Source: Gonapodya sp. JEL0774
Lineage: Eukaryota
Direction: 5' to 3'
DNA length: 64,000 nt
Assembly (NCBI GenBank): GCA_027604505.1
Contig: JADIIX010000052.1
Coordinates: 1-64,000 of the forward strand
Positions 1-64,000 of this stretch are shown piece after piece. Position numbers and translations under genes: made by a program. The notes under the pieces were generated by a model. The model saw nothing but the letters and a program-made list of their open reading frames with translations, was not told the origin of the DNA and did not search any database. Within the stretch, counting starts at the first letter, position 1. Each line of letters begins with the position of its first letter.

Positions 1-2235
1 TGTGGCTGATTTTCCTGGAGGTATGTTACCAACAGACACTTGGAATACTAGTGGGAGCAAGAGCACTGTGAGTCACCACATACTGTCAAATTGGACTTTC
101 GGGCTCACTGTTGGGGTTATCGTCATCCCCTTCCAGCAAGAAAGCTCTCTTTCCAGCAGATACAGCTTCGGTGTACGCCCGTGCTGCGACTCCGCGCTCC
201 CTACACACTCCCTTGATTAATTTCCCATCTATCTCGGCTTCAAATCCGTGAACCGCCGCACCTTCTTGGATTGGAAATCGATATGCTGCTTCGAGAGCGA
301 GGGTACCGTCGTTATGATATGTCTGCGAGATTGTGACACAGGCAATGCAATCAACAATGCTGACAGCGATCGCCACAGTCCTCAGTGGTACCCGCGACGG
401 GGGAGAAGAAGCTCCGAATGGGACTGCGAAAAGACCCCACAAAGTTGCTCCGAGCCCAGTAACTGTCCCAGTCAAGGATGAATGCTGTGACATGGTGAAG
501 GTATCTGGTGTGTTGGGTGATTTGGTGGAGGGCATGGGGCTCGGAAGTGCAATCGGTGCAGATGGAATGAGCGATGAAGCCCCTCCAAGATCTCGGGATC
601 CTCCTGGCAGAGTCTGGAGGTTAGAAACCGATACCGTAGCCACTTTTGAGGCAGGCGGCATCTTTTGCTTCAATTCAAAACTGACAGAGAGCGAACAATA
701 TTCCGTGAGAGACTTCTTCGGATACGGACACAATACGCAACTCACTAGAGATCGCTCAACTTCACAATTAGTCCCGAAAATGGTGGTCGTTTCTGCGGGT
801 CTTCATCCCAGCATTCTCGTACAATCTTGATCAACTCAGGAGGGGCATCGAGCATCGGTTTCAATCGGTCCGGCCGGTATCCTTCATAGGCGATTTTCCT
901 GTACAGCTCATCGCCTTGTGGGCCACCAGCAAATGGTTTGCTGTTGGTCCAAATCTTGTTTCATAATCACTTCTTAGTAGGGACGTATTGAATTTCACAA
1001 CTGGAAGAGAGGTGCTGCGTCCTTACCTGGTAGCAAGTGATTCCGAAAGCGTAAATATCACCAGCTTTGTCGGAGACTCCATATATAAATCTCTCTGGTG
1101 GCATGTAAATGGCAGTACCTGGAAGGTCGATAAGTGGTGACGCTGACCGCACGCGGGCAAATCCAAAGTCCGTGATGAGGCCGTGGCCCATGGAGTCGAC
1201 CAAGACGTTTAGGCCTTTCAGATCGGAGTGAATAATGTTCTTGCTGTGCAGATACGACATTCCCTTGGCGATATCTCCCATCTTGTACAAGGCCCGAGAG
1301 AACAGGGAGGAGAAAATGTATTGCCGGTAGACCATAGAGGGAATTAGACGTGACAGACGATGATGGTAATGAGACGGCACAACCCAGACGAGCGTGTTAC
1401 CAACTTCTCAGACACAGAGGGCCTTCAGACGAATGCATTTCAACAAACCAGTTCAACTTTTCTCACGGGACCCATGTTTGCATTGAGCTGGAGGTATTTG
1501 GTGACATCACCTGAGGGCGTGAACCAGGGGGAAGAGGGGATGTGAATGACGGGAAAAGTGTACAAAGCAAACCAGACTGACCATTTTCCATAAACTGGCT
1601 GACCATGAACGGGCTCGAAGATTCTACACACGCCCCCAGAAGAAGAATAACGTTGGGGTGTCGGAGTTTATGCCAAATCGAAACCTCGTCCATGAAATCC
1701 TGCAGACGACAATTAGGTCCACGAACACGGCACGACAGTCAATTCACACTTGATTACTGCACCTTTTTGAGATCCGCGGTAAGGGCATGAGATAGAAGCT
1801 TCTTCACGGCAACCGGCACGCTTTGCCACGACCCAATGAAGACCTGCGATCCATTTGATGGACGATTCTTTCATTGAGACCAGAAACCTCTGTCCTGAAG
1901 CCTCACACACCTCGCCGTACCCTCCTTGAGCAAGCTTCTGCTCAAGAGCGACATCGTATTCCCCTATTTCCCACTCGGCAGTTCCAGTTTCCGGCGATTG
2001 TGTCACCCTTCCCAGCGAGCCAGCACCCGAATCCACGACCAGAGTGTGATCTTGCTCTTCTACTGATGAATTGTTTTTGAGGCCATCGTCGGAGTCGGCG
2101 GGCCTCTTTGGAACCTTCGCTTTGGTTTCCTGAATTGATTATTGATGAATACTATTGATGAATTCTCCTACGATTTTCCTCGCGGCGAGCGATCTGTCTC
2201 ACCGCGGATCGTCCCGTCGGAGCTTCGCCTAGCAT
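1..2235 (-). CDS. TKL-type Ser/Thr/Tyr protein kinase fused to a C-terminal VIT (vault protein inter-alpha-trypsin) domain; multi-exon, continues beyond the window's left edge
   Basis: Kinase motifs across exons: LAQGGYGEV, EVSIWHKLRHPNVILLLGAC, IIHSDLKGLNVLV, TDFGF, PGTAIYMPPE, DIYAFG, CWDEDPQKRPPF. Intron 681-745 (GTGAGT..TCAG) joins the kinase in frame to a S/P-rich linker and the VIT sequence VPLRTVAIAVSIVDCIACVTISQTYHN..LEAAYRFPIQEGAAVHGFEAEIDGK..AYTEAVSAGKRAFLLE, then VFQVSVGNIPPG at the edge. The start ATG 2235 (MLGEAPTGRSA|GTGAGA) is tentative. Confidence 0.8.
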
Positions 2236-2647
2236 GAAATAGAAACAGAATTGGGGTGTGTCGAAATAGCAGCTACTTCACCGCAAAGTTCTGCCGTTCC
2301 CGCTTTGCTGGTGAATTTCGCACACAGCAATTAAATTTCTTTTTTTGTAAGACATGTATACCTGGAGAAGAAAATCTTGTCGCTTGCAACTTATGAGGAA
2401 CTTTGAGATGAGTATGCTGTCCCGTTAACTGAAAAGAAGCAGGTTCTGGTCCTCTGTTGAAAAGCAAGGGGTCCAAAAGTTGGAATGTCCATCATAAGGC
2501 GCCCGTGAATGCTTTCGCAAATATGGAGTATAAGAAGTTTGCATTTGAGAAGAAAGCACAGGACAAGCATCTTCGAACCACATCTTAAACAACAATACAA
2601 TCATTCCTGCTCTTTTTGAGTTCCAACACATATAGTCGAACCAAATC

Positions 2648-5400
2648 TCACATAACAATACAATCGTTCTTGCTCTTTTTGGAATTCCCACTGCTTGTAC
2701 TCGTAACATTCTCCCTGATCTTTGCCGCCAGCTCTCCTGCTCCAGGGTACTCCACCCTCGCCGCCTTGTTCATGAACTCAAGCGCCGTATCAAATACCAT
2801 AAAGCGCACGCACATCATCGCGAGCGCTTGGTTTGCTCTGCCGTGTCCCTTATCACCCGCTTTATTGAGTAGTTGTGCACCGAGCTTGAACTGGTCGTCA
2901 TCGAGGACGGTGGCGTCCCTGTCCTTCATACGCTCTTCGAAGGGTTTCCATACAAACTCGCCCAGATACGAAGCGGAAAGCTGACCCTCGAGAGTGTCAC
3001 AGCTTCTGTCCAGCTTATCAAACGCGTGTGCCATACAAGATCCATGCAACTTCCTTCCTTTAGCCTCGTCGTTGAATATTCCTTGGAACATGTGGCACCC
3101 CAGACCTGCCATAATAAGCTCTGCTGGGCACATGTCATCTATGTTGTCAAGCTTTCGTATCAACCCAATAACGTATTTGTTCCACACGTCTTCTGTGCGG
3201 AACGGCTCACTGTGATATCCCAGGCTCCCGTGCTCCTGAAAGCATCCATATGCCAGGAGGGCCTTTGCGTCTGGAGATCCCAGCGCACAGGCCTGTTGGA
3301 GGAAAGGTTCCGCGGCACGCCACCGACGGGCAGGGTACTCTTCAGGGATCTCTTGGAGGGCCCTTCGGTACAAGCGCCGTGCTTCGGCCAGATCGGTTGC
3401 TGGAGGGGGAGATCTTGGCGTAGGAACGACTGTCACCGATTCTGGGGGGATAACTGTTTGATACGGGGGTGGTAGAGTTTCTGGGAAGTGAAACGCAGAG
3501 ATCAGAAAGTGTGTAGAGTGACGATCAGAAGCCCAACAGAGTTGTCTCACCGGCACGTTGAGAAAGTGCCTGTGGTTCTTCCGCTGCCCTTGCAATCGCC
3601 CCAGCTCTCGAAGGCGCTGGGCTAGGTCGTCACGTTGAAAAATGATGAAGAAGTGAGTTCAAGTTCAGCTTCACGTTTTCGTCCCGTACAACGTAGACTC
3701 ACGCCAAGGTCTTGAGTCGCTCCGCAATTTCGGCAAATGAGGGACGCTTGGTGGGATCTTTCTCCCAACAAGCACGGAGGAGCTGTTTGATTTCCTGGGG
3801 CATGTCAGGTATCTTGTTGAGGTCAGGGCGGAAGTTCTCGGTGATGATCCGTTGGTACAGATAGGGGCTGTCGGGAATACCACCGAATGGAACGTCGAGG
3901 GTCCAAATCTATGTATGCGGAACAGATTCAGAAACGGGGATAGTAAGTTTGCGGAGAAGATTCAGAAATGAGTATAGTAAGCAAACAATCAGGCAAAGTC
4001 GAAAGTTCACCGTAAAAATGAGCTACGCTTACTTACTTCCACGCAGGTCATAGCGAACGCGTACACATCACCCCTTTCGTCACACGTTCCGTCTTGATGT
4101 CTCTCCGGGGGCATCCACTGCATCGTGCCCGGCAGTTGTACATTTTTTGAAAGCGAACTACGAGTTCTGGATCTGATCCGTACGAAACCGAAGTCGGTGA
4201 CCATGGCTGCACCGTCGTTGTTGACCAAGACGTTGAGCGCTTTGAGATCGGAGTGGATGACTTTCTTGGAGTGGAGGTACTGCATGCCCTTTGCGATGTC
4301 GTACACCTGTTATTTTGCGAAAAGATCCGTCAGCTCGGGTGCTGTTTTACCAAATATCGGATTCTCTTGCTTACCAGGCCCATTCGGACGTCGTTGGTGG
4401 GTCCATCCTCCAAGGCGGACAAAAAATCGAGCACATTTCCATTCTCCATAAAAGGAGAGATCATGAAAGGCAGTGTTGCCTCAACGCATGCTCCAAAGAA
4501 GGGTAAAACGTTGGGGTGGCGGAGCGAGTGCCAGTTGCTGACTTCGCGCTCGAAATCCTTTCGAGAGCAAGATGATCGCTCAGACTCAGTCATTTCCCGC
4601 GAGAGTAGTATAGCTCACGATCATAATGTCGCGGCCTGGTTTCGCCAGCAGGCGCTTGACTGCGACTTTTGTGTGTCCCAACCAAGTGCCCTCCAAGACC
4701 TCGCCGAATCCGCCTTGGGAAACCACTCGGCCTATGGAGACATCAGACTCTTTGACAGCCCATTGACGAGAGATAGCGGCTTGCATTTCGCTATGAGGTG
4801 AATGGGTTTGTTCGAAAGTGAGTTTCTCCGGGCAGTTACCCTGTGACTCCCTCCCTGACTGTGGCAGGAACTGGGGTGGTCTTCCACTGGATTCCCTCTG
4901 ACTGTGGAAGAGCACCTAAGAGCACCCCATACAGTTTAGGTAACCATACAAAAAAATTGATCCTAAATGAGAGAAATGAATCCAGCACGCTGTCATTGCT
5001 GTCTGACAACAGTGACTGCTGGATACTCGCCTCTACCTCAGAGCGATAACGCATAATAACTTATTTGAGCACGCTCAGTCACCGATTCATTTTGAAGCAT
5101 TCGAAGCTGCTCGAATTGGCACTGGGTTGTTACGAACCTGTATTGGGTTCCGTGTGGGTGGAGTGTCATCACATTGAAATCTTCACTCTCCGATGTCCAC
5201 CTTCCTCGGTGGATTCTTGACGAGATCATCTCGCTCTGCGAGTAAGCGAGCTCAGCTTCAGAAGCTTCAAGAACCGCCCTCTGTCGCTGCCAGCGAGATG
5301 TCCTCATTGGAAGATGAACGACCAGATTTCACAATGGACGCTGCCGAAAGCGAAGTCCAGGTCGCAAAAAAAGATGTATGGGAAATGAGTGGTCAGTGGT
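2648..5400 (-). CDS. TKL-type protein kinase with C-terminal Sel1/TPR-like helical region and CaaX box; 5' end uncertain
   Basis: VSQGGFGEVLEGTWLGHTKVAVKRL, EVSNWHSLRHPNVLPFFGAC, VIHSDLKALNVLV, TDFGF, PGTMQWMPPE, DVYAFAMT, CWEKDPTKRPSF. ORF 2648-3595 has Sel1-like AEPFLQQACALGSPDAKALLA and LLNKAGDKGHGRANQALA, and ends SKKSKNDCIVM*. Confidence 0.8.
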
Positions 5401-5466
5401 GGAACTGTGCCAGCAGAGAAGCTGCGTCTTTTGCATTGATTTTATGGTCCCACCTTACCGTGCTGT

Positions 5467-7162
5467 TTGCTAGTCCGTGTTCACGCTTCATACCGAGCTT
5501 CCTCTTTTCTCGCACTCTCCGACCCTGTCGCATTTCGACCACAACTTACAGTTGGGAAATACCGGGTAGATGGAGCTACCTACACCACCGGCCCGAACCC
5601 GAAGATCGACGAGGATGAATGGCTCGCAGCAGATCTCAGGTCCATCGCTCGAATCTTGGCTCAAGACGAATGGAAAAGCGTTGTACCAGTGGAACTGGGT
5701 GAGCCTGTCCACCTCCAAGAAAAAATCTCGCCGCCTCCCTCTTGCCTCTTCCTGAATCACCACCAACATTTGTTTCCATCCTTGGAAGCCTCTGCCCTCC
5801 TCCTCACCCGCGACGTCCCGCCGACCCAACCACCCGAGTTCCATGGCCGGGTACAGGCCATCGGTGCGCTGTCGTCACCTCTGTGGGTACCCATGACTCG
5901 AGTTCCCCGGCAGTCGGGACGGCCGGAACACTGGGCTATAGGGATCGTGGTGAACAACGCGGGCTCGGATGAGGTTCGTTTTTTGAACGGCTGGGACACT
6001 TCACACATAGCAGTGTACCATTCGTTACTGTACCCCTGTTGTCCCATTGCGTTTACCTCCTCCGCACTTGATTACTCCAGACAAAACCATCCGTTCAGCC
6101 CCCCCCTGCCCCACTACCAGACGAAGGAGAAGTAAATCCCAATCCTGACCCTCTTTTAGTCGATCCTCCTGCAGCTCTTCCTCAGGGTGCGCCTGAAGTC
6201 GGTGCTTCCGAGCCCCCCCGCCCAACCCCCCTCTACCCGCCGAACCCGCTCCCCCCGCCTACTTGCTCATTGAAGACCCTGACGACTCGTTTGCCGCCGC
6301 GTGGAACCACTTTTACCGAGTCATCCGACCCGGGAAACGGTGGGGGAAATCCGGAGGAGGATGGACCGGCGTGGCTGCTCGGATGCGGGCGTTGCACACG
6401 CTTATTGATCAGTTCCCCCATAAAAAGGCCAGAGAGGTGTATGGAAAAGTGCCAATGAGTTATTGTTCGTATAATATGGTGAGTGCGTTGGCGGTCAGGG
6501 AAAGCGAGGGTTGGTGGTGACAATGTTTCATGAAATTCTTGACGAATTTTTCCTTGTTTCCTCAGAACAGTAACATGGTTCGCTTCGTAGATGTGAGTTT
6601 TCAATTACCCAGAACGCACACTAACGATTCTGCGGGATTGAGGTTCACCCCGTTCTACTCCCCGCGCCGTTCCACTTTCCCTACACGCCACCCTCAGCTC
6701 GTATGTGAATTCTCCCCTCCCCTCCGCCATTACATCTCGACCCACCCGGACGCGCTCAAAACGGACGTTGCGGACGAAGCCCGCCGTCTCTGCGTCGCGT
6801 ACATACGCGAGAACGGGTTCGCGCCACAGAGGCTCCTGTTCTTCCTCAGGTCCAGGCCGCAGAGTTGGGAGTGGCGGGACGTGAGGGAGGCGGTGACGAC
6901 GGTGGGGGGAATTGATGGGAGTAGTGGGGTCGTGGTGGAGAGGTCCGAGGATGGGCCGGTCAATAGGAGACCCGCAGATGCCGACGGCGACGCAGCGGGT
7001 TCTGGGTCTGGGTCTGGGTCTGCCGAGATGGGTGCTGGCGGAGATACCGAGTTCGAATCGATGGAAGTTGGAGGGGCGGAGGGAGATTTTCAAGGATTCG
7101 ACGGCGATGATGTTGGGGAATTTTTCGGGGAGGACGGAGGCATGGACCTGCCAATGGAGTAA
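5467..7162 (+). CDS. Hypothetical multi-exon protein with acidic/Gly-rich C-terminus
   Basis: Successive protein-like plus-strand ORFs (5467-6135, 6263-6520, 6530-7162) separated by GTGAGT..AG-like introns. No family recognised. Confidence 0.35.
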
Positions 7163-7330
7163 TTTTACCGCAGTCATTTCGATGTATTCAATTCATTCCA
7201 GATTGTATGAACATTCATTACATTTCGAAAGAATATTGATTGACAAGCCAGTCCCCTCCTACCAACTCTCCACTCGGCCGGATTTGCAAACCTCGACAAT
7301 AGACCCTTCATGCACCACCACCTCGACCTC

Positions 7331-9212
7331 CTACGCGTCCCCATTGCTGTTTCCACTGGGAACACCACAGGATCCTCCCACCACCACACTCCTCTCCCGA
7401 CCGACAACCACATCTCTCACAAGCTTCATGGGCGTCAAGGATACTGCAGCAGTCGGCGTTAACGTCGGTGTCAGTTGCGCCGTTGATACCGACGACGCAC
7501 TGGAGGCCGAGGATGACAAGTCGGTTTTCATTGTGATGGACGGTGGCGAGATCGGCGAGCTGGGTGTGCTCGATGAGAGTCGTGGTGGACGGGAGCGCGG
7601 GCGGCAGGTTGTACTGGTAGCCTGTGCAGGGCAATCCAGCGGCATGGAAGCACCGGTCGAGGGGTTGCGAGATAGTCGGTGAGGTTGTGTGTTCGAAGAT
7701 CCAGAGTGGACAGATGTGAAAGTGAATGGGAATAAAGGTTCGGACGGGCTGGAAGGGTGAGAGGATGATGCGGGGCGAGGGATGTCCGCATGGTGGATTG
7801 GAGACGGTGGGGATAGATGAAGCACTGGAGGGGCGTTTTGCATCACAGAGAGCAAGTTTGCAGGAGCCGTTATAACGGGCAACGAATCCATCCAGCTACC
7901 AGGAAGAGTGGCGCCATTGGCCATCTCCGGGTCTGCATCCTCATTCTGGACATGCACACTGTCATCCCACGCGCCAACCACACCCATGGCACCAAACTTG
8001 GCAAGTCCTTCTAGGTGCCAGCTTGCGCCTGAAAGCTTCGCGGGATTTGCTGTAGCGAGGAGTGGACGTACAGGAGGCGAGAAGGGCAGGCGATGGGCCT
8101 GCAGAGATATTTGATGAACGAGGAAGCGCCGGAGTGGGACCAGCGGGAGGCGGCGATGCGCGAGGGGGTTTGCCGGAAATGGAATAGTTGAGGGTAGGAC
8201 TGGTGCGGTGAAAATACAGCATGAGAAGAAACGTATTCGGTTTGCGAATCGAACGATAGGCCTTTCAACGCCTCTCCCTTGTTTCCGAACATTCCTTTTC
8301 CTCGAGCTCTGATGTAATCACTAACAATTTTGACGATTGGCTACTATACGTACTCGCTAGGAGATCGAATCTCTCAAGAACAGATCGGAGAACTGTGACA
8401 GCGTGTGACAGTTTGGCTTCCAGAGAGTTGATAGCGGAAACTAGTGAGTGATAAGAGGCGAAACATCAAAAGAAGGTCAGATTACGGATATGAAGGACAA
8501 TGAATAAACACTCGCGGGAACCGTGTGACCAACAGGGACCTCAACGGGCAACTCACTTTTAGTGAGGGACTCGGGCACATCCAGCCAGTACTCCTTTTCC
8601 TCGATATCTCCTTCCTGGTCTTCTTCCTTTTCGCCACGTTGTGGGCACCGAAAATGCAGCACAGACGACGTGCTACCTGACACTTCTGGCTCCCTTCGAA
8701 CCATAAATGCCGGCGGGCTTTTAGCTGCACCTGGTCTACGCACGGAAGCATCACCCAGTATACTACGACTAGCCCATGGATATGAGGTACCTGGGGAAAA
8801 GAAGCGACGTGTATGCGCGGCAACAGCACCATCGACAGCGCGAATGTATGCGGATTTGGCGCGTATCGCACGGTCCACGCAGGCCCTAATAACGTGTCAC
8901 AAAAGCGCAAGGCAAAAAGTAAGATATGAGCGTTGCGCGTCAGCAATTCGTTGATATGCTCTGCAACCACCCACAGCACCATCACTTCGGCGAGGCCGGT
9001 GTTCCCCGCATGCAATTTCCCTCGCGCATCGCCCGCCAACAAGGCTACGTTGAATCTCTTCAGTGGCTTTCGGTCGAGTACTGTGGTATTCTTCAGAGCT
9101 TTCTTTCTCAACGCCGTATGCGTTCCCACTTCCAGCAGTTCGTCGCCGCTGCTTTCCGTGTCCGAACTTGCATCTTCATTTAAAACATTCATTTCTGCCT
9201 GTTCGATATGAG
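7331..9212 (-). CDS. Hypothetical multi-exon protein (S/P/T-rich C-terminus); upstream exon(s) not found, possibly cut off by the adjacent transposon
   Basis: Minus-strand ORFs 8482-9192, 8477-8878, 8011-8292 and 7331-7987 in CpG-normal sequence. An acceptor-like CTACAGGAGTAG precedes SHIEQAEMNVLNE at about 9210. Confidence 0.35.
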
Positions 9213-9255
9213 ACTACTCCTGTAGCGTATGAAAGATTGATCGAAACAAGTATTA

Positions 9256-9476
9256 CAAGGGCAGTAGGAGGTCTGTGCACCCGCTGCACTACCTGTACTG
9301 GTGTCTTTCCAGCATCAGATTTTGCTCCAGGTTGGCGAGCCACTCTGCCTTCTAGCCTGCCCAGGGCTCCCAGGCTGCCTAAGTGGCTACACCAACCTGC
9401 CAGAACCTAGTAAGGGGTCCCACCGAGCCAAGTGCTTCACCCAAAGGATAATAAGCACCTCCCTGTGGTTTGGGAG
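9256..9476 (-). ncRNA. Candidate Fanzor omegaRNA (nuRNA) scaffold at the transposon 3' end
   Basis: Dense inverted repeats directly downstream of the Fanzor ORF: 9262-9300 (CAGTA/TACTG, AGGT/ACCT, GTGCA/TGCAC), 9328-9399 (CAGGTTGG/CCAACCTG, AGCCACT/AGTGGCT, AGCCTG/CAGGCT), 9432-9458 (GTGCTT/AAGCAC) and 9459-9476 (CTCCC/GGGAG). The position matches where TnpB/Fanzor omegaRNAs are encoded. Confidence 0.55.
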
Positions 9477-9599
9477 AGATACCGTGGACGAAAAAAGAAA
9501 TTCGAAAATTGATAGAAGAAAATGAGATCTGGGATGTGGGTTATGGACCCATTGAAAACAGAAAGATAACAAAATCAAAATTTAAAAAACCGCACGTAG

Positions 9600-12500
9600 T
9601 CTTTTGAAAGAAGGACAATATGCAGTAAGATACTCACAATGAAGGTCCATGTGAGAGTTGACACCCTCAATGACGCGCGCCTTTGGATAGAAGAAGAGAT
9701 AGAGAATGTTCCTCACGGCATTGAGGTCGCGGTTCCAAGTCACACCACAGTTGGGAGTCACACACAATCTGCTGTGGTTCCAGTGCAAAATAGGAATAAA
9801 AAATTACATTGAGCTAAAAACAGTTGGCAGATGAGATCTGCACGTTCAAAACCACTCACCTCACACCCCATAGCTTCTGTTTTAACTTTTACCCCTTGGT
9901 TCTTTGGGAAATATTCATGGCAAACAAAGCAGATCCTACTTGTCTGAAACTCATTGATAAGTACCGCCAACACTCCAGCAGACACAAACATTCTACAAGT
10001 GCGTTTATTGGGACTCATAGGATGTCTGGGACTGGACTGGTTGAAGGAGGTGGCACCCCATGCAATGATGCAATTGGACGGCTCTCTTCTGTGGGTAAAT
10101 TGCTTGACAAGCTTTGAAAGGGCCCGTTGTTGGCCGATCTTGGACTTGAATTGAAGCCTTTGTGGGAAAGGTGGAGCAATAAATTCAAAAGATTATCATT
10201 TCCTTCTGTGATAACAACAAAAGCAAGACTGGTCAACTCACTTGCTCCAATGATGCTGGCTGTAAAAATCAAGCGTTTGCCCAAAATGATCTAGGAAAAA
10301 CACGAGATATAGATGTAGGCTGACTGGGTCCACAGTTTTGGCGGAGGCATGTTCTTGTTTATTCGCTGTATCTCCTCGTTGTTGTCCATCCACTTTTGGT
10401 GGAGATTCCTGGCAAAGTACAAACATTTTGAGTTTAAACTTGCCTAAGATTCCAAGTCTCAATATGCCAGCAATGAACTCACCTGGCGGAGTTGAAACCT
10501 GCGAGATTGTAATACTCCCTTGCAGAAAAGCCACTATTGTAGTCAGCATCCCAGCCACAGTCATCTTTTGCGTGGAGATACAGTTGAGGTATCTTGAGGT
10601 TGTTGGGGATATCCACTGATGCATGAAAGGTCGTGTGGTCTCAACATGGATCACAGGATCCCACCTGATTCGCAGCCAAGCTTTGTTCCTCTGGAGGTTT
10701 CTTCAAATACTCTGACAATTTGAGGGGCACTCCAGATGCCACAGGCTTCCGCATATGCAGCTGTAAACTTGTGCCGTCCAAACAAATGCTGAGTAAAGTG
10801 GTTGCTGTTGGTAGTGAAACAGTGAATGGAAAAAAGAAGGATCAACAAGATTGCCAGGATTCCAAAACTGATCACCAAAATTTGTAGGTACCTCAATGCA
10901 AACTTGTGGTTCACAGTTTCAAATCTGTCAATGTCAAAGAAGGCCAGTGCCGTGTGGTCAGCACCTCCATCATGAGTTCCCACAGTAAACCCATGATCTC
11001 ATTCCCAACTTCTTGATCCACATTCAGATGATTGACTAGGGTCTGTGAAAGTGAGATAACTTCCCAAAAACCTCACGAATAAAGAAGAGGTATCCGGACT
11101 TGGACCTTAGCCAGGGGCTGATGTGTAAAGAATCTACAAACTCCCTCAATATCTTGGTTGGGCTCCATAATGGTTTGCACCGCATGAAGGACCAGGACCA
11201 TCCCTGCCCAATTCCATTGGAGTTGGGCCTCTGACATGCTCAGGTGGCCAAATGAGGACTGGATGAATGTGAAAGTGTTCCGAAGTGCACATGCGACTCT
11301 GAAATGGAGACTTCTTCCTGGCAGAAGGTTGGGGTTTGGAACTTCATGCACAACACAAAGTCCAGATACTTTAGAAGAGAGTTGGTGGAACTGAATGGTT
11401 GCTTGTCTGAGAATAGCATGAGATCAAAAGTTCTCAATCACCACTTAAAAAACCCAATACAACAACCCAAACTCACAAATAAAGATACAGTTAAACATGT
11501 GTGCTGTGATTATCCTTGCTGAGCTTTTAGAAATGTGCACCATGTTGGCGCCTGCCTCTCCATTGAAGGGACTGAGGGCTATCCATGCCAGCATAAAGCA
11601 CATGGCCCGAATCCTTTGAGGTGCTCCCACCAAATGGACGTCTTGAAGTTGGTGCGTGAATCATTAACTATCCCTGCAAAGATATTGCAGAGTCCTAAAA
11701 GGGCAATGGAGGTGATTTTGTGTAATGCACTGTCAGCCCACAAGATTTTGTGGTAAGTACTGACCACTCATGTTTACAAAAGGCATGACTGGTCAGATCA
11801 AGTTGTATGAGGCTGCCATCCAGTTTTGAAGATGGGGATCAGTTGCCAATTTTTGGACAGCAGGATTAAAGTTAGGCGCCACTTGACAAGTAACGCTATT
11901 GAAACAAGGGTGGACCAATCCTGCACCAATTTAGTAGTTAGGAATTGGTATGCAGCAACAATGTGTGAAGTGCAGTAAAATTGAAGCCTGTTGGTGATGT
12001 GGTAAAGCCACAGGACCTCGTGAAAGCAAACCTTGTTTTGGTGTTTCTTGTAAAGGAACAACTGCAAAGCAGAGTTGGCAGAGTTGGTCAAAAACAGGCA
12101 ACTGATGGTGGATTCTGGAAAGTCCGTACTCACAGTTATCGTCCTCCTCAATATTTAGGTGCTCTATTTTGAAGTCTTTGGAGCGCTTCGCCATCCCCTG
12201 GTAGTGTGACAATAGAACCTTTGACTAAAGGAATTGGACACAAAAGTCATGAGATTCAGGAAATATGGAAAACAACGCCTGCAGAAAAATATTTCTTGCA
12301 CCTGAGCTGGTATCATCGTGTAGATGAGCTTGTGCCAAATGTGATGTTGCAAAGGAGGCCTAATTACATGGTGGTGGTGAGAAGTTGCTATTGGCTGTAG
12401 CAGCTCCAGATAAGGATTTTCCTGTCAAATTCGTGGACTTGTGCATGGAATCAGGCTTCAGGTGGATGTTGGAGTTGAGGCCTTTGTCCCAGTCTCTTCG

Positions 12501-12670
12501 GAACGAGGCCATCTGTTTGATGTCCTCCTGCTCCATCCTTTTTGCCTTTTTTCTAAGCTGCTTGCCTTGAGTCCACCTGGTGCCACATTTCAGATTGGTC
12601 TCTTGGTGGGGGGAATTGATTGTGCTCGTTGAGCGCAAGACTGCATTAGGTAAGCAATAGCAGCTGTACA
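9600..12670 (-). pseudogene. Fanzor (Fanzor1-like, TnpB/Cas12-family RNA-guided RuvC nuclease) pseudogene with spliceosomal introns
   Basis: Removing introns 10409-10482, 10158-10241 and 9769-9859 and correcting two 1-nt frameshifts gives VGSCDP(C*)..GFSAREYYNLAGFNSARNLHQKW..MP/SAKT..TLDFYSQHHWSKLQFKSKIGQQRALSKLVKQF..IIAWGATSF..VLINEFQTSRICFVCH..QKLWGVRLCVTPNCGVTWNRDLNAVRNILYL. This reads as RuvC-I, bridge region, RuvC-II, Cys4 zinc ribbon and RuvC-III. Upstream remnants include FDIDRFET..FTTNS (a decayed TDG) and TNFKTSIW. Both ends are approximate. Confidence 0.88.
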
Positions 12671-13099
12671 TGAACGAGGATGTGCTGTGCAGGAGTAGAC
12701 AAACTGTTGAAAATCAATTACGTTTCCTTTCTTCCCTTAGTGATGTGTATACAATAGTCTCAACAAGGGGCGTGGTCCCCAAGATGCCCACGAGGTGCAC
12801 ACCCTCTATATCCATGGTATGAAGGAACAGTAGAATTTTGGTATTCAGCCCATGGCACAGGGGTGTGGGTTGTAGAGGTAAATTTGGTAAGGAAAGTTAA
12901 ATTTCAGCTTCAAAGGGACAGTTAAAACTCCATTTTGAGTCAATCCAATGCCCAATTTTAATCGTCAAGTCACTAAACCACAGAATGTGGTTTGCTCTTC
13001 AGCAAGCGTCCCCATGTCCCTGTTGGTCACTGTCCGTGTCTCTGGAGTTGGTCTGGATCCAAAGTCACAAGGGACAGACATTCTCAGGAAGCAAAGGGC

Positions 13100-14520
13100 A
13101 ATTTCATTGCCCAAATGAAAATTGCAGGATCTTTTGGATCGTACATGTGGGTTTGTTTTGTCCTCAACATGTTCTTTGCGTCTGCAAAGTGGGTTAATCA
13201 AATGGATGCTTACAAGTCCGATGGGTAACAGACCAGCATCTCAAGCCAACAGATGTGGCACAAAATCTCTGTACAAGAGTTGTGTGACAGAGGCAGAGGT
13301 AGGTAGCATGTTGCTCTGCTTCTGTGGCTGAATAAACAGAAACAGTGAATATCTTTTGATCTGCAACCCTCCTGCCATCATTGCAATTTGAACATCTGGA
13401 GAGTAGATCATCTGCATCCAAAGGTTCTGAGGAATAAGCAGAGGTGATTGCAACAAAAGCTCACTCACATTCAGCCACCTCAGATAATGGCAGACCAAGA
13501 CATGATGCACAAAACGTGGAGCTTTGGCTGCATGTCTTGATCTGCCATTATCTATCTATCTAGTGCAAGTTGCTCCAATTCTCTCCTACAAAAACCCTTG
13601 AAAGTTGACAGCATTAGCGTAGCCTTTCACCAGAGACCACAAGGCAACAGGTGATGGTGGATGTGATATGGTGTTGGTGTCACCTTCTATTGTGAAAGCT
13701 CAGGGGCACTGTCTATTGCTCAAGTCCTTGTGCCAGGCACCCTTCCATCTGTACTAGAGGTCACACCATCAAAGTTTGACCCAGTTCCAAACATTCGGCT
13801 CTGTGAAACGTCAGAAGTACGTTGCTGAGTGAGGGGGTTTCAGAGTAGCAAAGGCAGAGCCAATGGGTATAATATTCTTTGTCCTTGGACATGGGTTTCT
13901 CAAATAGAGCCTGTTCTCCCTTTTTGGGATAGCCATAGTAAGGAGCTTCATTGAGTTTAAATCCGCTTTTCATCCATGGCCTTCTAAGTACTCTGGGGTA
14001 AACTTCTCATCTGTTTCTAAAAAGCATCTATCTCGTTTGCTCTCCCAGTTGCCTCAGAAGCAACATAGCGGAGCTTCTTCCTGGTGATGTCATTTCTCCT
14101 GAGAAAGTTACTGATGGTCCGCTGAGTAAATTCAATTCCAAAAGAGTCTGAAACCCATTGAATTCTCGGTGTGAGGGATCAGACATAATCCACTGGCAAA
14201 TTTGATGCTCCAAGTCCATTGCACACTTCTCTTTTCAGTCTCGGAGTCTCCCAGCTGGTGAGCTGCTTACCACTGGCGATGCAATCCATCTGCTTATGGT
14301 CCTCAGAGAGACGCCAAACGCTTCAGCAAGCCACTGCATTGGAACTTCGCCTTTTTGCCTTAATATCTTGAATGCATGGATTCGCCTTGTGGTCTATCCC
14401 ATGTTCGGAGTTCTTTTCCTTGTAGCAAATGTGCATTTGGACTTGACAAGTAAAAATTTGTGCAACTGCCCCACTCCCACACAAAAGGCAGTCTCACCAA
14501 CGGTGTGGAGTTATTGAAGT
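13100..14520 (-). pseudogene. IS630/Tc1-mariner-type DDE transposase pseudogene
   Basis: HTH QWLAEAFGVSLRTISRWIA (about 14281-14340). First catalytic motif AMDE/SGFKLNEAPYYGYPKKGEQA with a 1-nt frameshift (about 13910-13980). Second motif (LAL/I)DNGRSRH (about 13530-13570) followed by SCLGLP, and FADAKNMLR at about 13160-13190. The third acidic motif (NPxE) was not located. Confidence 0.72.
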
Positions 14521-17500
14521 GCTGAAAGCTGTATCACAGAATACACTCCAATAATTCACCACCTCACCCCCAAAGCCTGAGAGCCTGCATACATATTCTT
14601 TATCACTCAATCATCAAGTCCTGCCACCTCCCTGGCCTCCTCGCCAGTCCCATTGTTGTTGTGGGTTGCTCTGTGTGTGTGTTGTGAGACAACAGCTAAA
14701 GGCAGGAGGTTAGCCAGAGCCAGAACAACAGTCGTCCCAGTTCACCCCAACGCGTCACCCCAGGTCACGGCACCTGTTCCTTGGATAGATGTGATATCTA
14801 TTAGTATATAGATGCATATAGAGTAGGTTTTTAGATTTTTTTAGTGATCATATTTTTGCAGGCCACTCAGCAGCAGCGGCTTAGTGACCACATGTACACG
14901 AGTTCAGACATACACATTGAGTTTCAGGAAGGAACCCAACAGTTTTGCCGCAAACCACAACACGTGTACCCAACAAACTTGGCTCCTCTCACTCAAATCA
15001 ACTATTCTGGAAGCCGTACATAAAAAAATTAGGATGATTGGTTGGACAAGGTCAATTTTGACAGGAATCAAGCTGAAAATAACAAGAGCAAAAGAGGTGA
15101 GCAGTATCGGTTGCAAACCCATTTTGCAAGAGGAAGGGGCCTTTTCTTGGATTGGAGGTACGCAAACCAAGTTTATGTGTACAGAGAACATTTGATTGAT
15201 TTACCAAAGTTGTTTCATGGGTTTCAGGCTTGCAGAAGATCCAAATTCCGATCGTACATCTTTGGCAACTTGAACCTGCAAACAGGACTCTGGAGGAGCA
15301 AAAAGCAGTGGTCATCTCAACTCGAACAAATTGTACTCTGGTGGACTCCAATGATATCACCATGAAGCCTGCAAAGTCAACAGAAAGAAACATGATTGCA
15401 ATGTCGAATCAACCAACCAACAACAAATAACAATGAAAAAGGAGGACCACAGACAGGAGCAGGAATGCCGAGGTAAGATAACTTCAGGAGTCAGGGTACC
15501 TCCACTGTTGATGCTTGCAGCAAGCGGTGCCCTGTCACCTGCTGACACAACCCTCCAGCCTCCACCTCAACGCTCCGCCAAGTCAGCTACTCAATGGAGT
15601 CCCACTGACACGGTCGGAGTGGGGAGCAAACAGAATAGTTGCACCCCGTGTATATATCGTGAGCCATGAACAGAATGCACACACATAAGTTTACTCCCAA
15701 CTGACACATATTTTGCTGTGACTTATATTTGGGTCCGAATCCACCTCCATTCACCTACCATCACCTTGTACACCATTGCATCCATACAGATCCGCTCAAA
15801 ACGTACCCACTCCTGTTCCTCTGGCTTGTACTTCATACCTTGACAAAGCCACCAGCTCAACCAGCGGCAAGAGCAAATTAAATTTGAATTGGACTTGTTT
15901 GGTCTGTGGGGTGGGGGGACCAAGCTGGAGAACCGCAGTGAACTGGAAATTCAAACTCAGGACGCAGCGTAAGAATACATAACTGATTGTTTGCATACCC
16001 ACACTGAAACAAAGCACAAACAGATTTATGCTGCCGCCATGATACACCTCCACTTGCCTAGTGTTGCACCCCACTTTAGCACCCTCGCTCCTGATCCCCT
16101 CAGTCTCCATCCCAGTAGGAGCTACACCAAGTTACTGGTGTAATTCAAAGCTGCCATGACACAAATTCACCTGGAAATCACATGTGGGGGGTTGGGATGA
16201 GCACAGGAACTGGATGAACCATTTACCATGAACACTGAGCAAGGGTTCAGGGCTCAGGTAGGTGCATTTTTCTGCTCATCCTTTGACTCAGTGCATTGTG
16301 ACCTACATAATTCTGATCAAGACACCACCACTTACTCAGCATTACACCCCACACCTGATGGCTGACACCACAGTCCACAGCACTTGTGCAGTCCTTGCAG
16401 TACTGGGCTTGCTGCGCCAATTAACCTCTTTATCCCCTTCGACCATGTAGGTGAGAGATTCCTTGCAAAATTGATGGCTAACGGATATTTTGTTGTGAGA
16501 ACCCATATTGTTTGCAATGTAAACCTGCTGTTGTGTTACTGTGACATTCAGGGGGTCTGACCACAGGCAATATATATGTCAAGTGGCACTATGTAGCCAG
16601 ATTTACAGACAATACATGTGATACAGCCTGGACTCACACAACTGTCACAGTCATTCCACACTGCTAAGTACAATGTCAGTGTGGAGCATAAAAGTCTAAA
16701 AAGTCTTATATTTGTAGCTAGTATTGGCGCCTCAGAATCCACAAGTAAATGTAAGTTCCGCCTTCAGTCTGATCTTGGTTGTGTGCTGAAGTGATCTGCT
16801 GGTGTCATTTACAAATTAATTACACTTTTGTGGTGAGTGAGAGACTGAACTTCTGCTGTGTTCCTATTGCACAATTACGTCACTACTCACTGCAAGACAT
16901 CATAAATTCTCTCTTTGTGGTTGTGAAAGTCACTTGGTGTGGTGAAGGCAGGTTCTGAAAAAATTCTCTATCCTTTCATTTGGACTGACAACAGTGCTCT
17001 GTCACTCTGTGCTCACAGTGGCACTTCCATGACTGTTCAGTTTGTCCAACCTGTAAGACATAAGGCAGGAACGTCATATTGTTTGGTGCTGATAGCAAGA
17101 TGTAGTCCTTTGGCAACTGCTGAAGGTCTGAGTGTTAGTGCACTGTCCTGCAGGAGCTACTTGTTGCAACTGAGTAACCTAATGAGATCCAAAGGGTCTG
17201 GGATCTCCTCACATAAATCAAGGTTTTTGGGGAGTTTGAGTGGTGCAATTTGTGGAGCGTGCAATGGTTCTCATTTGAGGAACACAGATCAGGGTATGCA
17301 GAAAGCAAGTTGTGAATCAGTAACTGTCATGACTGGGACATCAGTGAATACTGAAACCTATACAATAAGCCCAATTTTCAGTGAACCTTGTGTATTACAG
17401 GTCATTTCCAATGAGAAATTCCTTGCCTTGTATCATCTGGATGGTTTTCACATGTGGGGATAGGCCACACGGTGGGCGTTTCACACGCCAAGAGAGAGAT

Positions 17501-18154
17501 CACTTTCCTCAATCAGAGAGGCTCACCAAAAAGAATGTAGCTGCAATTGTGCATGGCATTTGTGTGTCCTATGTGTCATATTTTGACCAAAAACTCGTTG
17601 GTTACACCAGCAATCACAAGCAGTGGAAAGTTGCCCATGACACAACCAGGTGCCCAGTTCCACACAGACAAAATGGAGAGAAGCTAAAAGAGAGGCTACA
17701 ATGTCGATCTAGAGACTGAAATTGCTCGAGTTTGGTGTTACTTCACCATATATTTGAGTTTCACGGGATCTCTCAGAAACCTACAACTTCTTGCGAAATA
17801 CATTAATTTTGATTAATTCTCGAGAGTAAAAATTTCTGGAGCTCGTGCTGCGCGCAAAATCAAAATTAAGTGGCCGCCACAGCGTCCATTAGAATGACAC
17901 ACGAAAGACTGATGAACACAGGCGGCCATCTTCCAAAAAAGATCTGCAAACCATCTATTTACTATCATTACGAGTACAATGGCTCAAGTGGATGGTACAT
18001 TTTAACAACAAAACACGTATGCTGTGACGACTTACGTAACGTGGAATAGGTATGCACAGTTTCACCCAAAAAGAACATTGAAACTAAGAGATAGATGGAG
18101 AAGGGTAGTTAGTGCAAAGTCACGCGGCCACAGAAGAAACCGAGGGGCTCACCT

Positions 18155-20212
<2,058 letters not shown>

Positions 20213-20655
20213 TTTGGCTATGTAAAATGATGGGGAAGACTGAGGTGTGAGTGACAAAATGCAGCCTAGGAGTGGGAAGCAAGCACTTGTATAAGTATAG
20301 TCATGTCAAACTGCCGATCATACGCGGAGTGGTCTGCTTATGGTGATTCTGGTCGGTGATCCGTGACTGACGAATCACAACGTCACGGATCATCACGGAA
20401 TAAGGTCATGATCCGGGCAAATATCACCGGAAATGGACTGATTCATATGCCAAATGCGTCTGCTCACTCTTTTGGCTGGAGTTGGATGGGGGAGAAAGAA
20501 CCAAAGACCAACTGGAGAAGGGCTAGGCGGGCCTTCCACCCTTGAGAAGGTCTCACCGTGTACAATTATGACAATGTAATAATAGTCTTCAGAAAATCAG
20601 ATACATGTACGTGGTTAAAATATTCATATGCGTACAGAAACTTATGTCCAGTTTG

Positions 20656-23600
20656 TTATTTTTCAGCTTCCCTCAACGCGTAAGCCAGAATGTAGGCAGT
20701 TTGACCGCGTCTCCGCTGCAAATCATCGCTGGTACCTAACTTGCTCTTGAGGTCATCGTTGAAAGTCCACCAAGTACCCGTTGAACGGTCTAATACGTCG
20801 CATACATAGTGTCCAGAGGAGTAAGAGCTGCCGAGGTGGCATATGACACTGTGAATGGAAACGAGTCAGAAAAGTCCTTGCAAGGGACCTCAATCGTGAA
20901 AAATATCAAAATATCAAAACAAACCTTCTCAAGTCAAACATAATTGGAGATATCGACTGGCAGGAAGTTTCGGTAGTTTGAAGTTCATGTGAAAGTCCAA
21001 AGGGGATTCTTCGTCAATACATGGCACTGACCTTCACGCCCTCTTCAACTTGTATCTTATCATCGACGAGACTTCCGGAAAGATTAAGTTCATCGGCGAC
21101 CAACGTCATGTCATTATCGTTGTCTAGGATCCCTTCGGCCTGTGCAAACAACCCCATATCTTGAAGGCTCGCTTGCATTGCCAGTTTCAGTTCTTCTTCG
21201 TCCCGATCACGCTCAGAGCTTGCGGCTGCCTCTGACTCGCGGATTGCTGATGAGAAAAAATGCGAAGTATTCAACACGGGTTTTTTCCGGAGCCCGCAAA
21301 CGTGTACCCACCCCAATTAAGTTGCGCTTCCTCATCCAAAAGATCTTTGGGTCCTTCTTTTTGCTCCTGAGCCAGGGAATCCACGTGCGTCGCTTCCTGA
21401 AATGGCTGCTCCACACCACGCTCTTGCCCTCGATCGTCAACTGTAGTTCCTTCAAACAGATTCAGAGGTTCGCCGGACACGTTTTCGTCAGATGATTCAA
21501 TTTGATCCGAGAAGGCAACGACGCCAGCTCTCTTCAGTGGAGCTTCGGAGGTTGTGGAGGTGGAGCTGACAACTTGGGCAGCTGGTGCAAGCTCGGTTGG
21601 TGTCCCATGATCAGGTAACAATATATCTGAAGTACAAAAGGACGCTTTGAAAGTCAGTTGATGGATTAAATGATAAGGCGATGATCACGGTAAACAGAGG
21701 CGCACACGACTAACCCAAGTCCAGGTGCTCCGCGATGTTGATCGTGTCCCCTCTCCTCTTCATAGTGGGTTTCCCCCCAGCTCCATTCGGGTCCGAGAGT
21801 TGATAACGCTTAATGTGTATCAAGAACACGCGTGGCAATCGGGAAATGCGATGTCGGGCAAGGGCAATGTGGGAGGGACATTGCTCGCAGTTGTAAGTGA
21901 GCTTCTCCTCCTGGAAAGGGAGAGTCAAATCTTGAGCTCTGAAGAAATGGGGCATATACGGAGAGTTAGCTTACCTTGAAGAAGAGTAGCAGCAATTGTC
22001 GAATAGGCGTGCCGGTGGTGCTAAGATGTGCCATGACAAAGAATGGAAACATGGACTATAGTAAATCACCAAAACTACCACAGTCATCTTACCTTGCGAA
22101 AAGAAATAGCGGAAGATCTAACGATATGTCCCGAAATAGTTCCCTTCTGCTGCGCTTGTGTCCACAATCCGCACATGTAAGGACAGTTTCAGATTCCCAC
22201 TGCAGGTGGCGGCACGCGAAAGTGGGACGGGTATGAAGTCCCTCGGTATCTGGCTAAACCGACTGGGAAATACGCGCGCACCTCGAAATTGTCCGCAACT
22301 GGATCCCTGAATGTCCTCTTCGCCGCGATCTTCCCTAGATCCTTTAAAGGTGATTCAAGATCCATCGCGATGACATCGAGCATTGTGGTAAGTAGTTCAT
22401 GGGCGTCCTGTTGGTAAGGAGAGACAATCAGTTGGAGTCAATGCGGGATCTCCAATGCGCGCATACCTCCTGATCGTTGACAGCAAACCTCTCCATTATA
22501 CTTCCGATACATTTTTTCAGTGCCAACGGGCTGACAACGCGATTCCCACCCTCCTTGCTGCGAAATACTTGTGCAAGTTGAGCAGCAAGGGTGCTAGAGA
22601 ATGAATGCGTCGTCGCCGTCGAAGGCAGTTGTGCGGGAGCACTTGCTCCATCTTCATCTATTGCGACGCCAACCCGAGGACTTGATTGCAACAACGCGGT
22701 TGTGGTAGTAGATGTGGACTCGATCAATAATTGATGCTGTTTCTCCACAATGTTCGTAACTTTGACAAGGGGGGTCCGAAATCCCGTAAGGTGAAACAAA
22801 AGCTGTAGCACGGCATTGATGTAGCAAGTCTGACCGAGGTTTCTGAACCTAGATGAGATGTTGTTCAAAATTTGTGACCACGACTGTCATCACATCAGTT
22901 TTGGCTTACATACCCATCGGATGTTGCTGCCGTCGTCGATCTCCAGTTGATTGGATCTGTGGATCCAAGTCCCTTGAAAATCCTCATTGGATCCGATGTG
23001 GCCACCTCTCTGAAGACACGGGTATTGGCTGGCATGAGGGGGCGCACTTTTTGCGACAAAGTAAATGGTGACAGCTAAATATAGAGCTCTTTCGTCAGTT
23101 GCGACAATTCTCACAGTGACGAATATTGGTATCCGCGCGAATAGGAGATGTAGGTGGGGATGATTGACGACGAGCAAATGTGGTGGACCCCTAACGAAGA
23201 AGATCCAAATGCGAAACAAATCACCGTAACGCAAAAGGCCAGAGAGTACATGCATCGGATGACGGCCCACACAGTGGGTACAGCAAAGTCCTCTCGTCCG
23301 CTGACGTACATAAGAGCTTCCGGAAGTTCGTTCAATCTTTGTGTTGCCCAATGGACCACCATTCTGGAACTTGTTCACTGGAACAAAAAGTGGACCATCA
23401 GCTCCACGAAAGTTTGGTTCATGTGGAACCCATAGATCGTCCACTAGGTTCTCCTGGTCAGACTTCTGTCGCTTATGACTGCGGTACATGTCTGAGCCCA
23501 AGTCATATTCTTGTGCACTGTTGCCGCGTTTGATACCGTTCTTCCCTGCCATTCCCTCCACTAGCTTCCTCTTGGTGGGTGGCGCAAGGACTGGTGTTGT

Positions 23601-24445
23601 TGGAGGGTGTTTGAAATGAGAGCGGATTGGAGGAGGGTGCAAATCATTTTGTTTTGGAGTGGAACGAAGCTCCGAAGACAACCGGACTTCTGGGGAGGGG
23701 GGACTGACAACGACAGGAGAAGATGTTGTCGCAATGTGCAATCCGTTGCTCCCTATGTTGTTTGCAAGTGAGCCTTCGAAGTCAACTCGGTCGGCAAGCT
23801 TTGGCGAGAATGGTGTGGAACCATCCCGTATTCGTCGGTGTCCAGAATGAAGGCGACTAGCACAAGGGTCAGTGTCGGGAGATGGTTTGCCTGCTTCCCG
23901 AGCTGTTAACACAAAAACACTATTGTTACACGACTGAATAAAACGCAAGACACAATTTGCTTCGATGCCGCACCCGTCTTCCGAAAAGTCTTAATGAAAC
24001 TTTTGAAATCTTTGGCGGATGCGATAGACTTTTGCCCGAAGGCAAAGATTAGAGAGCAGTCATCGGAGAGCACCACAGTTGTTGTAGGAGATTCTCTTCC
24101 CAAAACGCCTTTAACATTACTCGAAATCTGAGACGAAGAAAAGGGTCAGCGTCCATAATGCGTGGGAGTTTGATTGAGAATAGTTTCCCACCAAGAACGA
24201 GTTTGGCTCATCGCGACAGTCCTTGATGTGAAGAAAAATGGAGCCTTTTACCCAGGTTGGCGCGATTAACATCAGGGGGCACGAATCATGGGTGCTGGAC
24301 GTGCTTGAGATGCAGACTCACCATCTTGGGATTCAAACCAGCAAGAGGCATTCGAAAACCTCCTTTCCACCTCGTTCTTCCAGATCACTTCCTTGCATAC
24401 AAAACTGGGCAGGTGAAGGTCCTCTATCGAGTTCGTGGGGGTCAT
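20656..24445 (-). CDS. Ubiquitin-specific protease (peptidase C19) with UIM insert, USP37/29/26-like architecture
   Basis: Cys box FRNLGQTCYINAVLQ (about 22800-22850), QDAHELL, CxxC pairs, LPRVFLIHIKRY, UIM DEEELKLAMQASLQD (about 21160-21210), His box HLGSSYSSGHYVCDV, WWTFNDD, TAYILAY. The start ATG 24445 is tentative. Confidence 0.88.
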
Positions 24446-24836
24446 TATGGTTTGCGAAGACAGGCGCCGTTCAGAGATTCGGCCGACCCGCGCACGTGAG
24501 CCAAGACTGAGCACGGAAAGAACCGATCCAAAGTGCGTCAAGAATAATGGTGATCGGCGTTGCCAGCTTTGAGACAGAGGGAAATGGTTAGGCGTGGGGA
24601 ATTTGGGTGCGGTGCACCGTTCTCGTCGGAGGAATGAAAATACCCGATATGCTTCTCATGCTGAATGCTCTACTTGCTGAAATGACTACAAAAATCAAAA
24701 ACCTCACTTCCCAGAATTTGACAATGCAAAGCAAATCGTTTCAGTAATATCTAGTGTCATCCGAGGCAATGTCCTCGCAGCAAGAATCACTCTCGAAGAC
24801 ATCCAGGAGGATGTCGCTCACTGTAGAATACTATGG

Positions 24837-27108
24837 TTATGAATCGCTCTTAGCATCGCCTTTCGGTGACTCCTCTTTGATCTCCACCGAGTTCGAAGTG
24901 GAATCTAGATTGGCTTCCAAGTGCATCTCATCCGCAGTGGTAGCGGCGCCCGTTGGCGGCGAAGCTAAACCTCCCGCTGTCGAGGACGCTCTTGGTAGCG
25001 GTTGACGGGTTGCGCCAGCCTGAGGGTGAGCTCGGGTAGGCATCGGTGACGAGTGCCGGGAAAGGGGTAGGGTTGAGTGTCCCGGTGTAGAGATGGCTGC
25101 AGGAGAAGGCACAGCCGCATCCTTGGAAGTAACAGGTGCTTTAGACGTACGACGAGCATACTGCGCAATGGAAGAAAGAGTTAACAAAGCGATAAACTCC
25201 AGCATAGGCGGGATGTGCGTTTCTTACCGCAGCTCCTGCAAAACCCAATGGCACAACCTGTGGCAGCTCCACTCGAGCGACTTCCTGCAGTTTTTCCGAG
25301 TTCAGAACCAAAAGATAACTCTTCGATTGAAGAGAAGAGTAGATATATGTAATAATGTGTCCCTGATCTTCCCGCGAATCTCCCGAGGGGTCAGGAACAA
25401 AGAGAAGTGTCGAAGGAAAATGCTGAGACTGAGACCAAACAGCTGCAGGAGACTCGGGATGGTCAAGATCCTTGAAGAACATGAACTTACAGTTCAGGTA
25501 CTACGAATCGACACTTGAACCCTCGAAAACCTACTTACAATTTTCACAATCCTCGTCCACCATCTATTCTTCCCCATCACGCTGCAACCATAAACAAAGC
25601 GGTTCTTTCTCGTCCTATAACGGGGATTGATGGTAGGTAGCTCGAGATTGTATACCAATTTCGTCGAACCCGCGAATGGGCTGGATACCTCGCTTGGCGG
25701 AGGTCCTTGTCCCCGAGCTGCGTCATTGAGGGAGAAACGAGATAATGTACCCGATGGTGGTGGTGGAGCATAAGGTGAGGACCGCAGAGAATTGTGAATG
25801 GCATCGTTCTCGTAGGTGGTCATGTCAACATGGATCGTATCCTTGTCCTCAAACGCATTCACAATGCTCAAGCTTGAGAAAACAAAACCAGAGTTGAAAA
25901 CCTCAAAAAACAAGACAATCATCGGTACACGCACCTGTACACTGAGGGTGCTCTGAAAGTGCCGACATGCTGCTTGGATTTACGATGGATCACGTGGAAA
26001 ACTGTCACTCGTAATTTGTCAAACTTGAACATATTCAGAACTGAATCTTGAATTGCCATCACTCGGTTGAAGGGAAACAGTGCCTAAAGATGGGAATACA
26101 CATATGTGTATATAAAGCATACTTATGACACCATAATCAAATGTAGTCGAAAACTCACTAGCACTACAAAGTTTGGGGTGAGCGCAAGGGAGTGGACGAT
26201 GGAACCAGGGCCGGTGACCCTGCAAACGAGATCACCGCCCGGATCCTGTTCGACGTGGGAAGAGAATGAAACAATATTGTAGGTCGTTGACCTGAAAAGG
26301 TCAGAAATCGTTGTTGAATACCCAAGCTGTTCTTTTCTTGCATGCAAAACCCACCACACCCCGGGTGTGTAGACAACTGTGAACGTTTCGCCAGTCTTGG
26401 GATCCACCGCAGGCTTGGCTGACGACATGGTGCCAGCAAACGCTGGATTGATGGACGAATACGTTTCCCAGGCCACGGGTTCGAGAGTGTTTGGGTTGAC
26501 GTACTGTAGCTATGGCATCAGAGTGCAACAGGGGTTCATGCTGTACTCAGAGAAATCATCTCAACAGTTAAACGGTTCCGACCCACCTCTGATGCTTGAT
26601 TCGTACAAACAATTCTCCAATTCTTCCCTTGCTCCCTTGGCCACTCCGTTGTCACGAAGCGTCCCACACAAACACCGTCGGGCTTGGCCTTCTTAGTTTT
26701 AGCCAAGGCGAAAATTGTCCGAGCCAATGCAGACTGGTTGGGATCTGTCCCATATACGCCTGGCCCCATGTATCCAACGGGATACCCGTGGCTTTCGAAA
26801 ATCTTTTTGCGAAGAGTTTGGGCTGTGAGCTTCGAGCTGAATGACACGGAATTCGTGGATACATCAAATCCAACCCGAGACAGAAGAGGAAGACAGTCAA
26901 AGAGACTATCGAATGTAAAATCTTTGGTCTCAGACTCCAATGCTCCTTGCACGTGATACGGGATCGTGAAAGTTCCAGGGCCGACGAAGAAGCATTCCAC
27001 ACCAGCCAAAGAGGCTGGCAAAACAGTGGAGCACTTGATGGAAGTATGCTCTTGCTCTCTTGCATTGCGCAGAGCCGGCAACATGGTGCTCAATCCATCA
27101 GTGGTCAT
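24837..27108 (-). CDS. Carotenoid cleavage oxygenase / RPE65-family homologue lacking three of four iron-binding His, with S/P/T-rich C-terminal tail
   Basis: FFVGPGTF, DSLFDCLPLLSRVGF, SSAKPAVDPKTGE, GSIVHSLALTPNFVV, SIVNAFED, LELPTINPRY..RFVYG, STLLFVPDP..EDQGHII, LLVLNSEKLQEVARVELP..VPLGFAG. The last intron is about 25161-25227 (GTAAGA..GCAG). Confidence 0.85.
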
Positions 27109-27406
27109 GGTTGGGACACCTTCCCAAAGTGACGTGCTGTGAACGATTAGGGGATGCAGGATGATGATCTTGGCCGAATTCAACCACAATTGACAAAAAG
27201 TGAAAGATTGAGATTGCTCGTTCAGCTCCTAAATAGTGTAGATACAAAGAGAGCGTGGAGATAGTACGAGGCTAAAAGTACATCAGAGTGCGGAATGCAA
27301 AGAAAGGTCCATTAGAGAGCGCGAACATTCTGCACAGAAAACAATACGAAATTAGAGTTCGGAAGAACGTCGAACCATAAGGTGCAAGGCATACCGAGTC
27401 CATTGC

Positions 27407-29444
<2,038 letters not shown>

Positions 29445-30217
29445 GTTGATGCCTGGATAAAAAACTGTGTGTTAGTAGCGTGAAGACGAGAGAATCTGAC
29501 GAGTGGGCGGAAGGTGGGCAGAAAGGTTAGACACAGTATTATCGCTGATTTATAGATCGATCCATCTCATGCGACTTCCATCATCGCCGCAGGTGCCGTT
29601 TTTCACTCGAAAGTGGACCGCCGGTGGACTGACCAACGACAAGCAGATTCGAAGCGACAAGCGGAGAGACTCGAGCCAGATTCACGCAGTAGAGTCACTG
29701 TTGGTACGTACAGGGGATTGCGACTGACGATGCTCACAGGGTTCCGGCGCGAGTGTTGTGGGTGAACGAGGAGGATTCAGTTCCCAATTCGACCTCTTAT
29801 ACGTAGCGCTCGGTCCAGCTACTCCTGTGGTCACCGAAACAATTCCAGTTATAATCTTATCAGTTTGCCCCACGTCTATCTATGTATATTGAGATGCTCG
29901 TGATTCTACAGAGTACCCAAGGAATACATTGTCTTTCAAGACATTACAACTTCGGGTTCTTCACGAATTGTGTTCCTTATTATTGATACATTCAGGGAAT
30001 AGCAGCCAATTTGTTCGAGAGAGGGCGGAAATTCAAATGAGCGAGAATAGAGGGAAGATATTTCGGGGAACCCGAGTCAGCAATCTATTTTCCACATGTT
30101 TGCGCAAACATTTGATGCCTAAATCGCATCTGAAATGAACAACACCACAGCCTCAATCACGTCGCTACAGCTGCGAAAATACGGCTCATTTTTCCCGGGA
30201 GTTTGGTGAACAGCACA

Positions 30218-32288
<2,071 letters not shown>

Positions 32289-32546
32289 GTTGCGATATTG
32301 TGATTGGGTTGAGTTTGGTGAGTTTGGTTGTGGTTGATGGAATGGTGAGTCGAGTCAGTTTGTGGCACAGAGCCGCTCCCGTCATCACCCGAACTCCCAG
32401 GAGATAACAATGATGAACTTCAGAAGACATTTGAAAGATGAAGACTACCTCATGATGAATTCGATGTTGTTTTGTGGGATGAAACTACTTTCATTTACAT
32501 AATGTGTTGAATTGCAAAACGAATTCTTGTGGCTTTCGCGGTGCCA

Positions 32547-34394
32547 TTACTCCGCCCCAAACCAGTCCGCAACCCCGACTCTTCCCACAGCACTCTCTAG
32601 TCCGGACATGCGTTCACCGTTTACTTCAGAATCACCGCCACTCTTTGAGTCGTCACTACGCCCACCATCTCTTTCGACTATCACAACTGCCCCAACCCGC
32701 TCACCAAGAACAATAACAGTGTCGTCCCCAAGCCACACACATCCGATCGCCCCGCCTCCTTTAACATTCGATTTCTCTCGCAAATTGTTCTCGTCCCAGG
32801 CAGCTACACCCCCGGCTTCTAGGCCCTGGAGATCAAAGTCGACCAGCCACTCGGGGGCGTACTGGCTACGTGCTTCTGGCTGTGCGTACACGTAGAGATA
32901 CCCCAGTCCCCCACCTCGCTCTCCAGCGCTCGCCGCACCACCTCCGACAAGTGCGGCATATTCCCACCAAGGGTGCCACACAACGAAGCGGAGATCTCTT
33001 CGTCCAGCAGACAGATAACTTAGCGCCGGGAAATTAGCAACGTGGGCAATATCCACAAATCCTTGTTCGAGGTCCGATTCAACTCTCATCTCCCACACGG
33101 ACGCGTCGACATCGGCTTGAAGAAGCATCTGCTTTGGGGACCAGTGGGGGTCTCCCACGGCCAGATATGAGCTCAAAAGAGGCTCAGACGCTTGGATAAT
33201 GTGAGGATGGGGAAGAAGCGACACACGGCTGACGAAGAACGGAGGTAGCGGGGCAATGTCCGGGTCGGCAAAGTCTTCGTCCATAAGAGACGTTGTGGTA
33301 AGAGTGGCGAACGCATCTCCCAGCATCGGCGCAGAACGCTCTCCGGATATTCTAATGCCCGCAGGTTTGCCACTGATAGCGGAAGATTCTGCAGAACTGT
33401 CCTCACCAGAGGATACAGTGCCCGCTGGTCGAACAAACGCTGGATCGGCTTCTGCAAGCTCCAGAATTTGACCAAGCGCAGCCACAGTGAAACCCGTCCA
33501 ATCAGCATTAATTGTCCCTGAAACAGGCACATCTGCACATTGAACGAAAGCTTGTATTGAGGCAAGGAGGGCACGAGACCCATCGAGATATGTTTGGCTT
33601 GGTATCGCGACAATTGAGAGGGAGACGACAAATTGGGAGTCGCGGCGAGGAACTGAGGGGTAGGTGCTGGTAGCTGCCGCGCCGAGCCCGGGCCTCTGGG
33701 AGCTCGTGATTGCTGAAGTGTTAGGTGTGAGTTGATTGAAACAATACCCCAGAATAGCCACCATTGCGTCACTTCCACCCTGTCCGGCAGGTCGAAATGT
33801 GGCATCAAGCAAAGTATTCGGGTGAAGTGGTTCGTGCTCGATATCGACGGTAGCAACAAGGATCCCTTTTGCGTACGGCGTTTGAGCAGACCATTGAACT
33901 AGGTAAAACATGCCCGTGCCCTCTGACACAAGTATCAAGGACGGAGAAAGGACCCGCAGAGTGGAGTGCTCTCGTTTAGGGTTTGAAACAGGCACAGGAG
34001 GTGGGAGCGTAAAGACAGTGTGGAATGAGGGTGTCGTGAAGGACTGACACAATCAACGCAGAATTCTGTTATGAGAGTTGCTTTATTGTGACTCTGGAGT
34101 TGTGTGCGGCGTACGTACTTCATCGAACTCCAGATATACCAAGTTTAAGGAATCATCAAAGAACAGTACTCCCCTCCCCATGTGTGGTTCTGAAAACAAA
34201 TGATTTAGCTTTGAACGTGCATGGAGAAGTAAAAAAGGAGTTGATGATGTTGTTGAAACGAGTGGGTCCCCTGCCCGATGTTCCGGAGGAAGCTCGAATC
34301 TTCGAACTCGCGGAGCTGTCCGCGCGAGACGATATCCATCAAAGGAAGGGTTGATCAGTGATCGGTCAGGTTTGATGGGGATGATGCTTCCCAT
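32547..34394 (-). CDS. NUDCD1: NudC domain-containing protein 1 (NUDCD1/CML66) homologue, two exons
   Basis: N-terminal IKPDRSLINPSFDGYRL, LILVSEGTGMFYLV, DVDASVW, HVANFPALSYLSAGRRDLRFV. These match my recollection of the NUDCD1 motifs PxFDGYKL, DGxG and H..TF.A.GYV.ASK. Confidence 0.78.
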
Positions 34395-35253
34395 TGCCGT
34401 AGAGTTGTCTTTGGTTCACGAAGATGATGAGTCAACACAAACTTGTGAATAACCGGATCTGAAAAGCCGTCTTTCACAATACATAATTGCAAATGTAATT
34501 CAGCGAAGATGTCTGAAAACCGATTGTGGAACTAAAAGGACGGAACGAGTGATGTCGGGACGTACCATTTTAATGGGACAGCATACCATACTCGAAGAAG
34601 ACGAAAAGCTGCTATTTAGTGAGGTATTGGCTTCCTAATATTCGTGTCTTGAATCTTAAAACGAACATGAGGGACTGATGCGTGGAAGGGAAAGGTGGCA
34701 CAGGAACCTTATTTCATTGACAGTCGAAGGTTTGACCCCAGCACCCCCGTTTCCACACCGCCAAATAACATCGGTCCAGACTCCCCAAGGTGAGCCGCAT
34801 CTTCGGGCGCCCTGTCTAGTTGACTCTGGGAACGCCTGGGAGCCCGCATTTGGAGCGGGTGAGACCCTTGGCGCCAACTGGTTGTTACGCCTGGTAGACG
34901 CCGGCGCAACCTGTCACGAGATTTGAACCATTGCGTCTGCTGGCGCAAGCTTGACGAACTGTCGAGAAGAAACAGGATTCCGCGAGCATTTGTGACAACC
35001 TGGACTTCTCTGTCGGGTGGGCTGCCTGATTTTGTCACGCGACGCGAATTCGAAAACTTTGTGGCCGATGAGGGTAACAGACGCGACTTCGGTACTGATT
35101 TGACATCTTTCCTCCATTTCCTCTAGTCAATGTGAGAGAGACGTACTACTCGACGCGAGACTGTCTGTTCGTTGTGTTTGGATATGGCCAATTAATTAAA
35201 CGGCGTCCCATCTCCAGCAACTCCCCACAAAACTAGCTGAAACCAGATTTGAC

Positions 35254-37319
<2,066 letters not shown>

Positions 37320-38445
37320 ACGTTTTCAAGTAAGTCTCCGGTGCGACTGTGGGAATTGATGCATGCATTTACTGTGGTGTGATTTTCCTTGAACATCTCG
37401 CACATCATGTCTCTCTTACGGTTCAGTTTTATGCACAAGATAAAAGGGTTTCAAAGAACCCGCCCGGACCTTGGCTCGATAGCTGTGACTATTTTTAGAC
37501 ATTGTTTGGAGCTGTTCTTTATTTCTGTGTGCATTACCCTCTCTCTGTATCTACCCGACAATTGTACAATACGACGATATTATCCCACAAGTTGAATCAG
37601 CTCAATTTACCCTATCATCGTCAATGTGCAAGGTGTTCCACCTTTTTGAGCGGTTTCATATACCCACTGTATAATGAGCAACCACTGTCATGAGTGACAG
37701 CCCGAAGGGACACCGGGATCAAATAAATAATAATTCATTTCTTTGACTACATACTTTCTTGTATTTTTTTAATCAAATTTCGGACCTTCAACTGGTTGAC
37801 AGTGTTAGGCGACAAAATTTTCCGAGGGTTTGATGAGCTGGTTGCCCGTCCCTCCCAAACTCAACTTGCCACCTCCTGTGCGAAACTTTCAAGATACCAA
37901 ACGGTCCCATCCGTTCTCGAACACCAATCTGAGCCTTCTCTCTCCAATATCTGATCATTGTTGCTCGATAGTGAGTGATGTTCCCCATCAGATCACCCAT
38001 CTCCTTTGGCGTCTTCAGTCTTGGCGAGCCAAAGACAGCCAGTGAATTTATCAGGAGCCGCCAAGTCTGCCACAATGTGTTGCTAATAGCAGTTGAAGCT
38101 CATCAACGGTCGTGATGGACCGCGTATTCCAGAAGGACCGGTCTTTTGCGCCTGTCGGGTGATTCTGGACGCAAGAGCCAGAGGGAGGGTCTTCAACCGA
38201 CCAGAGATGAGGAATCTCGTGACAATCAATCTGAGTGCGACCTGGTCTTCCATCTCGTTGTGATCAAACTCGACCTGTGGAAGTCAATTCTCTTGCGCGT
38301 CGCCATTTGTTGCTCATCACATTCCCAACCTGCTCTTTGACTTTAGGAGACTCGAGCTCGGCAAATATCGAGCAAATAACGATATCCTAAGCTTTCAGGT
38401 TACGTGTTCGTCTATCACTCGTCTCTGCAATAAATCAACGAAAGC

Positions 38446-39736
38446 ATGGCCGACGTGCAAGAAAGAATAAATGCCGCAAGGAAGGAAGCCGAGTCATTGA
38501 AGGAGAAGATCAAACAAAAAAAGGAGGCGCTAGCCGACACGACGCGTGAGTTTGGCCGCGTGGAGCCTATCGAAGAGTGGATGTCCGCGATTTTGCGTTT
38601 TCTTGCAACTCACTGACAAATTTGTTCGATTCCTGCTCCTTCACCTCCAGTACGTGTAATTTCAGGAGAAGTGGAAGCGCTCCCACGTATCGGAATGAAA
38701 GTCAGACGAACCCTAAAGGGACATTTGGCAAAGATTTACGCAATGCACTGGGGAATGGATAAGAAGCATTTGGTTTCAGCATCTCAGGACGGCAAGCTCA
38801 TCGTTTGGGACGCTGTCTCCACAAACAAGATTCACGCCATCCCTCTCCGTTCGTCCTGGGTCATGACGGCGTCATATGCACCATCAGGCAACTTCGTCGC
38901 TTGCGGTGGTCTTGATAATTTGTGCTCCATTTACAACCTCAAGTCCAAGGACACAGCCGGCAAAGTCGCTCGAGAGCTATCTGCGCACACAGGCTACCTC
39001 TCCTGCTGTCGATTCCTTTCGGATCGTCAAATCCTCACCTCCTCCGGTGATATGTCTTGCATGCTCTGGGATATCGATTCGGGAATGAAAGTTCTGGAGT
39101 TCCAGGATCACACTGGAGATGTTATGAGTCTTTCCCTGAATCCGAATAACCAAACTTTCGTGTCCGCCGCTTGCGACGCGACAGCAAAACTGTGGGACAT
39201 CAGGACGGGCAAGTGCGTGCAGACATTCCTCGGTCACGAGTCAGACATCAACGCCGTTCAGTGAGTACTGAATTTGCACCTGTTCCTCTCACGGAACTAA
39301 AATCTCATTGCCTCCCTTTCGTTGCCACACTTCCTCAGGTTTTTCCCGTCCGGCGATGCATTTGGTACTGGTTCTGACGATGCTTCCTGCCGCCTGTTTG
39401 ATCTTCGTGCAGACCGAGAATTAAACCAATACACCCACGACAATATCCTCTGCGGTATCACTTCCGTGGCGTTCAGTATTTCCGGCCGGCTTCTGTTCGC
39501 AGGTTATGATGACTTCAACTGCAATGTATGGGATACTCTCAAGGGCGAGAGGGTGGGCGTGTTGGCCGGACACGAGAATCGCGTCTCTTGCCTTGGTGTG
39601 AGCTCGGACGGTGTCGCGCTCTGCACGGGAAGTTGGGACGCGACTTTGAAGGTAAGGACACGTGTGAATGGATGAATTTCATAATCGTTCTATTTTTGCC
39701 AACATGATGATATTCTTCCGTTAGGTGTGGGCTTAA
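38446..39736 (+). CDS. GPB1: Heterotrimeric G-protein beta subunit
   Basis: [23 protein letters not shown] coiled coil, [94 protein letters not shown]. Confidence 0.97.
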
Positions 39737-40085
39737 ATTCGCAACACCATGTTCTCCGCTTGAACCTAGACAAACATACATCGTACTCTTCAACCTCACC
39801 TTCATGTGTACATTACTGAGAAATATTTGGTGTTTCGAGAATGGGTGGTAGAGCGAACTTTCACACCTTAGCGGATTTGACGTTGGGCCATCCTCAAATA
39901 GCTCAAGGCAGCGCCATATTCTTGCAGTTGGTAGCAAGGCAAAGCTCTTTACTTGTACATCACTTTGTTAAACTCAAATTAATACAACAAATCAATGGTG
40001 TAAAATTTTGGCCACCAAATGGCGGTGTTTATTTGGAGAAACGACCACACGGCTATGTCGTAAATCACATCACCGTACACATTGA

Positions 40086-41046
40086 CTACACGGCTATGTC
40101 GTCAATCACATCTCCGTAAACATTGACCCTCTTTGTATCAAATCCAGTTCCGTTCCAGAACGTTGAGAACCGCATTAGTGTGGCGTCTGAAACTCGTGCG
40201 GTCTGTCCATTCGTCGCCTCACTATTTGCAGTCTTGTCAGGCTCATTCATGAGCTGTGCAGCTTCAGTGTTCTGAGGTATTTCGTACGTAAAAGGAGGTA
40301 TGCTCCCAATCGTATCCGATAGCGTCACAGATACCTTGGTGCTGCCTGTTGTAAAGATGCGAAAATTGTGAGGAGGACCATTCACGAGAGGTAATGTCAA
40401 CGGAGTTTGTTGCTCTGATGCTCCCGTGGTGTTCTTGAGGGTCACAGATACGTTTGTGCTGTTGTCCACGACAATTGTGCGAACTTGGTCAGGAGTGAGG
40501 ATGATATTGATGTCTTGACAACGTATGAGGGTGAGCGTTGCTAAAATAGGGCCAGTATGAATAGTGATTTGTTTGCATCTGTAAGGACCAAAAATGAAGT
40601 CATGTTTTCATGGAGGATGAGGTTGCTTGAAAGCACACGCAAGGCATTCAACCCTTCTCCCCACCTCTCAACCGTCACATCGGGCGATCTGTACGCCGAC
40701 AAATCAAATCTTGACCTCTCGCACTCGGTAATGAAAAACGGGCGCGGCCGGTTCGGTTCCGGATTCACAGTGATGGATTCATCGTTGACGCTCTTGTAGA
40801 TCTGACGAGGAGCGCGAGTGCCCATCAACGCGAATAGACCCGCAACTTGGCTTCGGTTCAGTTGCATCGCCAGAAGTGTTGTTTTGGCTTGTTAGATGGA
40901 CAATACAATAATAAATAATACGATGAAGAATGGCAAATAGGCCACATGAAGGGTTCACCCGCCCCCAACCAATCTGTTGGAAGCTTGATTGGAGCAGAGA
41001 ATATAATATTCGCGGAATCAGATACAATGGGGGTTGGAATGTACAT
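40086..41046 (-). CDS. Hypothetical multi-exon protein; possible short C-CAP/cofactor-C-like beta-helix segment
   Basis: Minus-strand ORFs 40858-41046, 40541-40867 and 40086-40469. The segment TLIRCQDINIIL..TIVVDNSTNVSV has beta-helix-like periodicity (weak). Confidence 0.35.
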
Positions 41047-41677
41047 AGTTTGGTCGGCACCAATCCAAGAAAGAACTTAGTTATTGATTGTTATTCTTTT
41101 CAGAGGTAGGCAGAGAACTTTTGGGGTCAATTGGGTTCTCAACGTTGAAATGCGTGAACTAGTGGTTTGCATAGTTTGACATTGCGGAGACAAGCATATA
41201 ACACACGTGAAAGAGATGATTTTGGATCTCTTTCTTGTAGTGTCTTTTCTAGCGACATTGTTGTTTGCGCCGTCATTGCCGTCTGTGGATTAGCTTCGCG
41301 CGCTTTTAGAGGTGAGACCAGCTGACTGACAGTTTATTGTAAAGAGACACACTCAAGTAGTCTCCTGCTTGTTTCTCCGCAGGCTGTCTCATAATGCGCT
41401 CCCTCACGCTTGCATTATTACAATTACGTGTTCCTACAGATGACCGATGTTACTCGTGAGTATTACAACGATAAAAACCAAGTGGTTCTCTGACTTCAAT
41501 CCACAAATCCGATTACTACCACCCAAAGAAAGGCAAATGTCCAACGCCGTTCCACGGTTAATCTCCTGTGTCCGTCCTACATCACGAGCCCACCGTGTTC
41601 GGCAACTATTGAATCAGTGGACGGGTGCATGCCGAGAAGAAAAAGTTGCATGAACACTCTCATTATCACATAATATC

Positions 41678-41968
41678 TTAGTCCCCGTTGGCAAACTCAC
41701 CTCGTCCAAGCTCCGTAAAGTACCTGTTCAATGAGTCCTGTACCTTGGTCCACACACGTTTCCCCTTCCCCTCCTCTCCCTCTTCCTTTCTGTTCGACCC
41801 CGACGACCCCGACGATTTGCCGCTCGCGTCACTCCTTTCTCTCCGGTCGGTGATGCCTCGCCGTGCCGCCTGTGGTTCAGTTTCAGACTCAGGCACTTCG
41901 ACGAATGCAAATCCGTGCAAGTCGGCGACGATGAAGGGGACAGAGGGTCTGCGGTTGCTCGACGACAT
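41678..41968 (-). CDS. Small hypothetical protein (about 96 aa)
   Basis: Single ORF MSSSNRRPSVPFIVADLHGFAFVEVPE..RVWTKVQDSLNRYFTELGRGEFANGD* in a GC-rich island between AT-richer flanks. Confidence 0.35.
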   Translation of the reverse strand: MSSSNRRPSVPFIVADLHGFAFVEVPESETEPQAARRGITDRRERSDASGKSSGSSGSNRKEEGEEGKGKRVWTKVQDSLNRYFTELGRGEFANGD

Positions 41969-42217
41969 GACGGACTGGTGCTCGATTGTTGATAGTGTTA
42001 ATCTCACAAAGATTGAATGAAATGCTGGTGATAAAATATCAAAGGTTTGCGGCTGAGCAAAGTTTTGCGCACTTTCAGCTGTGTCTCCCGATCACGTCAT
42101 CCTCGATCACTCAAGTAGGAGACCCGTACATATATGTTAAGTGTTCAAGTCCCCAACTAGCCCCATGCATTTCATTCAATGATTACACGGATTAAAACAA
42201 ATCTTGGTATACACAAG

Positions 42218-43223
42218 TCAAAGCACCGCTTTCTCTGTTTGGCGAAGAGAGAATCGTCTGGTCCCAACCAACTCCAAAGCGCTGTCTATTTCGGAGATCT
42301 GATTGGCGGCTTTGCATGGTTGGAGTTTTGAGAGATTGTGCAAAAATGAAGGAAAAGGTTTGACAACACACCTGCAAAATCGATATCAGACTTCTCCCCA
42401 TACACAACCTCAGCGAGTAGGATAGATATGTATGCAGTCATACCAAACACGGTGTGTTTGACGATCTCGCCGTTTGGATGGAGATGATGGTGGTCCCACA
42501 ACTGTGCTGGCCCGGCATACAACGTCGTCGTATCTTACAACCAGTTGCAACACAACAATCCACCCACATGCATGCGCCACGCGTCCCGTCTCCGCTCTGC
42601 ATGCGTGTCGTACCATCGATAGTGTGGTCCACGTTTCATGAATGTACGCAGTGGCATTCGAAATGCCCACGCAACTTCGTCCGGATTGGGGACGGGGATG
42701 AAGTCGGGATCCAGCAGACCCACAATGGGTGTGACAAGAAGGTTGTTCTTGGAGACATGGAGATCCAGCTTTCCGAGAACAAGAACTGCATCTGACGTAA
42801 TTCCAACTTCTTCGTGAGCTTCGCGGAGTGCCTATGTATGGTCTTTTAGCTGAACCACTTCCAGGCCCCGCGGCAAGTATACCGTTCCAACTTACCGTCA
42901 ACTCTGGTCGTGTGTAGTCCTCATGTTCATCTCGTCGACCACCTGGATATGCAACGTCACCGCCCATGGATCGGAGATGCTTTGTTCGTTCCGTCAGGAG
43001 GATGTCAAAGTCGTCGTTTGACAAATTCGGAATCAGACAACAGAGCACAGACGCTCGATTTTCCGGTCCGAAGATATCTTCCTGCGGGGTGTATGTCTTG
43101 AGAGAACAGGACGATTGCTTTAAAAAAGAATCGGAGGAAGAGAGGATCGGATCTTACAACGACTCTCCTCGCCATCATGCGAAGATTCGGCGCCAAGCTC
43201 TCCAGGGAAGGTTTCCGCATCAT
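42218..43223 (-). CDS. Nudix hydrolase, CoA pyrophosphatase (PCD1/NUDT7/NUDT8) type
   Basis: RASVLCCL, ILLTERTKHLRSMGGDVAYPGGRRDEHE (UPF0035-like motif plus Nudix start), ALREAHEEVGI, VTPIVGLL, PNPDEVAWAFRMPL, VFGMTAYI. The start is tentative; predicted end ..TEKAVL*. Confidence 0.85.
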
Positions 43224-43370
43224 TGTACTCGCATGTAGACAGTCCCTGACAAATTACCAATAGAGTTGATGGAGGATATCGGAAATTTGTTTCCGGTTTG
43301 GCTAAGATACCCCTTTGTGACGAAATATCCTCTGCCGAACGACGAACACTCTCGATTTCAGATTTCAGTC

Positions 43371-44765
43371 ATGACCGGAACCATCCCCACCGTCCTGATA
43401 AATTGCCCGGTCTATTCCTCCTTCATCGATGCTGTTCGAACGCGAGGCGTGAATGTCCTCGGCCCGTTCGACAATCTCTTGGCCACGATCCGGACTGGCT
43501 CTCAGAAGGAGCGAGAAGCTATCGCAAGGGCGTCGTACATGATTACATTTGGGACCGTTGGTACTCCTGAATCGCTGATTGAAGCCCTGCCCAACTTAAA
43601 AGGGGTGACATGCTTTGGGAGCGGTGAGTTGTGATATGCTTTTACAGCTCAGGCCCATGAAGTTGACACTTGCGTCATTCATTTTCCATTGGACAGGCTA
43701 TGAAGGTGTTGGTAGGTTCTGGATGACGAACTTTCTTGCTACATACAGAGGGGCCAAACTCTATCCAACACAGATCTGGAAGCGTGCCGCAAGCGCGGCA
43801 TATTAGTAGCACACTCCCCTGATGCCAACTCATCCTGTGTGGCGGACCTGTGTATGGTGAGCAGTGACTTCTTTCAGCCCCTCAACACGATGATACCGAC
43901 CCTCCACATGAAATTGGAAACAGGGCCTCATTTTGAACGTCACCCGACGCCTCGTTAGCGCCGACAGATTCATTCGAACGGGAGTGTGGAACAAGTCTCC
44001 GTCTGCGGCCTCGGGAATCACTCCGGGGAATATGTTTGCGAAAGTTGGCACACCTCGGGGACTTGGCCAGCTTAAATTAGGTGTTTTAGGCCTTGGCGCT
44101 ATCGGTCATAAAGTTGCATTAAGGGGACAAGCGTTTGAGATGGAGGTTGGCTACCACAACCGCACGAAGAGAGCGGATGTTAATCCGGAGTACAGTGAGT
44201 TTACGTTTGTGATACTCGAGTCTGCTTGGTGTGACCCGTCAGCCTTTCACATGATGTCAATTTTCTTTGCGAACGTGTTTTGCACTTCTTCTCCTCGCCA
44301 CAATCCAAAGAGTACTTCCCCGCGCCCGTGGAACTCGCCCGCTGGTGCGACGTCCTCGCCGTTTGCATCCGCGCTTCCCCCGAAACCCGACACATTGTCA
44401 ACTCAGAGCTTCTCACCGCACTAGGTCCCGATGGGTTTGTCGTCAACATTTCTCGCGGTCACGCAGTCGACGAGAAGACTCTTGTACGGTTTCTTCAAGA
44501 GGGCAAATTGGCCGGCGCGGGCTTGGATGTGTTTGAGAGGGAACCTCTGGTGGAACCTGAGTTGATGAGAATGGGGATTGACGAGTCGGGAGCTGGTCCG
44601 TACTTGGTACTGGCACCACATGTGGGTGGTCAGACGCAGAGAGCTCGGGATGGTATGTCTTCGTCTACACTGAAGAATCTAGACTACTTCTTGGAAGGTC
44701 GAGGGGCTGCAACGGTTGTTCCAGAGATGAAGGAATGGGCCAAGGGGAAGGAGTGGAAACCGTGA
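43371..44765 (+). CDS. D-isomer-specific 2-hydroxyacid dehydrogenase (glyoxylate/hydroxypyruvate reductase-like)
   Basis: LIEALPNLKGVTCFGSG|YE, VAHSPDANSSCVADL, LGVLGLGAIGHKVALR, VVNISRGHAVDE, AGAGLDVFEREP, LAPHVGG (catalytic R/E/H present). Confidence 0.92.
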
Positions 44766-45512
44766 AATGGAATTTTGGTGCGCGAGTAAGGCGTTGTTTC
44801 ATTGGACATACATTAGAGATTTACTTAAATTGAGATCTTTCTACTACTGAGTCAGCCGAGCCAATTCGCCTTCTGACACCATGTTTTTTTGCAAGAGAAT
44901 AGAATAAATGTGACACATTTTGAAGACAAGCATGAAACCGATCTCCGTCTATCCCGAGATAAAAACCTGCACGCATATTGAGCATTGACAGAGAGAGTTG
45001 TAAAGTCGCGGAAAAGAAGGAAACGACATGGTCCGTTCAGCGCTCTTCGGTCTGTAATTTCAGAGTGTCTCTCCCTACGAAAGGCCACCCATCAAATCTC
45101 ATTCAATATAGCTTTCACTTGGCCCTTTCTGTTTGAACATGGACTGACTGTCGTCCCTGCTAATGCTTCCGCCACAGCTTGGGCTGCGGCATGAAGGGTG
45201 AAAAAGCCTCTGTGCGGAATCCCTCGGATTCACTGAAACACCCGAATCTAAGCACCCCAACTGACAATATCCGAGTGCTTACTGTTTTATTGGACGCTGT
45301 GCGTGGACCACTTATAGTAGTACATAATAATGTATGTACATGTACATAATAAGTGGATGTCCGTTTTTCCAAAGCCCACTCGACCCTTCAGCCCCCTCCG
45401 CAACCTGCCTGGATCCTCAAACGGTGGGGGGCGTACTACACCGCATTCGGTGCATTCCCCACCAATATAAAAACCTTGGGGATTTCGTCCAAGTTACAAG
45501 AAAGAACCAATA

Positions 45513-46925
45513 ATGCCTTCCGGTCGACAAATCCATTCTATTTTAGCGCTGGCGCTCTTCGCTTCCGCCGCTTTCAGCAGCACTGTCTCTGCAAGTACCC
45601 GGCGACAAGCGCGCACTTGCGACACGATATACGCGGCGTTTAAGTCAGGCACGACGATGACCAGCACTGACTACAGTGACTGGAACGCCTGGAAGTGCTC
45701 GACATGGTTCTCTTCGGGGATCGGTGCTCCTGCCACAAGGACCTGTGACACCATTTTCGCAGCGTATAAAGCCGGTACCCAGATGGTGGCTGCGGACTAC
45801 AGTGACTTCAACGCTTGGGGTTGTGCGAAGTGGTTCCCTTCTGGAATCGGATCCGCATCGCCACCTCCTGCAGCACAGCGCACATGCGACACAATTTACG
45901 CAGCCTTCAAGGCTGGAACGCAGATGTCCAACCAAGACTATAGCGATTGGTCTGCTTGGAGCTGTGCAAAGTGGTTTGCTTCCGGCATTGGCTCTCCGTC
46001 GTCTCCTCCGGTTAGTTCCCGAAATCACAAAACACCCGTCGCCGTAACTTACTCCTGCTTTGTACTTTCATTTGCGCATGGATCAGGCTACACCACCACC
46101 TTCTCCTCCCGCGACTGGTGGGTACTCGGTGGTGCCCGGAGGACTGTCAGGTGACGCCAAAACGACTCGCTACTGGGACTGTTGCAAACCCTCCTGTAAG
46201 TAGAGAACACTCTCTTCTATCTCGCCACTAGCTGCTTTTTCTCAGCTGACACAATTTCTGCATTGCTGTTAGGTGGATGGTCTGGTAACACTGGTCTCGG
46301 TGTCGGCTCCCGCATCTGTAGCAAATCCGGAAACACCCTCACCGACAGCAACGTCATGAGCGGTTGCGGTGGAGGTGGATCAACCGGACCTGAGGACGGT
46401 TTCTCATACACGTGCATTGACAACCAGCCGATTGTTATCAACGACCAGCTCGCCTACGCGTTCGCTGCCGCGCCATTCTCGGACATGTCGTCGTGCTGTG
46501 CATGCTATGAGTTGACTGTGAGTACGTGCATAGTTGGGAGTGAGGATGGAACAGTAGCTAAAAACGAAAACCATTTTCTTGTCATTCAGTTCACCAGTGG
46601 TCCCGTCGCTGGCAAGAAGCTCGTCGTACAAAAAGTAAACACTGGCGGAGATCTTGGCTCAAACCAATTCGACCTCCAAATCCCCGGAGGCGGTCTCGGC
46701 ATCTTTGACGGGTGCTCGAAGCAGTTTGGCGTCGACGCCAACACCTGGGGCGCTCGTTACGGGGGTGTCTCTTCTGCCGCTGGATGCGGCGTGCTCCCTC
46801 AGTCCCTCCAGGCTGGCTGTAACTTTAGGTTCGGATGGTTCCAAGGTGCGGACAACCCCTCGGCGACGTTCAAGCAGGTCACGTGCCCTGCGGAACTCAA
46901 GGCCAAGAGTGGCTGCTCGAGGTAG
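45513..46925 (+). CDS. Secreted GH45 endoglucanase with three N-terminal 38-aa Cys/Trp repeats
   Basis: Signal peptide (ILALALFASAAFSSTVSA), TTRYWDCCKPSC at about 46160-46195, CCACYEL, GKKLVVQKVNTGGDLGSNQFDLQIPGGGLGIFDGC, WGARYGG, GCNFRFGWFQGADNP, CPAELKAKSGCSR*. Confidence 0.95.
45612..45992 (+). repeat. Three in-frame 114-bp (38-aa) repeats in the GH45 gene
   Basis: 45612-45725, 45738-45851 and 45879-45992; consensus RTCDTIyAAfKaGTqM...DYSDwnAW.CakWF.SGIG. Confidence 0.93.
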
Positions 46926-49172
46926 TTGAGTCTATTACGGAAATGATACATACAGGCCATATGCGGATGTCGGTGTCTGTCGCTGGTCGACTGACAGAAA
47001 GAAGTGTAAGCAAACATAACTTATGAAAACAAGTACACAACTACGAAGTATTCGTGTTTATCAACGAAGGGGGGAAAACAAATCGAGAGCTAAGAAGAAG
47101 ACTGCGCGTGTCAAGAGAATAATATTTATTCACATTTTGCGCACGGGACAACACAGAAGGGTTTTATAACCCATTTACCAAAGGGCAGGAAGTTTCTGCA
47201 GCTCAGTGCCAGTGTGTGGTACTCTTTCATCAAACATGAAAACCATTTGCCAATGAGAGGTAACAAAAAAATCCACCACAATATCACATCATACTTTGAG
47301 CCCGCCTCTTGGCCAGCAACGCAAGGCGTGACGTCGTTGTTTACCAGAGGGCACCACGTGGAGGTGTGCGGGAAGCGCTCTCCGCAGAATCTTACCTTAA
47401 TTAGGTGCAATTGCTTGAATAGTGTGGTTCGCATACTCGGAACTTGGTCCATGAGCAAACGAGCGCGTAAAAAGGACCGTTCCGGGTCTTAATTTCAATT
47501 ACTTTATCTTATCAGACGTAGGTGGACTTGGCCAAAACGCGCTCCAGTTTCAACACCAGGCACCAAACACACCACTTCGATCAAGACCAAATAGTTCAAG
47601 AAACTCACCTCCATCTTGTATCCTCAGAACGAGAGACTGATCGGGGCAGTGCGTAAGAAGTGGGAGCAATCAACGTGTAATGTCCTCAGGCGTTATTCTG
47701 TCTTTGGAATGACGTCAACATAGATCACAAATTGAATACCTTGACAGAGTGTGACGGAGGAACTGTGGACACAGTGAATGGGAAAATAAAGATGAAAATA
47801 GTCGACGCATCACGGGGGATGAGTGCGATGCATTTGGGAGTGCCCGTTGAGACAGTGTTCTTCACTGGTCCCAATGGGACTCCCCTTCCCAAACCCCATT
47901 TCTGCTCCTAATCCAACCCTCCTCCGCGCTTCGTCTTCCCACATCCCCTCCCCTCCTTTCCTGTATGCAATTTCCACACGCGAGTAGCTGAACGCCGCAC
48001 GACCATAACTGCGCAAATCCCACTGAAGGAATCGCTCCCCTCTGAAAGGTAGGATTGCTTGATGACGATGCCGAAAACCAAACATGATGAGGATGCGAAA
48101 GAGTACGCTTTTGCTCTGGCCCGGACAATATATCTCCCATTCTCAGGATTGATCCAAACAGTGAAGTTGATGGAGATCACGGGATCTGCGAACCGCATCG
48201 ATTGCAGTAGTATGCGCTAACGAATGGGAAACTGTTCAAGCGTCCAACCCAATGAACACTGAAGGAGAGATCGAAAACCTCTATTGAGTATTTCCTGTGC
48301 TCGGTTTACAGCTAGAGACCCGCTTCGAGAACCCCAAGAATAGATTCGTCGGCTTTCAATGAATATAGGTCATTCTGATGGCTTCAACTCACAATTGTAA
48401 TGAAGAGGCATTGGAATCTGATGTGAGTTGGAAAGAAGACAAACTGCGCTCACTTGATGGTTGTGCAATTGGAGTTTCACTGATGCCTCTCTGTAATGAG
48501 TTGTCCACCGAAAACACGGTACGAGACAGATGCTCTTCCTTTCCTCCCCACTCGATCCTCTTTTGGGCGACATGTTTGCACGTAGAAAACGAGCCTTTGA
48601 ATGTAAATGATGACACGATATGAAACACGCTGACAGAGAAATCTGAAATATCAAAAACCTTGCGTTTGTGAAGGATGGTAACTCTCTCTGCCTGACCACT
48701 AAACCGCTGTTCTTTCGCAACTCCCACCATGAGAATTTGCCCCGTTTGCTTTGGCGAGTGCGAAGTCCGGATAAGCAGTGAGTATCGAATACGCCAAAAT
48801 CAAAGGGAAGAGAGGAGACTAGGGGTCTTGAGAAATCCGTGGTGCGGGAGAGTTCAGAGAGCCATTGTGGGAAGTGGACGTATTCCGAAGACTTGGGAGG
48901 GTGCAGTCAGGAGCAGCAGTCGTGACAGTGTAGTGGCGTTCTGTTGATGGTTTTGGCGGCCATTTGCACAGGATCGTGCGGCGAGGACTACCATGCTCCT
49001 CCGGATACGTATGCTTCCCAATGCTGCAGCAGCTTCGCGCTGCTGTCACGTTGGCGGAGGAACGTAACCCCAAGTCAGGTGGGAAAGGGGAAAATATGGA
49101 CTGTGCCAGTGCACACTGGCATAACCGCTCAGCTCTGGTCTTCGCATTCCCTGCCTCATACATGGAACACGA

Positions 49173-52100
49173 ATGCGACGATTACATGCGCCATCGGCCC
49201 AGCACACAAATGATTCAAGTGGGAACAATAAATCGAGTCAGCCTCATTCGATAAAGAGGAAGTTCGTCTCTCCCTTTGTCCATCCTCCTCAACCGAATCC
49301 TTCCAGTACCGCACATTCACCGCAATCTCGGACCAGCTCGAGCCAAGCCTGCCAACAACGTCAAGAAACATCAAACACGCCCTGGAGTGTACCGGGTGAC
49401 GGTGCTCCTGTCGATACCGCGACAGACACGGAGAATCGTGACCCTCAACTAGGCGATTCCGCTGGGAAGACGAACTCACCAGCCATTTCATCACGAAAGC
49501 CCATTCGAGTCGCACTCGGTCCAAGTAAAACTCTTGGGAACGCGGTCGTACGGAGTGTGAACGGCGCAAGGGATTTGACGACGAATGGGTGGTCAGCCGA
49601 CGGGAAAGCGAAACAAGCCTTCAGCGGCGCGGACTCCATCGCATTTGAGGAAAAGTTCTTCTCTTGCGTTTTCAGAAAAGTCACCAGCAAAAAGGTGTGT
49701 TGGGATACTGTAACAGTTGTGGTCAGGGAACCATGTTTGGGGTATGCACTTTGCGGGTCCAAGCATGTCCACGAGTGATTGAAGGGGCGGTCCAGTTGAA
49801 CTCCTTCTGCGAATCTCTGTGGTTGGACGAGAATTCGTTGTTGGGACCAGTGGTGATTCTCCCTCCCCTCCCGACATTCTTGCCACCCTGCGCTGCCATA
49901 TCCCTTCACCAACGAAGCACAAGACCTGGGAAGGTGATGGATTTATTTTGATCAAGGGACGCTCAAATTGCGTGCTGATGGATGGGGAAGGGAAAGAGTG
50001 AGTACGAGCGGGGCGTGATTGCATTGGATGCTTTTGAGATTGGCTACGGGTCTGCGAATGATCAGTTGGCTGAGTATAATGGCAGCTACGACAATATGCT
50101 TTCTTGGGACTACCTTCAACTAGTACTCATCGATCGCTCTGTTTTCACCCATCAATTATGCACCACAAAACGAATCCAACCCCACCACTACACGTACTGG
50201 TATGTATCAGACTGGGCAAATCTACCACGATCAACCTCGATGGGGTCAAAGAGGGCGAGACGATGATTGTGGGTGGGAAGGAGATTGAGGTTGGTTTCTT
50301 TCTGTTTTAGGCCTTGGGTGGAAGATCTATTGGAAGAGAGAGAACCAGAATGGAAGGGCCGTACAGGAGGAATCCTTTCGTCGTGCCTTGGAGCAACACA
50401 TCGCCATCTCCATACCCGTGATCACACCACTATTCTCACCTTCATCCCACCTAGATTGGGCCAACCGTCCCCGCTTCTCGTTATCACACCGGTGCGGCAT
50501 TCCTCCGTGAGGGGACATTGGAAGAACGTGTGGCAGCGGTCTCATCATCGGCAAGACTTGCTGGTGGAGGTGGGAAATTCAAGACTCCGGTTGTTGGTGG
50601 AGCACATCACAAGGAGGATGGGATCTTGGCACAGAAGGAGAGGATGGGTGGGTGTCGGTGATCAAAGAGATAGACTCCGCCATGTCACCCAAAGCTGCAA
50701 TGGCGACCATCATCCCCCTGTAACCCCATCAACTCCTCAGCCCCGCGACCACGACACAATCCCGACGCGGAGAATGCGCTCGTAATGCTGCGGTAGGTTC
50801 AAGAATGCAAGACGAATCCATGGATACCTACTCTCCAGGTTCTCACCAACTCAATTGTCGCAAATCTGCACCATTTTATCCCTTATCGCACTTCTGCCTT
50901 GAGTCCCTCTTCCGCGCACGCTCTTCTCCATAATCCCCGCCACCTCCCTGTTGTCGCCGTTGTAATTGATCCTGTGCTTTCAACCCATCTGCGGCCTCAC
51001 CAACGAGAAGGAGTCAAGTTTCTGTACGAGTGCGTTGCTGGCCTGAGGGATTTTGACGGCCGTGGGGCTATTTTGGCGGATGAGGTGAGTTGGAGACGTG
51101 GAAAGATGATATCAATTGCCAAGTGGGACCAGCCGATCGATTCGAACCTCTCGCACGTATTATAGATGGGTCTCGGAAAAACGATTCAAGCCATTACGCT
51201 CATCTGGACCGTTCTTAAACAGAGTCCATACTATGGCGAGGGGGGGCTGTGTAAGAGGGGTGAGTTGCGAGAGAGGCTGAAAGAACGCTCGTTTGTTGAA
51301 AAGGTGTACCGTCTCGGACTTAACCCCTACATACTTCAGCACTCGTCGTGTGTCCGGCGAGTTTGGTTCAGGTAAGTTATTGCGATAACAGTCGATTTTG
51401 TGGAATCACATGTATCCGCATGTTAATTTCTTTTCCATTGACCGGGGCCTGAACTTTTGTCACGTGAGAACTGGCACAAAGAGTTTAAGAAGTGGCTCGG
51501 GGACGAGCGAATTCGAGGTGCGCTATATTCGAAGTATTGTCACCATTGACTTTCCAGGCAAGCACACCGAGGCTATCACACAAACTCCTAGTTTTTGCCG
51601 TTGACGCTAAATCGGCTCTCCGTGACTTCTTGGTCGGCAAAGTGTATCAAGTGATGGTCGTAGGCTACGAGAGGCTCAGGTTGATCGCGGACGAATTGGG
51701 CGAGGGAGTCTTTGATTTGATAGTTTGCGTAAGCGCCGGATGCTTGATCGCGATGATGCGGGTTCACAAGAATGATTTGTTGACTCATTTGACAAGGACG
51801 AGGGGCACCGACTCAAAAACCAGCAGATCAAGATTACTGCCACTCTCAACGCGTTGAAAGTTGAGAGGAGAGTGATTCTGTCGGGAACGCCTATTCAGGT
51901 ACCGTTGTGTGCTTCTGTTCCGTGTGGTTTCCAAACATAATATCTGCGTCACTTGTTATCCACAAGAACGATTTAGGGGAATGTGAGTGAAGAGGTGTAT
52001 CTGTAAAGAAACATGTTCTCATTTCGCAGCGACATAGTCTTCGCTATGGTCGATTGGGTCAACCCCGGAGTGCTTGGCGCTCCGAACACGTTCAAAAAGT

Positions 52101-54017
52101 TGTTCGAAGACCCGATATTGTCCGGACGACGTAAAGAAGCCACCAGAGCAGAGAGATTGTTGGGAGAAAGAAGGGGCGAGGAAGTGAGGCGTCGTTTGGA
52201 TACCTTTTGGAATGTGCAGGAGGGAACTGACAAATTTGTCTCCAAATAACCCTGACTGTAGCTCTCCCGCTTAACCTCCATGTTTATACTCCGCCGAACA
52301 GGTGAAATAAATCGCCAGTATCTCCCTCCCAAGACGGAGCTAGTCCTGTTCTGCAAGCCGTCCACCCTCCAGCGGGAAATGTACACGTGTTTGCTCGCGT
52401 CCTCGGCTTTGAGGGCTACACTTGAGGGACAGGCGGCGAATCATCTGAGATGTATCGCTGCTCTGAAGCAGCTGTGCAATGTACCCGAGATATTGTTCAG
52501 GAGGACTGGCGAAGTGGGTCGAAACGTGGACCTGTTGTCTTGATTGTGTTGTTTTTTACAGAGGGCCACTCTTAGGCGGTTTCGGAACATAACGAACTGT
52601 TTGAAGAATTGCAAGAGTTCTTGCCCGACATTTCGAAATCATCTTTGGAGGTTGACGTGTCCCAAAGTGGTGGGTTTAAAACCGGTCGAATTGTTGAACT
52701 CCCTCCACAAAGTTTTGTATTGGCGTCATCAGGTAAGCTTCAAGTTCTGGTGCCCTTTCTCGGTGCTGTTCGTGACGCCGGAGAGAAGGTGGTACTGGTG
52801 TCGAACTCAACCAAGATGCTTGATGTCCTCGAGAAAGTGTGTCTGGCGCACGATTTCAAGTTCCTAAGGCTCGACGGGTGAGTTGCATTTGCACAACCCC
52901 ATAATGATTTATAATTCTCCCAATTGCGCTTCCATTTCAGGACGACACTTGCATCGAAGAGGCATTCACTCGTGGAGGTGGGTCGCTGTACTTGTAAGGC
53001 TGATTCTGAGATTTTGACGGTTTGGAGACAGAGATTTAACTCCACGTTCAATGAAGCCTGTGAGATAACGCTCTCCATTTAAGCTGAGGGTTTGGCGAGC
53101 TTTACTCATGAGTTTCATAGTTGTTTTCTTGTTGTCAAGCAAGAGCGGTGGAACCGGACTGAACCTCATGTTTGTATTTGGGTACGATCATCGCAGTAGC
53201 AAGGGACTAATGTCGCTGTCTTAAAGAGGTGGCTCGAGGCTGGTTCTTTGTGACTGCGACTGGAATCCGGCAACGGATCTACAAGCAATGGCTAGAGTGT
53301 GGCGGGACGGTCAGAAGAAGCATGTTTTCATATATCGATTATTGACGACGGGTGGGTGATGGTGAGTGTCTCCACGAAGTCGGTTCTTAAAATGAATCCG
53401 CCTTCCAATAGGCACCATTGAGGAGAAGATATATCAGGTAATCTCAGGACAAAAATTTTCGGATTTGCTGGATCTAATGAAATTGCAATCGATCAAACAG
53501 CGACAGATTATGAAACAGCAACTTAGCGGTGCTATGATGGTGAGCGTAAACTTGGTGTACTATTTCATCAATATTCATTCGTTTCTTCCTATCTTTTCTC
53601 AAGGATGAAGTCGAAGACACATCGCCCAAGTTCTCGACCGACGAACTCCGTGATTTGTTCACCCTTCATTCTGATACCGACTGCCAAACGCACGATTTGC
53701 TCGAATGTCAATGTTTGGCCGTGAGTATGACGGATTGGTATCACATTTCTCCTTCTCGCACCTGAAACTCAAGTCAACAAATTTAGGGCGAGGAACATGG
53801 AGCCGACGGAGAAGATTCTGGGTCCCTGATACCTGCAGCGAAGAGGCGGAAGGTGGTTCCGAGCGAAGAACCTTCCAAATCGTTGAGAGAACTGAGGGAA
53901 TGGTTGCACGTCAGCGGTCCCAACGTGAGCCGGAAGGTTCAAGACGACATCCTTTCTGCAAGTCTAGAAATGACCGGAGACGTAGTTTCATTTGCGTTCA
54001 CACGTTCCTCTTATTAA
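49173..54017 (+). CDS. RAD54B: RAD54B/Rdh54-like SNF2-family DNA translocase (many short exons)
   Basis: MRRLHAPS start, [152 protein letters not shown]. Confidence 0.92.
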
Positions 54018-54120
54018 CGATAATTAATGATGAGTCTGTGCATAGATTACAGTTGGTAAAATTCAACCCTCGGCACATTCACGTACCGATCATTCAATTG
54101 ATTCACACGATTGACGGCCG

Positions 54121-57100
54121 ATGCCGGTCGAAAACTGCGACACAGTGACGAGATTACACTCTAAAAATGTGTCAGTACCATCTTCGACAGCAGAAACGCT
54201 CTTGTTGAGCCAGCAGACGGAGGAGTGGACTTTGAGCATGCAGCGGGACGTGCTCACGGATAGAATTGCCACCGATGGGAATCCAAAGTCGCTTCTATAC
54301 GTTGTTCATGAAGCCGCGCGGCTAGTTGGTGGTTCAAAAGTGCGTGTTTCTAGTGGAGGTCTCGTATTATCCCGATTCTCAGCTTCGCCGTCTGCGACAT
54401 TTTGCTGTTCGATCCCATTGGATAATCTCCCCAAGATCCCTACGTCCTGTGCTATACGAATTTCACCGTCGGGTGGCGTGTCCATTCTTCTAGAAAATCA
54501 GATCCACCTTCTGGGGGAGGATTGCTCGAAGCACATAGCTTCGATTACACTGGGTGTGTCCTGGGTGAAAGCGTTCTGAGGATTTCCACTAAATCTATAT
54601 GCAACTAGCATCTCCTCCTGATGTTGCCAATTTTTCCGGTTCTGGCCGCTTCCTCGCTTGTGCTGATAAGTCCGGCGCCCTCCACTTCATTCACCATGAG
54701 TCGGGCACCGTGGTCTTCTCTCAGAGGGTCATAACTGAGGATCACGCCGAGCGACTTATGATTGGACCCACCGGAAATGTGTTTGATTGGATCGGTTTCG
54801 CAGCAATGGAAAAGTGCGTATAAGCGTCGCGAGAATTGATGATCGTGATTGGAGGGTAAGGACTCCCAGTGATGTTCTTTCTTTTGAAAGAACTAGGCAC
54901 TGGGACCAAAAGATGATACCTCAATATCGTGATTGGAGGGCAAGGACTCCCAGCGATGTTCTTTGTTTTGAAAGAACTAGGCACTGGGACCAAAAGATGA
55001 TACCTCAATATCGTGATTGGAGGGCAAGGACTCCCAGTGATGTTCCTTGTTTTGAAAGAACTAGACACTGGGACGAAAAGCTCTTGAAGGCGACGGCCCT
55101 CCATTACTTCTTGGAGCTGCTCGTAGTCTGATTTTGCTCCAGACAGGTGTATATAATCTAACTTACCGTTGTTGATAGGACCACTGCTGAGGAACTTATA
55201 GTGATCACCGCTGATAGTGTGATTCGGCGGTTCTCCAATATTGATTTCTCTGCACTCGAAGCCGCTTTGGCAGGTGGTGACATGGAGGGAGCAAAACATG
55301 TAATTTGTCACATACATCTTTCAATGCTTGTGTGTTATTCTAACCGTATGCCCTGATGGACATTCGCTCTGCCAGCTGAAGCGTTCAATCACTCTCGAAA
55401 TTGTACCACAATCTCACCACTTGTGGCATTCTTCGGCTCTGACCGTATCCACTCCCAAAGATTTGAGTTTGATCCTGACTGGGACAGGGGATTATGTCCT
55501 TTCAAACTCCAAGCTTACCCACCCTCCGTTAATCACCAAAGGGATTGAGAGAGAGGCTCTTGGCTGCCGAATTTCGAAAGTCCAGCACGCAATGGAAGGG
55601 TGGGGTCGTTGTTTTATCTTAACGGACGACGGTGACATCGCTGTCGCAGACCCACAAACGTGAGTGACGCTTGAAGCACCCGAGATCCTTGAGGCAACTG
55701 AGCAGATTCAATTTTTTGCCACTAGTTTGGAAATTTATAAATTCATTTCTTTCACGGTTCCGGTCTCAGACTTCAGGATCACATCAGACGATCGAATCGT
55801 GGCCTTGACAATTCCTATCCCTGCTGTCGACTACGCACGACGGTTGCTTGTCTTTCATGTCACAGCAGGTCGTCTTGAATCTGACTTCGAGGTTTCGGAA
55901 CACACTTGGTTGGCTCAGACAGACCACCGAACTACTTCGGATCATATTCCATATGTGGAAGCGGACGGTACATTGGATGCTCCTGCTTTGGCTCTCAGAA
56001 GTATCTCTCAATCAAGTCCCTCCGCGAGGATCGCGGCTCTCGTACAAAATTGCCGTTTTGAGGAAGCACGCGATATTGCTTCGAAATTCGGATTCGACGA
56101 AAAGGAAGTGTTGCGGTCTAAACTCGAGAATGTCCTCGAGAATATGGTCGCGGACCCTTCCGAAGAGAATTTGATTGCGTACAATGCTCCACTACTGATT
56201 GCGGATCTCAGTGCACTTGGTGACCAGCAGCTCACTGTTGCATTTGCACTTAAGGCTCTTCTGACGACAGAGGATGGAATCTTTCAGCTGCTTTCATATG
56301 CCCGAGAGGTAATAGCAGCTGCTCAATTGGAGCAGGATATTGGGAAGGTTGGCGCGGAAGATCTACATGATATTGGAGCGGCAATGCGGCTCCTGGGGAC
56401 TCTCAATCTAATTTCCGACAATCCCTTCACCGTCGAAAATTGGAGGCTTTGTAGGGACGCAGATCTCCGAAGTTTGCTATTAGAATGTGCAGAGAGTGGT
56501 AATTTTGAACAGGTGGTGATTATTTGGAGACGACACCACACTGGTGAGTTTTCGATCTCTTCAGTAAACTCTTTATCAATCGAGATTTCATGACCTTACT
56601 TTACAGAGCAGGATTTGTTAACCGGTGTATGTGAGATATTGGTGGCGTTACCTGAGACAGTTCACTACGGTCATTTAAACGCATGGTTGAGAGATGAAGT
56701 TCTCCCCTTACTTGAAGACATCGAAGAAAGGTGTGAATGAACTACAAGGAAACTGGATAGACTTTCAAAAGCCTGGTCTTCTGATTTTCTTCGCGAACCT
56801 GCAGGTATCGAGTGAACAGTTGGCTCGCCCACCGTGCACGAATTGTGGAAGAACTCGAACGACGTCCACATGGGGCACTCGAAACTATCAAACTAGTGGA
56901 CGTCAACTGCTCGAAGAACGTTGAATTACAGGGTCCGGCCACGCCATTTGGTTTCATAAGTGGTAGCATCCGGGCTGCGAAAATGACTGAGTGGGACGCT
57001 CTGGCTGGGATGGATCATGAGAGGTAAGTCAATGCAATTTCCATAAGTCATTTCCATGATAGGGAAGCGTACTTGATGCTTTGTGTGTCTTCTACACACG

Positions 57101-60100
57101 AACAGATCTGAGACATCCTCACTGAAACATCAACTTGAGGATTTAGTCTACCTCTGGGTGAGCAATTTCAGCACCGCAAACCCGGCTAATTGGTTCTATC
57201 GTGATTTTGCGTTCACCTGGGATGCTGAATGATTTGGTTTAGGACAAGCACGATTACCAAAAAACACTTGCAGAGTACGGTGAACTTGACCCATCCACGA
57301 TAGGTGGATATGCATTCACACATGTATTTGCATAGAGACAGCAACTTACCTGGTTCTTCTCACAGCTTTCCAATTCCTCGACAGGGAACCCTCCGCGGAG
57401 CTTCTGTCAATTGCGTTCAAAAAGCACGTTCGGCCTTTCGCGGAGCGCAAAAATCTAGACTGTGATGATCTCCTACAAGAATATTGCTCCGAGTTGTTGG
57501 AACGCGCGAAGATGCGTGGTACCTTATCTGACGGTGAGAGGCAAAGTTCTCCGGCAAACATCCAACTCAACCTTCATAAAACGAATGATTAGCGCCCTGG
57601 GAGGGAAGGGTTCTTGCTGCAATCAAGCTCATCGGTGGTGTAGAACTCAAAGTCGACATGTTGATTGAGTTCATGTGTTTATCGCCCATTCCGTGGAGTT
57701 CGGGGTTGGATGACTTGATTCGGACTGTGAGTTGGCGGGTTTTTAGTAATCAGGACGGCTACTTATCGTCTTCGACACATTTTGACAGGTTTCCGCTACA
57801 CCTGGCCTTAAACGTGGAGGGGACATGTTGGAACAATACCGACTGATGTATCTGAAGAAGATGTTGCAAAAGTACGGTGTCAAGTCCTTTGACGCATCCA
57901 ACTTAGTACTTGCAAAGCGTAAGCAGTTGATGTGAAGACGCTCACATGGCACTGGTGACACAATCAAAGGTTTTCATTGCCCACAGGTGTTCTCCATCAC
58001 ATTCTTTCCTTCACTGACATTCGAGAGGCAATGGCAGATGCACTACAAGTGGTCGCAGCTTATAATCACCTGGAGCGGCTGGACTCCTACTGCATCAGAG
58101 CAAGGAACTTGTGTGACTCAGGGAATATCGATCATATGGTAGATTTGGTCACTCGGGGTGCAGAGATATCGAGCGAAGAGGTATCCACATCTCGGAGCCC
58201 AAGCATGCTCACCGAAACGGCAAAATTTACACCCGGTGATGCCAAATGGGTTGGAGGACAGGTCGTCAGTTGGATTGTTGGGGAGTTGGAAGATCTTCGC
58301 AGCTCATCGTCAAATGGTTCGTGTCGCAGTTCAAATCGTTCCTCATTTAGTGATATACTCTGAAAGTCGATTAAATGCACAGACAAACTTGTCTCGTACC
58401 AAGCAGATCGTTATCACACCCTGGCTCTCGCAGCTGTCAAACTTCTTGTGAAAATGAACGAACTGGATATGTGCAAGAAACAGGATAATCTCATTGAAGA
58501 TTCATATCAGGAGCAATGCCATCAGATTCTGTCTTCCCTCTTGGGTTTGTCAGCGGAATTCAGTATATATCTTGCACCGGACGATATCGCTAACGAGCAC
58601 ACGAAGGGCGCGATATTGGTGCCTTTTGCAAATAGCATGTTTGATTTTGATTCTAACCTCAAACCATCAGAGACATACGGCAAGGGCAAGACCTCTGGGA
58701 ATCCTCCCCCAGCACCATTAGACAACGTTTCGGGATCCCTGTTCTTGAGGTAATGAAATTGATGCAAAGATAAATCTCGCGGCGAGACGACAGACTAATC
58801 GGGATTTGAATTCAGATTGGGGGAGCTTCTCCACTTTTCTCGGATATTTCTCCAGAAAACGCTGGCGGAGTACGCTGCCCGCAAAGGTTGCATTTCAATG
58901 GCCTTTGGGATCTGTGGCACTTCTGCTGTGCTGGAGAATGACGAAGGGTCTACAGAGGTTCTTCGGTCTGTGGCGCATGCTTTAGTTACCTACGCACATT
59001 CCGATATTGCCAAAGCAACGAGGGTACGTGCTACGTTCTCCTTTCGTCAAAGCACAGTGCTTCGTTTGAGCCTCTTTCCAGCCCAAGCTCAACCTCACAA
59101 GCCGCATTCTGGATCTCGGTCTCCAAACTATCCAAACCTGCCCTAAATCTGCGATTCCAGGTGACTATTATTTTGCTCCCCAACACTTCATTTAAGATCG
59201 TTGAATTGGCTGTACTCAATCACATTGCAGAATCAATCGACGACCTAAAACTGTTTGAAATCCTCCACAATGTATTTTGCCAAACTGATGCCGGTGACTA
59301 CCGAAATTTCATTCACGGCGATCAGGATGAAGGTGATTTGTAACACTGAATTGACTTCTGTCAACGAGTGATACCATCAAGCTTCCACAGGTGACGGTTT
59401 TGAGTTGCAAGAGTTTGGGGGAAGTTCGAGCTCTTCTTCCAGCTCTACCCAACTTGTTCGGGGGACTTCCAAGTCTACACGGGATGAAAGTACACGCAGA
59501 CCTGCCGACACAGCGGAACTCCGTTTCGCTGGGTCCCTATTCGAAGATCAGTTTTCCGAAGATTCTCTGGTCCTAAATGCACATACAGCGATGAACTACT
59601 CCTTGACTTTTGCTTTACAAGCCCTTGGCCACCATGGCTCTGTGCAGGAGACAAACGGAAACGGAAAGAGTGCCGCAACTCAGGATGGCACATATTCGGG
59701 GCTCCAGCTTGTTGCCTTTCTCGCCAACAGCAATTCTCGTGTCCTGGGCATGCGAGTATGGCACTGCCTATTTGACCGTGATTCTCGATTGACCGGTGGT
59801 ATACCTGAAGCTGAAATGTACAGGGAAGAATACGATGCTGTAGCACGCGGATTGCTTCGACGTGTATGATGGTACCCCGTTTTACCTTCTTGAAAAATTT
59901 TGAACAGTCATATCGTCTCTAGGTCCTTACATCCCGAAATATTGATGGGCAACTTGCACTGGCGTACATGCTTTCAACCACTATTGAAACTGGTGAGCAA
60001 GGCTCTCTTACCTCCGCAACTTTCCGGAGAGCTCATTCTGTACTCGCCGTAGCACGAACCGCATTTTTAGTGAGAGAATGCCTGGGTGAGATCCCTGCTT

Positions 60101-63100
60101 TTCAGATTGACCAAATGGTAATCTCTTAGGAAGGGCTTCAAGCAACTGGTAACAATTATGAAAGGCTTCTTCGACTCTCCGCGGTCGGACAAGCCGCTGG
60201 CGCTGCTTGGAAGCAACGATCATTTGTGGTAGATTGTCAGAGCCACGGCACTTCCGCTAGATGGCTGCACCAGTTGCGTCTGCTCGGTGAGCGTTGGTGC
60301 TAAGTCTCCGTTTGCAAATAAAACCAATCGGCCCACTCCCCAGATATCCCGTTGGACACTGATCTCTTCCGTGCATCGAGAAATACCGGCTTTGAGTACC
60401 AGCGGAAGCTAGTGCCTGCCTTACTTGCCCGGACCAACTTCGATGTTCTGACAGCTCTCGAATTCGCTCGCACGTATTATATCGAAGGTGAACTTAACAT
60501 TTGGAAAGTTTCGGTTGATTTGGTTAGGTTCATCGTATCCTTGCTCGAAAAACAGATGACTACGTACTACTGGAACATATCAAGGGAGTTCTCTTGAACT
60601 CACGGTCTTATACGAACGAAGTGGCTGGTACTATCGATGATGTTGCCAACAAGGACATTCTGGTTACGATGTTGATGGGGCCGTGTTTTCAAAGAATATC
60701 CCCCTACGACTACGAAAGTAAGATCTCAAAAGTTGACAACCTGAAGCGCGTTCATCGCTGCACCTTGTCTCTTCGCCATCGCAGGACTCCAATTTCTGTT
60801 TTCTCAAGTTTTACGCATTCAACCACACTCAGAGAAAGCCAAGCAACGAATGGTTGTTGTTGAGACCCTCCTCGGGTACAAGAGAGTCGTCCAACCAACC
60901 CTCCACGAAGTTTCGACAGTGGAAGGTATTATGTCTTTGTCTTTGTTTGATGTTCGAAGTCGAAGTGAATCCAAGTCGCTCGCTCTCCTTCCGATTGGCG
61001 ACTCTCAAGACCTTGCAGACGAAAAGGATCAGACCGAGACGATGGGGTTGGAATATTTCATAAGGGTATGATTTTGCTATTATCTACTGCTGAGTGCAGA
61101 CTTTGGAACGTCCGTCCGACTTGTAGAAATATCCCCTGAGTGTTGAACGTCTGCCGTTCCACCCTCTCCTATTGGATGACTGCTGGCTTTGGATCGAACC
61201 CGAGATAACAGAAGATTCCGTTTCGCTTGTTCTGCCACTGTCTGTACCTCTCAATATACCCCAAGATCGGTTCTATCTATGTCTGATAGATAAACTAGTC
61301 GATGCATCTGTAAGCCTTGACTGTGTGCTTCTTCGCATTGAATCCTCTAACTGGAACGTACAGCAAATTGCACAGTCAGCTGACCATAAACAGACTTTCG
61401 CTGAATCGAATTCACCCCCAGCTATAAAATTCAACGATATTCGCCACCACATTTACCGAATACAAGATTACCACAATGCAATCACGAAGAGCATATACGT
61501 CGGTGGAAAGTTCCCGTGTGGACCAGATCGAATTCAAGCTTACAAGTGTGGAATTATACTTGCTGAAAAATGGGCGCACAGTTTAATGAATCACGTCGTG
61601 AGCTCTTGCTCCACAATAATTCGCTCTCACTGTATTTCTCACAGAGATTTTCCAGCCACATGATAATCAAGCAGTTGACAACGCCAGTACTGCAAGGACG
61701 AACATTATGAAACTTACTGCCGCCACTGGTGTGTTTTCATTCTCATTATGTCGTTGGTCGTGGAATGACGCTGATCCGTCTTGTCTCTCCAGAGATTGAA
61801 TATCAATTGCGTACGCTGAACCTCGAAGCTTTCGTCGAATATGTTGACAGACCGTTAGAACTTGTTGCACATCTTATCAACTACGAAAGTGAACGGGATT
61901 CAAATCGAGGAGGTATTTCATTACGGTAATCTTTCAAAGATCTCGGCTAACTTCTGATCATATCGGCACAGAACCCTTTGATCTCCACGGTCTCATTGTG
62001 GATATCTGCCAAGCAAACGAAATTGACAGGGAAAAGGCACTCAAGGAATTGGCTTTGGTATGGATTGGATGACAAGATCAACCGAAGTTCCTTTACTCAC
62101 ACACGGTTCTCGCTCAGAAATGGCTCTTGAAGGAACTACCTGTCCCAAAGGAGGAGAAAGATTTATATTTGCCATCTATCAGGTTACAGGTACGCGCCAC
62201 GATTAGTTCCAATTGTAGTGTGATTCAGACCGGCTAAAGTTGCTCCTTGATTTTCAAACCAGCCTTCCTTCATTTCCTCACGGAATGCAGAGCACTCTCA
62301 ACGCATTAAAGTTCTCCTTGCATTGCGAGGCTTCGAAGTATCCAAGGCTATAAGCATCCTTCAAAAGATTGCAGTTTCGGTTCGTGGAGCTTTAATCCCT
62401 CCTTCCTGGGACTTGTTATGGAAGTTTCATTAAATTTCAAATGTCACCTCTCGCCTCCGCAGTCGTCTTCCAAAATTTCCAACACGAATCGTGTTCGGGC
62501 ACTCGGTGTGCTCCTGCTGCTACCGGCCGAAGACCATCCACAGATGGCAACGCACGAGGAAATGATGTGAGAGAAAGAACTCGACTCCGTTTTCGTGATG
62601 AATCTTGCAGTTTGAATCGACCGCCTCGCGATCCATTGCAATGAAGTCAATACATGCGCTCATTGCTGTACATTCTCGACTTTGAGGAGTTGAACATCTC
62701 TATGACCCTGAATGAATTTAGAGCCTGCAGCAAAGAAGCTCTTGCGCGATCCCTCTGGGTAAACCATGGTTCTAACGTCAAGGTAAGCGTTACGTCTCGG
62801 ACAGGAGTTCTACGCATTTTCTGACAGATATATTATTTCAACGAACTTGCCGCTTGTGCCTAGGCGGTCGAGTTAATATGTAACCTGTGTATTGACTATC
62901 ATATTCACGACACAGTGCTTTGGGAGAAGCTGCTAGAACGCTTACTGCGCCATAAATTGGTGAGTTTTTTCTGGGCGTTTTGGGGCGCCTGTAGTTGGCT
63001 TATCACGTGACACGATCACAACCACAGCACCGGTACCTCTTGAGCCTATTGCATGTCATTACTAGCATCTCCGGCCTTGCATACATGCGACCCCTCCCCA

Positions 63101-64000
63101 GACTGTGGAACAGCGTTCTTCTGGGCGGACTTGAGTCCTTTGCTCTGAGGCCTGGTTCGCATCAGATCCAACACCTGTTCTCTGACCACTCGGAGATTGC
63201 GTTCACCCATGTTTGCTATTTCAGGTAACCCCCCGGAACTCGACATTCTCCAACGCACAATTCGGCTGGTCCAGTGCTGCCCCTTCCTTCACCAACTCGA
63301 CCGCTCAGCGATCCTTGTTGCTTTTGGTCGGATCGTGCAGAAAGCGACAGGGATGGCAAATGATGAGGACAAGGTTGGAATGATGGTGGTGGCTTTAGAA
63401 GGCTGTGCGACGGTTCCTAAAGGGGACGAGGAGGGGGTGGAGGTGAGTCCCTTGATGGAATGATCGAGTGACTTTAATGAGTCTCACTTTAGCTTCTGAA
63501 GGAGGTGATGGTGCATATTGCGGACGAAGATCTCGTGCAGGTACTGAATCGAGTGTTGGACGAAGAGGCCGATTCGAGTGTCGAGGTAATGTATTGAATC
63601 GGGTAAACTAAAATCACGAAGGTTTTACATTGGAGAAACGTTTTCTATGTTTGTCCGCACTCTCTCCAATGGTTCTCTCCCACCCCCGCGATCCACCTGA
63701 TCAGGGGAACTATCTCAACTTACTCTTCGACACTTTAAATGCTCGACATCACTACGAGTTTCTCTTACGCGCACCGCCCAAGGTTCGCGACGGGTTCTTC
63801 AAGCGGATGGCCGCCGTGGATGGCATGGATGATCTTATGACCGCCGTGATAGCTTCAGGGTGGTGAGTCGATTCTCGATTACGCTACTCGGGACGACTTT
63901 TCCTCTCGTTCAAGAAGTTGTGAACGGGTGCTGATTTTTTGTTTTTGATTTGCCTCAAACGGTGCAAGGCGAAACATTGCCAAAGAGCTTGCGGCCACCT
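54121..64000 (+). CDS. KNTC1: Kinetochore protein Rod/KNTC1 homologue (RZZ complex); many exons, runs off the right edge
   Basis: N-terminal beta-propeller-like exons (FLACADKSGALHFIH; IRRFSNIDF), IAALVQNCRFEEARDIASKFGFDEKEV, WLAHRARIVEE..P..ALE. C-terminal NRVRALGVLL and YILDFEELNISMTLNEFRACSKEALARSLWVNHGSNVK|AVELICNLCIDYHIHDTVLWEKLLERL closely match the Rod_C region of KNTC1 as I recall it. Confidence 0.85.
54842..55080 (+). repeat. Tandem array of 84-bp hairpin-forming units (about 2.85 copies) inside a 365-bp KNTC1 intron (54814-55178)
   Basis: Units start at 54842, 54926 and 55010. Each contains TCCCAGTG..GTTCTTTC-TTTT-GAAAGAAC..CACTGGGA (8+8-bp inverted repeat in unit 1, with 1-2 substitutions in later units). 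Confidence 0.92.

Follow-up and report, generated by a model that had tools for sequence, protein, structure and literature searches.

A broken, spliced Fanzor1 gene in Gonapodya sp. JEL0774, likely the passenger of a silenced fungal DNA transposon

Results

Gene structure and lesions

The window analyzed here is a 64,000-nucleotide stretch of contig JADIIX010000052.1 from Gonapodya sp. JEL0774 (GenBank assembly GCA_027604505.1), and all positions are positions in it. On its minus strand lies what, by sequence comparison, is an intron-bearing Fanzor1 gene, accompanied upstream by the relic of a transposase (Table 1). The main point of reference is P0001 (HDU93_001104, KAJ3337404.1), a protein of the same Monoblepharidomycete, Gonapodya sp. 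JEL0774, which is deposited as "hypothetical protein, partial" and shares 78% identity with the window copy over the C-terminal half. Homology to Fanzor1 reaches upstream only to ~10944, and the reading frame past the last supported exon stays open until a stop at 9582-9584, so that the true C terminus is uncertain.

The window copy is dead and cannot encode an intact nuclease. Its lesions comprise one stop, two frameshifts, a change of DPG to DPC, and heavy loss of CpG. The stop, an in-frame TGA, lies two codons past SCDP, so that RuvC-I reads DPC and then ends, while P0001 retains DPGR; because this 78%-identical relative keeps the DPG, the change to DPC appears to be decay. A first-pass annotation of this DNA had also called the copy dead, and its quoted motifs all occur in order after splicing, though not in one frame. 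The continuous C terminus that it reconstructed is contradicted by the TGA, and the DPG that it gave for RuvC-I is not what the window encodes. It had invoked two frameshifts of 1 nt each; relative to P0001 the first is indeed a 1-nt loss, whereas the second is a 7-nt insertion. By eye, the window copy also seems to have lost ~12 nt near 10945.

The RuvC catalytic triad is nevertheless still encoded, with D, E, and D at 10650-10652, 9950-9952, and 9726-9728 on the minus strand, where the first-pass annotation had placed them, and so are the four Cys codons of the zinc ribbon (9929-31, 9920-22, 9762-64, and 9747-49). In a profile alignment, the triad positions match the motifs of SpuFz1, the Fanzor1 of Spizellomyces punctatus (SPu-1; PDB 8GKH and 9CEU-9CEZ).

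Table 1. Features of the Fanzor1 locus and its surroundings
Feature	Position	Strand	Support
Fanzor1 exon, 3' part (FFDIDRFETVNHKFAL)	10892..10944	-	82% identity to P0001 residues 8-24; recovered with P0011; 5' boundary unset
Intron, 103 nt, phase 2, GTACCT..CTCAG	10789..10891	-	P0001 spliced alignment; 2/5 spanning distant homologues
Exon with WED xDG motif (LDG), RuvC-I D 10650-10652 (DPC), premature TGA 10641-10643	10483..10788	-	
Intron, 74 nt, phase 2, GTGAGT..GCCAG	10409..10482	-	P0001 alignment; exact in 6/11 distant homologues
Exon with helical region after RuvC-I, 1-nt frameshift ~10338	10242..10408	-	
Intron, 84 nt, phase 2, GTGAGT..CAAAG	10158..10241	-	P0001 alignment; exact in 7/12 distant homologues
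Exon with IAWG, RuvC-II E 9950-9952, first CxxC 9920-9931, 7-nt frameshifting insertion 9880-9886	9860..10157	-	
Intron, 91 nt, phase 2, GTGAGT..AGCAG, tandem acceptor (other AG at 9772)	9769..9859	-	
Last homology-supported exon: Cys pair 9762-64 and 9747-49, RuvC-III D 9726-9728 (WNRD)	9645..9768	-	74% identity to P0001; Cas12f1-like_TNB E 1.4e-4; guided_TnpB E 0.0027
Putative decayed 5' half (REC/WED), candidate introns 12062-12133, 11695-11764, 11407-11476 (72, 70, 70 nt)	10945..12670	-	GT..AG ends, host-like sizes
Structured stretch, candidate omegaRNA or right end	9281..9400	-	Folding z -4.6
Decayed IS630/Tc1-type transposase, upstream, same strand as Fanzor	13250..14400	-	HTH_33 E 1.4e-6
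CpG-depleted island with Fanzor and transposase relic	9261..17695	.	Change-point fit

Introns and splice joins

The C-terminal half is interrupted by four phase-2 GT..AG introns, or 4 per 948 coding nt (4.2 per kb). Three of these, with GTGAGT donors and lengths of 74, 84, and 91 nt, had been proposed before and are borne out at exactly the positions then given; as a count, three falls short by the 103-nt intron at 10891-10789. For spliced alignment with P0001, we wrote an aligner that allows frameshifts and gives a small bonus to GTGAG and GTAAG donors. It placed introns exactly at the three proposed sites, and P0001 runs contiguously across all four, with 223 of 284 aligned residues identical.

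As a check on more distant sequences, spliced alignments of 14 homologues of ~30% identity were run without the donor bonus. The 74-nt and 84-nt introns were recovered exactly in 6 of 11 and 7 of 12 spanning alignments, respectively, and the 103-nt intron in two of five. For the 91-nt intron, 2 of 11 spanning alignments were exact, six had nearby ends (acceptor 9772, in a tandem CAGCAG), and three showed no intron. Because P0001 is contiguous across all three of the proposed joins and the distant homologues recover the sites, the joins are not products of chance. On the minus strand, the GTGAGT hexamer occurs 6 times in 9500-12800, where ~1.7 would be expected, compared with 33 times on the whole strand, and an intron of the nearby host beta-tubulin gene, 69 nt long, has a GTGAGT donor too.

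Family assignment

A search with the 99-aa exon at 9860-10156 yielded one named relative, P0001, and 17 representatives including it. Against PDB, the profile of an 18-row alignment of relatives (A1) ranked SpuFz1 first (E 3.3e-29), followed by PpFz1 (1.3e-25), GtFz1 (2.3e-11), and L79 (3.4e-9), a mimivirus TnpB-like protein that we take to be a Fanzor2; proteins of the TnpB/Cas12f type came in at 2.8e-7 or weaker, and a second profile search gave the same order. SpuFz1 thus stands ahead of both Fanzor2 and TnpB/Cas12f, and we therefore assign the gene to Fanzor1, as the first-pass annotation had done. A second alignment, A2, found two proteins in a profile search.

Since A1 and A2 were both seeded with the window exon, a separate profile was built: a WNRD DNA motif yielded 50 metagenome loci, and the 27 with rows of at least 180 aa were used. 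It matched the read-through of the gene at E 5.6e-39, and also the raw 144-aa stop-to-stop ORF at 9761-10192 (E 6.5e-12 at the database size of Jiang et al.), its sole match among the 158 ORFs of at least 100 aa in the window. ORF-plus-profile mining thus detects the locus, contrary to the earlier expectation that standard ORF-based mining would miss it, although a filter demanding whole triads might drop it. What holds of that expectation is that Pfam and NCBIfam alone stay below their cut-offs on single fragments (Cas12f1-like_TNB, E 0.03 and 1.4e-4; guided_TnpB, E 0.0027). Single fragments also matched PDB weakly (PpFz1, E 0.59; TnpB-like proteins, E 0.04-0.66).

Structural comparison used an AF2 model of P0001, not of the window protein (pLDDT 64.5, pTM 0.56). 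With this predicted fold, the four best Foldseek rows were all SpuFz1 (E 2.5e-6 to 4e-5) and GtFz1 came fifth; a wide VIA-align search gave no Z of at least 8, GtFz1 reaching Z 5.9 (rmsd 3.5, 151 aligned) in a list full of helical bundles. ESM Atlas features scored 0.97 to DUF8286 and Cas12f1-like_TNB clusters, both viral and eukaryotic. By profile and by the modeled fold of P0001, the gene resembles Fanzor1 more closely than it does Fanzor2, TnpB, or Cas12f.

The read-through, with X at the breaks, contains the Fanzor motif D-X(125,275)-[TS]-[TS]-X-X-C4 zinc finger-X(5,50)-RD given by Bao and Jurka in 2013 (PMC3627910), with a D-to-TS gap of 183. DPG, Ealt, and TDG are among the Fanzor features described in PMC10711439. 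The RuvC-II E of the window copy lies six residues ahead of the CxxC (EFQTSRICFVC), which is the rearranged Ealt arrangement. At the TDG position, the window reads LDG and P0001 reads SDG, aligned with the TDG of P0007, P0011, P0012, and P0015, and the S-to-L change is consistent with CpG decay.

Several other searches were negative. P0015 alone found no Fanzor match in PDB, and P0001 matched none of the proteins of 542-2000 aa against which it was compared. P0001 gave no confirmed locus in viral and metagenome contigs, and the close DNA pattern was found zero times in viral contigs. No DNA or translated similarity linked the 53 loci compared to the upstream, downstream, or transposase parts of the window.

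The upstream stretch

The first-pass annotation had extended the gene over 9600..12670. Homology bears this out up to ~10944; beyond that it is borderline or within the range of controls. The 1.7 kb upstream offer room, with candidate introns, for an enlarged N-terminal REC/WED lobe, as in Fanzor1 proteins of 600-700 aa, and the stretch contains three further GT..AG segments of 70-72 nt as well as motifs that resemble Fanzor REC/WED by eye. In homology searches of this stretch, BLASTP of 11076-11390 against P0015 gave E 0.81, spliced alignment with single proteins stayed within the control range, the best hhalign score was 16.5 against a control maximum of 17.9, ESM Atlas returned no usable match, and the 18-row profile gave at most 3.0 bits, fifth among window tiles. 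A spliced profile was borderline, at 70.7 against a maximum of 69 for 23 controls; under looser penalties it reached 124.8, which 2 of the 23 controls exceeded. We suggest that in 10945-12670 the 5' half of the Fanzor gene probably survives in decayed form.

CpG decay and the surrounding island

The gene lies in an island of ~8.4 kb in which the ratio of CpG to GpC is 129/414 (0.31), compared with 3160/2994 (1.06) outside. Among the 61 residue differences from P0001, four are misaligned around the second frameshift, and 28, the stop included, are consistent with CpG deamination of the window copy, against a null distribution with a mean of 5.2 and a maximum of 14. In a quick tree of 15 rows, all other rows being unnamed relatives, the end branch was 0.27 for the window copy versus 0.012 for P0001; of the two, P0001 has departed far less from the ancestral state. 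The pattern is likely that of a methylated, decaying repeat, the methylation being read from base composition. RIP was set aside, as the island shows no excess of TpA.

The transposase fragments upstream, on the strand of the Fanzor gene, are of IS630/Tc1 type and broken by stops and frameshifts. Their helix-turn-helix parts matched HTH_33, and transpos_IS630 stayed below cut-off (E 2.3e-4 and 0.03); DDE-like motifs were read by eye, and the catalytic part has no family match. The transposase DNA had no match among plasmids. A 72-nt hairpin lies within the relic (13482-13553), and its Rfam match was rejected as chance. The 46 ORFs of at least 48 aa from the rest of the island and its edges gave no meaningful Pfam match; nor did 14400-17700, ~3.3 kb of the island.

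When 9150-9700 was compared with 12550-17950 for terminal inverted repeats and target-site (TA) duplication, the best matches equaled those of shuffles, in what is a decayed single copy. A 15-nt pair (8525-8539 and 13016-13030) was considered as a terminal repeat and treated as chance, one arm lying outside the island. We infer residence in a transposon rather than observe it, because no inverted repeats or target duplication rise above shuffles.

A structured stretch downstream

The minus-strand stretch from 9400 to 9281 folds at z -4.6, the best of 19 fine-scan windows, and 2 of 267 background windows reach -4. A longer window (9270-9465) gave z -2.5 and the opposite strand z -2.6, and an Rfam search of the stretch found no match. 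Its place is the downstream margin of the CpG-depleted island, and ~250 nt separate it from the coding end; the 75-nt scaffold of SpuFz1, by contrast, follows directly after the stop, within an 80-nt region (PMC10432273). The stretch may represent the omegaRNA or the right end; alternatively, it may terminate a different element or form part of the region upstream of the next gene. A GTGAGT at 9637 is a candidate donor for a 3' intron ahead of it.

Discussion

Our reading of this locus, which we consider very likely, is that a spliced Fanzor1 gene, now broken, likely served a fungal DNA transposon as its passenger nuclease, and that CpG methylation likely silenced it before it decayed. Within the family, SpuFz1 is the best PDB match by profile and fold, and the two share the D/E/D triad with a rearranged E as well as a fungal host. 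The G-to-E spacing is also close, at 35 in the window read-through versus 36 in SpuFz1 (G500/E536; PMC3627910), whereas the D-to-E spacing is 181 versus 158, and structural sequence identity between SpuFz1 and the window lineage, measured via P0001, is 14-16%. SpuFz1 is encoded by a single ORF, and its 2.1-kb element has inverted repeats of 30-33 nt; the window copy has at least four introns and no detectable repeats.

Introns in Fanzor genes are not new, contrary to what the first-pass annotation implied. Multi-exon Fanzor1 genes were in print in 2013 and again in 2023: PMC3627910 describes Mariner-Fanzor1 elements and the EST-supported CRe-1/2/3, which have five and ten exons, and PMC10530073 (Jiang 2023) reports introns at up to ~9.6 per kb in Fanzor genes, using an AUGUSTUS and Spaln pipeline. 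PMC11423790 was also compared. The Chlamydomonas reinhardtii proteins (CrFNuc/CRe-1,2,3) are multi-exon Fanzor1, with five or ten exons and the RNA in the 3' UTR; these are algal, Helitron2-associated, and multi-copy, whereas the window gene is fungal, lies beside an IS630/Tc1 relic, and is a pseudogene. The locus is a new but dead member of an already known Fanzor1 kind. We found no paper on Fanzor in Gonapodya, and two supplement files of Jiang 2023 have no Gonapodya entry; the lineage may be listed in the supplements of Saito 2023 and Yoon 2023.

If the joins were artefacts, the Fanzor relic would be an intronless one, such as an endogenous giant virus might leave, and the gaps would be insertions that arose in it at random. 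The intronless state is common among Fanzor1 relatives, some of which are viral, but all four gaps share GT..AG ends, phase 2, and host-like sizes and are located where homologues are contiguous, and the flanks are host genes (beta-tubulin, G-beta, and GH45), which makes this reading hardly credible. As to how the spliced gene came to lie beside the transposase, we give somewhat less than an even chance to the idea that the two relics formed one autonomous element of 5 to 8 kb; the counterpart is two separate insertions in a transposon graveyard. The relics share a strand and an unbroken CpG-depleted island, and the transposase is ~0.6 kb away from where the Fanzor gene putatively starts. Elements joining a Mariner transposase to Fanzor1 are known: PGv-1 and PUl-1 (PMC3627910) have a Tc1/mariner-type transposase near Fanzor1, as at the window locus. 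Those elements, however, have defined inverted repeats and TA duplications, neither of which was found here between 9150-9700 and 12550-17950, and the Pfam-negative portion of the island may belong to other elements.

It is also conceivable, if improbable, that the ancestor, instead of being an active transposon nuclease, served as an RNA-guided binder or had been domesticated as a host gene, possibly through alternative splicing that removes an in-frame 63-nt GT..AG segment with the RuvC-II E and first CxxC. Exactly these 21 codons are absent from the annotated model of P0001, which is not labeled as Fanzor; the corresponding segment in the window (9964-9902) has the ends GTACTT..CCAAAG. Moreover, CrFNuc, the sole intron-containing Fanzor tested in Jiang 2023, bound RNA to form an RNP, with no in vitro cleavage detected (PMC10530073). 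Against this, the 21 codons contain no stop and encode the conserved family motif EFQTSRICFVC, as an exon should; a gene predictor skipping a lesion or weak exon in the copy of P0001 is a simpler cause; and all three catalytic residues are kept, in a locus that has decayed in the manner of a silenced repeat.

For a nuclease ancestor, a mechanism can be proposed by analogy with characterized Fanzor1 proteins. The ancestral gene would have been transcribed and spliced like a host gene, and its protein would bind an omegaRNA from the right end of the element, the last 14-15 nt of which would be flanking DNA; PMC10432273 describes such a right-end Fanzor1 omegaRNA with a 14-15 nt guide from the flank. 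The complex would cut DNA made up of TAM and flank, that is, the empty site left after excision, and the element would be regained when an occupied copy serves as the repair template (restorative homing). Homing by empty-site cutting and gene conversion is given as shown for TnpB and proposed for Fanzor, for which only cleavage is listed, in PMC13565253. In its fullest form, which we consider doubtful, the locus would be the relic of an autonomous Tc1/IS630-Fanzor1 family of Monoblepharidomycete fungi, with at least seven introns and an omegaRNA ~250 nt downstream behind a further 3' intron. Were this true, near-intact sisters, such as the P0001 locus, would be the first intron-containing Fanzor shown to cut DNA, and the in-frame 63-nt segment might switch the protein between cutting and non-cutting forms.

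By itself the window copy is no tool; its worth is as a pointer to the P0001 locus and to possible intact copies. The unnamed Gonapodya "hypothetical protein" P0001 is a Fanzor1, and with it the locus adds a divergent fungal Fanzor1 lineage, sharing ~30% identity with every other sequence found. Since CrFNuc did not cleave, whether an intron-rich Fanzor still acts as a nuclease is a question that an intact member of this family could answer.

The Fanzor gene and the CpG-depleted island

Within the decayed, intron-split Fanzor1 copy, a 63-nt segment (9902-9964, minus strand) is in frame, has GT..AG at its borders, and codes for the RuvC-II glutamate and the first CxxC. Exactly these 21 codons are missing from P0001 (HDU93_001104), the annotated partial Gonapodya protein. 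Their absence there is probably a gene-prediction artefact; alternative splicing is possibly the explanation. Where the Fanzor coding sequence ends there is an extra GTGAGT donor (9637, minus strand), followed on its 3' side by T-rich intron-like sequence and then by the structured block that is a candidate omegaRNA or right end. The stretch from 9637 to 9529 or about 9463 (minus strand) is a possible 3' intron of the gene.

The decayed IS630/Tc1-type transposase relic contains a 72-nt hairpin (13482-13553; arms of 23 nt, 96% complementary), which was the top fold of 267 background windows (z -6.8) and may be a small palindromic insertion. A Pfam search of the CpG-depleted 3.3 kb at 14400-17700 gave no meaningful match, and this region is likely more decayed mobile DNA.

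Other genes and repeats in the window

Three beta-tubulin paralogues, with exon identities of 82-97%, lie inside 20 kb: a tandem pair spaced 9.25 kb apart and a third copy in inverted orientation. Three repeats with Cys/Trp (45669-45991), which may be binding modules, lie ahead of the GH45 endoglucanase. Three 84-nt tandem repeats (54842-55093) fall within a minus-strand open frame.

Positions of further genes in the window
Feature	Position	Strand	E value
Beta-tubulin paralogue	about 18190-20000	-	
Beta-tubulin paralogue	27400-29400	-	
Beta-tubulin paralogue	35300-37300	+	
GH45 endoglucanase	45471-46925	+	1.6e-49

Fanzor1-like loci elsewhere

One 188-kb contig, which also appears as a giant-virus assembly, has three Fanzor1-like ORFs (L003, L017, and L032) that lack introns and are 976-986 aa long; their DNA is that of L051-L053. 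On metagenome contigs, five loci (L001, L009, L014, L036, and L047) carry Fanzor1-like ORFs that have no annotation and no introns and are 612-855 aa long; both DPG and Ealt, the rearranged RuvC-II glutamate before the zinc finger, are present in them.
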